Shown here: positions 1 through 64,000 of the stretch, in pieces | How the letters are laid out: each line of letters begins with the position of its first letter | How positions within the stretch are numbered: the first letter of the stretch is position 1 | Assembly: GCA_026016225.1 (NCBI GenBank) | Contig: CP061210.1 | Span: forward strand, 2,000-65,999 | Direction of reading: 5' to 3' | DNA: 64,000 bases | Source: Candidatus Nealsonbacteria bacterium | GTDB taxonomy: Bacteria > Patescibacteriota > Minisyncoccia > Minisyncoccales > JANBVM01 | Made by a program: the position numbers and the translations under genes | Notes under the pieces: generated by a model | Told to the model about the DNA's origin: nothing | The model's database searches: none | Seen by the model: only the letters and a program-made list of their open reading frames with translations

Positions 1-674
1 CGTGGCGAACCAGCTTTACACAGTGAACACTCTGAAGGATCAACTGCCCACATTCCTTTCTCGATTAAAGATATAACCTTGATTTTTTCATCGTCAATTT
101 CGTAATCTATTGGTAATTTGGGTGGGCGGTGAACTAAAACGCCAACAATTGGTAGAAAATTAACCTGTTCAGAGTTTCCCTCTCTTACTGCTCGTCGGAC
201 TTCTTTAAAGGTACCGCTGGTGGTGATAAGTTCCTCGACTTGTAAAACCTTAGCTTTAGCTGGGATAGTCATTCTTTTCCAGAGCATTCGTTTTTTCTCT
301 GGATTGATAGGATCTTTTTCTGTAAATCCGTGGATTGCCCCAAGAGCTTTCGCCACTTCGTAAGAAAAGGTTATATCAGCGTATGCTGACCCAATCACCC
401 AATCTACTTTTCCTATTCCCTTTTCTCGTAATAAGCGAACTAGTTGTAGAGCCAGAATCTCGTTAAGGTTAGGGTATTTCAGAACCTCGGGACAATTGAC
501 ATAACCATTGCTGCACATTCCAGAAGTCAGTTCAGCATGGGGTTTTTTAGGATCGCCATCGTGAAGCCAGAAAGCATCGCAGAGATCAAACCAATGAAGA
601 ATTTCTTCTTCTGTTAGGACTTTCGTATCGAAAGCCCTCGGATTAAGCCCAATTATTTCCTTTATATTTTCCAT
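1..674 (-). CDS. phosphoribosyltransferase-family protein (PyrE-like), C-terminus cut by window edge
   Basis: Own translation from ATG at 674-672; absent from the ORF track because there is no stop in the window. Sequence: MENIKEIIGLNPRAF...KVLQVEELITTSGTFKEVRRAV. The hydrophobic/acidic run followed by TTSGT resembles the PRPP-binding loop of type I PRTases. SD TAAGGAGGTG lies on the minus strand at 681-690. Confidence 0.55.
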   Translation of the reverse strand, partial: MENIKEIIGLNPRAFDTKVLTEEEILHWFDLCDAFWLHDGDPKKPHAELTSGMCSNGYVNCPEVLKYPNLNEILALQLVRLLREKGIGKVDWVIGSAYADITFSYEVAKALGAIHGFTEKDPINPEKKRMLWKRMTIPAKAKVLQVEELITTSGTFKEVRRAVREGNSEQVNFLPIVGVLVHRPPKLPIDYEIDDEKIKVISLIEKGMWAVDPSECSLCKAGSP

Positions 675-802
675 TTTTTCCACCTCCTTACATTAAACAA
701 TTTAATTATTAAGGAGCTATCTTTTCTGATTTTAAAGTTTAACAGAGTTTTTACAAAAGTCAAACCCGAGAGAAAAACTCTCGGATTTTTTAAAAATCGG
801 GA

Positions 803-925
803 CTCCCGTAGTCGGTCTCGAACCAAAATTTGAAGGAAAAATTGGGCGATTTTGAGGGTTCTAAATAACGCCCCTCTGTCCGCCTCAGTTTTAAACTTCG
901 GCGAGATAAATCGGGGCTATTTTTA
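803..925 (-). repeat. conserved non-coding element R, copy 1 (candidate structured RNA)
   Basis: Aligns with 1780-1903. Near-identical blocks at 805-824 and 879-918. Sits between the stop of the VIT1-like gene and a hairpin at 765-784. No conserved ORF. Confidence 0.5.
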
Positions 926-945
926 GCTAAAATAAGACAACAGGT

Positions 946-1668
946 TTATTTCATAATAAAAGAGTTAACAAAAACACCAATAACATAACCTGCTAACGTT
1001 GCTATACTTGCTAAGATAAACATTTCAAACCCTGATTTCCACCACCGGCGCTTCGTAAACTTTGTAGTTATGGATCCAAGCACAAATAGGCCAATAAGTG
1101 TAATTGTTATAGAGATTATCATGGCTAATGAAACTGGCAAAAAAAGATACGGCAAAACGGGTAAACTTCCACCAATTATATAAGAAAAAAACATAAAGAT
1201 TCCACTATGTATCGGCTTTTCTGGAACGCCGAGATTAGTGAAAAGTTCTCTATGCATCATTTCTTTCAAAAACAAGGATTTATTTTTGGAAGCTACTAAT
1301 GCCATTTCTTTTGCAAGAGTTAATGGCCAGCCATCTCTCGTATACATCTTAATTAATTCTTTCCTTTCTTCTTCAGGACCCTCTTCAATCTCTATTTTTT
1401 CTTCTTCCAATTTCCGTTCATTGACTTCTTTTACAGATTTAGTTGAAAGATATGAACCAATTCCCATAGATATTGCTTCAACTATGACAATTACGAAACC
1501 AGACAAGATAATGAAAAAGTGATTGTTACTACCGGCCGCGATACCAGTTAATGCCCCAAGAGTCGAAAGCATACCATCCTCTATACCAAATACTATTTCA
1601 CGAATGTTATATAAAAATTTAGATTTCTTATAGTGAATAAAGTTTGCTCTTATTTTTATTCTTTGCAT
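946..1668 (-). CDS. VIT1/CCC1-family iron/manganese transporter
   Basis: 240 aa. N-terminal cytosolic REIVFGIEDGMLSTLGALTGIA, SMGIGSYLS motif, acidic central helix and C-terminal TM helices are typical of the VIT1 family. Confidence 0.8.
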   Translation of the reverse strand: MQRIKIRANFIHYKKSKFLYNIREIVFGIEDGMLSTLGALTGIAAGSNNHFFIILSGFVIVIVEAISMGIGSYLSTKSVKEVNERKLEEEKIEIEEGPEEERKELIKMYTRDGWPLTLAKEMALVASKNKSLFLKEMMHRELFTNLGVPEKPIHSGIFMFFSYIIGGSLPVLPYLFLPVSLAMIISITITLIGLFVLGSITTKFTKRRWWKSGFEMFILASIATLAGYVIGVFVNSFIMK

Positions 1669-1698
1669 AATTTTTATATTCTTAACAATTTCATTCTA

Positions 1699-1729
1699 CC
1701 AAAAAATCGCTCATTTAGCGATTTTTTAC
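1699..1729 (-). terminator. intrinsic terminator hairpin (bidirectional shape) followed by a TGGTAGAAT promoter-like box
   Basis: Minus sense reads AAAAAATCGCTAAATGAGCGATTTTTTGGTAGAATGAAA. The AATCGC/GCGATT stem is flanked by an A-run and a T-run. Confidence 0.55.
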
Positions 1730-1779
1730 TTATATCCATTTCGGGTCGTCCTATCGCCATAGGCCTCTCGGTCGCTTGC

Positions 1780-1903
1780 TACCGTAGTCGGTCTCAAACC
1801 TGACTTTCAGGAACAAATTTAGGGACTTTTAGGGGTATCTCATAATGCTTCTCGGTCCGCCTCCGTTTTAAACTTCGGCGAGATAAATCGAGGCTGTTTT
1901 GAA
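1780..1903 (-). repeat. conserved non-coding element R, copy 2
   Basis: Aligns with 803-925 (blocks at 1782-1800 and 1857-1896). Sits between the stop of the 155-aa ORF and the terminator at 1699-1729. Confidence 0.5.
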
Positions 1904-1924
1904 CGATAAGACAAATAAAAATTC

Positions 1925-2392
1925 TTATCTTCCCCACCTAAACAAATTTCTAATCCAGCCGAACACTCCTTTGGTGCTTTTCTCTCTACTTGCTAATTGT
2001 TGAAGTCTTACCTGCTCTTGTTCTACATTTTGAACCTGCTCTTGTATCATTGCTTTAACCTCTTCGCCACAAGAGCATTCTTCTCTCAACCGTTTAAGTT
2101 CTTGAATTCTCTGTTGATTTTGGTTTAGCTCTCGCTCCATGTCTTCAGCAGCATTCTTATCTCCACCCATAAAAAATCTGACAAAAACATTCCTTTTCTG
2201 TATTTTTTCCTCAGCTATTATCGTCGCTTGAACAGAATTGTTGAATTCGCGAGCAATCTGGGAAACTTGAGGACCGATGCCCGTGGCTAAATCCTCGATG
2301 GCAAGTAAAGCATGTACTGCTTCTCTGGCTTGATTTTGATTCTGGTATACTTTTTTCTGAATATTGCTTAACCCCTGCATCTCTTGGTTCAT
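1925..2392 (-). CDS. hypothetical Q/E-rich coiled-coil protein
   Basis: 155-aa ORF, co-directional and 3 nt from the upstream ORF. Heptad-like Q/E/R-rich sequence with no recognisable domain. Confidence 0.55.
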   Translation of the reverse strand: MNQEMQGLSNIQKKVYQNQNQAREAVHALLAIEDLATGIGPQVSQIAREFNNSVQATIIAEEKIQKRNVFVRFFMGGDKNAAEDMERELNQNQQRIQELKRLREECSCGEEVKAMIQEQVQNVEQEQVRLQQLASREKSTKGVFGWIRNLFRWGR

Positions 2393-2395
2393 TTC

Positions 2396-2737
2396 CTACT
2401 TCCTTTGCTGCACCATTTCTCTTGCTTCATTCATAGTGCGAGCCCTTTGTGGACTTTCCAAGATAAAGGTCTGCCCGCCCGGTCCTTGTCCTGTTTCCTC
2501 TCTTTCCTGAACTCGTTCTTCCTCTCTTGTTTGTGTTTGCTGTTCTTCACCGCGATTTTGAGTTTCCTGCTCTGTTTGTATCTGCTGACTCTGACCTGTT
2601 TCTTGACCTTTTTCAGAATCTTCTACCCTTGCACCAGTATCCTGAGCTCCTTTTGGAGCAGCGTCTTTTGGTCCAGTAGCAATTACCACTGAGCCAAATA
2701 GAGCAAAAATTAAAAATGAAATAATTATTTTTTTCAT
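2396..2737 (-). CDS. hypothetical secreted low-complexity protein
   Basis: 113 aa. Signal-peptide-like MKKIIISFLIFALFGSVVIA followed by a Q/E/T-rich region. Confidence 0.5.
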   Translation of the reverse strand: MKKIIISFLIFALFGSVVIATGPKDAAPKGAQDTGARVEDSEKGQETGQSQQIQTEQETQNRGEEQQTQTREEERVQEREETGQGPGGQTFILESPQRARTMNEAREMVQQRK

Positions 2738-2909
2738 ATATAAAAATTTAGAAATTATGGGTCTCGACCTTTTGTGTTTTATTATACCATAAAAACCGCA
2801 TTGGGGTAGTTTTTATTTATACCCCCTCGGTCGCCCTAACGGGATAGGCCCCTCGATGAAAATGGTGGAAAATGGTCTTCGTTCACTACCAAAAAACTGC
2901 AGATATTAG

Positions 2910-3524
2910 TTATTTGCAGTCTTCCGGACAAGTTTCTTTTGTCTCAAAACAAGGACAGCCAAGAGCCATGCAGACAAACTCCTGGCATATGCCGTCACCG
3001 CACATGTCCTTGCAGAATCTTTCTCCTTTCTGGCATTCTCCCCGGAAAAAGTCCCACTGGCCGCACTCTGAGCCGTCTTCAAATATGCAAAATCCCTTCT
3101 GCCCCGCCTCAACCATTCTGTGTTCTAAAACGCCTCCCTGCTCTTCGCAAAAAACCGAAGCTCGATTGGCAAACATGGGTATCTCTTCAAAAACAGGCGG
3201 CTCTTCTGTTGGCGCCTGTCTGTTCAAATAATAAACAGCAGGGACAATCAAAAGAGCGCAAAGAAGGAATAAGCTTAAGGCATGGACGTAAGAAAACTTT
3301 TGGAAATTAAAGAAATTCCAAAATAAGGCTTTTTTGGCTTTTAACTCAGCTACCCTGTCTAATAATTTAGCTCTTAGTTTTGCTTTGAAGGCTTCGTCAA
3401 TCTCAACATCGGGCTTTGCCATTAAAAGCTTTTCAATTAGCTTCTCCATCTCATTTTGGTGCTTTCTCAAGCTCCTATCTATGAGATAGAGATCTTCTAA
3501 GATTTCTTTAACTCTTTTATCCAT
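2910..3524 (-). CDS. putative anti-sigma factor (single-pass membrane protein with DUF333-like, Cys-rich ectodomain)
   Basis: Overlaps the ECF sigma gene by 8 nt. Cytosolic N-terminal helix and one TM (ALSLFLLCALLIVPAVYYL). The segment FCEEQGGVLEHRMVEAGQKGFCIFEDGSECGQWDFFRGEC resembles DUF333. C-terminal tail is Cys-rich (CGDGICQEFVC...CPEDC). Confidence 0.6.
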   Translation of the reverse strand: MDKRVKEILEDLYLIDRSLRKHQNEMEKLIEKLLMAKPDVEIDEAFKAKLRAKLLDRVAELKAKKALFWNFFNFQKFSYVHALSLFLLCALLIVPAVYYLNRQAPTEEPPVFEEIPMFANRASVFCEEQGGVLEHRMVEAGQKGFCIFEDGSECGQWDFFRGECQKGERFCKDMCGDGICQEFVCMALGCPCFETKETCPEDCK

Positions 3525-4059
3525 AGATGCTTAATAGGATTAATAATAAAACTATTTCTTCTTTGAGTTTTCCTATGGTCCTGGAGAAAATCATCTTGCA
3601 GTTTGCCTCGCTCTTTCCCGTAATTTCAGCAATCTCTTTGTAAGACAAGCCGTCCCAAACCCTCATCAAGACAATCTCTCTCTGGTCTTTTTTAATCTTT
3701 TTCAGATAATTCTCCGCTTCCCTTAACCTGTCTCTGTACTCAATATCCAGGCTGGGATCTTTGCCCAAGCCCCAAACTTCAGAAATATCAAGCTCGCTTT
3801 TTCTGGTTCGATAATGATCAATTACTTTATTTCGGGCAATGCAGTAAATCCAGGCAGAAAAGGTTCCTCTGCCGAGGTCAAAGCCTTGAATCTTCTCCAG
3901 GGCCTTAATAAAAGTCTGGCTGGTAATATCTTCTGCTGTTTCTTTGTGCCCGGTCCTGTAGTAAATGAACCTGTATATTTTCTTAAAATAACTATCGTAG
4001 AGTTTTTCAAACTCCTTCAGGTTTCCTTTTTTGCATTGCTCAATGATTTCCTGTTCCAT
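3517..4059 (-). CDS. ECF-type RNA polymerase sigma-70 family factor
   Basis: 180 aa. Region 2 (LYDSYFKKIYRFIYYRTGHKETAEDITSQTFIKA) and region 4 HTH (LSYKEIAEITGKSEANCKMIFSRTIGKLK). Confidence 0.85.
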   Translation of the reverse strand: MEQEIIEQCKKGNLKEFEKLYDSYFKKIYRFIYYRTGHKETAEDITSQTFIKALEKIQGFDLGRGTFSAWIYCIARNKVIDHYRTRKSELDISEVWGLGKDPSLDIEYRDRLREAENYLKKIKKDQREIVLMRVWDGLSYKEIAEITGKSEANCKMIFSRTIGKLKEEIVLLLILLSIYG

Positions 4060-4085
4060 TAGTGTATTCTACACGATCTCAGAGT

Positions 4086-4114
4086 AAAAAGCAGGGCCAA
4101 GAACCCTGCTTTTT
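4086..4114 (-). terminator. intrinsic terminator after the I42-like gene
   Basis: AAAAAGCAGGG-ccaagaa-CCCTGCTTTTT, a perfect 7-bp GC-rich stem flanked by A and T runs. Confidence 0.65.
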
Positions 4115-4120
4115 ACAATC

Positions 4121-4702
4121 CTACTTAATTACCACTTTGTAAATTAGGGTTTTAATCGGTTCCTCCTCCCAGGATCTCCCGTAAGAAAACTTTATTTCTG
4201 TCTCTCCCTTCTTCAGGGCAAGGAATTCGAAAGATTCCTGTCCTCCGGCACCAACCGGAACCTCCATTTCTGACTCTTCCGGGTTCTCAATTCCTATAAC
4301 TCCTCCATCGATTTGATCCTGCGCCCATTGTTCTCTAACCTGATTGCTATCAATAATGTCTCTTGCACCATCGGGAAGATCCTCGGTCTGAATTTCTCCA
4401 TCTCTGGAAGCCATAACAGATTCAACCATTGCATTTCTTGAAAAGGTTGGCTCCTGAACAATATAGTTTCTGTCAACCAATTCAATAAACCCTTCATCAA
4501 ACTCCACTGTCCACTGATAGCCGGTAGTGGGATTGGCCTCCAAGACTATTCCAAAGTCCTCGCCAACCTCCTTTTCTATTGTTTGAATGCCGGCGTCTTT
4601 TGTGTTTTCTGCTGCTGGAGCAACGATATAATGGCTTGCTCCGTAGCTTACACCGACAACAATAAGCAATGAAATAAAGACGGTAATGATTAACTTTAAC
4701 AT
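4121..4702 (-). CDS. chagasin-family (I42) peptidase inhibitor-like secreted protein
   Basis: 193 aa. N-terminal TM/signal, the NPTTGYQW motif and C-terminal GGQESFEFLALKKGETEIKFSY are typical of inhibitor I42. Has an acidic ~60-aa insertion. Confidence 0.65.
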   Translation of the reverse strand: MLKLIITVFISLLIVVGVSYGASHYIVAPAAENTKDAGIQTIEKEVGEDFGIVLEANPTTGYQWTVEFDEGFIELVDRNYIVQEPTFSRNAMVESVMASRDGEIQTEDLPDGARDIIDSNQVREQWAQDQIDGGVIGIENPEESEMEVPVGAGGQESFEFLALKKGETEIKFSYGRSWEEEPIKTLIYKVVIK

Positions 4703-4776
4703 GTTTTTTTAATAATTAATTATATATCTTAACGACCTTTCTACTTAATATAACGATGGGGAGAAAGAAAGGTAAC

Positions 4777-4808
4777 AAAAAAACCGCCTGCTTGAGGAGA
4801 CGGCGGCT
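4777..4808 (-). terminator. intrinsic terminator
   Basis: Minus sense CCGCC-gtctcctcaagca-GGCGG followed by TTTTTTT, downstream of the 48-aa ORF. Confidence 0.5.
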
Positions 4809-4847
4809 GAAATTTGCTTCGGGGACTGAACAATATTAGAACCTGTT

Positions 4848-4994
4848 TTATGACTTTTTCTCAGGTATGAAATAAATAAACCATACAAACCAAACCAACC
4901 AAATGGCTTCTGAAAAATTTCCACTTAAAAGTCCTTGGATACCCCTTATCCCCATAAATCCGAGAAATCCTAACATCCAATTTTCTCTCATCAT
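4848..4994 (-). CDS. small hydrophobic protein (48 aa), below the ORF-track cutoff
   Basis: Own translation: MMRENWMLGFLGFMGIRGIQGLLSGNFSEAIWLVWFVWFIYFIPEKKS. Two predicted TM segments. Preceded by a terminator/TGGTAGAAT module at 5042-5078. Confidence 0.4.
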   Translation of the reverse strand: MMRENWMLGFLGFMGIRGIQGLLSGNFSEAIWLVWFVWFIYFIPEKKS

Positions 4995-5135
4995 AAAAAT
5001 TTTAATTTTAAATTTAATTAAAATATTTCAGACCTTTCGTTTTCATTCTACCAAAAAATCGCCTTCTTGGCGATTTCTAAATGTGGCTCGGTCTCTCGAA
5101 AACCTCACAGTTTGGCTCCGGGGATAGTACAATAT

Positions 5136-5172
5136 ACAAACCACTACGCTGTAATTCCTTCGGAATTAAGAG
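5136..5172 (+). repeat. GCGAAGC-hairpin repeat family, truncated copy F
   Basis: CAAACCACTACGCTGTAATTCCTTCGGAATTAAGAG. Hairpin TAATTCC-TTC-GGAATTA. Confidence 0.55.
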
Positions 5173-5294
5173 AACTTGGTTTTGGGAGAGATTTCCAGTG
5201 ATTGAACCAATTAAATGCTTTTCTGTTTAGCTCCAGAGGACGATGTTAGAACCTGTTTTACACAAACCCATCACTATACATAAGACTCAGTTCA

Positions 5295-5930
5295 TTACTT
5301 TTTTTGCCTTAAGCTAAAAATCAAATGAGAAAAGAATGATTTTATAGTGCAGAAACCCTTAAAATAGTGCCAGACTCTTTTGTCTTCTCCAATCTTTCGG
5401 ACAAGGATAAAGTTTTTTATTGGAGTTTTGATAATTTTGTAGTTTTTCTTATTGTTCTTTATCCAAGAAATTACATATTGAGTAGACCTCATCCATGCAT
5501 CATGAAAAAGGACATAACCTTTGTTATTTAGCAATAAATCAATGTAATAAAAATCAACAAATATAACATCAAATTTATGTCCCCCATCAATAAAGGCAAA
5601 ATCTACTTTTACACCCCCCTTTAGTAATTTTGGTAAAACATTGTGTGATGAATCATTTTCAAATATGAGGAATTTCTTTAATTTCAACTTTTCTATATTT
5701 TTTATCCCAATATTGGAATAAGTTCCTTGAAACGCATCGATCACATAATGCTGACTTTTTGTCGCAGAAATTATATACGCTGTTGAACATCCATACGCAA
5801 AACCAACTTCAAGTGTTTTCTTAATTTTATTCTTTTTAAGAAAATTATAAATATATTTACCCTCTTTCTCAGTAATTGAAACTGCTTTCTTCTCTTCTGG
5901 TATTCCTAATTGTTGATAAATTTTATCCAC
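5295..5930 (-). CDS. class I SAM-dependent methyltransferase (O-methyltransferase-like)
   Basis: 211 aa. Motif I-like LEVGFAYGCSTAYI, then DFAFIDGGHKFD and GYVLFHDAWM, as in Methyltransf_24/CmcI-like enzymes. Confidence 0.65.
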   Translation of the reverse strand: MDKIYQQLGIPEEKKAVSITEKEGKYIYNFLKKNKIKKTLEVGFAYGCSTAYIISATKSQHYVIDAFQGTYSNIGIKNIEKLKLKKFLIFENDSSHNVLPKLLKGGVKVDFAFIDGGHKFDVIFVDFYYIDLLLNNKGYVLFHDAWMRSTQYVISWIKNNKKNYKIIKTPIKNFILVRKIGEDKRVWHYFKGFCTIKSFFSHLIFSLRQKK

Positions 5931-6056
5931 AAATACTTTAATTAAAAGTTAGTTTATCAAATTTTTGTTTATATGCTCTAATTTTATCACTAATAAATTC
6001 TAGTGTCTAATTCGATATCAAAAAATGGCTTAACAAAGCCATTTCTGGACCCTAGC

Positions 6057-6389
6057 TCCGGCGGCAGGATTCGAACCTGCAACCTAGTGCTTACACATTA
6101 TCCTAGTGTTTCCACTAGGGGTGGACTATCTCATCTCCAAGACATAGAAGTCTTACGGAGCGGGGCGCTTCCCCATCCAGAAATAAAATATTCTGGACTA
6201 GTACTCCCTTCCGGGATAGTCTCTGAACCTTCCATGAACCCTACGGTTCAGGGCTTGGCTGCGGATTACCATATTTTAACTTTTCTTAAAACTTAGGCTT
6301 CCCGCAATTCACCCCGTTTTTCAACCTCGATTTCTCGAAGAAGCTGCGATATTTCACAGGCACCCGCGCTACCATTGCGCCACGCCGGA
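6057..6389 (-). tRNA. tRNA-Asn(GUU) interrupted by a group I intron in the anticodon loop
   Basis: Exon 1 (6389-6356): TCCGGCG TG GCGC AATGGTA GCGC G GGTGC CTGT. Exon 2 (6094-6057): TAA GCACT AGGTT GCAGG TTCGAAT CCTGC CGCCGGA G. The joined loop is CTGTTAA. U1-A72 plus G73 and UCCG...CGGAG ends match bacterial tRNA-Asn. CCA is not encoded. Confidence 0.8.
6095..6355 (-). ncRNA. group I intron (IC3-like, tRNA-type), ~261 nt
   Basis: Core strings on the minus strand: TATGGTAATCCGCAGCCAAGCCC (6251-6270 region), GGAAGGTTCAGAGACTA (6217-6233) and GAGATAGTCC. From memory these match conserved P4-P6/J6-7/P7 segments of the Anabaena tRNA-Leu and Azoarcus tRNA-Ile introns. The 5' exon ends in U paired to G (CCTGT/GCGGG); the intron ends in G. 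Confidence 0.8.
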
Positions 6390-6393
6390 ATGT

Positions 6394-7065
6394 TTATTTT
6401 TTGAAAACCCCTGAAATCCAACCCATTATTCTTCGATGTAAATTTACATCACTTATTTTTATTCTAAACACCCCATAACGATGTTTCACTTTCCTTAATC
6501 TATGAGGATTATTCTTAGCAATATAGGTTTTTGTAAATTGTTTAAGAGGAATCTTGGTTATTTTCGACCAATATTTTTTTGCTTCTATTCTATTGAGATT
6601 ATCATGAATATATAAACTTCCCCTTAATCTCTTTTCAGAAACCTTACAGAATTCCCGAAGCCAGTTAGCCATAAATTTAATAGCTTTTGGGTCAGAATTG
6701 GTGATGGAAACATCTCCATCTGTTTTACCTCCCTCTCCATAATATAAGGATATCCCCGCTATAAATCTATCGTGCTTTGAAATATTCCCTACTTCTTTTT
6801 TACCTTTTGCTATTAATTTACGAGTTAACTCCTCCCTCTCTCTTTGTTTTTTCTTGGCTCCAATAATACTTCCTTTAAGAGCACCTGTCCTTTTGTTCAA
6901 ATATAGTCTTTCCAATTGTTTTCTACTTAACTGAATATCGCGCACCCATAAACTCACAGAAGATCTTGAAACACCCAATCTCTTCTGAATTGTTTTAACT
7001 GATAAGCCTTTCTTTCGTAGTTCTCTAGCTTTCAATTTTAACTTCAGTTTTCCTGCGTAACCCAT
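6394..7065 (-). CDS. HTH + LAGLIDADG-like homing-endonuclease family protein (free-standing)
   Basis: 223 aa. N-terminal HTH (LSVKTIQKRLGVSRSSVSLWVRD). Single LAGLIDADG-like motif FIAGISLYYGEGGKTDGDVSITNSDPKAIKFMANWL. Ends 4 nt before the tRNA-Asn 5' end. Confidence 0.55.
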   Translation of the reverse strand: MGYAGKLKLKLKARELRKKGLSVKTIQKRLGVSRSSVSLWVRDIQLSRKQLERLYLNKRTGALKGSIIGAKKKQREREELTRKLIAKGKKEVGNISKHDRFIAGISLYYGEGGKTDGDVSITNSDPKAIKFMANWLREFCKVSEKRLRGSLYIHDNLNRIEAKKYWSKITKIPLKQFTKTYIAKNNPHRLRKVKHRYGVFRIKISDVNLHRRIMGWISGVFKK

Positions 7066-7226
7066 TATTTAATTCTTTCATTCTGAACCCTGAATGTCAA
7101 GCTATATAACCTTTGTTCTACTATTAGATTATTGTGTAATATATAACTTCTAGTTTAATATAATCTAAATTTTAAAATTTGTGAAGTCTTCTGTATAAAA
7201 TGTTATTTTCTCCCTCAAATACCAAC

Positions 7227-8456
7227 TTAATATCCTTTTAATTTCTTCAAAGAACGATGTTGACGGATTTTTTCAAGGGCTTTTGCTTCAATTTGACGAA
7301 TTCTTTCACGTGTTACCCCGAATACCTGACCCACCTCTTCCAAAGTATGAGTAATCCCATCTTCTAAACCAAACCTCATTGATAGAATCTTCTGCTCTCT
7401 TGGGGTTAAATCAACTAAAATCTCTTTTAATCTCTCCCTAAGTAAAACTCGAGCTGCATCCAAAGAGGGAGAAATGGTTTTTTCGTCTTTAATGAATTCA
7501 GCTAATATTGAATCATCTTCATCATCTCCCACAGGTGTTTCTAACGATATTGTTCGCTGAGAAATTTTCATTAAGTGATGAACTTTACTAACCTCAATTC
7601 CCATTTCAGCTGCAATCTCTTCCGGTAAAGGGTCTCTGCCTAAACTTTTTAAAATCCTTTTCTTTGCCTTGTTAAATTTTGAAAGGGTTTCAACCATATG
7701 AACAGGTATTCTGATTGTCCTTGCCTGGTCAGCCAAAGCTCGGCTGATTGCTTGCCTTATCCACCAGGTAGCATAGGTGGAAAATTTATAACCTCTCCGC
7801 CAATCAAATTTCACAACGGCCCGGAAGAGACCAAGGTTTCCTTCCTGGATCAGGTCAAGGATGGTTAAGTTAGGCGACCTGCCAATGTATCTTTTAGCGA
7901 TTGAAACCACTAATCTAAGATTAGCTCTGGCTAATTTCTTTTTTGCCTCTTCATCTCCTTTTTCAATTCTTTTTGAAAGTTCTTTCTCTTGGTCTGCAGT
8001 TAAAAAGGAAACCCTACCAATCTCTTTTAAATACATTTGAACAGGATCAATTTTTCTTGCTCTACTACCAGTTTTCGTTTTCTTTTCCGGCACTAAGAAC
8101 TCTTTAACATCTTTTACTTCAATTCCTCTTTTCTCTAATTCTTCATAAAATCTTTCTAAACCTTTGATGTCTTTTTCTGCTTCGGGGAAAAAGTATAAAA
8201 TCTCAGAAACAGTAATAAAACCTCTTTCCTGACCTTTATTAATCAGTTTTTCAACTTTCTCCTCAAGAAAAACACCCTTTGAACGAGTTCTTGTAAGTCT
8301 TTTTCTCTTTTTTCCCACCAACTGGCGGGTTTTCTTTGTTCTTTTCTTTTTACCTTTTCTTACCTTTGTCTTTTTCTTTGGTTTTACTTTTGGTTTTTTC
8401 TTCTTTTTTCCCGCCAACCAGCGGTCCTCCAACCGGCGGGTTTTCTTTTTTAACAT
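7227..8456 (-). CDS. rpoD: primary RNA polymerase sigma factor RpoD, with Lys-rich N-terminal extension
   Basis: 409 aa. Regions 1.2-4.2 are clear ([58 protein letters not shown]). Follows dnaG, as in the classic operon. Confidence 0.95.
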
Positions 8457-8465
8457 AGAGTCTAA

Positions 8466-10202
8466 TTAATTAGTAATTATTTTTTTTACCCATTGATTAA
8501 ATTTTTCAGTCAACTCTTTGATTTTTTTGGAGTCTTTTTCTTCTTCGGCTCTTTTGATTTCAAGAGAAATTTTATTTAATCTATCTTTAACTTTAAGAAA
8601 TTTTATCTCTTTTAAACAAAATTTAATTTCAGGTATTATTTTCTCTTCTTCTATTTCTTCAATATCTGCTTTTAAGCTGAGATAAGAAAGAAAATTCACT
8701 AATTCTTGAGAAAGATTTTTTTGGTTTTCAAAATTATTTAAAATACTAATAACTTCTTGGTTTTTTGATGATAAACAGGAAATAACTTCTTTATTAATAA
8801 GGTCAAAGCTTTGAGGTTCTTTTAAAATTAGACTCATTAATCTTTCTTCTAAAAGTTCTTTTCTTGTCTTTTGAAAAATCGGATTTGGAGACTCTAAAAT
8901 CGATATCTCAACATCTGAAACTCTTTCCGTTTTTATTCTTCGCAATTCTTCTACAACATCCTTCTCTGAAACATTAAGTCTTCTTGCTAATTGTTGAATC
9001 CAATGAGACTGCTCAATTTTATTGGGAATCCTTTTTATGACAGGCAGCAGAACTTTTGATATTTCTCTTTTACCTTCCGGTTTTTTTTCGTCGAATTGAC
9101 CGAATGCATTTTGGAAATAAAAATCTAAAATTGAAAGAGAGTTATCAACTAACTTTTTAAATCTTTTAGGTGCTTTTGATAAAACATCTGCAGGGTCGTT
9201 ATCTTCGGGAAGCTTTACTACTTTTAGATTAAAACCTTTTGACTGAGCTAAATCTATTCCTCTTTTCGTAGCTTTATCTCCTGCAAAATCCATATCAAAA
9301 GCTAAAAATAAATTATCAGAATATCTTTTGAGAATACTTAATTGATAGTTGCTTAAAGCAGTACCTGAAGTAGCGACCGTATTTATCAACTCTGATTGAT
9401 GAGCCATAACTACATCTACATAACCTTCAACTAAAATACAAAAATCTTTCTTTCTTATTTCTACTTTTGCTTTATCTAAGCCATATAAAATTTTACTTTT
9501 GTCGTACAAAATGGTATTAGGGGTATTGACATATTTAGCAATCTTTTCTGATTTTTGTAATACTCTACCTCCAAAGCCAATTACCTGAGAGTTAAAATCA
9601 AAGACCGGAAACATAATCCTTGCCCTGAAACGGTCGTAATACTTGCCTCTTTCATTTCTTATTACCAACCCAGTTTTCTCAACTTCTTCTTTTTTGTAGT
9701 TTTCTGAAACCAAAAAATTAGTTAATCCCTGCCAGCTATCTGGAGCCCAACCTAATCTCCATTTTTTAACTGATTCCTCGCTTATCCCCCTCTTTAAAAG
9801 ATAGTCTTTTGCCTTTTTTCCTTTTGAACTATTCCCTAATTGTTTTTCAAAAAATTTAGTTGACAATTCACAAATTTCATACAGTCTTTGTCTTTTAGTC
9901 CGCAATTCTGGTCTTATTGGTTTTAATTCAACGCCAGCTTTTTGAGCTAACATCCTTAGAGCATCACCAAATTCTACACCTTCTATTTTCATTACAAAAT
10001 CAAAGATACTATGCCCTTCGTTACACCCAAAACAATGCCATATTTGTCTGGCAGGAGAAACAAAAAAAGAAGGAGTTTTCTCAGAATGAAAAGGACATAA
10101 AGCTCTATAACTTGCTCCTGCTTTTTTTAGTTGGATATAAGAACCAATAACCTCAACTATATCAAGTTTTGATTTTATTTCCTCAATTGGAGAATTAAAC
10201 AT
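8466..10202 (-). CDS. dnaG: DNA primase DnaG
   Basis: 578 aa. Zinc ribbon CPFHSEKTPSFFVSPARQIWHCFGC and TOPRIM region EGYVDVV... Confidence 0.95.
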   Translation of the reverse strand: MFNSPIEEIKSKLDIVEVIGSYIQLKKAGASYRALCPFHSEKTPSFFVSPARQIWHCFGCNEGHSIFDFVMKIEGVEFGDALRMLAQKAGVELKPIRPELRTKRQRLYEICELSTKFFEKQLGNSSKGKKAKDYLLKRGISEESVKKWRLGWAPDSWQGLTNFLVSENYKKEEVEKTGLVIRNERGKYYDRFRARIMFPVFDFNSQVIGFGGRVLQKSEKIAKYVNTPNTILYDKSKILYGLDKAKVEIRKKDFCILVEGYVDVVMAHQSELINTVATSGTALSNYQLSILKRYSDNLFLAFDMDFAGDKATKRGIDLAQSKGFNLKVVKLPEDNDPADVLSKAPKRFKKLVDNSLSILDFYFQNAFGQFDEKKPEGKREISKVLLPVIKRIPNKIEQSHWIQQLARRLNVSEKDVVEELRRIKTERVSDVEISILESPNPIFQKTRKELLEERLMSLILKEPQSFDLINKEVISCLSSKNQEVISILNNFENQKNLSQELVNFLSYLSLKADIEEIEEEKIIPEIKFCLKEIKFLKVKDRLNKISLEIKRAEEEKDSKKIKELTEKFNQWVKKIITN

Positions 10203-10265
10203 AATAATGTTCTTGCTCGATAAATTAGCTTTCCCGTGCTATAGTAAATCTATTGTCAGAACCTT

Positions 10266-10372
10266 GTAATGTTTCGCATTAAGGCAAACCAGTCGTTTCA
10301 CTCCTCATTCATTGCGAAGCAATGACAAGGAGGGGCATAGCCCCGACTGGTTCCGTAATGCTTCGCATTTTA
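10266..10372 (+). repeat. GCGAAGC-hairpin repeat family, extended palindromic copy E
   Basis: TAATG-TTTCG-CATTA, then GCAAACCAGTCG...CATTGC-GAA-GCAATG...CGACTGGTT, then TAATGC-TTC-GCATT. Lies in the divergent dnaG/glgA intergenic region. Confidence 0.6.
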
Positions 10373-10442
10373 GACATTAGCAAAATTTTAACTAAAAAAC
10401 AAGGAAATTACGTTTTGAGTTCAATAAACTTGTATTTAAAAT

Positions 10443-11951
10443 ATGGAAATTAACCAATTGAAAAAATTTCTTCCATCAAAAAAACTAAAAATCTTATTTG
10501 TCGCCTCTGAGGCAGCTCCCTTTGCTAAAGCAGGAGGGTTAGGAGATGTTTTGTATTCTCTTCCTTTAGCTTTGAGAAAGTTAGGTCACGATGCAAGAAT
10601 AATGATTCCTCGTTATGGGACAATAGACCCTAAAAAGTATAACTTAAAAATAGAAATAAAGGGATTAAAAGTGCCTACTGACCAACCAAAATATTGTCCA
10701 ACTCTAATTTGTAATGTCAAAAAATATATTGGCAAAAATGCTGTTCCTGCTTATTTTTTGGAAAATATGGAATATTATGAAAAAAGAGCTAATGTCTATG
10801 GATATTCTGACGACCAGATAAGATGGGCTCTTTTATCTCGAGGAGCAATAGAGTTTTTAAAACATTCTTCCTGGGTGCCTGACGTAATTGTTGCTTCTGA
10901 TTGGCAAACAGGCCTTATTCCTAATTATATAAAGACTGTTTATAAAAAAGATTCTGTTGTTTCAAAAATCCCGGTTGTGTTTGCTATTCATAATCTTCGC
11001 TATCAAGGAATGTGTGATTTTCGCTTTGTCCAAGAAACTGAACGTGATTCAGGCAGAGAGCCAATTCCTGATTTTTTCAATCCTCGCCTGGCAAAATTAA
11101 ATTGGACGTTAAGGGGAATTATGTATAGTAATTCTATTATTGTTGTTTCCCCTACTTACGCTAAAGAAATATTGACCCCGGAATACGGAGAAGGTCTGGA
11201 GAAAATACTCTCTGAAAAACAACATAAAATTTATGGAATTTTAAATGGAATTAATTATAAAAAATATAATCCAGAAACATCTCCTCATATCCCCGTACAT
11301 TACAATATAAGGACTATTACGAGAAAAAAAAAGAATAAAATTCACCTTCAAAAAAGATTAGGACTACCCCAAAATCCAGAGGTTTTTGTGATAGGAATTG
11401 TCTCTCGCCTCACTGACCAAAAAGGATTTGATTTGTTAGGAAACATTATAAAACCCTTATTCAAAAATTTATCTTTTCAGCTTGTGATTTTAGGAGACGG
11501 AGACCCGCGATATAAAGAAATGATTCAGAAAGGAAAAGAGCGATTTCCTGAAAAAATTGGTTATTTTTTTGGCTTTGATGTCTCTCTACCACATTTGGTT
11601 TTTGCAGGAGCTGACGCTATCTTAATTCCGTCCAAGTTTGAACCCTGCGGAATAGTTCAAATGCAGGCAATGAGATTTGGCTGTATTCCTATTGTCAGAA
11701 AAACGGGGGGGTTAGCCGATACAGTAGAAGATTTTAATCCTAAAAAAAGAAAGGGTGATGGCTTTGTCTTTGAAGAGTATGATTCTTGGTCATTATTTAC
11801 AACTATTGTCAGGGCTAAAACTTCCTTTGAGTTTAAAAATATATGGGAAAAATTAATAAGAAAGGTGATGAAAAAAGATTTTTCCTGGGAAAAATCAGCT
11901 AAAAAGTATCTGAAAGTTCTTTCTCAGTTGGTTGAAAAAAATCGCAAATAA
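10443..11951 (+). CDS. glgA: glycogen/starch synthase (GT5), paralogue 1
   Basis: 502 aa. N-terminal KILFVASEAAPFAKAGGLGDV and C-terminal PSKFEPCGIVQMQAMRFG motifs. Confidence 0.9.
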   Translation: MEINQLKKFLPSKKLKILFVASEAAPFAKAGGLGDVLYSLPLALRKLGHDARIMIPRYGTIDPKKYNLKIEIKGLKVPTDQPKYCPTLICNVKKYIGKNAVPAYFLENMEYYEKRANVYGYSDDQIRWALLSRGAIEFLKHSSWVPDVIVASDWQTGLIPNYIKTVYKKDSVVSKIPVVFAIHNLRYQGMCDFRFVQETERDSGREPIPDFFNPRLAKLNWTLRGIMYSNSIIVVSPTYAKEILTPEYGEGLEKILSEKQHKIYGILNGINYKKYNPETSPHIPVHYNIRTITRKKKNKIHLQKRLGLPQNPEVFVIGIVSRLTDQKGFDLLGNIIKPLFKNLSFQLVILGDGDPRYKEMIQKGKERFPEKIGYFFGFDVSLPHLVFAGADAILIPSKFEPCGIVQMQAMRFGCIPIVRKTGGLADTVEDFNPKKRKGDGFVFEEYDSWSLFTTIVRAKTSFEFKNIWEKLIRKVMKKDFSWEKSAKKYLKVLSQLVEKNRK

Positions 11952-11954
11952 ACT

Positions 11955-13439
11955 ATGTACTGGGTTAATTTTCTACATATCTATCAGCCAATATATCAAT
12001 CAAAAGAAATTCTCGATAGGGTGGTCAATGAATCCTACAGGCCTTTATTCAAAGGTCTTTTAAAAATTCCCGGAATAAAAATCAACCTCAATATTAACGC
12101 TTCCTTAACTGAAATTTTAATAAAAGAAGGATATGGAGACGTTATAAAAAATATTAAAAGATTAGCCAGAGCAAAAAAATTAGAATTCACTGAAAGCGCT
12201 AAATATCATCCCTTATTGCCTTTTTTAAAAAAGAAAGAAATAATCCGCCAAATCCAAAAAAATAATAAGGATAACAAAAAATACTTTGGTAATGTTTATA
12301 ACCCGGTTTGTTTCTTTCCGCCAGAAATGGCTTATAGTTCTCTTGTCGGAAAAACCGTCTCTCGCTTAGGTTATAAAATGATTATTTTAGATGACATCTC
12401 TTATAATGGTGGAAAAAATTATTCTCCGAAAGATAAATTATTTACCGTAAAAGGAACAGGTGGTTTAATTGCTGTTTTCCGAGAAAGAAGGGTTTCTAAT
12501 TGCATTATGAGTGCTGTTATAAGGAATAAAAAAGAATTTATTGATTTAGTAAAAGAAGAATTAAAAGAAAATAAATATCTCTGTACGGCAGTGGATGGAG
12601 AAACCTTTGGACATCACAGACCCGGCTTAGAAAAATTCCTTTTCAAAATTGTTGAATGTAAAAAACCAAAGCAAATCTTTTTTTCCGAACTTCCAAAATA
12701 TTTTAAGCTAAAAGGAGAAATCAGTCCCGTTAAAGCAACCTGGGCTTCCGCACAAGAAGATATAATAAAAGGTGTCCAATTTTATTCCTGGAAGGACCCA
12801 AAAAATAAAGTACATCAGCTTCAATGGAGATTTTTAAATTATCTCATTAAACTTTCAAAAACAAAGAAGTGCAGTCCAAAAATCCAAGACAAATTAGATA
12901 GAACCATGGCTTCTGATCAGTTTTTTTGGGCTTCGGGTGAGCCTTGGTGGAGTATTGAAATGATTGAAAAGGAGGCTTTGTCAATGCTAAAGACTCTAAA
13001 GTCATTACCTTCTGTTACGAGAAACCAAATTCAAAAAGGCAAAGATTATTATAAAGAGATTCTTTCTACTGCTTTCTGGTGGCAAAGAAGTGGAAAAATT
13101 GAAGCTTTAGCGAAAAAATATAAAGAGGCGGTAAAAATTCCTTTCAAAGAAAGAACATTAGGACAGGGGAAACCCGAAGTTTATTATGCTTTTCTTGAGC
13201 TAATGAGAAGAAAAATGCAAACAGCAGCAAAAAAGAAGAATTTTGAAAGAGCAATTCTTTGGAGAGATGCTATTTGGAAGTTAGAAACAAAAAACGATAT
13301 ATACGATGCTCTTCATGCCGTTGACCTTTTAAGATTAGAAGTGCCGGATCCTCAATTAAAAAAAATAATGGACAGATATAAGGAAAAGTATAAAAAAATT
13401 AAACCGGGACAGCCGGAATCAAGAAGAGCAATACATTAA
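11955..13439 (+). CDS. glycoside hydrolase family 57 protein with C-terminal UVR-like helix
   Basis: 494 aa. N-terminal WVNFLHIYQP and DGETFGHH resemble GH57 catalytic segments. FERAILWRDAIWKLE resembles a UVR motif. Confidence 0.65.
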   Translation: MYWVNFLHIYQPIYQSKEILDRVVNESYRPLFKGLLKIPGIKINLNINASLTEILIKEGYGDVIKNIKRLARAKKLEFTESAKYHPLLPFLKKKEIIRQIQKNNKDNKKYFGNVYNPVCFFPPEMAYSSLVGKTVSRLGYKMIILDDISYNGGKNYSPKDKLFTVKGTGGLIAVFRERRVSNCIMSAVIRNKKEFIDLVKEELKENKYLCTAVDGETFGHHRPGLEKFLFKIVECKKPKQIFFSELPKYFKLKGEISPVKATWASAQEDIIKGVQFYSWKDPKNKVHQLQWRFLNYLIKLSKTKKCSPKIQDKLDRTMASDQFFWASGEPWWSIEMIEKEALSMLKTLKSLPSVTRNQIQKGKDYYKEILSTAFWWQRSGKIEALAKKYKEAVKIPFKERTLGQGKPEVYYAFLELMRRKMQTAAKKKNFERAILWRDAIWKLETKNDIYDALHAVDLLRLEVPDPQLKKIMDRYKEKYKKIKPGQPESRRAIH

Positions 13440-13456
13440 TTGAATTTAGAATATAA

Positions 13457-14482
13457 ATGCAAATTTTAAATTTATTAGACAGAAAATGGGTTGAAAAATT
13501 CCTTCAAAACCGTTTTCACAAATATTTTCCCAAAGCAGAAAAGTTGATAGATTTTAAGATTAAGACTTTAAAAATATTTTTAGATCACCAACGAATAAGT
13601 ACCAGATACAATCTGGTTTTGTCTTATAGAAATAAAAATTTAAAAAAATCAATAATTGTTAAGGCGGAAAAAAAACCGAATTTTGATGAAGGGATTTCTA
13701 GAATAAAAACAGATTATTTAGCCAATCTCATTTTAACGAATCAAGGACTGAACTACCTTATTCCCCGTGCCTTAGAATATTATCAACCCTTGGGGGCTTT
13801 TTTTTATGAACCAATTGAAGGTACTTGTCTTAAACAACTAAGTATTGAACACCGCGGAGAGGAATTCCTAAAATTTATCCCAGAAGTTGCTACGTCTCTT
13901 AAAAAAATACATCTGGTTAAAAACCACCAACAAATAATCTTACGGAACCAAGCTTGGGAAAAAAGACAGTATAAAAACTATTTATGTTTAATGGAAAAAT
14001 ATTATCCTTTCGGTCTCGATCGTTTTAAGAAATTAATCCAATACTGTAAAAACTTTAGAATAAAAAATAAAAATGATTTCTCCGTCAAAAACTATTGTCT
14101 GACTCACGGAGATCTTCACAGCGGTAATATTTTTATAAGTAAGCGGCAAATAAGATTTTTAGATTTTTCCGAGGCTAGACTTTACGATCCCCTTAGTGAC
14201 TTAGGTTGCTTTTTTATGCATACTGAATTGATGCTTGAATATGACTTCCACGCAAACTACCAAGAAATGATTAATAAAGTCAAAAATTTATTCTATCAAA
14301 ATTATTTTACGCGCCCCCCAACCAACCCAGAGAAAAATAGGGTCTATTATTACTCGCTTCATACTCTATTCAAAATTATCGGTTATGCTGCTCTAAATGA
14401 AAACAGTGATAGGAAATTAATAGAATCGAACAAATTACTAGAAAAATTAATTAAAATTGGAGAAGAAAAAATAAATCTTTAA
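13457..14482 (+). CDS. aminoglycoside-phosphotransferase-fold kinase (possible sugar/maltose kinase)
   Basis: 341 aa. Catalytic loop LTHGDLHSGNIF and FLDFSEA (DFG-like), embedded in the glycogen gene cluster. Confidence 0.55.
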   Translation: MQILNLLDRKWVEKFLQNRFHKYFPKAEKLIDFKIKTLKIFLDHQRISTRYNLVLSYRNKNLKKSIIVKAEKKPNFDEGISRIKTDYLANLILTNQGLNYLIPRALEYYQPLGAFFYEPIEGTCLKQLSIEHRGEEFLKFIPEVATSLKKIHLVKNHQQIILRNQAWEKRQYKNYLCLMEKYYPFGLDRFKKLIQYCKNFRIKNKNDFSVKNYCLTHGDLHSGNIFISKRQIRFLDFSEARLYDPLSDLGCFFMHTELMLEYDFHANYQEMINKVKNLFYQNYFTRPPTNPEKNRVYYYSLHTLFKIIGYAALNENSDRKLIESNKLLEKLIKIGEEKINL

Positions 14483-14487
14483 AAAAT

Positions 14488-15903
14488 ATGAAAATCTTAT
14501 TAGTTGGTTCAGAATGCGCCCCAGTGGCGAAAGTAGGAGGATTAGCAGATGTGGTAGGATCCCTACCAAAAGCTCTTAAATCACTAAGGGTAGATGTTTC
14601 TGTGATTCTCCCTTTTTATAAGGTAGTTAAGATTAAAAAAAGCAAATTAAGACTAGTAAAAAGGAGAATTCCTGTCTTTTTTAACCAAAAAGAAGAAAGT
14701 TTTAATCTGTGGAAAACATTTTTACCTAAAAGTCGGGTCCCTCTTTTATTGGTAGAGAATAATAAGTACTTTTTCGGTAAAGGGGTTTATGTAGAGAGCG
14801 ATGCTTCTTCAGGGGGAAGCGAAAAGGAAGCGGCCCGTTTTCTTTTTCTCTCTACAGCAAGTATTGAAATTGCCAAGATGATGAAAGCTGACATTCTTCA
14901 TTGTCAGGACTGGCATACAGCTTTAATTCCTTATTTAATTAAAAAAGAGAGTTATAAGATAAAAACCCTTTTAACCATTCATAATTTAGGATATCAGGGG
15001 ATATATAAAAGCAAGGCGGTAAATAAACTCTTGGGAACAAGATTCCCTGGAAAACAAGTGAATTGTCTTAAGCTTGGAATCTTAACTGCAGATTTTATAA
15101 ACACGGTCAGTCCCAGTTATGCAAAAGAAATTTTAACCAGAAAATACGGAGCTGGACTTCAAAAATACCTCAAAAGAAGAAAAAAACACTTAATAGGAAT
15201 AGTAAATGGTTTAGATTTGGAGGTTTTTAATCCTAAAACTGATCCCTTTTTAAAGAAAAGATATTCTTGGAAAAATATAAAAGACAAAAGTTATAATAAG
15301 ATTTATTTACAGAAAAAATGCTTTAAAAAAGCAAATCTTAAAATACCAATCTTAGGGATTGTTTCCAGATTAGCAGACCAAAAGGGATTCGATTTAATAA
15401 AAGGCATCTTCAGATACCTAATAAAAGAAGAACTTCAATTTATTCTTCTTGGAAAAGGTTCAAAAAAATACGAAAAGTTTTTTCAACAGTCTGTTAAGCG
15501 CTTTCCAGAAAAATGTTGCGTTAAAATCGGTTTTGATGAAAAATTAGCCCATCAAATTTATGGAGGAGCAGATATGTTTTTAATGCCATCTTTTTTTGAA
15601 CCCTGTGGCTTGGGTCAACAAATAGCAATGAAATACGGGACCGTCCCTGTTGCAAGAGCAGTCGGAGGAATAAAGAATACGGTTTTTCCTGTAAAAATTA
15701 AGCGAAACAGAATAAAAGGAAATGGTTTTTTGTTTAATAGATATAGTCAAAAAGACCTTTTTGAATCAATTAAAAAAGCTTTAGGTTTTTATGAAAAAAA
15801 AGATATCTGGAAACAAATACAAATCAATGGAATGAAACAAGACTTTTCCTGGAAAAAATCAGCAAAAAAATATAAATCTTTATACAAAAAAATATTAGAT
15901 TAA
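14488..15903 (+). CDS. glgA: glycogen/starch synthase (GT5), paralogue 2
   Basis: 471 aa. KILLVGSECAPVAKVGGLADV and PSFFEPCGLGQQIAMKYG motifs. Confidence 0.9.
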   Translation: MKILLVGSECAPVAKVGGLADVVGSLPKALKSLRVDVSVILPFYKVVKIKKSKLRLVKRRIPVFFNQKEESFNLWKTFLPKSRVPLLLVENNKYFFGKGVYVESDASSGGSEKEAARFLFLSTASIEIAKMMKADILHCQDWHTALIPYLIKKESYKIKTLLTIHNLGYQGIYKSKAVNKLLGTRFPGKQVNCLKLGILTADFINTVSPSYAKEILTRKYGAGLQKYLKRRKKHLIGIVNGLDLEVFNPKTDPFLKKRYSWKNIKDKSYNKIYLQKKCFKKANLKIPILGIVSRLADQKGFDLIKGIFRYLIKEELQFILLGKGSKKYEKFFQQSVKRFPEKCCVKIGFDEKLAHQIYGGADMFLMPSFFEPCGLGQQIAMKYGTVPVARAVGGIKNTVFPVKIKRNRIKGNGFLFNRYSQKDLFESIKKALGFYEKKDIWKQIQINGMKQDFSWKKSAKKYKSLYKKILD

Positions 15904-15920
15904 GATAGATTTTTATTTAA

Positions 15921-15949
15921 AATCCCTGACCGAAAGCAGGGATTTTTTA
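15921..15949 (+). terminator. intrinsic terminator after glgA-2
   Basis: ATCCCTG-accgaaag-CAGGGAT followed by TTTTT. Confidence 0.7.
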
Positions 15950-15977
15950 ATCTGACAGAAATAATTAACAACTGTGA

Positions 15978-16066
15978 TGGCGGAGAGGACAGGACTCGAA
16001 CCTGCAAACCCCGTAAGGGGTCCTGGTTCTCCAAACCAGTGCCTTAGCCATTCGGCGCACCTCTCC
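15978..16066 (-). tRNA. tRNA-Ser(GGA), long variable arm, CCA encoded
   Basis: Minus strand GGAGAGG TG ... CTGGT TTGGAGA ACCAG, variable arm GACCCCTTACGGGGTTT, then GCAGG TTCGAGT CCTGC CCTCTCC G CCA. Confidence 0.9.
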
Positions 16067-16098
16067 AGAATTTGGATATTTAGCCTTAGAAATTTATT

Positions 16099-17019
16099 TT
16101 AAACCTCCATACCCCTTAAGGCCTTTATTCTTTCTTCCACCGGAGGATGAGTAGAAAACAGTTTTGTCAGCCAGTTTTTTTGTTTAAAAGGATTAACAAT
16201 ATATAAATGAGCAGTAGAATTATCTATCTTTTTGAAGGGGGCTGGGTCTTGAGAAATCTTTTCTAAAGCCCTTGCTAATCCCTCAGGGTATCTTGTTAAG
16301 AGAGATCCTGTAGCATCAGCTAAAAACTCCCTCTTTCTCGAAATTGCCAATCTGATTAAAGAAGCTATAACTGGAGCTAAGACAGCTCCAATAATACCCA
16401 AAAATATAAAGATTACACCCAAACCTCTTGATTCTCTTTCTCTCCTCCCGCCCCTGTTCAAATAACTAAATCTCAAAAACATTCTCGAGAGTAAAGCTAC
16501 AACCCCCACTAAAACTACCAACACGGTACCTAAAAGCATATCTTTATTTCCAATATGAGCTAATTCATGAGCAATAACGCCTTCTAATTCTGTTCTTTCC
16601 AATTTCTCTAAAAGCCCTCTGGTAACAGCAATGACTGCGTGTTTTTCATCCCTGCCCGTGGCAAAAGCATTAGGTTGTGCTTCATTGATTATATAAATTT
16701 TAGGCAGAGATAAGCCAGCTGTAATAGAAACATTTTCAACCAGTCGGTAGAGTTCTGGATTATCTCTCTTTTTAATTTCACGAGCACCAACCATTGCCAG
16801 CACAATTTTATCTGAATACCAATAACCAACAAAACTTTGAATAGTACTCAAAAATATTGCTAAAATTAAAAAGGTGTTATCGTTCAACAGATAACTGAAA
16901 AACCAGCCTAAAAAAATAATAAATACCAAAAACGATATCAGTAAAATCCATGTTTTGCGGATATTGAAATCTGCTTGGGTATATAAAGTTGCCATAACTT
17001 TCAAAATTCCAAATCTCAA
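16099..17019 (-). CDS. htpX: zinc metalloprotease HtpX (M48)
   Basis: 306 aa. HEXXH (AHELAHI), four TM segments, C-terminal STHPPVEERI. The true start may be Met9 at 16995. Confidence 0.9.
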   Translation of the reverse strand: MRFGILKVMATLYTQADFNIRKTWILLISFLVFIIFLGWFFSYLLNDNTFLILAIFLSTIQSFVGYWYSDKIVLAMVGAREIKKRDNPELYRLVENVSITAGLSLPKIYIINEAQPNAFATGRDEKHAVIAVTRGLLEKLERTELEGVIAHELAHIGNKDMLLGTVLVVLVGVVALLSRMFLRFSYLNRGGRRERESRGLGVIFIFLGIIGAVLAPVIASLIRLAISRKREFLADATGSLLTRYPEGLARALEKISQDPAPFKKIDNSTAHLYIVNPFKQKNWLTKLFSTHPPVEERIKALRGMEV

Positions 17020-17041
17020 ATTCCAAGTTCAGTTTTAAACT

Positions 17042-17593
17042 TTAAAACTTAACCTTTGGTGCTTCTCTCTCTTCGGCTTCTGTTAATTCAAAGAGTTCCA
17101 TCTTTTTAAATCCCAAAAGCGAAGCTATAAGATTTGCCGGGAAGCTCTCAATCTTGATACTCAAATCTCTAACGTTGCTGTTGTAAAATCTCCTGGCAGC
17201 TTGAACCTTATCTTCTGTATCTCTAAGTTCTCTCTGGAGCTCTAAAAAGTTCTGAGAAGCTTTTAAATCAGGATAACTTTCAGAAACTGCAAAAAGAGTT
17301 TTTAAGGTCTGGGAAAGAGCATTTTCTGCCTCTTGTTTTTCTTTCACACCCGCAGCACCCATTGCTCTTGCTCTGGCTGTAGTAACCTTTTCAAAGACTT
17401 CTTTTTCATGGGTTGCATATCCTTTTACTGTTTCTACTAAATTTGGAATTAAATTATATCTTCTTTTTAACTGAACATCTATATCAGCCCAAGCCTCTTT
17501 TGCTCTATTTTTGAGTCTTACCAAACCATTGTAAATAAGAACAATCCAAAAGAAAACTAAAACTAATATTGCTAAAATAACTCTATAAAACAT
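17042..17593 (-). CDS. lemA: LemA family protein
   Basis: 183 aa. N-terminal TM plus YNGLVRLKNRAKEAWADIDVQLKRRYNLIPNLV, typical of LemA. Confidence 0.9.
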   Translation of the reverse strand: MFYRVILAILVLVFFWIVLIYNGLVRLKNRAKEAWADIDVQLKRRYNLIPNLVETVKGYATHEKEVFEKVTTARARAMGAAGVKEKQEAENALSQTLKTLFAVSESYPDLKASQNFLELQRELRDTEDKVQAARRFYNSNVRDLSIKIESFPANLIASLLGFKKMELFELTEAEEREAPKVKF

Positions 17594-17671
17594 TTTGATG
17601 ATTAGTGTTTAAGGTCCTTAATAAGTATAATCGACCTTTTATAGTTCATATTATACCTTAGTTTTACCTTT

Positions 17672-17718
17672 AAGCAAACCGGTCGCTTCGCTCCCTGTAA
17701 TTACTGCGCAATTAAGAA
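17672..17718 (+). repeat. GCGAAGC-hairpin repeat family, copy A
   Basis: AAGCAAACCGGTCGCTTCGCTCCCTGTAATTACTGCGCAATTAAGAA, between lemA and groEL. Confidence 0.6.
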
Positions 17719-17773
17719 TTAAAGCCCCCACAAAAAATAGTGGAGGCTAAAATGTCTAATCTGACAAAACAGA

Positions 17774-19761
<1,988 letters not shown>

Positions 19762-19781
19762 TGTTCTTTGTTTTTTTTATT

Positions 19782-19808
19782 TTAGCAAGCGCGACCTTTG
19801 AGTGCTAA
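19782..19808. promoter_or_regulatory. CIRCE-like HrcA operator upstream of groES
   Basis: TTAGCAAGC-N9-GAGTGCTAA versus consensus TTAGCACTC-N9-GAGTGCTAA. The right arm is perfect; the left arm has 2 mismatches. Confidence 0.75.
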
Positions 19809-19819
19809 TTGATATTCTT

Positions 19820-19849
19820 AATATATAAAGAAAGGGTATATAATGTCAA
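19820..19849 (-). promoter_or_regulatory. sigma-70-type promoter of groES-groEL
   Basis: Minus strand TTGACA (19849-19844), a 17-18 nt spacer and an ATATAT/TATATT -10 box, immediately upstream of CIRCE. Confidence 0.5.
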
Positions 19850-20033
19850 GCCCCAACGGTAATGTATACATACTTTTTACACTTTACTATTAAGATAGAG
19901 ATATATAAATTAAAAATGGTCAAGAACAATTCTTGATCAATTTTTTTTAAGTCAATAGGTTTAATGTCGGAAGTTAAACAATTAAGTTAATTTAAAGAAA
20001 AAAATAGGGTAACGAAGATATTCTTCATCCCCT

Positions 20034-21197
20034 TTATTTATTAAATTTAGTTTGCTCTACGGCTTGTAAACCACATATAGAACAAAATTGTTGTCCTATT
20101 AATAGCTCTTCTCCACAGTATTGACAATAGCGACTTTGAGAACCACAAGAACAAGATTCCTCCAGTCCTCCACAGTATTGGCATTCACCTGTTTGCTGTT
20201 GGGAGGTTGATGAAGATGGTAGTGCCGACTGTTTTACAGTTTTGATTTTTTTAAGCTCATCAGCTCTCAGCTCATCAGTTCTCAGTTGGACTATATCCTC
20301 AAACGCCACAGCAAAGGGAATTTCTTCAGGAATTTCTTCTTTCTTAGCTTTTTTCTTAGCTTTCTTAACTTTCGTCTTGAATCTTAGCTTAACCTTCCTT
20401 AGTTTGGTTACGACTACATATAGTACAATAAATAAGGAAATTCCACCTACTAATAGAATACTTATAAGAAATAAATTCGGCTGTTCTTGATTTTGATTTT
20501 CAGTTTGAAAAGTATAACCTTCTCTCATTAAATCTCGCACAGTAGGAGGCGCACCGGTAGACGCAGCAAGCCCCCTAGTGACAAACTTTCCCTTAAAAAT
20601 TTCTTCTGGCACTTCTGTTAGTTCTTGTTCATCTCCATTATTGATATTCACAATATAAGTATAACCGTGTGATAAAATATCGGGATTAAAATCGGAGTAT
20701 GAATAAACACTACGCCAAAAGATAATTTCTTCATTGGAAAACCATGTAAAAACAAGAGAAGAAGGATAATCCCTAATCATTTTGCTTAAACTATAAGCTC
20801 CAGTTCCGTTGGGATTCATTACACATATAGTGCATGGTTGGTCATTGCGTGTTGCTATAAATACTACTTTCTGTTCATCAGGAGACACTAATGGCGCTAC
20901 ATGATGTAAATAATCAATGTCTTCGAAATAACCTTCGGATGCATTAGTTATCTCTGTCCCGTCGGTTCCGCTCGCGTTCGCTATGAACAATCTGTATTTA
21001 ATTCCCCAATATCCAACATTTGTTTCATTACTAAATATAATTTTAGATCTGTCCGAAAGCCAATCGCCATCTTGGATAAAAGTGGGAAGTGTCTTTCTCG
21101 TCGGATTTTCAACATTAACAGCACTAACATTTATATCTATAATACTTATAAATAAAGATAATATTACAATTACTACAAATAGTTTTACGTTTTTCAT
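20034..21197 (-). CDS. single-pass membrane protein: extracellular beta-propeller-like domain, Lys-rich linker, cytoplasmic zinc ribbon
   Basis: 387 aa. Signal peptide; TolB/PD40-like segments (VSPDEQKVVFIATRND, MNPNGTG). TM LFLISILLVGGISLFIVLYVVV. KKAKKKAKK linker. C-terminal CQYCGG...CSCG...CQYCG...CSICG. Confidence 0.6.
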   Translation of the reverse strand: MKNVKLFVVIVILSLFISIIDINVSAVNVENPTRKTLPTFIQDGDWLSDRSKIIFSNETNVGYWGIKYRLFIANASGTDGTEITNASEGYFEDIDYLHHVAPLVSPDEQKVVFIATRNDQPCTICVMNPNGTGAYSLSKMIRDYPSSLVFTWFSNEEIIFWRSVYSYSDFNPDILSHGYTYIVNINNGDEQELTEVPEEIFKGKFVTRGLAASTGAPPTVRDLMREGYTFQTENQNQEQPNLFLISILLVGGISLFIVLYVVVTKLRKVKLRFKTKVKKAKKKAKKEEIPEEIPFAVAFEDIVQLRTDELRADELKKIKTVKQSALPSSSTSQQQTGECQYCGGLEESCSCGSQSRYCQYCGEELLIGQQFCSICGLQAVEQTKFNK

Positions 21198-21379
21198 TAC
21201 TTACACCTCTTCAATTGTAAAAGTTTCTTTTATAATTAAATCAATAAAATCTTAATTTGTCAACAAACATTCTCAAAAAACTTCAAATTCTTAATTTCTG
21301 TTCCAAAGCTCCAAGAGAATAAAAAAAAGGTTAAATTTAAGATTTAACCTTACCCTAAAAAAGGGGATTTTTAGATTTT

Positions 21380-23932
21380 TTAATGTTTTTGTCTTCTTTT
21401 CAGAAAAATGATAATAGCTGCCACGCCTGCTGCTCCAATCAGAGAAATCAATAGAATTATTATGCCTATACCTACTTCACCTACTTCAACCGTAACCCAT
21501 ACTATGTCAGAAACCATGTTACCAAAGGCATCTGTAACTACAATTGTGTAGTTGTAAGAACCTACGGCTAATCCATCTACATTGATTGTTACGGCCATAC
21601 CTGATTCCCAGGTACCTGATTCAATTTCTGAACCATTTTTGTATATCTTGTAGGTACCAGGATTTAAGTCTGTAGCTATCCAGGAGATGTTATATCCTGT
21701 TGCTCCCTCTTCGTAAGTAACATCATCAGGACTGGTAAGGACAGGAGAAACTGTGTCTTCAACCGTAACCCATACTGTATCAGAAGCTGCGTTATCAAAG
21801 GCATCTGTAACTACAATTGTGTAGTTGTAAGAACCTACGGCTAATCCATCTACATTGATTGTTACGGCCATACCTGATTCCCAGGTACCTGATTCAATTT
21901 CTGAACCATTTTTGTATATCTTGTAGGTACCAGGATTTAAGTCTGTAGCTATCCAGGAGATGTTATATCCTGTTGCTCCCTCTTCGTAGATAACGTCTTG
22001 AGGGCTATCTAAGATTGGGTTCGTGACATCATCTTGGACACTGATTTCTTTAGAGTAAACAGACATATCTCCGTCAGCATCTGTTACCGTCAGTACCACC
22101 AGGTGTATTCCAACTGAATTATACTTATGGATAGGATTTTGAATAGTAGAATTTTCTGAACCGTCTCCAAAGTTCCACTGATAGGTTAAGGGAATGCTTC
22201 CGCCTGTGGTGCTATCTGTAAATTGCACAGTCTGACCCACTGTAATAACCGTACTATTAATATCAAATGATGCTACCGGAAAAAAAATGTAAATATTATC
22301 GTGTATGTTATTATTATCTCCTTGGTCCTCTATCCCAACAGTATTTTTTATCAAAAAATTGTTGGAAACCTCATTGTTATCGGAGTAATCAAGATAAATA
22401 CCATACCTATTTCTCGTACAAGTGTTCCCCGTAATAGTACCGTAGTAGGAATAGTAGAGATAGATACCATAATCATAGATACCATAATCATTGTTTATGC
22501 AGTTGTTCCTAGTTATGGTGTTGTTGTTGGAGTAGCAGAGATAGATGCCGCTATCATCATTGTCTGTACAGTTATTCTCTATTATAGTGTTGCTGTCGGA
22601 GTAGTGGCCGAGACAAATACCATATTCATTTCTCGTGCAGTTGTTTCCGGTTATAGTGTTGTAGTTGGACAAATGGATATGGATACCATCGTAATAATTA
22701 TCTGTACAGTTGTTCCCAATTATGGTGTTGTTGTGGGAGGAAGAGGAGAGATGGATACCATATTCATTTCTCGTACAGTTATTTCCGGTTATAGTGTTGC
22801 TATAGGAGGAGTAATTGTAGAGATAGATACCGTATCTATTTCCCGTGCAGTTGTTCCTAATTATGGTGTTGTGGTTGGAGGAGTCGAGATAGATACCATT
22901 GTAATCGTTGCCCGTGCAGTTATTCCCAATTATGGTGTTGCTGTTGGAGGAGGAGAGACGGATACCATTGTGATTATTATCTGTACAGTTGTTCCCGATT
23001 ATGGTGTTGTGGTTGGAAAAATAGAAGAGATAGATACCCCGTTCATTTCTCGTGCAGTTATTTCCGGTTATGGTGTTGCTGTTGGAGGAGGAGAGACGGA
23101 TACCGTGGTAATAATTGTCTGTACAGTTGTTCCCGGTTATGGTATTGCTGTCGGAGAAGTCGAGACGGATACCCCGTTTATTTCTCGTACAAGTGTTCCC
23201 AGTTATAGTATTGTTGGAGCAGAAGTCGAAATAGATACCATTGTAATCATTGCCCGTGCAGTTGTTTCCAGTAATAGTGTTGTAGTTGGAGAAGTCGAGC
23301 CAGATGCCACCTTCATTTCTCGTGCAGTTGTTCCCGGTTATGTTATTGTTGTCGGAGTCGTAGAAACAGATACCATACCCATTTCTCGTGCAGTTGTTCC
23401 CGGTTATGGTATTGTTGTTTGAGGAGAGGAAATAGATACCCCAGTGATAATTGTCTGTGCAGTTATTCCCGGTTATGGTGTTGCTATTGGAGTAGTAGAG
23501 CCAGATACCATCGTAATAATTATCTGTGCAGTCATTATTGATTATCTTTCCATTTGTCACATAGCTCAGTTGAATTCCCGTTCCACTAGAGTTATAAACT
23601 GTACAGTTTTCAATTAGGAAATATTCTTCTGTGTTTTCAATGAAAATGCAGCTATCTGATTGGTTTGCGTCTATAATTAAATTTTTAATTACATATGGGT
23701 CCTCGTAGGTGCCCGAGCCTGTACACCAGTCATAAGTAGCGGCTGTCTCTGTCCAGTTGTCGTCTACGTGAACCTTAAAGTCAGTATCAATAGCAGCAGC
23801 AATAATTTCCACCTTCAAATTTCCTCTCTGAGATTCTCCGTTTTGTCCCAGGAAAAGAACGTTTGTTAGACCAAATAAGAAAAGAAGAGTAAAGATTCCA
23901 ATCGTCTTTGTTATTGTTTTCAATCTTATCAA
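21380..23932 (-). CDS. large surface protein: ~20 parallel beta-helix (NosD/CASH-like) repeats, PKD domain, two Ig-like repeats, C-terminal TM anchor
   Basis: 850 aa. Repeats of ~22-23 aa (NTITGNNCTxNxxxGIxL). PKD signature QWNFGDGSENS...HKYNSVGIHLVVLTVTDADGD. Duplicated 91-aa module. Tail IGIIILLISLIGAAGVAAIIIFLKRRQKH. Confidence 0.8.
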   Translation of the reverse strand: MIRLKTITKTIGIFTLLFLFGLTNVLFLGQNGESQRGNLKVEIIAAAIDTDFKVHVDDNWTETAATYDWCTGSGTYEDPYVIKNLIIDANQSDSCIFIENTEEYFLIENCTVYNSSGTGIQLSYVTNGKIINNDCTDNYYDGIWLYYSNSNTITGNNCTDNYHWGIYFLSSNNNTITGNNCTRNGYGICFYDSDNNNITGNNCTRNEGGIWLDFSNYNTITGNNCTGNDYNGIYFDFCSNNTITGNTCTRNKRGIRLDFSDSNTITGNNCTDNYYHGIRLSSSNSNTITGNNCTRNERGIYLFYFSNHNTIIGNNCTDNNHNGIRLSSSNSNTIIGNNCTGNDYNGIYLDSSNHNTIIRNNCTGNRYGIYLYNYSSYSNTITGNNCTRNEYGIHLSSSSHNNTIIGNNCTDNYYDGIHIHLSNYNTITGNNCTRNEYGICLGHYSDSNTIIENNCTDNDDSGIYLCYSNNNTITRNNCINNDYGIYDYGIYLYYSYYGTITGNTCTRNRYGIYLDYSDNNEVSNNFLIKNTVGIEDQGDNNNIHDNIYIFFPVASFDINSTVITVGQTVQFTDSTTGGSIPLTYQWNFGDGSENSTIQNPIHKYNSVGIHLVVLTVTDADGDMSVYSKEISVQDDVTNPILDSPQDVIYEEGATGYNISWIATDLNPGTYKIYKNGSEIESGTWESGMAVTINVDGLAVGSYNYTIVVTDAFDNAASDTVWVTVEDTVSPVLTSPDDVTYEEGATGYNISWIATDLNPGTYKIYKNGSEIESGTWESGMAVTINVDGLAVGSYNYTIVVTDAFGNMVSDIVWVTVEVGEVGIGIIILLISLIGAAGVAAIIIFLKRRQKH
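21487..22032. repeat. tandem duplication, 2 x 273 nt, inside the 850-aa gene
   Basis: 21524-21715 is identical base for base to 21797-21988 (192 nt, checked by eye). The flanks have diverged. Confidence 0.9.
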
Positions 23933-24109
23933 CTCTTATTTATTTTTAAAAGAGATATTTTATTTTAAAATATCTACTTACCTGATACCACAACAAGAGA
24001 GCCTTGTCAAATTTATGGGACTGTCCCTCTCCTGATTTCAAAAAAAATAAGCCAACTCTGAATTACCAAATATGGCAATTTGAGTCGGCTTTAGATAGAT
24101 AAAAAATTA

Positions 24110-24439
24110 TTAATAGATATACTCTTCGGCGAAAACAACGATTATTTCTATGGGCAACTCCCTTATGCGGCTAGTGAGAATACTTGTTTCGGTTTCATTG
24201 AAGGAAAATTCTTTTTTTTCTCCCTTCGTTCTTTTCACTACTCTGTAAAACTTCAGTACAATCTTCTTATAAAAAAAAGTTAAGTCTTTAGTTAAGTCCT
24301 TATTAGTTAAGTCTTTAGTTAAGTCCTTATTAGTTAAGTCCTTAAGTATTTCTTCAATCTCTTTTGATATTTCTATCAGTTTCTTATCGTCCGGATTCTG
24401 AGGTATAAGATACTTTACCCGAAAAAAATCTTCTTCCAA
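24110..24439 (-). CDS. hypothetical protein with KDLTNKDLT tandem repeat
   Basis: 109-aa ORF with no recognisable domain. Contains the 27-nt DNA repeat. Confidence 0.4.
   Translation of the reverse strand: MEEDFFRVKYLIPQNPDDKKLIEISKEIEEILKDLTNKDLTKDLTNKDLTKDLTFFYKKIVLKFYRVVKRTKGEKKEFSFNETETSILTSRIRELPIEIIVVFAEEYIY
24278..24346. repeat. 27-nt tandem repeat, ~2.5 copies
   Basis: AGTTAAGTCTTTAGTTAAGTCCTTATT x2 plus a partial copy. Itself built from AGTTAAGTC(T/C)TT sub-units. Confidence 0.9.
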
Positions 24440-24521
24440 GTTTGAAATGTTCTATCACCTCCTAATCTATTCTCTCCAATTTTTGAAATTTGTCAAGCCA
24501 AATGAGACAAAGAGACTTGCT

Positions 24522-24566
24522 CTTAATTACGAAGTAATTACAATGAGCGAAGCGACTGGTTTGCTA
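24522..24566 (-). repeat. GCGAAGC-hairpin repeat family, copy C
   Basis: Plus strand: CTTAATTACGAAGTAATTACAATGAGCGAAGCGACTGGTTTGCTA. Confidence 0.6.
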
Positions 24567-24600
24567 AGTTAATTATTTTCTGGTATTATTCTTAAATAAT

Positions 24601-24981
24601 ATGAAACGGCTATTCTGGCATATTGCTGCTGGAATCCTGGCAATATTCCTGGCAACAAAATTTATTTCCGGGGTGAGTTTAGAAGTTATTTCCGATAGAA
24701 GTATTTACTTTGGAATAGAATTTAACCAGGGATGGAAATTATTGCTTTTGGTAGGAGGCATCTTAGGGCTCATTAATTTTTTTATTAAACCAATTTTAGA
24801 TAAAATTACCTTACCATTAAAGATTTTAACCCTGGGTTTGTTTTCCTTAATACTTAACATGGCATTTATTTGGCTTTTGGATATTCTCTTTGAAGAATTT
24901 GAGATTTTAGGTATTACTCCTTTGTTTCTTACAACGGTAATTGTCTGGATAGTAAACTTTTTTTTGGGACTTAAAAGATGA
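24601..24981 (+). CDS. holin-superfamily-IV-like (DUF360/YvlD) membrane protein
   Basis: 126 aa, 4 TM. GGILGLINFFIKPILDKITLPLKILTLGLFSLILN is typical of the Phage_holin_4_2 family. Confidence 0.6.
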   Translation: MKRLFWHIAAGILAIFLATKFISGVSLEVISDRSIYFGIEFNQGWKLLLLVGGILGLINFFIKPILDKITLPLKILTLGLFSLILNMAFIWLLDILFEEFEILGITPLFLTTVIVWIVNFFLGLKR

Positions 24982-25193
24982 AAGAATATTTATTCATCGC
25001 ACAAATCGTAGTAAGTATAATCTTGGCTATATTAATTCTCTTACAACAAAGAGGAAGTTCTTTGGGTTCTGCTTTTGGAGGAATGGGTGAATTTTATGCC
25101 GCAAGACGTGGTATGGAGAAAAAGATATTTTGGGCAACGGTTGTATTCGGAGCCCTTTTTATAGCTTTAGCCCTACTCAACCTTCTCATCTAA
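24978..25193 (+). CDS. secG: preprotein translocase subunit SecG
   Basis: 71 aa, 2 TM. LLQQRGSSLGSAFGG motif. Confidence 0.8.
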   Translation: MKEYLFIAQIVVSIILAILILLQQRGSSLGSAFGGMGEFYAARRGMEKKIFWATVVFGALFIALALLNLLI

Positions 25194-25199
25194 TTTCTT

Positions 25200-27197
25200 A
25201 TGTATTATCGGTGGCCTTCAAAAAAACAATGGCGACAATTTTTAAAAGTTCTAAGTAAAAAAGAAAGGTTTTCTTTTTTTATCCTCCTTATCTTATTTGT
25301 CGGTTCTCTTTCTTTCCTTTTAATTGATTTTTACCTTGAAAGAACAAAAATAATACCCGCTGAAAGCGGAGTATATATTGAAGGAGTAATAGGTTCTCCA
25401 AGATTTATCAATCCCCTTTATGCTGCAGCTTCAGATGTTGACAGAGATTTAACAGAGCTTATTTTTTCCGGTTTAATGAAATATGACTCTGAGGGCAACA
25501 TACAGACAGATTTGGCAAAAGAGTATAAGATTCTTGAAAATGGAAGGATTTATGAATTTAATCTTAAAGAAAATGTAGTCTGGCAGGACTCGGAACCTCT
25601 AACGGCAGATGATATAATCTTTACTATTGAAGCAATCCAAAATTCAGAAGTTAAAAGCCCGTTAAGAGCTATGTGGCTGGGGGTAACAGTGGAGAAGATA
25701 TCTGCTCTTAGTTTGCGTTTTGAATTAAAAAATAAATCCTCTGTTTTTTTAGAAAATTGCACTTTAAAAATAATGCCAAAACATATTTGGGAAAAAATTC
25801 TTCCTAAAAACTTTCTACTATCTCAAGCCAACCTTACGCCTATAGGTACAGGACCATATAGATTAGAAAGTTTATCAAAAGACATTGGTGGAAGAATAAT
25901 TTCTCTGGATTTAGTTAAAAACCCTTTCTACTTTTCCAAACTTCCCTATCTTTCTAAAATCTCTTTTCGATTTTTTGAATCAAAGGAAAGCGAAGAAGCA
26001 GAAAGACAATTAATAGCCTCTTATCAAAAAGGGGAAATTGATGGTTTTTCTCTAAATTCACTTAAAAGTCTTCCAGAGAAGGGTAATGTTTATAATTTTA
26101 CTATTCCAAGATATTTCACTGTCTTTTTTAATCCAGAAGAATCTAAAGCTCTCTCAGATAAAAAAGTAAGATTAGCCTTAAATCATGGAACAAATAAAGA
26201 AGAGATTCTAAACAATGTGCTTTCCGGCCAAGGAAAGATTGTTCACTCTCCAATTATACCTGATGTTTATGGTTTAAAGGAGCCATCTAATATTTATGAA
26301 TATGACATAGAAAAAGCAAACGATATATTAGAAAAAGCTGGATATCTAAAAAAAGAAAATGGTCTTAGAGAAAAGATTATAAAGAAAAGCCCAGCTTTCA
26401 CTTTCAAAAGTAATCTTTCTGTAGGCTCAAGAGGAACAGAAGTAACGGAGCTACAAAAATGTTTAGCTAATCCGCCAGCTGGCGGAGCTGACATTTATCC
26501 TGAGGGAAAGATTACCGGATATTTTGGGTCAAAAACAAAAGCTGCCGTAATTAGGTTTCAGGAAAAATATAGTAAAGATATTTTAGAACCTTTTGGTTTA
26601 ACAAAAGGAACAGGTGAAGTTAAAGGAAAAACAAGAGAAAAGCTAAACGCGGTTTGCTTTGAAAGAGGTGAAGAAATAATCCCTTTAAGATTTAAGCTCT
26701 TTACGGTTGATGAACCCCTTCTTAAAGAAACAGCTAAAGTTCTTAAAAATCAATGGAGTCAGTTAGGGGTTGAGGTTGAAATTGAGACATTTAATATTAC
26801 TACGGTAGAAGGAGATACAATTATCAGAAAAAGAGAATATGAAATTCTTTTGTTCGGTGAGGCATTGGGTTCAATTCCAGACCCTTTTCCCTTCTGGCAC
26901 TCTTCTCAAATAGGAGAACTCGGCTTGAATCTTGCTAATTACAAGAATAAGGACTCTGACAAATTATTAGAAGATAATCGAGAATCCTTAGATGAGATTG
27001 AAAGAAAAGAAAAATTAGAAGAATTTCAAGATATTCTTATTGAAGATTGTGCGGTAATATTTCTATACAATCCTGACTATCGTTATTTTGTTTCAGAAAA
27101 AATCAAGGGAATAAACGCAAAAATAATTATTGACCCCTCAAAAAGATTTGCTGAAGTAGGAGAGTGGTATGTTAAAACAAAAAGAGTATGGGAATAG
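25200..27197 (+). CDS. family-5 (peptide/nickel-type) ABC substrate-binding protein with an inserted peptidoglycan-binding-like domain
   Basis: 665 aa. N-terminal TM anchor and an SBP_bac_5-like body. Insert GSRGTEVTELQKCL...ITGYFGSKTKAAVIRFQEKY resembles PG_binding_1. Confidence 0.65.
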   Translation: MYYRWPSKKQWRQFLKVLSKKERFSFFILLILFVGSLSFLLIDFYLERTKIIPAESGVYIEGVIGSPRFINPLYAAASDVDRDLTELIFSGLMKYDSEGNIQTDLAKEYKILENGRIYEFNLKENVVWQDSEPLTADDIIFTIEAIQNSEVKSPLRAMWLGVTVEKISALSLRFELKNKSSVFLENCTLKIMPKHIWEKILPKNFLLSQANLTPIGTGPYRLESLSKDIGGRIISLDLVKNPFYFSKLPYLSKISFRFFESKESEEAERQLIASYQKGEIDGFSLNSLKSLPEKGNVYNFTIPRYFTVFFNPEESKALSDKKVRLALNHGTNKEEILNNVLSGQGKIVHSPIIPDVYGLKEPSNIYEYDIEKANDILEKAGYLKKENGLREKIIKKSPAFTFKSNLSVGSRGTEVTELQKCLANPPAGGADIYPEGKITGYFGSKTKAAVIRFQEKYSKDILEPFGLTKGTGEVKGKTREKLNAVCFERGEEIIPLRFKLFTVDEPLLKETAKVLKNQWSQLGVEVEIETFNITTVEGDTIIRKREYEILLFGEALGSIPDPFPFWHSSQIGELGLNLANYKNKDSDKLLEDNRESLDEIERKEKLEEFQDILIEDCAVIFLYNPDYRYFVSEKIKGINAKIIIDPSKRFAEVGEWYVKTKRVWE

Positions 27198-27215
27198 CCA
27201 TATAAAACTTAAAAT

Positions 27216-27818
27216 ATGAAGTGTGGAAGAAAAAAAAAGAAAATAAAGGATGTAAAACCGGATGTTCGACGTTTATACGACATGAAAAAAGTTATCTATG
27301 ACAAAGAGTGGTTAAAAACAGCCCCTAATTTTAAGCTTTATTATATGTATCGAGGAGTAAAAGAAAAAGATGGTCTTAAACACAATATCACAATAATACC
27401 CCCGAGAATGCTGGGGAAAGAATTTGTAAAAACCAAAGGGCACTATCATATAGGAAAATACGGAGAACTATATATTGTTCTCAAAGGAAAAGCTATTTAT
27501 TTATTGCAGAAAGAAAAAAATGGAAAGATTGAAAACGTTTATTATGTAAAAGCTAAAAAAGGAGACTACATTATAGTTCCCCCTGATTACGGGCATATAA
27601 CAATTAATCCTTCTTTAGAAGAACTGAAAATGGCAGATTGGTCTTCAAAAAAGTGTAAATCTGATTATAAGCCAATTGAGAGAAAAAAAGGGGGATGTTA
27701 TTATTATACAAAGTCAGGTTGGGTTAAAAATAAAAATTATAAAAAGGTTCCCAAATTGAAATTCAAAAAACCAAAAAAAACATTTCCTAAAAATTTAAGT
27801 TTTCTCTGTGGGGTATGA
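27216..27818 (+). CDS. cupin-type (archaeal-type) glucose-6-phosphate isomerase
   Basis: 200 aa. VRRLYDM, GKEFVKTKGHYH and IIVPPDYGHITIN align with the Pyrococcus cupin PGI motifs VRRLSDM, GKEFFFTKGHFH and VYVPPYWAHRTVN (from memory). Confidence 0.8.
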   Translation: MKCGRKKKKIKDVKPDVRRLYDMKKVIYDKEWLKTAPNFKLYYMYRGVKEKDGLKHNITIIPPRMLGKEFVKTKGHYHIGKYGELYIVLKGKAIYLLQKEKNGKIENVYYVKAKKGDYIIVPPDYGHITINPSLEELKMADWSSKKCKSDYKPIERKKGGCYYYTKSGWVKNKNYKKVPKLKFKKPKKTFPKNLSFLCGV

Positions 27819-28651
27819 CTATGAAAATTAGAAAAGCAGTAATCCCAATAGCGGGTTTGGGAACAAGATTTTTACCTCTATCAAAAATTATTCCAAAAGA
27901 ATTTTTCCCTTTAGGAACAAAACCCGTCGTTCAATATGTTGTTGAAGAAGCTTTAAAAGCAGGTGTTAGAGAAATTATTTTTGTTATCTCTCCTAAAAAA
28001 GAAGATATTTTCAAAAATTACATCCTGAAATATTTTAAACAAGAAAAAAACCTCTTGAAAATCCTAAGAAGGAGAAGAAAGAAAAAAGCAATAAAAGCTT
28101 TAGGAGAAATTCCAAAAATAAAATATAAATATATATTTCAGAAAAAACCATTAGGAGATGGCGATGCAATTTTAAGAACGGAAAGATTGGTTGGAAAGGA
28201 GCCCTTTCTGGTTCTTTTTGGAGACGATATTTCCTGGGGAGAAGAAGGAATGCCAAGTCAACTTGTAAAAACGTTTGAAAAAATCAAAAAACCACTTCTT
28301 TGTCTTTACAAAATGCCAAGAGAAAAATTATCTTCTTATGGAGTACCAAAAGTTCAAAAAATTAAAGGAAGATTATATAAAATCAAGGATTTAATTGAAA
28401 AACCCAAAGAAAATCCTCCTTCAAACTTTGCTTTAGTTGGAAATTATGTTCTAACGCCGGATATATTTTCTTATCTCAAAAAAACAACTCCCCAAAACGA
28501 AGAAATTATTTTAGCTAATGCCTTAAAACAAATGATTAAAGAAGGAAAAGAAATATTCGGACTTTGGGTTAAAGGAAAGTGGCTGGAATGTGGAGATAAA
28601 GAAAAATGGATAAAAAGCTTTATATTCCTAACAAAATCAAGTAAAAAATGA
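27815..28651 (+). CDS. galU: UTP--glucose-1-phosphate uridylyltransferase
   Basis: 278 aa. KAVIPIAGLGTRFLPLSKIIPKEFFPL; 4-nt overlaps with both neighbours. Confidence 0.85.
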   Translation: MTMKIRKAVIPIAGLGTRFLPLSKIIPKEFFPLGTKPVVQYVVEEALKAGVREIIFVISPKKEDIFKNYILKYFKQEKNLLKILRRRRKKKAIKALGEIPKIKYKYIFQKKPLGDGDAILRTERLVGKEPFLVLFGDDISWGEEGMPSQLVKTFEKIKKPLLCLYKMPREKLSSYGVPKVQKIKGRLYKIKDLIEKPKENPPSNFALVGNYVLTPDIFSYLKKTTPQNEEIILANALKQMIKEGKEIFGLWVKGKWLECGDKEKWIKSFIFLTKSSKK

Positions 28652-29346
28652 AAGGTTTCATCCTGGCAGGCGGAGAAGGAACAAGGCTTTATCCTTTAAC
28701 CTTAGAGATACCAAAACCTTTATTGCCTGTAGGAAAAATACCGGTAATTACCTATCTGGTTGATTTGTATTTAAAATACGGAATTGATGATATAAAAATC
28801 AATGTTCAAAAAAAACATCTTGAAGATTTTTACAAATGGAAAGCTACTTATTTCCCGCGAGAGAAAATTGAATTTATAGTTGAATTAAAACCTTCTGGCA
28901 CCTTTACTCCAATTGCTAAAAAATTAAGCCCTAAGTGGTTCTCAAGAGCAATAGTTGTCTCAAATGGAGACGAATTAAAAGAACTAAACCTTAAAAAAAT
29001 GATAAGTTTTCACAAAAAAAAGAAAGCTTTGGTAACAATTGGTTTGGTTAAAGTAAAGAACCCTGAAGCTTATGGCTCTGTTAGAATGAAAGGAGAAAAA
29101 ATTATAGAATTTGGCGAAAAATCAAAAAAACCTCTCTCTTTTTACATTAATTCCGGTCTTTATATAATGAATCCTAAGATTAAAAAATATTTTCCAAAGA
29201 AAGCAAAATTTGCAATGTTAGAAACAGATCTTTTTCCGAGATTAGCTAAAGAAAAAAAACTCTTTGGATATAAATGGAAAGGGAAATGGATGGACGTGGG
29301 AACCTGGAAGAGATGGGAGGAGGCAATCCGGAATTGGAATTGCTAA
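28648..29346 (+). CDS. sugar-phosphate nucleotidyltransferase (specificity unknown)
   Basis: 232 aa. [28 protein letters not shown]. Confidence 0.8.
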   Translation: [232 protein letters not shown]

Positions 29347-29355
29347 TATAATTCT

Positions 29356-29439
29356 GCCCAGGTGGTGAAACTGGAAAACACGTTAGCTTCAGGTGCTAAT
29401 GCTCGCAAGAGCTTGGGAGTTCAAATCTCCCCCTGGGCA
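29356..29439 (+). tRNA. tRNA-Leu(CAG), long variable arm
   Basis: GCCCAGG TG ... TTAGC TTCAGGT GCTAA, variable arm TGCTCGCAAGAGCT, then TGGGAG TTCAAAT CTCCC CCTGGGC A. Confidence 0.9.
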
Positions 29440-29504
29440 CAAACAAAACAAAACTTAAATCTTTTTTACTTAATAACTTTAATTTAAGCTTTATCTTTTA
29501 AATT

Positions 29505-31193
29505 ATGAAAAAATCAAAAGATGCTAAAAATCTAAAAATTATTCCTTTAGGTGGTCTCGGTGAAGTGGGCCGCAATATGACTTTGTTGGAATATGAGAAA
29601 AAAATTCTCATTATTGATATGGGCTTTCGAATGCCGGAAGAGGATATGCCGGGAATTGATTTTATTATTCCAAACATTGAATATCTTAGAAAAAGAAAGA
29701 AAAATATCTTAGGAATTGTATTTACTCATGGACACTACGACCACATCGGAGCTATTCCTTATTTAATTAAAAAAATTTACACGAAGAATTTAAAACTTTT
29801 TGCCAGCCCATTAACTAAAGGAATAATTCTAAAAAGACAGGAAGACTTTAAAGACCAACCCAAATTAAAAATTGAGGAAGTGAAAAACGGTTCAAGAATA
29901 AGATTGGAACAGTTTAAAATTGAATTTTTTAAACAAAACCATAATATTCCAGATAACTTAGGATTATTTATTGAAACACCTGTTGGGAATATATTACATA
30001 CTTCAGATTTCAAATTTGACCCAAATCCGGTAAACGATTTACCAACTGATTTTAAAAAGTTGAGAGAACTCGGAAGGAGAAAAATTTTACTGATGATTTC
30101 AGATTCTACCGGAGCCGAAGAAGAAGGTCATTCTTTATCAGAAAAAGAAATTTCAAAAAATTTAGAAGAAATATTAAAAACAGCTCCAGGCAGGGTTATT
30201 GCAGCTACCTTTTCTTCTTTGATAAACAGAATCCAACAAATTATTACTATTTCTGAAAAATATAAAAGAAAAGTCTGTATAGAAGGATATTCAATGAAAA
30301 CAAATGTCGAGATTTCAGAAAGGTTAGGATACATTAAAACAAAAAAAGACACTTTTATTACAACAAGAAAAATAAAAAATTATCCAGACCAAAAAATAAC
30401 AATTTTATGTACCGGAGCTCAAGGAGAAAAATCAGCCGCTCTAATGAGAATTATTAATAAAGAACATAAATTTTTGAGAATAAAAAGAAATGATACTATC
30501 ATTTTTTCTTCCTCTGTTATTCCGGGTAATGAAAGAACAGTGCAGTTTATGAAAGATGAAATTTTACGCCAGGGAGCTAAGGTTTATCATTATAAAATGA
30601 TGGATATTCACGCCGGCGGACATGCCAGAAAAGAAGAGTTGAAAGAAATGTTAGAGATTATGAAACCAAAATTTTTCCTGCCAAATCACGGACAACATTC
30701 CATGTTATTTGCTCATGCTGAGTTGGCAAAGAAAATAGGTATTCCAGAAAAAAACATAATTGTTGCTGAAAACGGACAGATTATTAACCTGAGCCGAAAA
30801 AGAATCTTTATTGAAAAAGAAAAAGCGCCTTCAAATTATATAATGGTTGATGGATTGGGTATCGGCGATGTAGGTGAAATTGTTTTAAGAGACAGACAGA
30901 TGTTGGCAGAAGATGGAATGTTTGTTATTATTGCTATCATTGATAAACAAACTGGAAAAGTTCGGGGTTCTCCTGATATAATATCAAGGGGATTCGTTTA
31001 TTTAAGAGAATCAAAGGGATTACTTAGAGATACAAGAAAAAAGATTATTGCTATTGTCAATAAAACCGCAGGAAGAGGTGGAGCCGTTAATTGGACTTAT
31101 GTTAAAAATGAAATCAGAAATAAAATAGGTCAGTTTCTTTTCTCTAAAACCCAAAGACGTCCTATGATTCTCCCTGTTCTCATAGAAGTGTAA
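29505..31193 (+). CDS. rnj: ribonuclease J (beta-CASP metallo-beta-lactamase)
   Basis: 562 aa. FTHGHYDHIG and the beta-CASP region with C-terminal domain. Confidence 0.9.
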   Translation: MKKSKDAKNLKIIPLGGLGEVGRNMTLLEYEKKILIIDMGFRMPEEDMPGIDFIIPNIEYLRKRKKNILGIVFTHGHYDHIGAIPYLIKKIYTKNLKLFASPLTKGIILKRQEDFKDQPKLKIEEVKNGSRIRLEQFKIEFFKQNHNIPDNLGLFIETPVGNILHTSDFKFDPNPVNDLPTDFKKLRELGRRKILLMISDSTGAEEEGHSLSEKEISKNLEEILKTAPGRVIAATFSSLINRIQQIITISEKYKRKVCIEGYSMKTNVEISERLGYIKTKKDTFITTRKIKNYPDQKITILCTGAQGEKSAALMRIINKEHKFLRIKRNDTIIFSSSVIPGNERTVQFMKDEILRQGAKVYHYKMMDIHAGGHARKEELKEMLEIMKPKFFLPNHGQHSMLFAHAELAKKIGIPEKNIIVAENGQIINLSRKRIFIEKEKAPSNYIMVDGLGIGDVGEIVLRDRQMLAEDGMFVIIAIIDKQTGKVRGSPDIISRGFVYLRESKGLLRDTRKKIIAIVNKTAGRGGAVNWTYVKNEIRNKIGQFLFSKTQRRPMILPVLIEV

Positions 31194-31205
31194 AACAACA
31201 ACACT

Positions 31206-32183
31206 ATGCGTATTTTTAGCGGTATCCGGCCAACCGGAAATCTCCATATTGGAAACTACTCAGGAGCAATCAAACAGTGGATTGAACTTCAAGAAAAAAA
31301 TGAATGCATTTTTTGTGTTGTTGATTTACATGCTATTACCACTCCATACAAAGAAGAAGAATTGCAAAAAAACATTTTGGAAACAGCAGTCACTTATTTA
31401 GCAGCTGGTTTGAATCCTGAAAAATCTATCATTTTTGTTCAATCTCAAGTAAAAGAACATGCTGAATTAGCTTGGCTCTTAAGTACTATCACTCCTGTGG
31501 GAGAATTGCAAAGAATGACTCAGTTTAAAGAAAAAAGCAAGAGGCATTCAAAACATGTTAATGCCGGTCTTTTGAATTATCCGATTTTAATGGCAGCTGA
31601 CATCTTACTCTATAAAACAGAGGCAGTACCCGTTGGTAAGGATCAGAAACAACATGTTGAATTAGCCAAGACCATTGCCAAAAAATTTAACCAGAGATTC
31701 GGCAAAAGTTTCAAAGTTCCAAAAACCCTTTTGTCTAAGACAGGTTCTAAGATTATGTCTTTGGAAAACCCAAAGAAAAAAATGTCAAAAACTGACAATC
31801 CTAAAGGTTGTATTGATTTATTCGAGGAACCCAAAGAAATTCGAAAAAAAATAATGTCTGCTGTTACAGACCCGGGAAGAAAAATTACTTATGATCTAAA
31901 GAAAAAACCAGGAATATCCAATCTCTTAACTATCTATTCTTTATTTTCTGGAAAATCAATCAAAGAACTGGAAAAGAAATTTAAAGGTAAGGGTTATGCA
32001 GAATTTAAAAAATCCCTCGCAAGATTATTAATTAATTCTTTAGAACCCTTTAGACAGAAAAGAAAAGAACTTCTCGCCAGAGAAGTTTATATTAGAGAAA
32101 TTTTAAAGCAAGGGCAAAAAAAAGCAGAAGTTATTGCTCAATTTACAATGCAAGAAGTCAAGCAAAAAATGGGTTTAATCTAA
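31206..32183 (+). CDS. trpS: tryptophan--tRNA ligase
   Basis: 325 aa. SGIRPTGNLHIGNY (HIGH-type) and KMSKT motifs. Confidence 0.95.
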   Translation: MRIFSGIRPTGNLHIGNYSGAIKQWIELQEKNECIFCVVDLHAITTPYKEEELQKNILETAVTYLAAGLNPEKSIIFVQSQVKEHAELAWLLSTITPVGELQRMTQFKEKSKRHSKHVNAGLLNYPILMAADILLYKTEAVPVGKDQKQHVELAKTIAKKFNQRFGKSFKVPKTLLSKTGSKIMSLENPKKKMSKTDNPKGCIDLFEEPKEIRKKIMSAVTDPGRKITYDLKKKPGISNLLTIYSLFSGKSIKELEKKFKGKGYAEFKKSLARLLINSLEPFRQKRKELLAREVYIREILKQGQKKAEVIAQFTMQEVKQKMGLI

Positions 32184-32213
32184 TAGTTGAAGGAGCTTTA
32201 GAGTTGAAGGAGC

Positions 32214-33644
32214 TTAGCTCCTTTTTTTTATAAGAGAAATAAGTTCTTTTTTCTTTTTCTCTAATATTTTTTTTGTCTTAGCTTCAGCCACCAGTCTCAA
32301 AACAGGCTCTGTATTAGAGGGACGGAAATTAAACCACCAATTTGGAAAATTAATTTTTAAACCATCAATTTTTAATATCTCTCCTTTTTTTCCAAACTTT
32401 TTTTCTAAGATTTTTAAAATCTTTTTTTTATCTTTGACTTTAAAGTTTATTTCCCCTGAATGATAATATTTCTTGAAAGGTTTAATCAGTTGAGAAAGAG
32501 TCTTTTTAGTCTCAGACATTTCTTTTAAAATAGAAAACAAAATTAAGAAAGGACACTCACAAAAATAATGCTTTCTTGAATAATAATGACCTGAGAATTC
32601 TCCGGCAAAGAAAACATTTTCTTTTCTCATCCTTTCTTTTATGAAAGAATGTCCTATTCTGTTTTCTAAAGGAAGACCTTTGTTCTTCTCTATTGTTTCC
32701 CTAACAATATTGCTTGAACGAACATCGTATATAACTTTTTTTCCTGAGCTTCCTTTTAGAATTATATTAACTATTAAAGCAGTAACAATATCTCCCGGGA
32801 CAATCTCTCCCCTCTCGGTGATAAAAACAATCCTATCTCCATCTCCGTCGAAAGCTATTCCTAAATCGCTTTTTCTTTTTAAAACCTCTTTTTTTAAAAA
32901 TCTCAAATTTTCTTTTTTTAATGGGTCAGGATTATGATTAGGGAAAGAACCGTCAAGTTCTTGAAAAAGATGATAGATTTTAAGAGGAGATTTTTTAAAA
33001 ACACTTGGAATTACTATACCTGAAACGCTGTTGGCAGTATCTACAACTATTTTAAAAGGATAAATCTTATTAATATAAAATTCTCTAAGATTAAATTTCA
33101 CATAATCTTGAAGAACTTTCTTTTTTATTATTCTGCCTTTTTTTTTAACTGTAGTTTTTTTAGCTAAGGTTCTTGTCTCACACAAGGTTCTTAATTTCGG
33201 AGAAATCAAGGTTCTTGTGGCACACAAGGTTCTTATTCTTTTTAAACCTGTTTTTCCACTAATAGGAATTGCTTTTTCTCTAACCAATTTAAAACCATTG
33301 TACTCTGGAGGATTATGGGAGCTTGTAATTACTATTCCTCCATCAAATCTATAAAAAGCTACAGCAAAATAAAACATAGGGGTAGTAGAAAGCCCTATGT
33401 CAATAACATCAGCTCCGGCATTAGTAATTCCTTTGCTTAAGCTTTTAAATAAGGTAGGAGAGGAAAGACGATTATCTTGACCTACCACAATTTTAAGTCT
33501 TGTCTTCCTTTTAATTTTAGATTTTTTTTGTCTCAAAAATTTAACTAGGGCTTGCCCAATTTTAAAGGCAAAGTCCTCATTAAAATCATCAAGATAAATT
33601 CCCCGAATATCATATGCTCTAAAGATGTCAGGGTTGATTTTCAT
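32214..33644 (-). CDS. phosphomannomutase/phosphoglucomutase, carrying an in-frame repeat-element insertion
   Basis: 476 aa. Active-site TSSHNPPEYNGFK and FDGDGDR metal loop. The odd insert IRTLCATRTLISPKLRTLCETRTLAKK is encoded by 33166-33236. Confidence 0.9.
   Translation of the reverse strand: MKINPDIFRAYDIRGIYLDDFNEDFAFKIGQALVKFLRQKKSKIKRKTRLKIVVGQDNRLSSPTLFKSLSKGITNAGADVIDIGLSTTPMFYFAVAFYRFDGGIVITSSHNPPEYNGFKLVREKAIPISGKTGLKRIRTLCATRTLISPKLRTLCETRTLAKKTTVKKKGRIIKKKVLQDYVKFNLREFYINKIYPFKIVVDTANSVSGIVIPSVFKKSPLKIYHLFQELDGSFPNHNPDPLKKENLRFLKKEVLKRKSDLGIAFDGDGDRIVFITERGEIVPGDIVTALIVNIILKGSSGKKVIYDVRSSNIVRETIEKNKGLPLENRIGHSFIKERMRKENVFFAGEFSGHYYSRKHYFCECPFLILFSILKEMSETKKTLSQLIKPFKKYYHSGEINFKVKDKKKILKILEKKFGKKGEILKIDGLKINFPNWWFNFRPSNTEPVLRLVAEAKTKKILEKKKKELISLIKKRS
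33166..33236 (-). repeat. GAACC-punctuated hairpin element inside the PMM/PGM CDS
   Basis: Minus sense AAGAACCTTGTGTGCCACAAGAACCTTGATTTCTCCGAAATTAAGAACCTTGTGTGAGACAAGAACCTT. Same module order as the intergenic array at 34684-34815. Confidence 0.75.
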
Positions 33645-33668
33645 ATGGTTTTATTATATCATAACCTT

Positions 33669-34685
33669 ATGAGTTTTTCAGTAGGTATTGTCGGTTTACC
33701 AAATGTTGGTAAATCCACATTATTTAAAGCTTTAACTAAAAAGAAAGTTAATATTGCTCCCCGTCCTTTCACAACTATAAAACCCAATTTAGGAATAGTT
33801 TCTGTTCCGGACGAAAGATTAGATAAATTAGCTGAAATTATTAAACCTGAAAAGGTAACTCCGACTGTTATTGAATTCATTGACATTGCAGGATTAGTTA
33901 AAGGAGCTCATAAAGGAGAGGGTCTTGGAAATCAGTTCTTAGCTCAAATCAGAAATTGTGACGCTATTTTAGAAGTAATAAGGGCTTTTGAAAATCAAGA
34001 GGTAGAAAATGTTTTAAGAGAAATTAACCCAGAAAAAGAAATAGAAGTGATAAAGATTGAACTTTTAATGAAAGACCTTGAAACCTTAGAAAAAATAATC
34101 TCAAAATTAGAAAAAAAAACTTTAGAAAAAGTTAAAGTCTTTCAAAAAATTAAAGAAGGAGTTTCTCGTGGAGAATTAATCTCAGAAATAAATTTAACCG
34201 ATAAAGAAAATTTAAAAATTAAAGAATATCAGTTTCTAACAACAAAACCAACTTTATTTGTATTAAATACTAACACTAAAAAAAGGTCATTACAGATGAA
34301 ATCTAAATACTTGCAAATAAACTTAAAAGATGAGGAAGAAATATCAGAACTTTCAGAATCAGACAAAAAAGAGCTCGGTTTAGAACTCCATCTTGATGGT
34401 TTAGTTAGAGCTTGCTATGATATTTTAGACTTAATTACTTTTTTCACGGTCTCGGGTGGAAAAGAAACAAGAGCCTGGACAATAACTAAGGGTTCTGACG
34501 CTTTAGAGGCTGGAAAAACTGTTCATTCTGACTTCAAAGAAAAATTCATAAAAGCTGAAGTTGTTAATTGGAAAGAATTAGTTTTAAGTGGCTCTTGGTC
34601 GAAAGCCAGAGAAAAAGGATTAATAGCAATTGTTGGCAAAGATTATCTCATTCAAGATGGTGACGTTGTTGAATTTAAGATTTAA
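33669..34685 (+). CDS. ychF: ribosome-binding ATPase YchF
   Basis: Start moved to MSFSVGIVGLPNVGKSTLF. The track start at 33552 overlaps the convergent PMM/PGM gene. Has a C-terminal TGS-like LIQDGDVVEFK. Confidence 0.9.
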   Translation: MSFSVGIVGLPNVGKSTLFKALTKKKVNIAPRPFTTIKPNLGIVSVPDERLDKLAEIIKPEKVTPTVIEFIDIAGLVKGAHKGEGLGNQFLAQIRNCDAILEVIRAFENQEVENVLREINPEKEIEVIKIELLMKDLETLEKIISKLEKKTLEKVKVFQKIKEGVSRGELISEINLTDKENLKIKEYQFLTTKPTLFVLNTNTKKRSLQMKSKYLQINLKDEEEISELSESDKKELGLELHLDGLVRACYDILDLITFFTVSGGKETRAWTITKGSDALEAGKTVHSDFKEKFIKAEVVNWKELVLSGSWSKAREKGLIAIVGKDYLIQDGDVVEFKI

Positions 34686-34815
34686 GAACCTTCTGCGAAG
34701 CAGAAGAACCTTGATTCTTCGAATTAAGAACCATTCGCTTCGCTCAGAACCTTGATTCTGCGAATTAAGAACCTTCTGCGAAGCAGAAGAACCTTGATTC
34801 TTCGAATTAATAACC
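34684..34815 (+). repeat. GAACC-punctuated hairpin array (43-nt perfect direct repeat, period 83 nt)
   Basis: 34684-34726 equals 34767-34809. Modules are CTTCTGC-GAA-GCAGAAG, CTTGATT-CTTCG-AATTAAG and ATTCGCTTCGCTCAG, separated by (A)GAACC. Fills the whole ychF-rpsF spacer. Confidence 0.85.
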
Positions 34816-34816
34816 T

Positions 34817-35218
34817 ATGAAAATATACGAATTTACATATTTAATACACCCTGATATTTCTAATGAAGATATAAACTCTTTGCAGAATAAGATAGAGTCA
34901 TTTATTAAAGAAGAAAAAGGTTCTATTATCAAAACCAATCCGCCGGTTAAAAAGAGATTGGCTTATTCAATTAAGAAAAATAGAGAGGCTTTTTTAACTG
35001 ACTTAACTTTTAGTTTAGAACCTGAAAAATTAAATAATCTGAATAAAAAAATAAAATCAGAGAAGAAAATCCTTCGCTATCTAATCTTCAAAAAGAAAAT
35101 ATTAAAAAAGAAATTACTGGTTCCTTATAAACGAAAAGTTAAACCAAAAGTTAAACCAAAAGTAAAGGTCGAATTAAAAGAAATCGAAAAGAAACTTGAA
35201 GAAATTCTTGGCGAATAG
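34817..35218 (+). CDS. rpsF: 30S ribosomal protein S6 with Lys-rich C-terminal tail
   Basis: 133 aa. YEFTYLIHPD...KRLAYSIKK; in the rpsF-ssb-rpsR gene order. Confidence 0.85.
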   Translation: MKIYEFTYLIHPDISNEDINSLQNKIESFIKEEKGSIIKTNPPVKKRLAYSIKKNREAFLTDLTFSLEPEKLNNLNKKIKSEKKILRYLIFKKKILKKKLLVPYKRKVKPKVKPKVKVELKEIEKKLEEILGE

Positions 35219-35244
35219 CCACAAATATTAGCGATTTTAAAATA

Positions 35245-35679
35245 ATGAATTTAAACAAAGTATTTTTAATTGGCCGTTTAACCCGCGACCCCGAAATGAA
35301 AGTACTCCCTTCTGGTCAGTCAGTTACAAACTTCGGATTAGCTACTGATAGTTTTTTTACTGACAAATCTGGTCAAAAACAACAACAAGTTGAATTTCAT
35401 AACATGGTTTTGTTTGGAAGATTAGCTGAGATTGCCTCACAATATTTAAAAAAAGGTTCTTTGGCTTTTTTTGAAGGAAGAATTAGAACTAGAAGCTGGG
35501 AAGATTCTTCGGGAAATAAAAGATATAGAACCGAGATTATAGCCCAAAGACTCCAATTAGGACCTAAATCCGCGGGGAAAATAATACCTCCTGAACCTAA
35601 AAAGGAAACATTAAAAGAAGAAATTCCAATAATTGAGGAGGGAGAGGGGGAAATAAATGTTGAAAATATACCATTTTAA
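35245..35679 (+). CDS. ssb: single-stranded DNA-binding protein
   Basis: 144 aa. MNLNKVFLIGRLTRDPE OB fold and acidic tail ending NIPF. Confidence 0.95.
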   Translation: MNLNKVFLIGRLTRDPEMKVLPSGQSVTNFGLATDSFFTDKSGQKQQQVEFHNMVLFGRLAEIASQYLKKGSLAFFEGRIRTRSWEDSSGNKRYRTEIIAQRLQLGPKSAGKIIPPEPKKETLKEEIPIIEEGEGEINVENIPF

Positions 35680-35686
35680 GTAATGT

Positions 35687-35884
35687 ATGGCTTGTTATTT
35701 GTGTCAAAGAAATATCCAGGAGATTGACTTTAAAAATGTCAAATTTCTAATGAAATTTATTTCTGGATTAAAAAAAATCAGACCGAAAAAAAGAACTGGA
35801 GTTTGCTCCAGTCATCAAAGAAAATTAGCAAAAGCTATTAAGAGAGCTCGTTATCTGGGATTACTTCCCTATACAGCAAAATAA
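35687..35884 (+). CDS. rpsR: 30S ribosomal protein S18
   Basis: 65 aa. IDFKNVKFLMKFIS...IKRARYLGLLPY. Confidence 0.85.
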   Translation: MACYLCQRNIQEIDFKNVKFLMKFISGLKKIRPKKRTGVCSSHQRKLAKAIKRARYLGLLPYTAK

Positions 35885-35927
35885 TACGGAATTTCCATAC
35901 TAATTTCCATTTTCTAACAACTATTTT

Positions 35928-36935
35928 TTAGGCTTGCTCTGTTATAGCTTTTTTTAATTTAGCTAATACCTCTTTGTTTTCTTTCAAAAATTTCCTGCTG
36001 GCTTCCATTCCTTGTCCTAATTTCACGTTTTCATACTGATACCAGCTACCTGCTCTTTTAACTACTTCTTTTTTTAGAGCTGTATTTAAAACATCTCCAA
36101 TATAAGAAATACCTTCATTATAGTAAATATCAAATTCAGCTGTTTTAAAAGGAGGCGCAACCTTATTTTTAACAATCTTAGCTTTTATCCTACTACCGAT
36201 AATTTCATCGCCATGTTTTATCTGGGCAATCCTTCTCAGATTAATTCTTACTGAAGCATAAAATTTTAAAGCTAAACCCCCGGGCGTTGTTTCCGGATTA
36301 CCAAACCGCTGACCGATTTTCATTCTTGTCTGGTTAATAAAAATAACCGCTGTTCTTGTTTTAGAGATAATCCCAGAAAGCTTGCGACACGCTTGACTCA
36401 TTAAACGCGCCTGAAGTCCAATCTGGAACTCTCCCATTTCACCCGCAATCTCAGCTTTGGGAACTAAAGCAGCTACTGAATCAATAACAATTACGTCAAC
36501 CTCACCTGATTTAACTAAGGTTTCAACGATTTGAAGAGCTTGTTCGCCTGAATCGGGTTGAGAAATCAATAAATCATCAACGTTCACTCCGATTCTCCTG
36601 GCATAATCAACATCTAAAGCATGCTCAGCATCAATAAAGGCTCCAACTCCTCCTCTTTTTTGAGCTTCAGTTAAAATATGTAATGCTAAAGTACTTTTAC
36701 CACTCATTTCAGGTCCGTAAATCTCAATTACTCTACCCTTGGGTACTCCACCTACTCCCAAAGCTAAATCTAAAGAAATAGAACCTGTTGGAATAATTTC
36801 AACGGTGGATAATTTAGCATCTTTCAATCTCATAATTGAGCCCTCTCCAAACCTTTGCTGAATCTCATCTAATGCTTCTTTTAACTGTTTCTTTTCTCCG
36901 CCGGCTGGCGGATTTCTCTTTTTTTGTTTTACCAT
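35928..36935 (-). CDS. recA: recombinase RecA
   Basis: 335 aa. Walker [10 protein letters not shown] plus canonical L1/L2 regions. Confidence 0.97.
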
Positions 36936-36966
36936 AGTGTCTAGAACTTATATGTTTTTTTAATAT

Positions 36967-39129
36967 TTACACCGACTGCCAACCATCATCATCGTATTTT
37001 TCATTCTGGCTAACTCCTTCAATATGGCTTTCATCAGCATCAGAGAGGTAAACCTCTCTTGGTTTTGCACCTCGACCAGGTCCTACTACTCTTCTCTCTT
37101 CAAGCATGTCTATTAATCTGGCAGCCCTGGCATAACCTATTCTTAATTTTCTTTGCAAAAAAGAAGCTGAAGCCCTCCTGTTTTGGATTATAACTCTTTT
37201 TGCCTCCTCGTATAAAGAATCTTCTTGAGAAAAAAAACTCCCCAAATCTCCACCCGATGCTCCTAAATTTCTTTCCAAAGCTTCAAACAATTTTTCTTTT
37301 AAGTTTTCTCTTTCGAATTTTGGCTGAGTTTTTGACTTTATCCAATTTACCACCCTTTTGACTTCTTTCTCAGAAACATAAGCAGCTTGTATTCTTTTTG
37401 GCTTAACGATTTCGCTTGAAATAAAAAGCATATCTCCTGCGCCTAAAAGCTTCTCTGCACCAGCCATATCTAAAACCGTTCTGGAATCAACCTGAGAAGC
37501 TACCTGAAAAGTAATTCTTGAACTAATGTTAGCTTTAATAAGTCCCGTAATTATTTCAACCGACGGTCTTTGGGTAGCCACAACTATATGAACTCCAACT
37601 GCCCGAGCCATCTGGGCTAATCTTACAATTGAGGCTTCCACATCTCTACCTTTAGCAACCATTAAATCAGCTAATTCATCAATGACCAAAACAATGTAGG
37701 ATAAATGTTCATCTCCGGTATTGAAAGCTTTCTCATTATAACTGAAAATATTTCTTGCTTTTAATTTAGCTAATAGTTTAAATCTCCTCTCCATCTCTTC
37801 AATTAACCACTTTAAAGCATTAACTGCCCTTGAAGCGTCTACGATGGCCGGACATAAAAGATGAGGAAGTCCTCCATAAACCGTAAATTCAACTCTTTTT
37901 GGGTCAATTAAGATAAATTTTAAATTGTCAGAAGAATTTTTATAAATAAGAGAGAGAATTAAAGTGTTTAAAAAAATTGTCTTACCTGTGCCGGTGGAAC
38001 CCGCTACTAATAAATGGGGCATCTTTCCAAGGTCGGCATAAACAGGATTGCCTGAAACATCTTTGCCTAAACAAAAGGTTAACTGAGAAGAATATTCTTG
38101 AAATTTTGAATTTTGGATTAACCCTTTTAATCGAACAAAAGCTCTTACTTTATTTGGAACCTCAATTCCAACCAAGCTTTTACCCGGTATAGGGGCCTCA
38201 ATTCTAATTGGGTGAGTAGCTAAAGCTAAAGCCAAATCGTTAGATAAAGAGGTTATTCTTGATAATTTTATTCCGTTAGCAGGTTTTAAAGAATATTGAG
38301 TAACCGTAGGTCCTACATTCACTTCTGACATTTCTACGGGAATTTCAAAGCTTTCTAACGCTTTTTTAATAATTATTGAGTTTGTCTTGATGTCGCCGGC
38401 AGAAGGTTGACCTTTTGTCGAATCTAATAACTCTATTGGTGGTGTTTTATATTCTTTTTCTCTCTCCGGGTATTCAATCGCTTTTGTTTTTAATTTCAAA
38501 AAGGGTTCTTTAATAACTCTTTCTTCTTTTTTAAAGGCAGAAGCAGGTTCTACGTTTTTTACCTTAAAAGAAGGAGTAAAAATTCTTTTAATTAAAGATG
38601 GTTTTTTCTCCTCTTTTATTTCAGATTCTTCAGAAACCGGCTGTTTTAATAAACGCCAAAAAATCAATCCTCCAATTACTATTACCAAAGAGGCTATAAT
38701 CTGGGTAACCCAAAAACCAAAAAGTCTTGAAAGGACTAAGGTTAAAATATAGCCTAATAACCCTCCCTGTCTAAGTCCCGGCTCCAAACTCTCTAAGATT
38801 CCACAAATTCCAAATACAGAAATAATAATTGCTAAAAGTAAAGGCTGAAAGAGCTTTTTGTAATTAGCCCTAAAAAATGCCAATCCAGAAATAGTTAAAA
38901 TTAAAGGTAACAAAAAAATAGCTTTCCCTGCCAAGAAAGAAAAAGCTTTAAAAAGAGCATTTCCTGCCACTCCTGCTTTTTCAAAAAAACTTAAAGCAAA
39001 AATTATTGCCAAAAGAAAAGAGGTTATTCCAAAAATATATCTTTTTGTTTCTTCTTTCGAAAAAAAGCTGCTAATTTTTGTCGAATTTGAATTCTTACTT
39101 TTCTTTCTTTTTTTCTTATTCCTGCTCAT
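36967..39129 (-). CDS. ftsK: DNA translocase FtsK/SpoIIIE
   Basis: 720 aa. N-terminal TM domain, motor GSTGTGKT and a C-terminal gamma winged helix (ASASFLQRKLRIGYARAARLIDMLE). Confidence 0.95.
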   Translation of the reverse strand: MSRNKKKRKKSKNSNSTKISSFFSKEETKRYIFGITSFLLAIIFALSFFEKAGVAGNALFKAFSFLAGKAIFLLPLILTISGLAFFRANYKKLFQPLLLAIIISVFGICGILESLEPGLRQGGLLGYILTLVLSRLFGFWVTQIIASLVIVIGGLIFWRLLKQPVSEESEIKEEKKPSLIKRIFTPSFKVKNVEPASAFKKEERVIKEPFLKLKTKAIEYPEREKEYKTPPIELLDSTKGQPSAGDIKTNSIIIKKALESFEIPVEMSEVNVGPTVTQYSLKPANGIKLSRITSLSNDLALALATHPIRIEAPIPGKSLVGIEVPNKVRAFVRLKGLIQNSKFQEYSSQLTFCLGKDVSGNPVYADLGKMPHLLVAGSTGTGKTIFLNTLILSLIYKNSSDNLKFILIDPKRVEFTVYGGLPHLLCPAIVDASRAVNALKWLIEEMERRFKLLAKLKARNIFSYNEKAFNTGDEHLSYIVLVIDELADLMVAKGRDVEASIVRLAQMARAVGVHIVVATQRPSVEIITGLIKANISSRITFQVASQVDSRTVLDMAGAEKLLGAGDMLFISSEIVKPKRIQAAYVSEKEVKRVVNWIKSKTQPKFERENLKEKLFEALERNLGASGGDLGSFFSQEDSLYEEAKRVIIQNRRASASFLQRKLRIGYARAARLIDMLEERRVVGPGRGAKPREVYLSDADESHIEGVSQNEKYDDDGWQSV

Positions 39130-39154
39130 ACTTAAAGTAAGGCTTAATGTTTAA

Positions 39155-42100
39155 TTATAACATTTCTTTACCAAAACCTGTACCTGCCGGTATTAACTTT
39201 CCAATAATCACATTTTCTTTGAGACCTAAAAGTTTATCTTCTTTCCCTTCAATTGCTGCCTTAATTAAAACCCGTGAGGTTTCCTGAAAGGAAGCGGCAG
39301 ATAAGAATGACTCTGTTGTTAAAGCCACCTTTGAAATTCCCAATAAAACTGGAGAGGCCGTAGCTAATTGAGAAGTTTTCTTCTTTAAGGATGCTAATTT
39401 TACCTTACTGTTTCTTTTTTTTATCTTAAGATTTTCTTCAGTAAGTCTTGCTTTTTCAATAATTTCACCCGGAATAAAAGGACTATCGCCGGAATCTTTG
39501 ACTTTCACTCTGGAAAACATCTGCCGAATAATAATCTCTAAGTGTTTATCATGGATTTGAACTCCTTGAGAAACATATATCTTTTGAATTTCCTTTATTA
39601 TATAATGCCATGTTTCTTCTTTATCTGTTAATTTAAACAACTTTTTTATATCCAAACTTCCTTCAGAAAGTTGTTGTCCCTTTTTAATAATTTCTCCTAA
39701 TTTTACCCAAATGGCTGATTGCGGAGGGATTTGATATTCCAGAATATCAGATTTTTTCTTGGATTTTTGACTTTTAATCTTTAACACTTTTTCTTGTGTA
39801 ATTTCCACTACTTTCCCATCGGTTAAAGAAATTACTGCCTCACCTTTTGGAATTCGAACCTCAAAAAGCTCCTGAATTCTCGGTAAACCAAAAGTAATAT
39901 CTATTCCTCCTGCTACTCCTCCCGTATGGAAGGTCCTCATTGTTAACTGGGTTCCCGGCTCGCCAATTGCCTGAGCAGCCACAATTCCAACCGCTTCTCC
40001 TAATTTAATTAATTTATTATTTCCCAAATCCCAACCGTAACATTTTTGACAAATCCCCCTAATACATTTACAGGATAAAGGAGAACGAATTTTTATTTTT
40101 TCAATTTTGGCCTCAATAATTTTTTTCCCTTTCTCCCAGTCAATAATTTCCCCTTTCTTGCAAATTACTTTTACACCGGCATCCTTCTTAGTCTTCACAT
40201 CTCCTAAACAAACCCTTCCTACAATTTTAAGAAGGAAATCCTGACCAATCTCGTCGGCATCCTCTCTTAAAATCTCAATCCCTGTCTTATCCTTACAATC
40301 TTCCTTTGAAACTATCACTTCGTGAGAAACATCAATTAACCTTCTGGTTAAATATCCTGCGCTGGAAGTTCTTAAGGCTTTATCTGCTGTTCCTTTCCTG
40401 GCTCCGTGAGTGGAGATAAAGTACTCAAGAACTGAAAGCCCCTCTTTATAGCAACTTTTCACCGGTAACTCAATAATTTCCCCTACCGGATTTATAACCA
40501 AACCTTTCATCCCACTCATTTGAACAGCCTGGGTCCACGAGCCTTTAGATCCTGCGTCAATCATTTGAAAGACGGAACCTCTTTTTGGCAATGTTTTTGG
40601 AACTTCTCTCTCTATCTCTAATTTCACCCTGCTCCAAATACTGATTATTTTAACCGATCTTTCTTCAGGAGAAAGAAGTCCTTTTTTGAAATAATTTTCA
40701 ACTTTTTCCTCTTCTTTTTGAGCTATGTCCAAAATTTTCTTTTTTTCTTCAGGTATAATTAAATCATCTACTCCCCAGGTAATACCAGCTAAAGTAGAAT
40801 ACTCAAATCCTAAATCTTTAATTTCATCAAGCGTAGCTTCGATAACATCTTTTGGATACTTCTCAATAATCTCTCCTAAAATCTTCTTTAAATCTTTTAT
40901 TTTAATTAGTCTGTTCTGAAAAGGAAAATCTGCGGGTAGAGCTTCGTTGAATAAAATTCTACCTGCAGAGGTCTCAATTAAGTGAGAAGATTTTTCTTTT
41001 TTGAGTTTTTGAACTTTATTTTTAAAGCCTTTAATGTTTACTTTTATTTTTGCCTTAGGACTAATTTTGCCAAGATTATATGACAAAACTGCTTCGTCTG
41101 GAGTTATAAAAGTTTTTCCCTCTCCTTTTTCGTTTTCCCATATATCGGTCAACCAATAACAGCCTAAAATAATATCTTGATTAATGCTAACAACGGGCAT
41201 TCCGTTAGCAGGTTTTAAAACATTTAAGCCAGACAACATTCGTTCTTTTACTTCTTTTTGTGCCATATCGGATAGAGGTACGTGAACAGCCATTTGGTCT
41301 CCATCAAAGTCAGCATTAAATGCATTACAAACCATTGGATGAATCCTAATTGCTTCTCCTTCAATTAGTATGGGGTAAAAAGCCTGAATACCTAATCTAT
41401 GCAGGGTGGGCGCTCGATTTAGTAAAATTAACTTTTCTTTTACCACTTCTTCTAAAGATTCCCAAACTTCATCAGTTTCATCATCAATTAATCTTGAAGC
41501 TCCTCTGACATTATAAGCAAGTTCTTTTTCCAAAAGTTTTTTAATAACAAATGGCTTAAAGAGTTCTAAGGCCATCTTTTTTGGTAAACCCACCTGATTA
41601 AATTTTAATTCAGGCCCCACCACTATTACTGACCTTCCAGAATAATCAACTCTCTTTCCTAAAAGATTTTGCCTGAATCTACCCTGTTTACCTTTAAGTA
41701 TATCAGCTAAAGACTTTAATAATCTTCTTCCTCCTGTTGTTGCCCGGGTGGTTGTTCCTCTCCTCATACCATTATCAATTAAAGAATCTACCGCTTCCTG
41801 TAACATCCTCTTTTCATTTCTAATGATTACCTCAGGAGCTCCGATTTCCAAAAGATACTTTAATCTATTATTTCGATTGATTACTCTTCTGTATAAATCG
41901 TTTAAATCAGAGGAGGCGTATCTTCCTCCATCCAATTGAACCATTGGCCGTAAACCAGAAGGTAAAACAGGTAGAACCGTCAAAAACATCCATTCGGGAC
42001 GAATGTTTGTTGAATCCATTATCTGAAAAAGTTTTAATCTTCTTAGAGTTTTTTTTCTTTTCTGACCGCTAACTTGCTCTAATTCTTTTTTTAGCTTTTT

Positions 42101-42820
42101 GATTTCTTTTTTCAGGTCAATCTTCTCAAATATTCTTCTTAAACTCTCAGCTCCTGTTCCTGCTTCAAAAACTTCTCCATATTTCAAAGAGAAATCACGA
42201 TATTTAACCTCAGATAAAATTTTTAAAGGTTCAATTGATAAAACATTTCCTTTTGCCTTGTTTCTTGCTATTCTCAATGCTTGAAGGTCAGATTTTAATA
42301 ATTTAGTTCCTTTTCTTTTTTCTTTAAGCTCAGATTTTAATTTTTTTTCTTTCCTTTTGTACTCTTTATTAATACTTTCCAAAACATCTCTCTTTGCTTC
42401 CTTATTCACACTGGTCACAATATAAGAGGAAAAATAAATTACCCTTTCTAATTGCTGCATTGAAATATCCAAAAACATTCCCATTCTTGATGGAATACCT
42501 TTTAAAAACCATATATGTGAGACAGGAGCGGCTAACTTAATATGACCCATTCTTTTTCTCCGTACAGATGACTTTGTTACTTCCACTCCGCATCTATCAC
42601 AAACTATACCTTTGTAGCGAATTCTTTTATACTTGCCGCAATAACACTGATAGTCTCTTTCTGGTCCAAATATTTTTTGGCAAAAAAGTCCATCCTTTTC
42701 AGCTCTTTGAGTTCGATAGTTAATAGTTTCCGGTTTAGTAACCTCACCGTAGCTCCATGATAAAATCTCCTCTGGCGAGGCTATTTTTATTCTGATTGCT
42801 TCTAAGTTTTCTACTCTCAT
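39155..42820 (-). CDS. rpoC: DNA-directed RNA polymerase subunit beta'
   Basis: 1221 aa. NADFDGD catalytic motif and zinc-binding Cys clusters. Confidence 0.97.
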
Positions 42821-42863
42821 AATTAAAGTTAGATTGTTAGAAATATTAGGTAGGCCTGCTCGC

Positions 42864-45800
42864 TTATTTTCTTTCTTCTTTTTCTTTCTCTTTCACTTCC
42901 ACATTCAATCCTAATGCCTTTAATTCGTTAACTAAAAGGTCAAAGGAGGCTGGAATATTAGGTGCTTTTATTTCTTCTCCTTTCAAGATTGACTCATAGG
43001 TTGATGCTCTTCCTAAAACATCATCAGATTTTATAGTTAACATTTCCTGGAGTGTATGAGCTGCGCCATATCCCTCTAAAGCCCAAACCTCCATCTCACC
43101 AAATCTCTGTCCACCGAACTGGGCTTTCCCTCCCAATGGTTGCTGGGTAATTAAAGAGTAAGGACCAATAGAGCGCATATGAATTTTATCTTCAACCATG
43201 TGAATTAACTTCATCATATATATAAAACCTACGGTAATCTTTTCCGAAAAAGGAAAACCTGTTCTCCCGTCGAAAAGTTGAATTTTTCCTCCTTCGGGAA
43301 ATCCTGCTTCTTTAAGTTCTTTCTTTATATCTTCTCCAGTCGCTCCAGAAAGCGCAGGAGTAATAGCATAATATCCAAGGTTTTTAGCCGCCAAACCCAA
43401 GTGGGTTTCCAGAACCTGACCTAAATTCATTCTCGAAACTACGCTTAAAGGACTAATAATAATGTCTATGGGAGTACCATCTGCTAAAAAGGGCATCTCT
43501 TCTATTGGTAATACTTTTGAAATTACACCTTTATTTCCATGTCTGCCCGCTAACTTATCTCCTGCTTGAACTTTTCTAATATGTGCTACTTCAACTTCAA
43601 CTCTCTTTATAACTCCGGGTTCAAGTTTGTCTCCTAACTCCCTGGAAAAAACTTTAACTCCCACAATCCTGCCTCTCTTTCCATGTTCCATTCTTAATGA
43701 ACTATCTTTTACTTCTTTTGCCTTTTCTCCAAAAATTGCTTTTAACAATCTTTCTTCCGGTGTTAGCTCTTCTTTACCTTTTGGAGAAATCTTCCCAACT
43801 AAAATATCGTTTGGTCCAACCTCTGCTCCAATTCGAATCACTCCTTCTTCATCCAAATCTTTCAGTTTTTCTTCGGAAACATTAGGAATATCACCTGTCG
43901 TTATTTCAGGTCCTAATTTAGTTTCTCTAACATCACAGCTAAAACTCTCAATATGAATTGAAGTGTAAGCATCATCTTTTACAAGTCTTTCTGAAATTAA
44001 AATAGCATCTTCAAAATTTCCTCCCCGCCAGGGCATAAAAGCCACTAAAATATTTTGACCTAAAGATAAATATCCCTTTGAAATCGCACCACCTTCGGTC
44101 AGAAGTTGCCCTTTCTTTATCTTTTGACCTTTTTTTACTATCGGCTTTTGGTGAAAACAAGTATATTGATTTGTTCTAACAAAAGTTTTCAGCTCAAAAT
44201 TTAAGATTTTAGATTTTGAAGTTTTGACTTTAATATGGTCAGCATCAACCTCAATAACTTTTCCGCTCTCCTGACTAATAACTGCTTGTCCTGAATCCTC
44301 AGCAACTCTTTTTTCCAATCCCGTCATTACCAAAGGGGGTTCTGGATTAATGAGAGGAACTGATTGTCGTTGCATGTTTGAACCCATAAGAGCTCTGTTA
44401 GCATCGTCGTTTTGTAAAAAGGGAATTAGAGAAGTAGCAATAGAAATTGGTTGTTCCGGAGAAACATCGATAAAATCTAACTCCTTTTTATCAATTATGT
44501 CTGGTTTCCCTTTTACTCTAGCCTCTACGTTTTTAGATATAATATTGCCTTTTTTATCAATAGGTATTACTCCTGAGGCAATATTGTATTTTTCCTCCTC
44601 ATAAGCATTAAAATATCTAACATTAGAGGTTATTTTCCCCTTTTCAACTTTAATATAGGGGGTTTCTAAAAAACCATAAGAGTTAATTCTGGCAAAACTA
44701 GCTAAGTGATTTACCAACCCAATATTTGATCCCTCTGGGCTTTGAATTGGACAAATTCTCCCATAGTGAGAAGGCTGAACATCTCTCACCTCAAAACCGG
44801 CTCTCTCTCTTGTTAAACCGCCAGGACCTGTAGCCGATAATCTCCTTTTGTGTTCTAATTCAGCTAAGGGATTTTGATTATCCATGAATTGGGACATTTG
44901 GCTTGACATAAAAAATTGCTTCACTATCACCATTACTGGTTTTGGATTAATTAACTGGCTTGGGGTTAAAACATGAACATCTAATGTTGACATTCTATCT
45001 CTAACAATCCTTTCCATTCTCATAAACCCTACTCTCAGCCTATTAACCAGCAACTCTGTGAAAGGTCTTACTCTTCTATTCCCCAAATGGTCAATCTGGT
45101 CAGGTTTTGCCTCGGGATTATTGCTCAGTCTAATAATTTCTCTCAATACTGCTATAACATCCTCCGGTTTTAAAACTCTGTCTGAAATTGTTATTTCTTC
45201 ATTTAAGTTTTGAGTTTTATCTTTTTTCTTCGAACTAATCTTTGTTTTTAATTCTGGTAATCTCGACCACATCCTCCATCTTCCAACTTTTGACAAATCA
45301 TATCTTTCAAAATTAAAAAACATATTTTCTATTAATTCCTTGGCAGTATCAGGAGTAACCATATCTCCAGGCCTCAACCTCTGGTAAATCTCAACTAAAG
45401 CTTCTGCCTGGTTATGAGTCAGGTCTCTTTTTAAGGTCTCTTTAATATGGTCAACTTCTCCCTTATTGACGTCTTGAAACTTCTCTTTAATTGACAGGTC
45501 ATTATCAATACCAAAAGCTCTTAGAAGTGTTGTGGCAGCCACCTTTCTTTTCCTATCAATCTTTACCCCTATTGCTCCTGAAGAATCTGTTTCGAATTCT
45601 AACCAGGATCCTCTGTTGGGAATAATTTTTGCCCCAAAACAATTCCTTCCCGAAAGTCTCCTCCTGGTGAAAAATGCTCCTGGAGAACGAATTAATTGAG
45701 AAATAACTACTCTTTCAACTCCATTAACAACAAAAGTTCCCCTTTCGGTTTGTAAGGGGAAGTCACACAAAAATACTTCTTGCTCTTTTATGTCTTTAGT

Positions 45801-46088
45801 TTTTAGATTAACAAGTCTTGTTTTAATAATCAGGGGTGCTTCATATGAATCGTTATTCTTTTTTGCCTCAAAGTCTGATTTATATTTCGGTTCCTTCAAT
45901 TTATAATCCAAAAACCAAAGCTCAAATTCTTTTTTAGTATAATCTCGAATAGGAGAAATTTCTTGAAATAATTGTTTCAATTCTTTATCGCAAAAACTTC
46001 GCCAGCTCTCTTTTTGCAGGCTTAATAAATAAGGTAATGGTAAATGGATTTTGGACTTGGCAAAGTTCTTTATTCTTGTTCTTTGCAT
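42864..46088 (-). CDS. rpoB: DNA-directed RNA polymerase subunit beta
   Basis: 1074 aa with canonical conserved regions ([23 protein letters not shown]). Confidence 0.97.
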
Positions 46089-46269
46089 AATATTAATTAT
46101 AATTAAATAGCGAAAAATACCCCCAACGCTATTGGGGTATTTTTTGCTCCCGTAATTTATTTATCAGAAAATAAGCAAAGACTTAACAACCAAAATTAAC
46201 TATATAAATTATTTTAATCTTATTTAAAAATTTGTCAACCCCTATCTGAATCTGGACAACTAAGGGAGC

Positions 46270-47367
46270 CTAAGGGTTAGCTTTCATACTCTGAAGCATC
46301 CCTAACCCGATAAAAGTGGCAATTAAGCTCGAACCCCCATAGCTTATTAATGGTAAAGAAATTCCAATTATAGGAAGAAGACCGATATTCATACCAATAT
46401 GAATAAAGATTTGTGAAAGTAAAAGAATAGCAAAACCTGCGGCAAAAAGACGGCAAAAATTTGAGTTACTAAAAACAGCAATTTTCAAAATACGCCAGAT
46501 TAAAACAACAAATAATAAAAGTAAAATTCCGACTCCAATCAGCCCCATTTCTTCTGCTATAACAGAGAAGATAAAATCAGTCTTTGGTTCGGGTAAGAAT
46601 CCGTATTGAGATTGAGAACCTTTACCTATTCCTTGTCCATAGATTCCGCCAGAACCTATGGCAATCTTTGCCTGTCTCTGGCTCCACCCCACTTCAAGTG
46701 GGTCGGATATTTGAGGTCTAATAAAACTCAAAATCCTCTCTTTCTGGTAATCTTTTAAAATGGTTGACCAACTTAAAATTAAAATTAAAACTCCCAACAA
46801 AAGCAATGCTAAAAAATGGCGCAATTTAATTCCTGAAATAATCAAAATTCCCATCCATAAACTCAGTAAAATTAAAACAGAACCTAAATCAGGTTGAAAA
46901 AAAATTAAAAGAGCGGGGGAAAAAACATAGAAACCTGAAATTAAGATATGAATTACCCTGTACATTTCAACATGTCTCCTTGAAAAGTATTTTGCCAACA
47001 AAACAATTAAAACAATTTTTGTAAATTCTATCGGGTCAAAAGAAACAGGACCTATTTTATACCAGGACCTAACTCCCCTTATTTCAGGGGCAAAAAAGAA
47101 TAAACCTCCTAACAAAACGAGGCATAAAAAATAAAGAATCAAAATTAAATAAGGGTCTTCTAAAAGCAAACGCCAATCAAAAAAACTAATTATGAGCATC
47201 AAAAAAAATCCTATTCCTAAAAAGACAATTTGTTTTTTAAAAGCGAAAAAATCTTTCCTGCCGATTGAAGAACTATATATTGCTAAAAGACCAATACTTA
47301 TTAAAAGTAAAGCAAAAATAATTAAGGTCCAATCCAATTTTTTACTGTGAATTAAAATCCCTCTCAT
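46270..47367 (-). CDS. SEDS-family peptidoglycan polymerase (FtsW/RodA)
   Basis: 365 aa, ~10 TM. EPKTDFIFSVIAEEMG and ISYGGSS motifs. 4-nt overlap with ligA. Confidence 0.9.
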   Translation of the reverse strand: MRGILIHSKKLDWTLIIFALLLISIGLLAIYSSSIGRKDFFAFKKQIVFLGIGFFLMLIISFFDWRLLLEDPYLILILYFLCLVLLGGLFFFAPEIRGVRSWYKIGPVSFDPIEFTKIVLIVLLAKYFSRRHVEMYRVIHILISGFYVFSPALLIFFQPDLGSVLILLSLWMGILIISGIKLRHFLALLLLGVLILILSWSTILKDYQKERILSFIRPQISDPLEVGWSQRQAKIAIGSGGIYGQGIGKGSQSQYGFLPEPKTDFIFSVIAEEMGLIGVGILLLLFVVLIWRILKIAVFSNSNFCRLFAAGFAILLLSQIFIHIGMNIGLLPIIGISLPLISYGGSSLIATFIGLGMLQSMKANP

Positions 47368-49412
47368 TGAATTAGTTTTAAAAATTCCTGTTCCCCTATT
47401 CTCTTTATGCCAAATTTTTTGACTTCTTTAAGTTTCGAGCCAGGCTTTTCGCCAACAATTACATAATCTATCTTTTCCGATACTGATTCGGAAATCTCTC
47501 CGCCAAGTTCTCTTATTCTTTTTTTCGCTTCATCCCTGGTTAAAGTTTCTAAGGCTCCGGTTAAAACAAAAGTTCTTCCTCTTAAGGGTTGGTATTTAGT
47601 TCTTTCCTTCCTTCCAATTTTCACTCCAGCTTTTTTCAGTTTTTTTAATAATTCTAAATTTCTTTTTTTGTGAAAAAAATCATAAATTGAATCAGCCACT
47701 GCAAAACCAATGTCTCTTATTCTTTCCAAATCAGAAGGAGAAGCTTTTTTTAAATTTTCTATGGAACCGAATTTCTTAGCTAAAAGATAGGCTGTTTTCT
47801 CGCCAACATTTCTAATTCCCAAAGCAAAAATAAATTTAGGAAGAGTAATTTCTTTTTTTGATTGTATGGCTGTAATTAAATTTTTGGCAGATTTTTCAGC
47901 AAATCTTTCTAAGAGTGAAATATCACCTTCTTTTAAATTAAATAAATCAGCCGGGTCAGAAACCAAACCTTCTTCAATTAGTTTATTAATAATTTTTGGT
48001 CCCAAACCTACGACATCAAAAGCTCCTTTTGAGATAAAATGATAAAAATATTTCCTTCTTCTCGCAAAGCATTTTGGATTTAGACAACGCCAAACAACTT
48101 CTTTTTCCGGTTTTACTAATTTTGTTTGGCAGGAAGGACAAAATCTCGGCATTTTAAATTTTTCCTCTTTCCCTGTTCTCAGCTTTGGTAAAACTTTAGA
48201 TACAGAAGGTATTACGTCTCCTGCTCTTTCTACAATAACCGTATCTCCGATTCTAACCCCCAATTTCTTTATTTCGTCTTCGTTGTGTAAAGTAGCTCGG
48301 GAAATCACTACCCCATCAATCTCTACCGGTTTCAAGACGGCTACCGGAGTTACAGCTCCGGTTCTTCCAATTTGTAATTTTATGTCTTTAATAATAGTTG
48401 CCGCTTGTTTTGACGGGAATTTAAAAGCCCTTATACCTTTTGGACTTTTTCCAACTACGCCAAGTTTATCAAATAATTGATTGTTATCAACGCTTAGCAC
48501 AACACCATCAATCTGAAAAGGGAAATTTTCTCTTTTCTCACTTGTCTCTGCATAATAATTTATAACTTCTGTTAGATTTTTACATTCTTTACCGAGGTCG
48601 GTTTTAAAACCTAACATAGATAAAATCTTGTGTTCCTGAGAATGTTTCTTTTGACCTAAGTTTGTAATTATATCATAGGCAAAAAATTTTAAAGGGCGGG
48701 AACCAGCTATTGTTGGGTCTAACTGCCGTATTGACCCCGCAGCCAGATTTCTTGGATTAGCAAAGGTTTTTTCTCCCCTTTTTTGCATTTTTTTGTTTAG
48801 TTTTTCAAAATCTCTTTTTTCCATATAAACCTCACCCCGAATTTCAATCATTCCCCAATTAATTAATCTCTCAATATTGTTCTTTGTTTCTTTTGATAAA
48901 TTAAAATCAAAATCTGGTAAAGAGTGAATTCTTATTTTTAAAGGAATACTTTCAATTGTTTTAAGATTCTGAGTAACATCCTCACCAACCTTACCGTTTC
49001 CTCTCGTGGCACCACGTTCCAAAATACCATTTTTGTAAAGCAAAGTAATGGCAAAACCATCAATTTTTAACTCTGCAAACCATTCAAATTTTTGAGAAGG
49101 AATTAATCTTTTTAAGTAATCTTCCCATTCTTGCAATTCTTTTTCAGAAAAAATATCCTCTATTGAAAGCATGGGAACTTTATGTTCTACTTTTTTAAAA
49201 CCCTTTAAGGGACGACCTGCCACTCTTTGAGTAGGTGAGTCAGGACTGATAAATTCCGGGAATTGCTGTTCTAATTTGTAAAGTTCGTGTTTTAAAGAAT
49301 CTAAAGCAGGAGCTGAAATCTCTTGTTTATTCAAAACGTGATATAAATAACGGTGATAATTTATCACCTTTTTAAGTTTTTCTATTCTTTTTTTAACTTC
49401 CTTTTTTTTCAT
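47364..49412 (-). CDS. ligA: NAD-dependent DNA ligase
   Basis: 682 aa. Adenylation KIDG, Zn finger CPSCQTKL...C, HhH and BRCT domains. Confidence 0.95.
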   Translation of the reverse strand: MKKKEVKKRIEKLKKVINYHRYLYHVLNKQEISAPALDSLKHELYKLEQQFPEFISPDSPTQRVAGRPLKGFKKVEHKVPMLSIEDIFSEKELQEWEDYLKRLIPSQKFEWFAELKIDGFAITLLYKNGILERGATRGNGKVGEDVTQNLKTIESIPLKIRIHSLPDFDFNLSKETKNNIERLINWGMIEIRGEVYMEKRDFEKLNKKMQKRGEKTFANPRNLAAGSIRQLDPTIAGSRPLKFFAYDIITNLGQKKHSQEHKILSMLGFKTDLGKECKNLTEVINYYAETSEKRENFPFQIDGVVLSVDNNQLFDKLGVVGKSPKGIRAFKFPSKQAATIIKDIKLQIGRTGAVTPVAVLKPVEIDGVVISRATLHNEDEIKKLGVRIGDTVIVERAGDVIPSVSKVLPKLRTGKEEKFKMPRFCPSCQTKLVKPEKEVVWRCLNPKCFARRRKYFYHFISKGAFDVVGLGPKIINKLIEEGLVSDPADLFNLKEGDISLLERFAEKSAKNLITAIQSKKEITLPKFIFALGIRNVGEKTAYLLAKKFGSIENLKKASPSDLERIRDIGFAVADSIYDFFHKKRNLELLKKLKKAGVKIGRKERTKYQPLRGRTFVLTGALETLTRDEAKKRIRELGGEISESVSEKIDYVIVGEKPGSKLKEVKKFGIKRIGEQEFLKLIQ

Positions 49413-49417
49413 AAAAA

Positions 49418-49448
49418 AAACAGGAGGGACAGGAGAGGGACTGTCCCT
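49418..49448 (-). terminator. intrinsic terminator closing the pilin-like operon
   Basis: Minus sense GGGACAG-tccctctc-CTGTCCC followed by TCCTGTTTTTTTT, just before the ligA start. Confidence 0.6.
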
Positions 49449-49454
49449 TATTGT

Positions 49455-49820
49455 TTAATACCGAGTCTCAATAGCTCTTTTTGTATTTTCATAAGAACCA
49501 ATTGACGTAATAGTAGTAATATCATTAGTATGAAATTCTACGTCATAACTTGCATCATTCACAAAAACTGTAGAAGTAGTATAGCCGTCAGATAAGCCAA
49601 TGCTTCTATCTTCATATAACACCACTTCAATTCCGGCATCAGCAGCATAAAAAGCGATAACTGAATACCCGATTTCTCTCATTATCTTAACCTGCCGAAT
49701 AAGAATAGTACTTATTCCCATGCTGATAGCTAAAAGAAAACTCAGTATAAAAACAGCTAACATAATTGAAACTCCCCTTTGAGAGTTGGAATATAGTTTG
49801 AATAATGCCTTAAATCCCAT
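49455..49820 (-). CDS. PilX-like minor pilin / pilus-associated protein
   Basis: 121 aa. The N-terminus SQRGVSIMLAVFILSFLLAISMG resembles the PilX_N hydrophobic segment. Confidence 0.55.
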   Translation of the reverse strand: MGFKALFKLYSNSQRGVSIMLAVFILSFLLAISMGISTILIRQVKIMREIGYSVIAFYAADAGIEVVLYEDRSIGLSDGYTTSTVFVNDASYDVEFHTNDITTITSIGSYENTKRAIETRY

Positions 49821-49844
49821 AATTTTTAATTTACTATCTGCTAT

Positions 49845-50411
49845 TTATTTTTCTATATCTAAATTTCTTTGAGAAACCGTAGTCTGAATTCTTATTTTGG
49901 GAAGACCCGATGCGCCTTTCTTACCTATTTCTAAAAGCATTGTTATTCGCGGCTGAAGATTGTCTTCTTGTGTTTCTCCGGAAGGCTGGAATTTAAATTG
50001 AGTAATTTCTAAATCATCCGGGGTCAAGGGAAGACCAGCTGCTCCATCTCTTGATTCTTTAAGTTGATTATCTTCTGTATCCCAATAGAATTCCTGACAA
50101 ACAGGGGGGTCTTCGTAATTCTCAAATTTTATTCCTTTTCCTACTTTAGTAATCTCGTAATTTGTCTTAGCACTTATACAGCTACCATCTATATCTTTTC
50201 TTGCCATTCTTAAAGCGCGACTAATATATTCCACAAAATAGGAAGTATTATCAATAGTCTCCCGTAAAGCTAAAGCTCTATGTTGACTTCTTAAGGAAGA
50301 AATAAAAAAACCTGTAGGAACTGAAATTACAGTAGAGAATATGGCGACAGCTACTAAAACCTCAATTAGAGTATATCCCCATTTCTTGTTTATGGTTTCT
50401 CTATTGCTCAT
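49845..50411 (-). CDS. type IV pilin-like protein (PilW-like), prepilin N-terminal cleavage/methylation motif
   Basis: 188 aa. KKWG|YTLIEVLVAVAIFS. Confidence 0.75.
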   Translation of the reverse strand: MSNRETINKKWGYTLIEVLVAVAIFSTVISVPTGFFISSLRSQHRALALRETIDNTSYFVEYISRALRMARKDIDGSCISAKTNYEITKVGKGIKFENYEDPPVCQEFYWDTEDNQLKESRDGAAGLPLTPDDLEITQFKFQPSGETQEDNLQPRITMLLEIGKKGASGLPKIRIQTTVSQRNLDIEK

Positions 50412-50931
50412 ACCAATTTGTTATATATTCTAAAGCTGTAAAAGTATGAGTTCTACCTCTTTCTTCCCAAGTAATTTCAACTATAACTTTTCTTTTATTG
50501 GTGTCTGGATTTAGCGGATCAACCTCAGCAATTGTAATTTTTCTGATAAATTTTGTTTGAACATCGGAGACTTCATAACCATAAAAGTTATCTGTTTGAA
50601 TATATAAAGGAGTACCACTATAACTTGTCAACGTCTGACTATCATAATCAGCCTCCCACTCACCCACACCTAAATACACATCCCAACTGAGGGAAGGATT
50701 AGTTCTCTTTTCCAACCAAGTACTGTCTCTTATATTTCTGACTATTTCAATTCCTTCTTGAGCTAAATAAGAAGCAATTGCTTTTTGTTCAACTATGGAG
50801 GACGCGGAAAGGGTCTGACTCATCAAAGAAAAAGAAGCTCCCACTCCGATAGTTAAAATAAAGATTGCCGTAATTACTTCTAATATTGTAAATGCCGCAT
50901 CACTTTTAAAAATTTCTTTTATTTTTTTCAC
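50401..50931 (-). CDS. type IV pilin-like protein (PilV-like)
   Basis: 176 aa. SDAA|FTILEVITAIFILTIG. Confidence 0.75.
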   Translation of the reverse strand: MKKIKEIFKSDAAFTILEVITAIFILTIGVGASFSLMSQTLSASSIVEQKAIASYLAQEGIEIVRNIRDSTWLEKRTNPSLSWDVYLGVGEWEADYDSQTLTSYSGTPLYIQTDNFYGYEVSDVQTKFIRKITIAEVDPLNPDTNKRKVIVEITWEERGRTHTFTALEYITNWYEQ

Positions 50932-50988
50932 TTTTCTATAATGTTTTAATGTTTAGATGTTTCTATGCTTTTATGTTTAAATGAATTC

Positions 50989-51540
50989 TCAATCAATATC
51001 AATTAAACCAACATTATTTATAGTAATGGTTTTAGTTTCTGAGGAATCAGATTCCAAAGCAAGAGTAATTATTACCGAATTTATCTCCCCTCCTAATTCT
51101 TGATATTTTATCGTTATTTTTGGGTCAGGAGGTTTATAATTCACTGAAACCAAGTAAGAGGATGTATTTATATCCTCTATAACTACTCCTTCTTCTAACT
51201 CAATAGTTTCTATAATAGTATCTGATGAAGAAGTATAGAACTCATCTCCTTCTGCAGGGTCAGTATCAGCATATATGATGTATTGATTGTTTGAACTTTT
51301 ATCAAGAAAAATTCCGTAGTTAGGTGGTATTCCTCCTCCACATTCCGGACATTCTCTTGCTGACATTGCCATTTCTTGAGCCCTTCTTACGTCCTGGGCT
51401 AATTGATGAGCTGCTGTTCTGAGAGTAAATTTTTTTTGACTCTCTCTCTGGTTAACCATAACAAGTGAAGTCATGGTAACGACAATAAAAACAACAGTTA
51501 AAATTTCAAGCAATGTAAACCCCGCACTACTTTTACTCAT
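50989..51540 (-). CDS. type IV pilin-like protein (GspH/FimT-like)
   Basis: 183 aa. SSAG|FTLLEILTVVFIVV, then AAHQLAQDVRRAQEMA. Confidence 0.75.
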   Translation of the reverse strand: MSKSSAGFTLLEILTVVFIVVTMTSLVMVNQRESQKKFTLRTAAHQLAQDVRRAQEMAMSARECPECGGGIPPNYGIFLDKSSNNQYIIYADTDPAEGDEFYTSSSDTIIETIELEEGVVIEDINTSSYLVSVNYKPPDPKITIKYQELGGEINSVIITLALESDSSETKTITINNVGLIDID

Positions 51541-51573
51541 ATTGGAAATTAGTTATTAGAAATTTGAAAATGG

Positions 51574-52986
51574 TTAAGGAGACACCTCTTTCCACTCAGG
51601 TAGGCCAGCTTCAACTCCAAGCTGATAAGAAACAGTATTTGTTCTATTAGCAGTATCTTGAATTTGTAAGGCAACCGTGCCTGAATTTCCATCAACCGCT
51701 GTAAAAGTAGATGATGCGTTCTGAGAAGAACTGGTAGGAGGTTCACCGTCTTCAAAAGTCCAACTCCAGCTAACAATTGGGCTTCCTCCGTCAGAAGGGG
51801 AAGAGCCATCTTTAAAATAAACCATTTCTCCCTCAGAAACCCCGAAACCTTCACAAGGAATCCAGGGTCCCACATCTTTTAAAGAACACTCAAAATCAGC
51901 AATAGCATCTAGTAAGATAGTAAAGTTTTTTGTAGTTGAATCCCAGCCTCCGACACTGTCTCTGACGTAAACCTCAACCGTAGAAGAGGTTGTAGTACTA
52001 AGGCCTGAGGGAGTAAAATCACATTTATAACCACAAGAGTCGTCAGGGTCAACTCCCCAATCATAAATATCCCATTCTGTTTTAATAATATCACCGTCTC
52101 CCTCCGGGTCAGTAGATTCATTAACGAATTTAAATGGACATCCTGTATAACCTGTACATTGGCCTAAAGGAAGACCGCACCCGGTCGGGTTGCAGGAAAT
52201 ACCGGCGGTAGGAGGATTGTTAATTTCAATAGTATAGGTATATGAATTATCAGGGCCTTCAGAACGATTATCAGCTGAATCCCAATTAGCGACGGTTAAG
52301 ACTGTAGTAATCGTAAAGGTGAAAGGAGAAGTGTATTTGGGGGAGGAGGGACTTGGAGGATTGCCGTCTGTAGTGTATCTAAGCGTTGCTCCCTCTTCTC
52401 CAGAAGAACAACTAACATCAACTGAGTTAATATAAGTGCCTGTTCCGGGAGAACAAGTAGGTTTTGGAGGTCTAATCATATCTTTAGTTACCTTAATTGG
52501 CGCGAATCCTGACTCTGTTTCTGTTATCTCATTTTCTGCATTATCAAGAACATGAAGACCATACCACCAGATGCCATCTGAAGGTGAATCATCAGCAGAG
52601 CTTGACCAGGAATCAGAACCTTCAGGAGCGGGATGGGTACTGACTAAACTCCATGTGCCGGGTACACCAGCATTATCAGGAGCGCGCCAGACTTCTACTT
52701 TCCAAAGATGAGAACCGCCCGTATCAGAAACTGTCCAGGAAATGGTAGTCTCATCCGGACCAGCAATATTAAGCAGGGTAGGAGAAACATCAAAAGCATC
52801 AATAGAGGGGAAATCGCTATCTATAAAATAAACTGTAACTTTAGTGTAATCTGTGTTTAATGCAGCCTCAACTATAACACTCCCTATTAAAACTGATGTA
52901 AGAAAAACCATCAAAGTCTGAACAATCTTCCAGCATTGTCTATGTTTATAAAAGGCTTTTTTCAATTTTCTTTTTAAGTTCTTCAT
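51574..52986 (-). CDS. membrane-anchored surface protein with Fn3/chitobiase-C-like and PKD-like domains
   Basis: 470 aa. N-terminal TM. ATLRYTTDGNPPSPSSPKYTSPFTF resembles the chitobiase/hexosaminidase C-terminal motif. Two PKD-like segments (FVNESTDPEGDGDIIKTEWD, SWSWTFEDGEP). Confidence 0.7.
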   Translation of the reverse strand: MKNLKRKLKKAFYKHRQCWKIVQTLMVFLTSVLIGSVIVEAALNTDYTKVTVYFIDSDFPSIDAFDVSPTLLNIAGPDETTISWTVSDTGGSHLWKVEVWRAPDNAGVPGTWSLVSTHPAPEGSDSWSSSADDSPSDGIWWYGLHVLDNAENEITETESGFAPIKVTKDMIRPPKPTCSPGTGTYINSVDVSCSSGEEGATLRYTTDGNPPSPSSPKYTSPFTFTITTVLTVANWDSADNRSEGPDNSYTYTIEINNPPTAGISCNPTGCGLPLGQCTGYTGCPFKFVNESTDPEGDGDIIKTEWDIYDWGVDPDDSCGYKCDFTPSGLSTTTSSTVEVYVRDSVGGWDSTTKNFTILLDAIADFECSLKDVGPWIPCEGFGVSEGEMVYFKDGSSPSDGGSPIVSWSWTFEDGEPPTSSSQNASSTFTAVDGNSGTVALQIQDTANRTNTVSYQLGVEAGLPEWKEVSP

Positions 52987-52988
52987 TT

Positions 52989-53032
52989 TTAATTACGAAG
53001 TAATTACAGAGAGCGAAGCGACCGGTTTGCTT
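52989..53032 (-). repeat. GCGAAGC-hairpin repeat family, copy D
   Basis: Plus strand: TTAATTACGAAGTAATTACAGAGAGCGAAGCGACCGGTTTGCTT. Fills the spacer between the 609-aa and 470-aa genes. Confidence 0.6.
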
Positions 53033-53066
53033 AAATTTTAGATATACGATGTCCAAAATTCCCAGC

Positions 53067-54878
53067 TTACCACAGGCATACACATAGACGCCAATAGAAG
53101 CCCCCGGGCCCTGCACTGCAATCCTGGTTATATGAACTTCCTCTATAGCGGCAGCGATTCGCATCTCCCAAAGCATTCGCCCACATAGGAGAGACAATAC
53201 CATTACCAGGAGTACTACTAGGGTCACAGCCAGCAGATGTGTCAAAAAGGTTTTTACAAACGGTGCAGCTACTATTATCATCCCATTGTTTATCTATACA
53301 TCCACCATAACTAGAGCAAACATCACCACAACCGTAGCCACCTACGTCATTTCTATCCCTATGCCAGCAAGCATTGCCTCCTTGTCCGGCGCAGCCGCTG
53401 CAGCCGTCGCTATATAGATAGCCATTACAAGTACGGCAAGTACCACTAACACATCTTTTAGCACTACCTGCACAATCGTAGTTATTAGCTCCCCAATTAG
53501 TAGTCTTATAAACATTACATAACCCAGAACCATTACATGTTTTACAAGTAAAACTACAACCCTTAGATGTAGTCTGACTGCACGAAGTTCCAACCTTGTA
53601 TTCTGTTGTATTAACAACATAACCTGCTGATGCGTTCCATACACCAGCGAGTTGCATACCATAAGGTAGTGAAAGATTACCAATACAAGATGAACCACCA
53701 GAAGTACAACCCCTGTACCATTTTTCAGCTGAACAATCCCTCTCTGCGCATTGTATAGTTATATCACAATATAGGCTTGAGCTTGGATTAATTTCACCCC
53801 CACCACTACAAACCCTGCCTGCTGTTGATAGGTAAGACCAGCTATCTCCAACATCTTCAGAACAAGTATGAGCAGAACTGCACCTGTATTTATCCCTCCC
53901 TTTTTGACAAGCCCCACTACATTTATAAAAGGCAGAATATCCACATATAGTTGTTCCGGTAGTTCCACAACTTGAAGTTAAGGTATAGCTCGCACCAGCA
54001 TAAACATTTTCTGAATAAGCATCTACATGGTCTGCAGCTGCCCTACAGCTTCCTGATCCATTACAGGAAGTCCACCATTTAGTAGCTGAACAATCTCCAT
54101 CATCACAATCCTCATCATAATTACAATAATTGGAAGAAGAAACTGCAGTTTGTTCCCCGGAATCACTACGGACATAACCTGAAGGTATATGGGTACAGCC
54201 CGGGGGGTAATAAGTACCCCTGTCAGCCACTTTATGACAGGTAGCATCACAGGCATCACCCTGTTCAAACTTCTGAACCAGATATCTGAGATGACCGCTC
54301 CCATCAATATAATTTGAAAAATTGGCAGTAGTAGTGGTATAGGTCAGAGTGCAATCGGAAGGACCTGGACAGCTATTATTTAAGCTGGAAGCAACTAACT
54401 CCCATGCAGTAGTATTGACATTATATAAATACATTCTTAAGTCATTATCTTCGAGGCTTTCAATGTTTTGTCCGGCATAACCCTCCCAGTAAAGCTCTAT
54501 TGAATTAATATCAACTGGATTTTCATTAATAGTAATTACAAAATCATGCACAACCTCTTTAAAAACCTCAGTGGTATCGCTGATGATTTCATGAACATCG
54601 TTTGCTGATTCAATGTTAGTGTAAGAAGCGAGCTCAACACCAGGCTCTGCCCAAGTGGAACGATTGACAGCCACCGGGATATCATTAGCATAACCTTTAC
54701 CATAATAACCCCATTTATTTATTCCTGCCCCTGAAGAAAAATCATAAACCTCAATCAATGAAGTTGCATACACTTTCTGGGTTAATATAACCGTACTTAC
54801 TCCAACCAAAACAAAAATTATTATTTCTATCAAAGAAACAACTATTTTTTTCTTATTAAATTTTATGTCTTTATACAT
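53067..54878 (-). CDS. very Cys-rich secreted/pilin-like protein (candidate tip adhesin or maturation substrate)
   Basis: Start placed at ATG 54878 (GGAGA lies 9 nt upstream); the track start 54896 is TTG. N-terminus KKKIVVSLIEIIIFVLVG is pilin-like but lacks Gly(-1). About 44 Cys by my count in the last ~440 aa. Duplicated module CxxxDCSA(T/E)KW(W/Y)xxCxxxGSxC. Confidence 0.75.
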   Translation of the reverse strand: MYKDIKFNKKKIVVSLIEIIIFVLVGVSTVILTQKVYATSLIEVYDFSSGAGINKWGYYGKGYANDIPVAVNRSTWAEPGVELASYTNIESANDVHEIISDTTEVFKEVVHDFVITINENPVDINSIELYWEGYAGQNIESLEDNDLRMYLYNVNTTAWELVASSLNNSCPGPSDCTLTYTTTTANFSNYIDGSGHLRYLVQKFEQGDACDATCHKVADRGTYYPPGCTHIPSGYVRSDSGEQTAVSSSNYCNYDEDCDDGDCSATKWWTSCNGSGSCRAAADHVDAYSENVYAGASYTLTSSCGTTGTTICGYSAFYKCSGACQKGRDKYRCSSAHTCSEDVGDSWSYLSTAGRVCSGGGEINPSSSLYCDITIQCAERDCSAEKWYRGCTSGGSSCIGNLSLPYGMQLAGVWNASAGYVVNTTEYKVGTSCSQTTSKGCSFTCKTCNGSGLCNVYKTTNWGANNYDCAGSAKRCVSGTCRTCNGYLYSDGCSGCAGQGGNACWHRDRNDVGGYGCGDVCSSYGGCIDKQWDDNSSCTVCKNLFDTSAGCDPSSTPGNGIVSPMWANALGDANRCRYRGSSYNQDCSAGPGGFYWRLCVCLW

Positions 54879-54903
54879 AACTATGCTTCTCCGCAATTAA
54901 GAG

Positions 54904-54947
54904 GAAACCAGTCGCTTCGCTCCTTGTAATTGCTTCGCAATTAAGAA
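54904..54947 (+). repeat. GCGAAGC-hairpin repeat family, copy B
   Basis: GAAACCAGTCGCTTCGCTCCTTGTAATTGCTTCGCAATTAAGAA, inverted relative to copy D across the Cys-rich gene. Confidence 0.6.
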
Positions 54948-55018
54948 AGAGTTATTAGTCTATTTTACCATATTTAGAATTTCAAAAAAATAGAGAGGAC
55001 CGAACAACTGAAGGCAAA

Positions 55019-55498
55019 CTATTGAATATTCATTTGAATACCTAACATTCTCGTCATCTTTATACTGGTAAATGTATCCTCACTTAAAATATTACTATTA
55101 GACTCTTTAATTGCTATAACTACCGGCGCTCCTATCTCAAAATCCTCTATCGTTGCCGGAGTCTCTTTTTTGGTTTCGGGCTTGTAAAAAACAAATTCTG
55201 TTTCTTTGTCTGTCAGCACCGTTACTTCCTTAGTAAAAGAAAGCTCATCCAGAAAAATTTTATTAATATCTACTTCTATCTTGAATTTTCCTTCTGGCGG
55301 ATTTATTTCTACACTTGTTATAATTCCTTCAATTAAATATCTCGGATATGTTGGGTCTAATTGGTAGCTTGTTTCTGACGGAGTTTCGGTTTGAGTCTCT
55401 GGTTTTATATAACGATAATATACAAAAAGAGCACAGCCGATTAAAACAACAATTACAATAATTGAAACTAAAACCATCCACGAGCTTTTTATTTCCAT
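55019..55498 (-). CDS. hypothetical N-terminally membrane-anchored protein
   Basis: 159 aa. TM WMVLVSIIVIVVLIGCALFVYY followed by a T/E/P linker and a small beta-rich domain. Confidence 0.55.
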   Translation of the reverse strand: MEIKSSWMVLVSIIVIVVLIGCALFVYYRYIKPETQTETPSETSYQLDPTYPRYLIEGIITSVEINPPEGKFKIEVDINKIFLDELSFTKEVTVLTDKETEFVFYKPETKKETPATIEDFEIGAPVVIAIKESNSNILSEDTFTSIKMTRMLGIQMNIQ

Positions 55499-55550
55499 AC
55501 TTTTTAAATCTTTTATCTATATTTTAGAGATGAACTTTGTCTTCTTTATT

Positions 55551-56708
55551 TTATAATTTGTAGGTTAAAAAATCAATAAAAGAACTCTGGGTTACAATAG
55601 AAATAACGACCGATAAAAGCATAAAAGGAGCAAAAGAGAACGTCTTGTAGGTTTTTACCTTTAATTGAGGTTTTTGAATAAATAAATCCTTGATGGTTTT
55701 AACCTGGTTTTCGTTTAATCCAGCAGCATCTATCTCTCCAAAGTTATTTTCCATTTTCTTCTCTTTAAGCATTTGTAATATTAAAGGTAATTCATTCTTA
55801 GAAATCACTGCTCCCTTTTTAAGTTCTCTAACTTTTATTTTTTTAACTTCTTTCTCTTCTATATAAAAATTTAAAAATTGACGAAATAAGGTGATTAAAA
55901 CCATAAAAATCAAGGTTTGTTTCAAGATAGACTTCAATATTTCAATTTTACCAAAAAAAAGCAAATAGGAACAGTATATTAGTACCGTTCCGTTGATAAA
56001 ATAACCAATCCATTTTTTCTTTTCTCTAACTTTAGAAAGATAACCCAAAATAAGAAGCAAAAAGAGAAAAAGAAAAAGAGGGTTAAATAAAAATCTCCCT
56101 CCCGGAATATTTTTTTTAAAAGAACTTATCCCTTGAAGAAAAATGAATATAAGAACATAACTTAAAAATAGTGGAAAGAACTTTTTACCCAGATTTTTTA
56201 ATTTAGGGAATAATTTTTTAATATCTAATTTTCCAATATTCTTTAATCGAGCTCTATGGTTATACGTTTCCTTTATTCCTTTAAAAAAAGCAGTAGCCGT
56301 TAAAACTAAAAGTAGGGGAACAAAAAGGTTAATTAGAAGATTAAAAGAGGGAAAGTACGACAAATAACTTTTTGAATAAAACTTTAAAGGCAGCAAGAAA
56401 GAACAAAGAGCAAAAAACTTCGCGTCTCCGGCAGACCACAGTTTTAAATGCCATAGAAGATATCCTACTAAAAAAGCGAGCAGGGCGTTTATACCTACTT
56501 TTATTAAATATTGAATATTTGATATTTGGAAAAGGAAAAAGAAATTATAGAAAAAAAGAAAAATATAAAACAAAATCCCGCAAAAAAATCCTGTAGCAAT
56601 CCATTTATTGAAAATCTTTCCATATCTAATATCGGTATAAGAACAAATTCCTCCAATAATAAAAAGAGGAGCTAAAAGGGCAAAATCAAAGAAAAGTGAT
56701 GTAAACAT
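55551..56708 (-). CDS. A24-family aspartic peptidase-like (prepilin peptidase / TadV-FlaK type) with ~230-aa C-terminal extension
   Basis: 385 aa, polytopic. First Asp motif CSYTDIRYGKIFNKW; second WSAGDAKFFAL (GxGD(V/A)K-like). No methyltransferase domain. 2-nt gap to the upstream radical SAM gene. Confidence 0.65.
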   Translation of the reverse strand: MFTSLFFDFALLAPLFIIGGICSYTDIRYGKIFNKWIATGFFCGILFYIFLFFYNFFFLFQISNIQYLIKVGINALLAFLVGYLLWHLKLWSAGDAKFFALCSFLLPLKFYSKSYLSYFPSFNLLINLFVPLLLVLTATAFFKGIKETYNHRARLKNIGKLDIKKLFPKLKNLGKKFFPLFLSYVLIFIFLQGISSFKKNIPGGRFLFNPLFLFLFLLLILGYLSKVREKKKWIGYFINGTVLIYCSYLLFFGKIEILKSILKQTLIFMVLITLFRQFLNFYIEEKEVKKIKVRELKKGAVISKNELPLILQMLKEKKMENNFGEIDAAGLNENQVKTIKDLFIQKPQLKVKTYKTFSFAPFMLLSVVISIVTQSSFIDFLTYKL

Positions 56709-56710
56709 AA

Positions 56711-57634
56711 TTACAAAATATCTACAATTGGATGACAGATATTATTGCCAATCTTAAACTTTAAATCTGTCTTAACGGGCTTAAATTCTCTATTTCCAAT
56801 AATTTCCAGATAATCCTTATGAATCCCACAGCAATATTTTTTATAAAGACAACTATCACAATTAGGTAAATAAGTTACCTCGTCTCTTCTCTGGGTTATC
56901 CAGGTATATTTCCATAATTCAGGCGTAAGCGTGCATAAAGGAAAATGATAAAGACGTAACTCATTAAATTTATCATTCCACTCTTTTACTATAGAACTGA
57001 CTTTTTCTTTTACCTGGGTATAAGTAATGCCTATTATTTTATAGTTCTTTCCGCACACCCCTTCTGGTTCCGGGAAAATTATAATTACCCTATTCACTGA
57101 AGGAAAATCATTAAAAATTAAATTAAGAATCTCTCCTACTAATTTATAATTTTGCTTAATGAAAATTATTCGGAGCTCTAACTCTTGAAATCTTTTTCTG
57201 TATTTTAAAATATTATGAATACCCTTTATTGTTTGTTCAAAACTACCTTTAGTCCTCGTAATGGCGTCGTGGAGTTGATTATTATGGCCTAAAATAGCTA
57301 TTTCAACAGCAAGGTTATCTATTTTAAGAAAACTTTTTACAAACCGTGGATAACTAAACATTCTTCCATTGGTTGCTAAAACTAGTCTATTCTTGGGGAA
57401 ATTTCTTCTAAACCAATAACACAATTCTAAAAAACGCGGATGAGTAGTTGGCTCACCGCCCGTAAAATTAATGTTTTCTTGACTCTTACTCCAAAGATTG
57501 AGATTGCGTCGAGCTCTCACAGTTATTCTTTTAAAAGAATAATCTTCTGAAATCTCCTTACTCTGAAAATCAACCGGATTAGTGCACATTATGCAATTAT
57601 TATTGCATCTATTCCAAATACAAATATCGGGCAT
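56711..57634 (-). CDS. radical SAM enzyme with C-terminal auxiliary Cys motif, paralogue 5
   Basis: 307 aa. CNNNCIMC, FTGGEPTT, and the C-terminus CDSCLYKKYCCG-x12-EFKP. Confidence 0.85.
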   Translation of the reverse strand: MPDICIWNRCNNNCIMCTNPVDFQSKEISEDYSFKRITVRARRNLNLWSKSQENINFTGGEPTTHPRFLELCYWFRRNFPKNRLVLATNGRMFSYPRFVKSFLKIDNLAVEIAILGHNNQLHDAITRTKGSFEQTIKGIHNILKYRKRFQELELRIIFIKQNYKLVGEILNLIFNDFPSVNRVIIIFPEPEGVCGKNYKIIGITYTQVKEKVSSIVKEWNDKFNELRLYHFPLCTLTPELWKYTWITQRRDEVTYLPNCDSCLYKKYCCGIHKDYLEIIGNREFKPVKTDLKFKIGNNICHPIVDIL

Positions 57635-57637
57635 ATT

Positions 57638-57841
57638 CTAAGAAATGTCAAAATGAACATTATCACTATTTTTCCATTCTGCAATTTTAGCTTCAGCTAC
57701 CCTGTAATATTTTGCTTCTTTTAATAATTCTTTCTGAGCTTTCTTTTTAGCTTCTTCCATAGAAGATGCAGACACCCAACCCAGTACCTCATAATGTTCC
57801 TGGCTCCTATAAGTTACGATATATTCTTTTTTTTGTTTCAT
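57638..57841 (-). CDS. small hypothetical protein (67 aa) heading the rSAM5-peptidase sub-operon
   Basis: MKQKKEYIVTYRSQEHYEVLGWVSASSMEEAKKKAQKELL...AKIAEWKNSDNVHFDIS. Lies 3 nt upstream of the radical SAM gene, and a 121-nt gap with a TGGTATTAT -10-like box lies upstream of it. Confidence 0.55.
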   Translation of the reverse strand: MKQKKEYIVTYRSQEHYEVLGWVSASSMEEAKKKAQKELLKEAKYYRVAEAKIAEWKNSDNVHFDIS

Positions 57842-57962
57842 TATAAATCTCGCTAATTTAAATTTTTACTAATCGACCTATGATTTTTTACACTATATAA
57901 TACCATTAACTGCACAATCCATAAACCTGGCTACCACACTCTTTTCTTATCCTTAAGTTCTT

Positions 57963-59363
57963 TTATAACCCCCTCTTAAATGAGCTAATTAAATACAATA
58001 ATCCTTCACGAATATCCATTTTCAGTTCATACAAACTTTTTAAACTAAAGATTCTTTTAATAATATAAGAAGGACGTAAATAAAATCTTCTTATGGCTTT
58101 ATTCCTTAATTCCCACAACTTTTTTCGGGAAAGTTCTTCTGTCTCTATAGCCGGATAGGTACGAGAGGAATCACTACACTTTAAAGTATTATCAATAAGC
58201 CATCCTTTTGAAATTGCATTTTTTCGCAAATCTGTTCCTATACGAGGAGCGGCTATGTTAAAAGTGACGAAATCACAATTTAATTCTACCGCAAACTTTA
58301 AGGTATTTAAAATTGCCTCTTCGTCCTCACCTGGTAATCCAAGAATAAAATGGGCCATAGTTCTAATACCTAATTTTTGACAAAGAGAAAACATTTTTCT
58401 CACCTGATTCAATGTAAATTGCTTATTATAACAATCTAATGTTCCTTGGTTTCCACTTTCTACTCCAAGTTGAATAATATGGCAGCCACTTTTCTTCATA
58501 ATTTCTAACAGCTCCTCATCTAAAACGTCTACCCGACTAGAACAAGACCAGCTAAAATTAAAATTATTAAGGAGCATCTTGCGACATATATCTAAAGCTT
58601 GATTTCTGTTAGCACCAAAAGTGTTATCTCTAAAGCGAACCTCTTTTATTCCTAAAGAATAAATATATTTTAATTCCTCAATAACATTGTCAGCATCCCG
58701 CCATTTAAATTCTAAACTATTGTAAATACAAAAGCGACAATGATAAGGACAATGTAAGCTGGCGACTACAGTGGCAAAGGGAAAATGCCGAGCAATAGGA
58801 AAATCATACTTAGCCATAGGAAATAAATCTAAACGAGGTAGAGGAAGCGAAAAGATTTTATTTTTTTTCGTTATTTTTTTCGGAATAACAATTTGCTCTC
58901 TGTCTCTATAAATTATATTTTTAAAAAGACCTTTCCCTGCTGACAAGAATTTTAATATTTCTGAATCTGTAAAATCTAAAATTAGGGCATCTAAAAATTT
59001 ATTTTCTCTCAGTATTTTCTCGCCCTGAAAAAGAAATAAATCACCTGTTCCGATTAATTTAATTTGTTTTACCCGCTTAATCTTCTTTAGAAATTCCTTA
59101 TCCTTTTCCCAGGAAACTGCCCCAGAAAGAAAAATAATTGTGTCTATATCCATTGAGGATATTTTTTTGCAACATTCATCAAATTTAATTCTATCAGCGA
59201 TAGCATCAATTACCTTTATTTGATAATCAGAAGAAAGAATACCACTAAGTACGGTAAGGTCTACAGGATGCCAGACAAAATCTCCTTCGGAGATAAAACT
59301 ACAATAATAATCTCTTAAATAAATTTCATCGCCAGGTAAATTTAAAAGCAGTATTTTTTTCAT
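57963..59363 (-). CDS. class B (B12-binding domain) radical SAM enzyme
   Basis: 466 aa. N-terminal Rossmann-like B12-binding-type domain, CPYHCRFC triad and QLGVESG. Confidence 0.85.
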   Translation of the reverse strand: MKKILLLNLPGDEIYLRDYYCSFISEGDFVWHPVDLTVLSGILSSDYQIKVIDAIADRIKFDECCKKISSMDIDTIIFLSGAVSWEKDKEFLKKIKRVKQIKLIGTGDLFLFQGEKILRENKFLDALILDFTDSEILKFLSAGKGLFKNIIYRDREQIVIPKKITKKNKIFSLPLPRLDLFPMAKYDFPIARHFPFATVVASLHCPYHCRFCIYNSLEFKWRDADNVIEELKYIYSLGIKEVRFRDNTFGANRNQALDICRKMLLNNFNFSWSCSSRVDVLDEELLEIMKKSGCHIIQLGVESGNQGTLDCYNKQFTLNQVRKMFSLCQKLGIRTMAHFILGLPGEDEEAILNTLKFAVELNCDFVTFNIAAPRIGTDLRKNAISKGWLIDNTLKCSDSSRTYPAIETEELSRKKLWELRNKAIRRFYLRPSYIIKRIFSLKSLYELKMDIREGLLYLISSFKRGL

Positions 59364-60034
59364 AATTTCTTCTTAAACAGAAATATCAGATTTTTAATAC
59401 CGTCTAAAAACATATTCAATTTTGACTCCCCTCCTATTCTTTTACGGTAAGAGCCTAAAATTTCTTTAGCTTTAAATTTTTGAAAGGCTTCAATTTTAAT
59501 TTCTTCTGAAAAAGACATCCCATCAGATACTAAGTTCAACCCATCCAAAATATTTTTCCTGAATATCCACATTCCACTTTGCGAATCTTTTAAGCGTAAT
59601 TTGAATAACAGATTGGTAAAAAGGGTTAAGAATATATTACCTATTAGATTTAATTTATTTATTGCTTTTTTCCCTAAGCAACTAAACCTATTAACAGAAA
59701 TAAAATCAAGATTTTCTTTTTCTAAAATCTCTAACAATTTTGGAATTTTCTCTGCAGGATAAGTTCCATCACCATCCATTGTGATAATAACTTCGCCTTT
59801 TGCTTTTTTAAATCCAGCCTTGTATTGTCTACCATAGCCTCTTTCCGCAATTATTACTTTAGCGCCGGCTTCCCGGGCTATCTTTATTGTTTTATCCTTA
59901 CTCCCGCCATCAACAACAATAATTTTCACTTTATGAATCTTATCTTTTAACAAAAAGGATAGGTCTCCCAGTGTTTTTTGAATTCCTTTCTCCTCATTAA
60001 GAGTTGGTATAATTATATCAATATACATTATCAA
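59360..60034 (-). CDS. family 2 glycosyltransferase (polyprenol-phosphate sugar transferase-like)
   Basis: 224 aa. IIIPTLNEE, VVDGGSKDKT and ITMDGDGTYP (DxD). ATGA overlap with the B12-rSAM gene. Confidence 0.85.
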   Translation of the reverse strand: MIMYIDIIIPTLNEEKGIQKTLGDLSFLLKDKIHKVKIIVVDGGSKDKTIKIAREAGAKVIIAERGYGRQYKAGFKKAKGEVIITMDGDGTYPAEKIPKLLEILEKENLDFISVNRFSCLGKKAINKLNLIGNIFLTLFTNLLFKLRLKDSQSGMWIFRKNILDGLNLVSDGMSFSEEIKIEAFQKFKAKEILGSYRKRIGGESKLNMFLDGIKNLIFLFKKKL

Positions 60035-60086
60035 ATTACGAAAACATTAACGATATTAAAAGAAGAAGGTATTAAGAAAATCTATT

Positions 60087-60974
60087 TTAATAAGGTTGTT
60101 TAATAATTGGTTTTATTTCGCTAGTATCATAAATTTGACAATATTCTTTTCTAATTCCCTTACAGGTTGGATGGTAAAAACATTCTTCACAGTTAGGGAA
60201 TATAAACTGAGACTTCAGAATTTCAGGAGAAGTAAACAACTTATTTCCTATAGAGAGATTCACTCTCTCGGGATTAGCAGGAGGAGCAAGAGAATCTTTA
60301 AATTCTTCTCCTAATACACATAGTGGAATTTCATTTATTCTTATATTTAGACTAGGGTTTTCTTTTATTATTTCTCGAATGGTTGGCACGGCTTCCTTAT
60401 ATTGAGGAACAAATTCTTTATATCTATCCATGACGTTTCTTCCATCTATAAATCTATATTGAATTTTCACTACCCCTATACCCTTTAACAGTTTGACTAA
60501 TTCCTTCAAATAAGGAAGGTTCATCTTCATAACCACCGTGTTAATTGTCAAATCCTGTTTATTTCTTACTAAATTTTTAATCCCCTTCACTACTTGATAA
60601 AAACCATCTGACCTGCAATATGTTCTGTAAAGACCTGGGTTGGAAAAGTGTAAAGAAACAAGGAAAGATATGAATTGAAATTCCTTTAGCTTTTTAACCA
60701 GCGTTTCATAAGATAGCATCCTGCCGTTTGTCTGGATCTCTATTGCCTTAATTCCCTTTTGTTTGGCAAAAGCCAATAAATCAAAAAGGTGCTTTGAGAT
60801 TAGAGGTTCTCCCCCAGATATAATTAATTTTTTACATCCAACATTTGCGCTGTCAACTATCTGTCTTTTTAAATCCTCTACTGGAAACTCTTTATAATAA
60901 CGCTTTTCTTTGTTAAGACAAAAAATGCAGGAATTATTACAAGCATAACCAACTTTTATATCAAGCTCTTTCAT
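60087..60974 (-). CDS. radical SAM enzyme with C-terminal auxiliary Cys motif, paralogue 4
   Basis: Track ORF extends to 61055, which would overlap the upstream gene by 65 nt. Likely start is MKELDIKVGYACNNSCIFC. Has ISGGEPLI and CEECFYHPTCKG-x12-EIKP. Confidence 0.8.
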   Translation of the reverse strand: MKELDIKVGYACNNSCIFCLNKEKRYYKEFPVEDLKRQIVDSANVGCKKLIISGGEPLISKHLFDLLAFAKQKGIKAIEIQTNGRMLSYETLVKKLKEFQFISFLVSLHFSNPGLYRTYCRSDGFYQVVKGIKNLVRNKQDLTINTVVMKMNLPYLKELVKLLKGIGVVKIQYRFIDGRNVMDRYKEFVPQYKEAVPTIREIIKENPSLNIRINEIPLCVLGEEFKDSLAPPANPERVNLSIGNKLFTSPEILKSQFIFPNCEECFYHPTCKGIRKEYCQIYDTSEIKPIIKQPY

Positions 60975-60990
60975 ACATATAAAAAGTTCA

Positions 60991-61911
60991 TCAAAAAAGT
61001 GGCTTAAGGTCCCCCGAGCCAAACCTGTCAATATCATTAACAAAAAATCCATCACAGAAAGGAGAGGCCTTACAGTTCTCGCACATCTTAATCTTTTTCT
61101 TTAATCTATAAGAAGGCATGTCTTTTATTGAGGTTCTCTCGGATGAAGGCGGCTGACAGTATTTTCCTAAATTCGGAGGAAGACAGGTATTATTTATTGA
61201 TTTACTAATAAAACCAAAAACGCAATAAGGAATCTCGGTAAATAAAACCTTGTAATTCATTCTTGAAGCTTGGTGGTAGACTTTCCTTACGTAAGGAGTC
61301 AAGTCTTTAAAAGGAAGGTAATAAGAATAATCATTATCTGTAATACAGGGCACAGAAAAAGTCATGTTCCTTATATTCAATTTACTTTCCACCAAATCCA
61401 TTAAATCTAAAAGGTTATCTTTGTTCTGCTGGAGTATTAAAGAACTTATTTGGATTTTTATATCTGGTGCTTTCTTTAATACTCCTTTAATTCCCCTTAA
61501 GGTACGGGTAAAACTACCTGGTGTTTGAGTAACTGCGTCATGAATTTCTGAATTAGAGCCATACAGAGGTATCCTCAGTTTATCAATGCCCGACTTAACA
61601 AATTTCTCTAAAAACTGTTTGTCAGACAATCTTACTCCATTGGTTGCCATCTGAATAAATTCAAAACCACTTTTTTTGATATATTCTATCACTTGAATTA
61701 TCTCCTCGTATTCTAATGGATCACTACCTGAAATTATAATTTTTTTAATTCCTTGTTCCTTAAAATCTACTAAATTTCTATAACAATCAATAAGTTGATG
61801 TTTAATTTCAGACTCACTTTTTTTAAAGTGACCACCGCAAAAAACACAAGAATTACTACACCCAGGATTTAAAATTATGCCTCCGTATTCTTTTTTTCTC
61901 CCATTGATCAT
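60991..61911 (-). CDS. radical SAM enzyme with C-terminal auxiliary Cys motif, paralogue 3
   Basis: 306 aa. CSNSCVFC, ISGSDPLE and CENCKASPFCDG-x12-DLKP. Confidence 0.85.
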   Translation of the reverse strand: MINGRKKEYGGIILNPGCSNSCVFCGGHFKKSESEIKHQLIDCYRNLVDFKEQGIKKIIISGSDPLEYEEIIQVIEYIKKSGFEFIQMATNGVRLSDKQFLEKFVKSGIDKLRIPLYGSNSEIHDAVTQTPGSFTRTLRGIKGVLKKAPDIKIQISSLILQQNKDNLLDLMDLVESKLNIRNMTFSVPCITDNDYSYYLPFKDLTPYVRKVYHQASRMNYKVLFTEIPYCVFGFISKSINNTCLPPNLGKYCQPPSSERTSIKDMPSYRLKKKIKMCENCKASPFCDGFFVNDIDRFGSGDLKPLF

Positions 61912-61932
61912 ATTTTGCTTATAAATAAGATT

Positions 61933-62934
61933 TTAATAAGAAGATAAAATCTTCAATTGTTTAATGCTTAAATCTTTAACCGGTCTCAATTCTTTATCTC
62001 CGTAGCGTTGAAGGTATATTTTCCAGATACCCTCACATTTATCATATAATTTACAACCTTTACATTTCTTTGTTTTCATTCTTCCAATCACCCGCCGGTT
62101 CTCCTCAACGTCAGGACTGTAGAAATCAGGTGCAACATGCTCTGTACGAAAGGTTGCAACCTCCTGCAGTTCGCTAATCTGGTCTAAATAATCTTGGAAA
62201 TAACAAAGGGGAACATAACGAACATGCCAGTGTTGGAGATGAGCACGCTTCCCTATATCTAAACATTTATGGACATAGTCTGCTATCTCTGAAATTCGAG
62301 GCACCAATTCAGCAAAATAATCACAGGCTGCCCCTTCGTTGCAATCTACAAAAATAAATTCGCTATCATCAATTCCTAATCTTCTAATATATTCACCGAT
62401 TCGAGGAAGAAACCTATAGTTTTGTTTAACAATGGTGGTGTTAGAACCAATATGAATATTTAACCCTAATTTTTTAGAAATCTTTTGAACATTCTTTACG
62501 CCTTGTTTGAGCTGATTAAAACTTCCCGGGACCCGAGTTAGCCAATCATGTAGTTTCGGTGTATGGCCATGAATAGAAAAGACAAGACTATTTAAGCCGG
62601 CCTTGAGTATAGACTCTGCCAGGTCAGGATAGGAATACATTCTTCCATTGGAAGACATCATAATTGTAGAAAAACCCAAGTCTTTAGCAAATTTTATCAA
62701 TCTTACAATATCAGTCCTAATAGTCATTTCTCCGCCGATTAGCTCTAAGTAGTCCGACCCTCTTTTACGTGCGTCAGTCATCTCTTGTTGTACCTGCAAG
62801 GTTGTTCTAACAGGAAGGTTTCTTTTATTAGCTTCCATACAAAAGCGACAGCGATTATTGCAGCGATAGCCTGTAAAAATAACTGTTTTTTTAATCTTTT
62901 TCCAGGGCATATAAAAAGGTGGCAATTTTATCAA
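61933..62934 (-). CDS. radical SAM enzyme with C-terminal auxiliary Cys motif, paralogue 2
   Basis: 333 aa. CNNRCRFC, LIGGEMTI and CKGCKLYDKCEG-x12-ELRP. Confidence 0.85.
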   Translation of the reverse strand: MIKLPPFYMPWKKIKKTVIFTGYRCNNRCRFCMEANKRNLPVRTTLQVQQEMTDARKRGSDYLELIGGEMTIRTDIVRLIKFAKDLGFSTIMMSSNGRMYSYPDLAESILKAGLNSLVFSIHGHTPKLHDWLTRVPGSFNQLKQGVKNVQKISKKLGLNIHIGSNTTIVKQNYRFLPRIGEYIRRLGIDDSEFIFVDCNEGAACDYFAELVPRISEIADYVHKCLDIGKRAHLQHWHVRYVPLCYFQDYLDQISELQEVATFRTEHVAPDFYSPDVEENRRVIGRMKTKKCKGCKLYDKCEGIWKIYLQRYGDKELRPVKDLSIKQLKILSSY

Positions 62935-62964
62935 TTTCTACTTTAAGATAAAAAATGTTTTTGT

Positions 62965-63927
62965 CTATTTCACCGGTTTTAATTCTCCAAGACCAAATAC
63001 TTTAGCATAATTTTTCCAAACCCCATAACAGTAAGGATTATATTTACATTCCTTACACCTTTTGGACTTTACTTTCTTTTTCCTTCTGTTTTCATCTACA
63101 GAACATTCAAAATCAGGACCGCGAAGATAGGTATCAGATTGAAATATATCATTAATTGACTCCTCATAGTCGGGAAGTAAACAGGGAACCATATTATAAA
63201 CATAACAAGGAACCTTCTTTAATCCAATTCTTAGTGCTTCTCTAAAATAGGGAGCAACCACACTCATTTTGGCCACAATAGCTTCTGGATTTTTAAGCAC
63301 ATTCCCTTCGATAGTAGCATAAATAAGTCGAAATTCTTTAACGTCTAATTTGAGTAAAAATTTTATCAATTCTGGGAGATGGAGGTAGTTTAACTTTAAA
63401 ATAACTATGTTTATCTTAACTACTTGTTTTAACTCTTTTAAATTCTTTAAACCTTGAAGTGTCTGTTTGTAGGCTCCCCTAACACCCATTATTTTATCGT
63501 GAACACTCTCAAAAGGGGAATAAAAAGAAACCACAAAAATATTTACACCAGCCCGAATCAACTCCTCGCAGTAACCCTTATAATAAAACAATCTGCCATT
63601 TGACTGTATCTCAATATTGGGAATTCTTTTCTTGGCATACTTAACAAGCTTAATTAAATCTTTTCTCAGGGTCGGCTCACCGCCAGAAAAAGCAAACGTA
63701 TGCGCCTTAGCATGCACCGCTATATCAATGTCTTTTTTAATCTCTTTAAAGGGTTTTAAACCTCTATTTTCATCCATGTTACTCCTCTCAATCGCATTAG
63801 CTACCGAACACATAATACAATTACAATTACATCTAAAGATGCAAAGGCTTTCTACCTTGCCATAACTTCTTTGATCCAGGGGTCTGGTATCTTTATCTTT
63901 TTTTGACTTTTTAACAAATTTTGGCAT
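62965..63927 (-). CDS. radical SAM enzyme with C-terminal auxiliary Cys motif, paralogue 1
   Basis: 320 aa. CNCNCIMC, FSGGEPTL and CKECKYNPYCYG-x12-ELKP. Confidence 0.85.
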   Translation of the reverse strand: MPKFVKKSKKDKDTRPLDQRSYGKVESLCIFRCNCNCIMCSVANAIERSNMDENRGLKPFKEIKKDIDIAVHAKAHTFAFSGGEPTLRKDLIKLVKYAKKRIPNIEIQSNGRLFYYKGYCEELIRAGVNIFVVSFYSPFESVHDKIMGVRGAYKQTLQGLKNLKELKQVVKINIVILKLNYLHLPELIKFLLKLDVKEFRLIYATIEGNVLKNPEAIVAKMSVVAPYFREALRIGLKKVPCYVYNMVPCLLPDYEESINDIFQSDTYLRGPDFECSVDENRRKKKVKSKRCKECKYNPYCYGVWKNYAKVFGLGELKPVK

Positions 63928-64000
63928 TTATATAACTTAAATCTTTAAAGTTATCTTATAAACCTTAATTCTGTTTACATCAAAAAGATGCTCTTTTTCC

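Follow-up and report, generated by a model that had tools for sequence, protein, structure and literature searches.

The window, i.e. the whole stretch of 64,000 nucleotides of Candidatus Nealsonbacteria DNA that was analyzed, harbours on its minus strand a gene of 223 codons (P0001, 6394-7065), with its ATG start codon at 7065 and its TAA stop codon at 6396-6394. Upstream of this gene and on the same strand lie dnaG and rpoD, and downstream of it a tRNA-Asn(GUU) gene spans positions 6055-6389 with a group I intron inside. The original prediction placed the open reading frame (ORF) outside the intron, with its stop codon 4 nt before the 5' end of the tRNA on the same strand, and the coordinates bear this out: the gap between the stop codon and the first tRNA base (6389) consists of the four bases ACAT. 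The 661-kb complete genome has 45 tRNA genes, and ARAGORN recognized no tRNA-Asn among the 44 others. Splicing of this tRNA is essential, because the split gene is the sole tRNA-Asn gene of the genome. The features of the locus are the following.

7227-8456, minus strand: rpoD (sigma-70), conserved in this order as the gene to the left of tRNA-Asn
7157-7185, minus strand: older promoter of tRNA-Asn (TTCACA-17-TATATT), separated from the tRNA by the cassette in this genome; it directly precedes tRNA-Asn in genomes G082 and G004
7108-7138, minus strand: decayed tRNA-Asn 5' remnant, nt 1-31, 18/31 identical to a live allele (p about 0.0005)
7072-7100, minus strand: promoter-like site of the cassette (TTGACA-17-AAGAAT with a TG extension), ending 7 nt upstream of the ATG
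6394-7065, minus strand: helix-turn-helix (HTH) plus LAGLIDADG-like gene P0001, 223 aa plus stop; homologs known, dN/dS 0.05-0.18
6931-7065, minus strand: N-terminal HTH domain, aa 1-45, resolvase/TrpR-like (Pfam HTH_23, E 5.6e-6; VIA)
6790-6924, minus strand: long linker helix, aa 48-92 (AF2 model, pLDDT 95), the end of which lies in the predicted dimer interface
6397-6786, minus strand: divergent single LAGLIDADG-type domain, aa 94-223, as judged from a profile match to I-DmoI and from VIA
6724-6756, minus strand: motif GISLYYGEGGK, aa 104-114, in which E111 and K114 align with E117 and K120 of I-DmoI
6356-6389, minus strand: tRNA-Asn(GUU) 5' exon, 34 nt, ending in ...CUGU
6094-6355, minus strand: group I intron of 262 nt that contains no ORF (Rfam RF00028, 82.5 bits, E 6e-21)
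6055-6093, minus strand: tRNA-Asn 3' exon

The intron interrupts the tRNA between the second and third anticodon bases (34/35). The last base of exon 1 is U and that of the intron is G, matching the requirement for group I introns. A hairpin (GGCTT-TGTT-AAGCC, followed by ATTTTTT) is located 15 nt past the 3' end of the tRNA (window 6020-6040, minus strand); it looks like an intrinsic terminator and is absent from the terminators listed by the scan.

The ORF is a genuine gene. It is far beyond chance, because 619 relatives were found at 90% identity clustering and 4240 representatives at 50% clustering, and because it is under purifying selection (dN/dS 0.05-0.18). In the source annotations the members of this family are HTH regulators or hypothetical proteins. 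The full-length AlphaFold model, based on 77 homologs, has a pLDDT of 95 and comprises an HTH domain, a 45-residue helix and an alpha/beta domain. The N-terminal HTH that had been read from the sequence was recovered with Pfam HTH_23 (aa 9-43), and structural comparison with VIA matched this domain to the HTH of a serine recombinase and to a TrpR-like protein (Z 6.2-6.8).

A single LAGLIDADG-like block had also been predicted, and it is found as the GISLYYGEGGK motif in the C-terminal half. Profile and structure searches against LAGLIDADG families gave a mixed outcome. Pfam, NCBIfam and PHROGs, searched up to E = 10, returned HTH families alone and no LAGLIDADG model, whereas a profile of the domain and its family, run against all PDB sequences, had I-DmoI as its sole match (E 7e-4). 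In this profile alignment the family pattern GxxLYWGEGxK...NSDP...W coincides with motif 2 of I-DmoI (GLYVAEGDKTLKRLRIWNKN...W), with E111 placed on the catalytic E117 and K114 on K120. Among 77 diverse members at least 90% retain E111 and G112 is invariant, so that the motif helix ends in a conserved acidic residue and then Gly, and E111, G112 and K114 are all retained in 13/13 orthologs. The domain modelled alone (pLDDT 96) displays the alpha-beta-beta-alpha-beta-beta-alpha core of the LAGLIDADG superfamily with one helix added (aa 159-170, with YWS and the invariant W166) between strands 3 and 4. Its 11 top VIA matches were all LAGLIDADG domains, with Z values (5.2-7.5) that are modest and all below 8. 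They were led by the TliVMA intein (Z 7.5) and I-DmoI (Z 7.1, rmsd 3.0 over 81 residues), followed by WhiA (Z 6.9, 88 residues aligned) and E-DreI (Z 6.5); the others were I-Vdi141I, I-Tsp061I, two Thermotoga WhiA proteins, the intein homing endonuclease 2cw8, PI-PfuI and I-CeuI. Foldseek searches of the PDB with the full and the domain models yielded no LAGLIDADG match. The weak OmpA-like rows that they listed (TM at most 0.43, rmsd 6-12 Å) were disregarded. The domain is labelled divergent because of the modest Z values, the lack of a Foldseek match and the extra W166 helix. As judged from the profile alignment and the model, aa 94-223 thus form a divergent single LAGLIDADG domain in which the catalytic Glu and Lys are kept. 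In the ESM Atlas, structurally similar clusters carry automatic names as LAGLIDADG proteins, one of them viral (Uroviricota), and HTH proteins of 280-310 aa from Actinomycetota are also similar (TM 0.65-0.71). From these model comparisons, the HTH-LAGLIDADG architecture may extend beyond CPR bacteria.

The check for a dimer interface gave a predicted homodimer. Prediction with two copies of the protein scored 0.81, against 0.00 for the best control; this mark was reached by 20/30 proteins solved as pairs and by 1/23 solved as single chains. The runs agreed in at least 95% of the contacts, and the pLDDT of the partner was 84. The closest contacts, 102:102 and 106:106, are located in the motif helix, and the interface includes residues 80-95. 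The protein is therefore predicted to be a homodimer formed by packing of the motif helices, as in I-CreI, and this modelling result may reflect likeness to solved LAGLIDADG dimers rather than constitute proof.

Members of the family occur in 99/201 genomes of the same order, with 0-5 copies per genome, and several paralogs in this survey have in-frame stops. The Asn clade, to which P0001 belongs, is restricted to 13/201 genomes. Forty members were fetched, comprising 12 orthologs (58-78% identity) and 28 paralogs (32-44% identity). All 40 were found directly upstream of a tRNA gene and on the same strand. The 12 orthologs are all followed by tRNA-Asn; in the paralog clades the gene that follows is tRNA-Met+Asp, Phe, Arg(TCT)+His, Lys(CTT), Gln(TTG), Glu(CTC) or Arg(TCG). 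The tRNAs downstream of the 28 sampled paralogs are intronless without exception. From the adjacency in 40/40 cases and the intronless tRNAs of the paralogs it follows that the constant partner throughout the family is the tRNA gene, not the intron. No relative of the ORF was found by tblastn against the INPHARED phages, and no integrase, recombinase or partner gene was found beside the ORF in the loci that were read. A literature search found no paper describing a tRNA-linked family of HTH + LAGLIDADG proteins.

The Met clade has a further peculiarity. In L035 a second tRNA gene, the tRNA-Met(CAU) upstream of the nuclease gene, has a group I intron (1161-1374, Rfam 82.7 bits), and in L037 and L045 the upstream tRNA-Met(CAU) is likewise intron-bearing according to ARAGORN. 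The tRNA-Met directly downstream of the nuclease gene is intronless in these three loci. In L038, L044, L047 and L049, other loci of this clade, the upstream tRNA-Met is intronless.

Comparison of the region between rpoD and tRNA-Asn among related genomes showed the ORF to be an insertion. The rpoD gene was found in 187/201 genomes, and its downstream flank was fetched from 60 genomes without an Asn-clade ORF. In 51 of these 60 flanks tRNA-Asn comes after rpoD in the same orientation, nearly always at ~20-500 nt and in one case at ~1.1 kb. An rpoD-ORF-tRNA-Asn arrangement in 13 loci thus stands against an rpoD-tRNA-Asn arrangement in 51 ORF-less loci, a presence/absence polymorphism at one conserved site. 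In the nearest ORF-less relatives, G082 and G004, the spacer consists of the promoter CTTCACAAAT...TTTAGATTATATTAA, after which the tRNA follows. The window retains this promoter at 7157-7185, followed by a cassette of ~0.8 kb and then by the tRNA; the ~0.8-kb indel comprises the ORF alone. The polymorphism is also visible within genera. In genus g99 the ORF is present in G171 and G197 and absent from G105 and G142, with homologous flanks, and in genus g104 it is present in G118 and absent from G150. G135 has retained the last 27 codons alone (codons 197-223). This was the only decayed copy found in the 360-500-nt spacers between rpoD and tRNA-Asn of ORF-less genomes; the others contain unrelated small ORFs. 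The G135 remnant and the in-frame stops in paralogs show that degenerate and deleted copies occur, in line with a cycle of gain, decay and loss.

The insertion has left a trace of the tRNA gene upstream of the ORF. ORF-bearing loci contain a dead fragment that corresponds to the first 31 nt of tRNA-Asn; its position is fixed, with its end ~42 nt upstream of the ATG. The p value of the fragment in the window was obtained by fixed-position permutation with composition-matched shuffles, and its mismatches are mostly G to A. In other loci the fragment is preserved to various degrees (31/31 in L008, 27/31 in L025, 26/31 in L003, 25/31 in L022, 20/31 in L023 and 18/31 in both L021 and L012). Its 3' limit, nt 31, is the first base of the anticodon loop, and three bases separate it from the site of the intron. 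The dead fragment of L008 and of L025 differs at ~10 positions from the live downstream tRNA, the acceptor stem included, and therefore the cassette brought its own copy of the tRNA. The same kind of 5' tRNA fragment was found in the Lys(CTT) clade. A dead 3' tRNA fragment was sought downstream of the live tRNA and none was found; a borderline match in the window is the terminator-like hairpin. The original prediction offered an independent selfish element at the tRNA locus as one of its readings, and the empty-site alleles, the dead tRNA 5' fragment and the decayed copy all argue for it.

Directly after the fragment follows the block CTTGACA-N-GGTTCG-N-ATG, which is conserved in most orthologous loci and contains the promoter-like site of the cassette. 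Because this promoter ends 7 nt before the ATG, the mRNA is predicted to be leaderless, probably. The spacer between the -35 and -10 elements (7072-7100, minus strand, and homologous sites in L003-L032) is conserved and reads TTGTAGGTTCG, identical to the variable loop and T-arm start of tRNA-Asn. To judge from its letters, this stretch may be left over from an older copy of the tRNA or may be bound by the protein.

Other genes are present between rpoD and tRNA-Asn in ORF-less genomes. A GIY-YIG-like ORF was found in G115 (L082:29-355), and ORFs for four-helix bundles of the kind known from rRNA intervening sequences in G048 (L064:21-400) and G176 (L081:108-420); the tRNA-Asn of L064 and of L081 is intron-bearing. 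Six genomes have a membrane protein of 130 aa in this gap. The gap between rpoD and tRNA-Asn looks like an insertion hot spot.

The descent of the ORF was compared with that of rpoD. Pairwise identities of the two are loosely correlated (r = 0.47). Recent long-range transfer is unsupported, because no pair was found in which the ORF is much closer than rpoD. Vertical descent with many losses is possible on these sequence comparisons.

The relation between the ORF and the intron was analyzed in the same set of loci. An insert in tRNA-Asn was found in 12/13 ORF-bearing and in 10/51 ORF-less rpoD-linked loci (Fisher 2e-6, a value that overstates the association since related genomes are non-independent). 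Group I identity is confirmed at the Rfam gathering threshold in 7/12 of the ORF-bearing and 7/10 of the ORF-less loci, and the remaining inserts share the insertion site and the terminal motifs. In the intron tree, those of ORF-less loci are scattered among the ORF-linked introns. The intron of G150 is near-identical to that of G118, and G150 has an ordinary promoter and no trace of a cassette. Intact ORFs with the full motif precede an intronless tRNA-Asn in L003, L008 and L022, and ten intron-bearing tRNA-Asn loci are without the ORF. The expected co-occurrence of ORF and introns was thus observed in the Asn clade, but it does not extend to the 28 sampled paralogs. Longer inserts of ~514-529 nt are present at the anticodon site of tRNA-Asn in L104 (G180) and L120 (G092), loci of two genomes that lack the ORF; the insert of L120 is a group I intron by Rfam (90 bits).

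The ORF is probably a mobile, selfish gene for a LAGLIDADG-type nuclease that has docked on tRNA-Asn. The selfish cassette would comprise a promoter of its own, the ORF and a tRNA-Asn copy that is live, placed inside the former resident tRNA-Asn gene. Transcription of the ORF would start at its own promoter, probably giving a leaderless message, and RNase P would probably free the tRNA from the ORF transcript by cutting 4 nt past the stop codon. A tentative further proposal, held with clearly less confidence, is that cleavage by the product falls at the anticodon loop and makes the intron mobile in trans. The putative homodimeric enzyme would cut tRNA-Asn genes that lack the ORF, within or beside their anticodon loop. 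This position is suggested by the dead fragment, which ends at nt 31, by the intron site (34/35) and by the association with the intron. Repair from a cassette-bearing allele, from the rpoD side or from the dead-fragment side, would copy ORF, tRNA and intron together, and repair primed by the live 5' exon would transfer nothing but the intron, as in trans or collaborative homing. The essential tRNA-Asn gene of the host would be shielded by the intron or by a variant tRNA sequence. Immunity based on the intron cannot be general, because the ORFs of L003, L008 and L022 and those of all other clades precede intronless tRNAs. Anticodon-stem sequences of ORF-bearing and ORF-less alleles, compared with target and immunity in mind, showed no consistent difference.

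The original prediction also held that the ORF could encode a trans-acting homing enzyme or a maturase for the neighbouring intron. The linkage of 12/13 versus 10/51 fits trans homing. The same co-occurrence could be expected of a protein that assists folding or splicing of the ORF-less group I intron, the more so as splicing is essential in the sole tRNA-Asn gene and some LAGLIDADG proteins are known maturases. Such a function nevertheless fails the distribution test, because ORFs adjoin intronless tRNAs (L003, L008 and L022 with their intact motifs, and 28/28 sampled paralogs) and introns occur without the ORF at ten loci. Moreover, the HTH head is a DNA-binding domain, and a maturase function is highly improbable.

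A domesticated DNA-binding protein of the LAGLIDADG fold, resembling WhiA, that no longer cuts and regulates tRNA-Asn or itself would account for the HTH domain, for the presence of WhiA among the best structural matches, for the strong purifying selection and for the rough parallel between ORF and rpoD identity; the conserved TTGACA...GGTTCG block could then be its operator. It agrees poorly with the conservation of the metal-binding Glu and Lys, equivalent to E117 and K120 of I-DmoI, in at least 90% of the family, and with the patchy presence in 13/201 genomes that varies within genera, and the dead tRNA fragments, the deletion remnant and the in-frame stops of some paralogs point to insertion and decay. 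A regulator of this type is considered unlikely. Less likely again is another nuclease or binding role tied to tRNA genes, e.g. as accessory of a tRNA-integrating element or in defence or as a toxin. The protein gene is always located beside a tRNA gene, and small inserted genes of other kinds also occupy the rpoD/tRNA-Asn gap (L082, L064 and L081), but the loci that were read contain no integrase, recombinase or partner gene beside the ORF, and the indel of ~0.8 kb holds the ORF alone. The selfish nuclease gene docked on tRNA-Asn is the preferred reading.

To our knowledge, group I introns in bacterial tRNA genes almost never carry an endonuclease gene, and therefore the route by which they move is unclear. 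Trans homing by a free-standing nuclease gene on the same tRNA is a directly testable route for tRNA intron movement. On a wider and more speculative view, which we regard as possible rather than probable, CPR bacteria harbour a large and as yet unnamed family of HTH-LAGLIDADG nucleases, in which every clade would be specialised on the anticodon-arm region of one tRNA gene. Cassettes of nuclease plus tRNA would overwrite the resident tRNA, the nuclease would be the missing trans mobility and retention factor of ORF-less group I introns in CPR tRNA genes, and the intron would serve as host immunity. With its thousands of 50% clusters the family is a large source of compact, probably homodimeric DNA-targeting proteins, the natural targets of which would be tRNA genes, and annotation pipelines currently label it as helix-turn-helix regulators or hypothetical proteins. 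The dead tRNA fragments, together with allele replacement of an essential tRNA, point to one way in which tRNA genes turn over in minimal genomes.

Several known systems resemble parts of this arrangement. WhiA combines, like the ORF product, a LAGLIDADG fold with an HTH domain (Z 6.9). It is a conserved regulator with two degenerate LAGLIDADG domains, a C-terminal HTH and no known catalytic acids, whereas the ORF product has one domain, an N-terminal HTH, a retained catalytic Glu and a patchy distribution. Another known endonuclease reportedly targets the anticodon region of a tRNA gene that bears a group I intron, like the target proposed here. That enzyme belongs to a different nuclease family and is encoded inside the intron, whereas the ORF at 6394-7065 is located outside it.

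SegB of phage T4 is a GIY-YIG enzyme that drives inheritance of the adjoining tRNA region. SegB and the ORF family have in common that free-standing endonuclease genes are located among or next to tRNA genes. SegB is a free-standing homing endonuclease encoded in a tRNA gene cluster (PMC13096335). The ORF family differs from it in being LAGLIDADG-like and cellular (CPR), with each clade loyal to one tRNA identity.

The layout of the locus, with an ORF-less intron in a conserved gene, an adjacent endonuclease gene and strong co-occurrence of the two, is that of collaborative homing. The phage enzymes involved in collaborative homing are of the HNH or GIY-YIG type. The known cases concern protein-coding genes of phages, whereas here a cellular tRNA gene and a LAGLIDADG-like enzyme are involved; furthermore, a dead 5' piece of the tRNA is left behind by the cassette, and in the present case the proposed cleavage at the intron site is putative. 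Collaborative (trans) homing by a free-standing endonuclease encoded beside an ORF-less group I intron has been described for phage DNA polymerase and psbA genes (PMC3984707).

The closest relation of the domain itself is to I-DmoI and to the single-domain enzymes I-CreI, I-CeuI and I-ShaI, with which it shares the LAGLIDADG helix ending in an acidic residue and Gly. With I-DmoI motif 2 the sequence following the motif can also be aligned, and the alpha/beta core is common. Dimerization of I-ShaI was shown by cross-linking (PMC11270868), whereas the dimer of the ORF product via its motif helix is a prediction only. In CPR bacteria, single-domain LAGLIDADG enzymes have been described only from rRNA insertions, as for I-ShaI, in a paper that does not mention tRNA or free-standing genes (PMC11270868). 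Compared to the I-DmoI/I-ShaI group, the ORF is free-standing instead of intron-encoded, and its product has an N-terminal HTH and a 45-residue linker helix, an extra helix (YWS, W166) and no Pfam LAGLIDADG match. Where I-ShaI has an rRNA target, the ORF is tied to a tRNA gene.

Follow-up and report, generated by a model that had tools for sequence, protein, structure and literature searches.

Radical SAM paralogues of a Candidatus Nealsonbacteria gene array as the probable maturase half of an expanded His-Xaa-Ser system

The canonical His-Xaa-Ser (HXS) system has been genetically characterised and plays an antiphage role, and its substrate in E. coli is N-terminally processed and exported (PMC13128918). 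It comprises four genes, HxsD-HxsB-HxsC-HxsA (TIGR03976-TIGR03978), is found in Pseudomonadota in 99.7% of cases, and has a substrate with five repeats and a peptidoglycan-binding domain. Variant Hxs systems have already been recognised by the NCBIfam curators, in the models HxsA4 (NF038313), HxsA3 (NF038309), HxsC4 (NF038332) and HxsD-like (NF038315), on which no papers were found in the literature searched. A first-pass annotation of the DNA studied here described an array of radical SAM genes matching no characterised pathway in its composition. That statement must now be revised. The paralogues are HxsC-like, related loci contain above-threshold HxsB, HxsD and HxsA4-type repeats, and a canonical HXS system is known (PMC13128918). 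We conclude that the region is probably the maturase half of an expanded HxsA4-type Hxs system in a Candidatus Nealsonbacteria genome. Hxs maturation itself is known; what is new is most likely an enlarged version of it in tiny symbiotic bacteria and archaea.

The whole stretch of DNA analysed, which we call the window, is 64 kb in length, and its relevant features are collected in Table 1. The five co-directional radical SAM paralogues (P1 to P5, 295-333 aa), the GT2 gene, the HpnJ-like radical SAM gene and the 67-aa ORF (S67) all lie on the minus strand where they had first been placed. The spacer lengths and the ATGA overlap that joins the GT2 and HpnJ-like genes are likewise as originally described; from the ORF coordinates the spacers along the array are 30, 21, 16, 52, 121, 3 and 2 nt. 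S67 ends 3 nt upstream of P5, and the A24 peptidase gene begins 2 nt downstream of P5. The array was thought to end at 63927, but the 3′ end of a PMT_2 gene follows. This tail reads EKEHLFDVNRIKVYKITLKI up to the stop codon and is identical to L001:821-2479, and the PMT_2 product scores 36.4 bits against Pfam PMT_2 (cutoff 26.1). Upstream of the PMT_2 gene on the identical Logan contig L001 is a sixth paralogue (P6), having the same C-terminal cysteine signature. The conserved unit also takes in the genes downstream of P5 that encode the A24-type peptidase and the 159-aa protein. Two points concern gene starts and lengths. NCBI annotates P2 as 325 aa, compared with 333 aa here, and the longest ORF for P4 has a GTG start at 61055, which would result in an overlap with P3.

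Table 1. Features of the Nealsonbacteria array and its flanks, with coordinates in the 64-kb window.
Feature	Coordinates	Strand	Remarks
PMT_2-family GT-C membrane glycosyltransferase (552 aa), last 20 codons and stop	63938..64000	-	rest lies past the window end
P1, HxsC-like radical SAM paralogue, 320 aa	62965..63927	-	Pfam and NCBIfam profiles
P2, HxsC-like radical SAM paralogue, 333 aa	61933..62934	-	core; HxsC4 below cutoff
P3, HxsC-like radical SAM paralogue, 306 aa	60991..61911	-	rare accessory
P4, HxsC-like radical SAM paralogue, 295 aa from ATG	60087..60974	-	singleton orthogroup
GT2 glycosyltransferase, polyprenyl-phosphate-hexose synthase type, 224 aa	59360..60034	-	optional module
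HpnJ/PhpK/AprD4-like radical SAM enzyme, 466 aa	57963..59363	-	optional module
S67, small conserved predicted-fold protein, 67 aa	57638..57841	-	between P2-type and P5-type genes
P5, HxsC-like radical SAM paralogue, 307 aa	56711..57634	-	core; closest to HxsC
A24-family polytopic aspartyl peptidase (predicted), 385 aa	55551..56708	-	near-cutoff Pfam match, Asp motifs
159-aa protein with N-terminal membrane anchor	55019..55498	-	homologues after A24

Each of the five paralogues passes Pfam Radical_SAM, the scores running from 55.8 to 82.8 bits (cutoff 29.5). In an alignment of the five, P2-P5 are 22-33% identical to P1, and the invariant positions are CxxxCxxC, G82, N110-G111, P248-C249, C291, C294, C300, G302 and P318. 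The N-terminal CxxxCxxC motif and the exactly spaced C-terminal signature C-x2-C-x5-C-x-G-x12-(E/D)(L/I/F)(K/R), both noted in the first-pass annotation, are present in 5/5 paralogues. Its proposal of an additional Fe-S site as in SPASM/twitch enzymes stands in part. Four C-terminal cysteines are invariant across P1-P5, in keeping with a second cluster site, but the SPASM/twitch label is confirmed by no HMM, with no match to the SPASM domain PF13186 at E ≤ 0.1 in any of the five paralogues. Twitch/SPASM maturases (SkfB, SuiB, anSME and BlsE) share with the paralogues a radical SAM barrel and a C-terminal Cys-rich auxiliary-cluster region, whereas the cysteine spacing here, P-x-C ... C-x2-C-x5-C-x-G, follows the HxsC lineage. 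The canonical system, too, has a radical SAM enzyme of this lineage with a second Cys cluster at its C-terminus, and the conserved C-x2-C of the paralogues matches the second-cluster cysteine pair that was mutated in E. coli HxsC (PMC13128918).

The top NCBIfam match of all five paralogues is HxsC or HxsC4, always below cutoff, and HxsC ranks first or second for every one. With HxsC (TIGR03977, cutoff 267.9), P5 scores 174.7 bits in an alignment that covers profile positions 31-289 of 292, and P1-P4 score 72-115 bits. P1 reaches neither cutoff, with 115 bits for HxsC and 103 bits for HxsC4, and HxsC4 is the best match of P2 and P4. P2 scores 164.9 bits with HxsC4 (NF038332), and its orthologues from four phyla 119-146 bits. 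Because the range is only 119-165 bits against a cutoff of 500, the P2 orthologues are, as judged by sequence, a separate unnamed clade apart from HxsC4. The first-pass annotation named a full-length match to a known cofactor or tRNA-modification family as evidence against its reading, and there is none. MoaA, PqqE and QueE were considered and rejected as the family of the paralogues, the scores being 30-93 bits against cutoffs of 231-650. MoaA models give 30-85 bits (cutoffs 231-325) and PqqE 34-61 bits (cutoff 381), in alignments that span the radical SAM core only.

Using P2 orthologues as bait we fetched 79 loci, and presence was counted over 82 loci. The core, with the conserved order P6 ... 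P2-(S67)-P5-A24, is found again in some 80 loci of Patescibacteria, Omnitrophota, Elusimicrobiota and DPANN archaea. The P2 orthogroup is present in 66 loci, and orthologues of 50-82% identity range from Patescibacteria to DPANN archaea. A P5 orthologue lies within the locus in 47/47 loci with full flanks, mostly directly downstream of P2. The P1 orthogroup is accessory (11 loci), that of P3 is found in 3 loci, and P4 is alone among the sampled loci. Even in relatives that are 77-82% identical in P2 the paralogue set and order differ. It is the core only, and not the five-gene array, that is kept as a unit among the surveyed loci. Loci of the Nealsonbacteria type have 3-9 HxsC-like paralogues or fused multi-domain forms, and many of the P2 relatives in databases are fusions of 2-4 HxsC-like domains.

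A search of ORFs and profiles found no HxsA-, HxsB- or HxsD-like ORF and no His-x-Ser repeat ORF anywhere in the 64-kb window, past the end of which the array runs, and in the NCBIfam search the proteins of the window all stay below the curated cutoffs of the Hxs models. The related loci (n = 82) include 29 with HxS-repeat ORFs, 28 with HxsB, the radical SAM/SPASM partner, and 24 with HxsD, the small protein with the motif LLNDYxLRE. HxsA is seen within 10 kb in only about one third of them, a lower bound since the flanks are taken up by the arrays and assemblies break at repeats. Scores above the curated cutoffs are reached by HxsB in L083 (408.9 bits against 370), by HxsD in L007 (62.6 against 50), and by HxsA4-type precursors in L006 (55.2) and L083 (82.4 against 55). 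In four phyla the core is accompanied by HxsA, HxsB and HxsD. The closest relatives, L006, L007 and L085, have HxsD-HxsB-HxsA directly upstream of a P6-(PMT_2)-P1-P2 array, and from this synteny all three would be expected upstream of the array in the Nealsonbacteria genome.

The precursors in related loci have a leader, one hydrophobic helix, 4-55 His-x-Ser repeats and an aromatic or Cys-rich tail. Their leader is kept from bacteria to archaea, with a Lys-rich consensus (I/L)PxIKKxIxxFLTSEEGKISKK and invariant P7, K10, K11, F16, E20, G22 and K26. A reciprocal search from the leader motif returned 59 metagenome loci, with HxS repeats in 54 and HxsB in 47, and every contig that extends further has an HxsC-like array downstream. 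Like the canonical system, the related loci have a His-x-Ser repeat substrate together with HxsB and HxsD. They differ in their phyla, in the number of repeats, the distinct leader and the hydrophobic helix of the precursor, and in having extra genes for a dedicated A24 peptidase, for S67 and, optionally, for glycosylation.

We propose the following maturation. The substrate would be made on ribosomes as a precursor with the Lys-rich leader, hydrophobic helix and 4-55 His-x-Ser repeats. HxsB, HxsD and several HxsC-like enzymes would recognise it in the cytoplasm, and each HxsC-like enzyme would have two Fe-S sites, the SAM cluster at CxxxCxxC and another at the C-terminal cysteines. P1-P5, and the sixth paralogue outside the window, may each perform radical chemistry on the repeats, with P2, P5 and P6 as a universal core, P1, P3 and P4 as lineage-specific extras, and S67, a small protein, as the partner of P5. 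The first suggestion, of radical SAM maturation by several enzymes, is supported. A substrate common to the paralogues is also supported as most probable, and protein, one of the options originally listed, is the most likely.

The leader may then be removed or trimmed at the membrane by the predicted A24-type intramembrane aspartyl peptidase adjoining P5. This protein scores 25.4 bits with Pfam Peptidase_A24 (PF01478), just under the cutoff of 26.5. The catalytic Asp residues, D26 and that in the motif A-G-D95-A-K-L/F-F, are invariant across 52 homologues; these are the two Asp motifs of PilD/FlaK (MEROPS A24). Unlike those enzymes it has no A24_N_bact domain and has a long C-terminal extension; archaeal homologues pass the Arc_PepC domain. 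The peptidase is found in 55/82 loci, with none in the Elusimicrobiota loci surveyed, and in L080 it is fused to PMT_2. The 159-aa protein follows it in many Patescibacteria loci, with homologues 24-53% identical in L002, L004, L006-L008, L010, L011, L019, L023, L024 and L061. The proposed Hxs substrate resembles those of PilD/FlaK in having a charged leader and an invariant Gly before a hydrophobic helix, but the Gly is 5-8 residues ahead of the helix and not at its edge as in a prepilin.

An A24 peptidase beside radical SAM genes could also mean that the array and peptidase tailor and process type IV pilins, whose genes are just downstream. At 49845-51540 there are indeed pilin-like genes with N_methyl motifs, and in L004, L087 and L007 the cluster has type IV pilus genes next to it. 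Yet prepilin-like N-termini are present in only 12/81 loci, and elsewhere the genes that come next are for pyruvate:ferredoxin oxidoreductase or are unrelated. Moreover, relatives have a separate canonical PilD with an A24_N_bact domain, which sets the 385-aa peptidase apart from the housekeeping enzyme, and in DPANN the peptidase sits inside the HxsD-HxsB-HxsA operon. We regard pilin tailoring as very unlikely.

Polyprenyl-phosphate-mannose synthase (GT2) and Pmt (GT-C) carry out protein O-mannosylation in actinobacteria and eukaryotes. The array has the same pairing of a Dol-P-hexose synthase-type GT2 with a PMT_2-family GT-C, and by analogy a Ser-rich exported protein would be the likely acceptor here too. 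The array differs in having an HpnJ-like radical SAM enzyme interposed and in that not every locus has the module, and both acceptor and sugar are putative. The GT2 call is confirmed by Pfam Glycos_transf_2 (93.3 bits); the best NCBIfam matches are below cutoff, AglJ with 125 bits (cutoff 325) and dolichyl-phosphate hexose transferase with 102 (375). The HpnJ-like enzyme was called a class B B12-binding protein, a label that lacks a match to the Pfam B12-binding domain PF02310 at E ≤ 0.1. It rests on sub-threshold similarity to HpnJ (194.8 bits over residues 30-458, cutoff 577.6) and BchE, from which the architecture appears class B-like. GT2 and the HpnJ-like enzyme occur in a minority of loci, being adjacent again in L006, L009, L020, L026, L042 and L051, and the same is true of PMT_2, whereas P2 and P5 are universal. 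The exported Ser-rich repeats might be O-glycosylated by this module, with GT2 acting as the polyprenyl-phosphate-hexose synthase, the HpnJ-like enzyme tailoring the sugar and PMT_2 as the GT-C transferase.

The presence of these three genes inside the array could instead place them at the centre of a pathway in which the paralogues act on a small molecule, glycan or lipid, such as a polyprenyl-linked sugar or an envelope glycolipid, with the HxS protein a mere frequent neighbour. Several observations favour this and count against an Hxs system. P2 is at least 50% identical across domains of life, typical of metabolic enzymes and unusual for a protein-substrate maturase. The solved folds nearest to the AF2 model of P2 (pLDDT 88.6) include BlsE (a sugar decarboxylase), GDGT-MAS (lipid), viperin and MoaA. 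The window has no HxsA. Counting against an Hxs system, without favouring this pathway, are the lack of HxsB and HxsD in the window, the scores below the Hxs cutoffs there, the detection of HxsA in about a third of loci and the lack of A24 in Elusimicrobiota. But the fold matches are remote (TM 0.5-0.66; identity 13-21%, and 10-21% for the twitch/SPASM enzymes), and peptide maturases (SkfB, SuiB) are among them; BlsE and SkfB, both twitch enzymes, give TM ~0.6. The family models that score highest are HxsC and HxsC4 and not those of any cofactor or sugar enzyme, the three genes are in a minority of loci, and the leader search leads back to the same arrays as those with HxsA, HxsB and HxsD. A small-molecule, glycan or lipid substrate is on balance unlikely.

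The end product of the proposed Hxs maturation would be a His-rich repeat protein of the envelope or surface, processed and exported by analogy with the canonical substrate. We can extend this, as a speculation that we ourselves find rather unlikely, to the HxS-repeat proteins of CPR and DPANN generally. These could be pilin-like membrane-anchored surface proteins whose charged leader, with its invariant Gly, is cut by a dedicated A24 peptidase, and whose repeats are first altered by up to 10 radical SAM enzymes working together and then O-glycosylated with a radical SAM-tailored sugar, giving a new kind of heavily modified His-rich envelope polymer. If so, the polymer might keep phage DNA from entering, or serve the episymbiotic lifestyle as a surface that binds DNA or metal, and a cluster taking ~2-3% of a 0.66-Mb genome would be a major investment for minimal cells.

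S67 is small, adjoins P5 and is conserved in 26/82 loci (50-76% identity), and might be taken for a RiPP precursor peptide matured by P5 and the other paralogues. We consider this extremely unlikely. Conservation is even over the full length (mean column identity 70%), with neither a repeat nor a core rich in Cys or His nor a division into leader and core, and S67 is missing from most loci that retain P2-P5. HxsD was also rejected as its identity (hhalign probability 0.1%), and a fold search with the AF2 model found no match in the PDB. The model is a compact beta-beta-alpha-beta domain (pLDDT 85), and S67 is probably an accessory partner of P5 and not a precursor.

The genes between 55.0 and 64.0 kb form an unbroken co-directional series on the minus strand, and are collected with related features in the table. 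Five of them (P1 to P5) encode proteins of 295-333 aa that were proposed in the first-pass annotation to be radical SAM paralogues, and all exceed the Pfam Radical_SAM cutoff (55.8-82.8 bits against 29.5). All five carry the C-terminal signature C-x2-C-x5-C-x-G-x12-(E/D)(L/I/F)(K/R) described there, without any deviation in its spacing. P2 to P5 are 22-33% identical to P1 in an alignment that is gap-free through this motif, with CxxxCxxC, the GGE-type strand, N110-G111, P248-C249, C291, C294, C300, G302 and P318 invariant. The GT2 assignment is solid (93.3 bits, Pfam), and GT2 does overlap the following gene by ATGA. Two proposed domains were not found by Pfam: there is no detected SPASM domain in the paralogues, and no detectable B12-binding domain in the 466-aa radical SAM enzyme, which is 'class B' solely through sub-threshold full-length similarity to HpnJ, PhpK, AprD4 and BchE. 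The window end cuts the array inside the gene of a PMT_2-family GT-C glycosyltransferase, of which the window holds the C-terminal 20 residues. In a 100% identical 3.6-kb Logan contig (L001) the PMT_2 gene is preceded by that of a sixth paralogue, P6, in which the C-terminal signature is again found. Only before the 67-aa ORF (S67) is there a long spacer in the array (121 nt); in relatives little sequence separates P2 from S67. A promoter and terminator scan of 54800-64000 gave site counts not above those of shuffled sequence, and was uninformative on this spacer.

Coordinates of the array and of related features (window positions unless a locus is given)
Feature	Coordinates	Strand	Remark
PMT_2, 3' end	63938-64000	minus	cut by window end
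P1	62965-63927	minus	radical SAM paralogue
P2	61933-62934	minus	radical SAM paralogue
P3	60991-61911	minus	radical SAM paralogue
P4	60087-60974	minus	radical SAM paralogue
GT2	59360-60034	minus	
HpnJ-like enzyme	57963-59363	minus	466 aa
Long spacer	57842-57962		121 nt
S67	57638-57841	minus	67 aa
P5	56711-57634	minus	radical SAM paralogue
A24 peptidase	55551-56708	minus	385 aa
X159	55019-55498	minus	159 aa
609-aa Cys-rich protein	within 49845-54896	minus	no Pfam hit; directly downstream of cluster
470-aa protein	within 49845-54896	minus	CHB_HEX_C_1 and PKD domains; directly downstream of cluster
Three type IV pilin-like genes	49845-51540	minus	N_methyl motifs; directly downstream of cluster
Second small protein	L007:3614-3820; L011:1354-1557; L069:14664-14867; L080:16141-16383		between HxsD and HxsB
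S67 copies in L006	12115-12357; 13502-13732		in array
Multi-domain HxsC-like proteins	L027:6223-8145; L085:4567-7539		
A24-PMT_2 fusion	L080:16833-19496	minus	Woesearchaeota
DUF483-like proteins	L031:3258-4253; L008:4905-5816; L087:6691-7554		
SufS-family protein	L083:7235-8734		
415-aa HxsB-like family, representative	L068:12827-14074		no CxxxCxxC

The best NCBIfam match of all five paralogues is HxsC (TIGR03977) or HxsC4 (NF038332), radical SAM models of the His-Xaa-Ser (Hxs) system, each below cutoff. P5 is nearest to HxsC (174.7 bits across profile positions 31-289 of 292), while P2 reaches 164.9 bits against HxsC4. The first-pass proposal withstands comparison with known cofactor families, as MoaA, PqqE, NirJ, AhbD and others score 30-93 bits against cutoffs of 231-650 and match the radical SAM core only. 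The paralogues are nonetheless members of a recognised lineage. The AF2 model of P2 (pLDDT 88.6) has BlsE, GDGT-MAS, SkfB, viperin, SuiB and MoaA as remote solved neighbours (TM 0.5-0.66, identity 13-21%). These agree with a predicted radical SAM barrel that carries an auxiliary-cluster region at its C-terminus, and point to no substrate. In E. coli HxsC the C-terminal C-x2-C pair, C342/C345, has been ascribed to a second 4Fe-4S site on which full activity depends (PMC13128918). A PADLOC scan, in a release that has no HXS model, hit nothing beyond pVip, and there only through the generic radical SAM core.

Related loci contain the other parts of an Hxs system. A six-frame scan found His-x-Ser-dense ORFs in 29 of 82 loci; HxsB-like radical SAM/SPASM genes occur in 28 and genes for small HxsD-like proteins in 24. 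Curated cutoffs are exceeded by the HxsB of L083 (408.9 bits against 370), the HxsD of L007 (62.6 against 50) and, for the repeat substrate model HxsA4 (cutoff 55), by L006 (55.2 bits) and L083 (82.4 bits). From bacteria to archaea the precursors have a Lys-rich leader of consensus (I/L)PxIKKxIxxFLTSEEGKISKK, in which P7, K10, K11, F16, E20, G22 and K26 are invariant. One hydrophobic helix follows, and then 4-55 HxS units (median 17; x = G > S > T, A). The tail ends in W, Y or F, or in CRGGWCNPRC, and some Patescibacteria have an extra domain of ~330 aa. The association also holds in the reverse direction. Searching with the leader motif of a 5-sequence subset (the 16-sequence alignment being too diverse) returned 59 metagenome loci, with HxS repeats in 54, adjacent HxsB in 47 and HxsD in 38. 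HxsC-like genes lie downstream wherever the contig goes on, and in nine or more of these loci an orthologue of P6 comes first.

No HxsA, HxsB or HxsD is present anywhere within the 64-kb window. Among the nearest relatives, the gene order of L007 is PilD, HxsD, a small HxsD-like protein, HxsB, HxsA, a radical SAM/SPASM protein, P6, P1, P2, S67, P5, A24 and X159. L006 has this backbone too, and has gained within it PMT_2, GT2 and the HpnJ-like enzyme as well as P3 and a further paralogue. From this synteny we infer that the HxsA, HxsB and HxsD genes of this genome lie just beyond position 64000, and an HxS-repeat gene with the leader FLTSEEGKISKK would be expected there, upstream of the array. 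No cluster linked to this Nealsonbacteria genome came up when the L006 HxsA served as homology query. Since the repeats break short-read assemblies, little weight can be given to the lack of an HxS-repeat gene at a locus; such genes are very often found at contig ends or with runs of N (L002, L007, L016, L019, L027, L035, L041 and many of L088-L146). The second small protein between HxsD and HxsB (67-80 aa, motif (E/D)EF(C/A)N(Y/F)(V/T)L) looks by eye like a short HxsD-type protein, and has no relation to S67.

P2 homologues number in the hundreds at 60-82% identity. Scanning one genome per GTDB species with the P2 alignment gave 79 loci (P2 identity 47-78%) in Patescibacteria of many classes, in Omnitrophota and Elusimicrobiota, in MAGs labelled Planctomycetes and in DPANN Woesearchaeota, the taxonomy in many record titles being implausible. 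Loci titled Bacillales, Pseudomonadales, Bdellovibrionales, Gammaproteobacteria, Planctomycetia or Methanosarcinales (L012, L021, L033, L045, L049, L076) look like Patescibacteria or DPANN, and these labels are untrustworthy. Comparison of gene content shows that the array has a strongly conserved core. A P5 orthologue occurs in all 47 loci with full flanks, mostly directly downstream of P2; P6-type genes occur in 34 loci, the A24-like membrane protein in 55 of 82 and S67 in 26 of 82. The HxsC-like proteins of the related loci (n = 332, 3-9 per locus) fall into 52 orthogroups, with P1 (11 loci), P3 (three) and P4 (a singleton) in the shell. The closest complete genomes, L085 (P2 82% identical) and L006 (77%), diverge from the window in paralogue set and order, and therefore the five genes do not form a conserved unit. 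Exhaustive phmmer gave 580 cluster representatives at E<=1e-30, and many of the top ones are proteins of 600-1390 aa with 2-4 HxsC-like domains. Such fusion argues that the paralogues would work together.

The 385-aa protein encoded 2 nt downstream of P5 has a marginal Pfam A24 score (25.4 against 26.5). D26 and the motif A-G-D95-A-K-(L/F)-F are invariant among 52 homologues, and the archaeal homologues pass the Arc_PepC domain; the protein is predicted to be an A24-family aspartyl peptidase. It is distinct from the housekeeping prepilin peptidase, since relatives have a separate canonical PilD with A24_N_bact. The same separate PilD speaks against tailoring of type IV pilins by the array, as does the finding of prepilin-like genes in only 12 of 81 loci. 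Such a role is quite improbable, despite the pilin genes downstream of the cluster and the type IV pilus genes that flank several loci. In topology the HxS-repeat precursors resemble the substrates that A24 enzymes cleave: their leader is charged and holds an invariant Gly, and a hydrophobic helix comes next. The peptidase would thus remove the precursor leader. In DPANN operons the order is A24, HxsD, small protein, HxsB and HxsA, and beside HxsD-HxsB-HxsA in L080 an 887-aa protein fuses Peptidase_A24, Arc_PepC and PMT_2, placing the peptidase and the GT-C transferase in one pathway. Canonical HxsA also undergoes N-terminal processing, dependent on HxsBCD (PMC13128918).

S67 is uniformly conserved and has a confident beta-beta-alpha-beta fold prediction; a fold search against solved structures gave no significant match. 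An analogy to HxsD was ruled out (hhalign probability 0.1%). We read S67 as a likely partner of P5, and it is very improbable that it is itself the precursor. L006, the nearest GTDB relative, has two S67 copies in its array.

The GT2 and HpnJ-like pair, often with PMT_2, recurs in L006, L009, L020, L026, L042 and L051. It is absent from most loci, which argues that these genes are an optional module. The best matches of GT2 are AglJ and dolichyl-phosphate hexose transferases (NCBIfam), and HpnJ and AprD4, among the nearest named relatives found for the 466-aa enzyme, have sugar moieties as substrates. PMT_2 enzymes act with polyprenyl-phosphate sugars at the outer side of the membrane. Together these suggest that the exported Ser-rich repeats would be O-glycosylated with a tailored hexose. 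The glycosyl genes, the extreme conservation of P2 and some of its fold neighbours could be taken to indicate a small-molecule, glycan or lipid pathway. We consider this unlikely, because it accounts neither for the resemblance to HxsC nor for the association with HxsA, HxsB and HxsD, which holds in both search directions.

By analogy, then, the window cluster would work like an Hxs system acting on HxS-repeat precursors, although it fails every curated Hxs membership cutoff. The system is defined by curated NCBIfam models, and its canonical four-gene form is reportedly 99.7% Pseudomonadota (PMC13128918). Work from 2026 showed that its product, a periplasmic HxS-repeat effector, undergoes cleavage and a +8 Da change during maturation and blocks phage DNA entry (PMC13128918). 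NCBIfam contains HxsA3, HxsA4, HxsC4 and HxsD-like models, so variant systems are already familiar to curators; a literature search turned up no paper on these variants or on comparable radical SAM arrays among CPR bacteria or DPANN archaea. Compared with the canonical system, the HxsC-like enzymes of window-type clusters are multiplied 3-9-fold and fused, a putative leader peptidase of the A24 family, S67 and the putative glycosylation module are added, and precursor architecture and host range differ. The Hxs kind is recognised and its substrate class predictable, and the variant is widespread, uncharacterised and costly. It is common to Patescibacteria, Omnitrophota, Elusimicrobiota and DPANN archaea at >=50% identity, and in some Nealsonbacteria occupies an estimated 17-20 kb of a ~0.66-Mb genome, which suggests importance to these ultra-small symbionts, in envelope biology or in defence against phage. 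The radical chemistry of canonical HXS is still unsolved, and natural precursors with dozens of repeats could ease its detection. Hundreds of 'radical SAM protein' genes that lack further annotation now have a concrete predicted substrate.

Other genes accompany these clusters. The block downstream of the window cluster also trails the cluster in L085, where the protein that corresponds to the 609-aa one carries an AF_1625_C flag. Radical SAM suites described beside nitrogenase paralogues in Elusimicrobia differ in gene context and were not connected with the Hxs-like system. Proteins of 290-330 aa with a weak DUF483 match, absent from the window, lie inside the arrays of ~20 loci, and the two inspected (L031, L008) have a YP(E/K)CC motif. 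The L083 Hxs-like cluster includes a SufS-family cysteine desulfurase (282 bits, cutoff 475), and 17 loci in total have one. Where inspected, these loci are Elusimicrobiota-labelled and have three HxsB-like genes each, at least one of which belongs to a 415-aa family that lacks CxxxCxxC.
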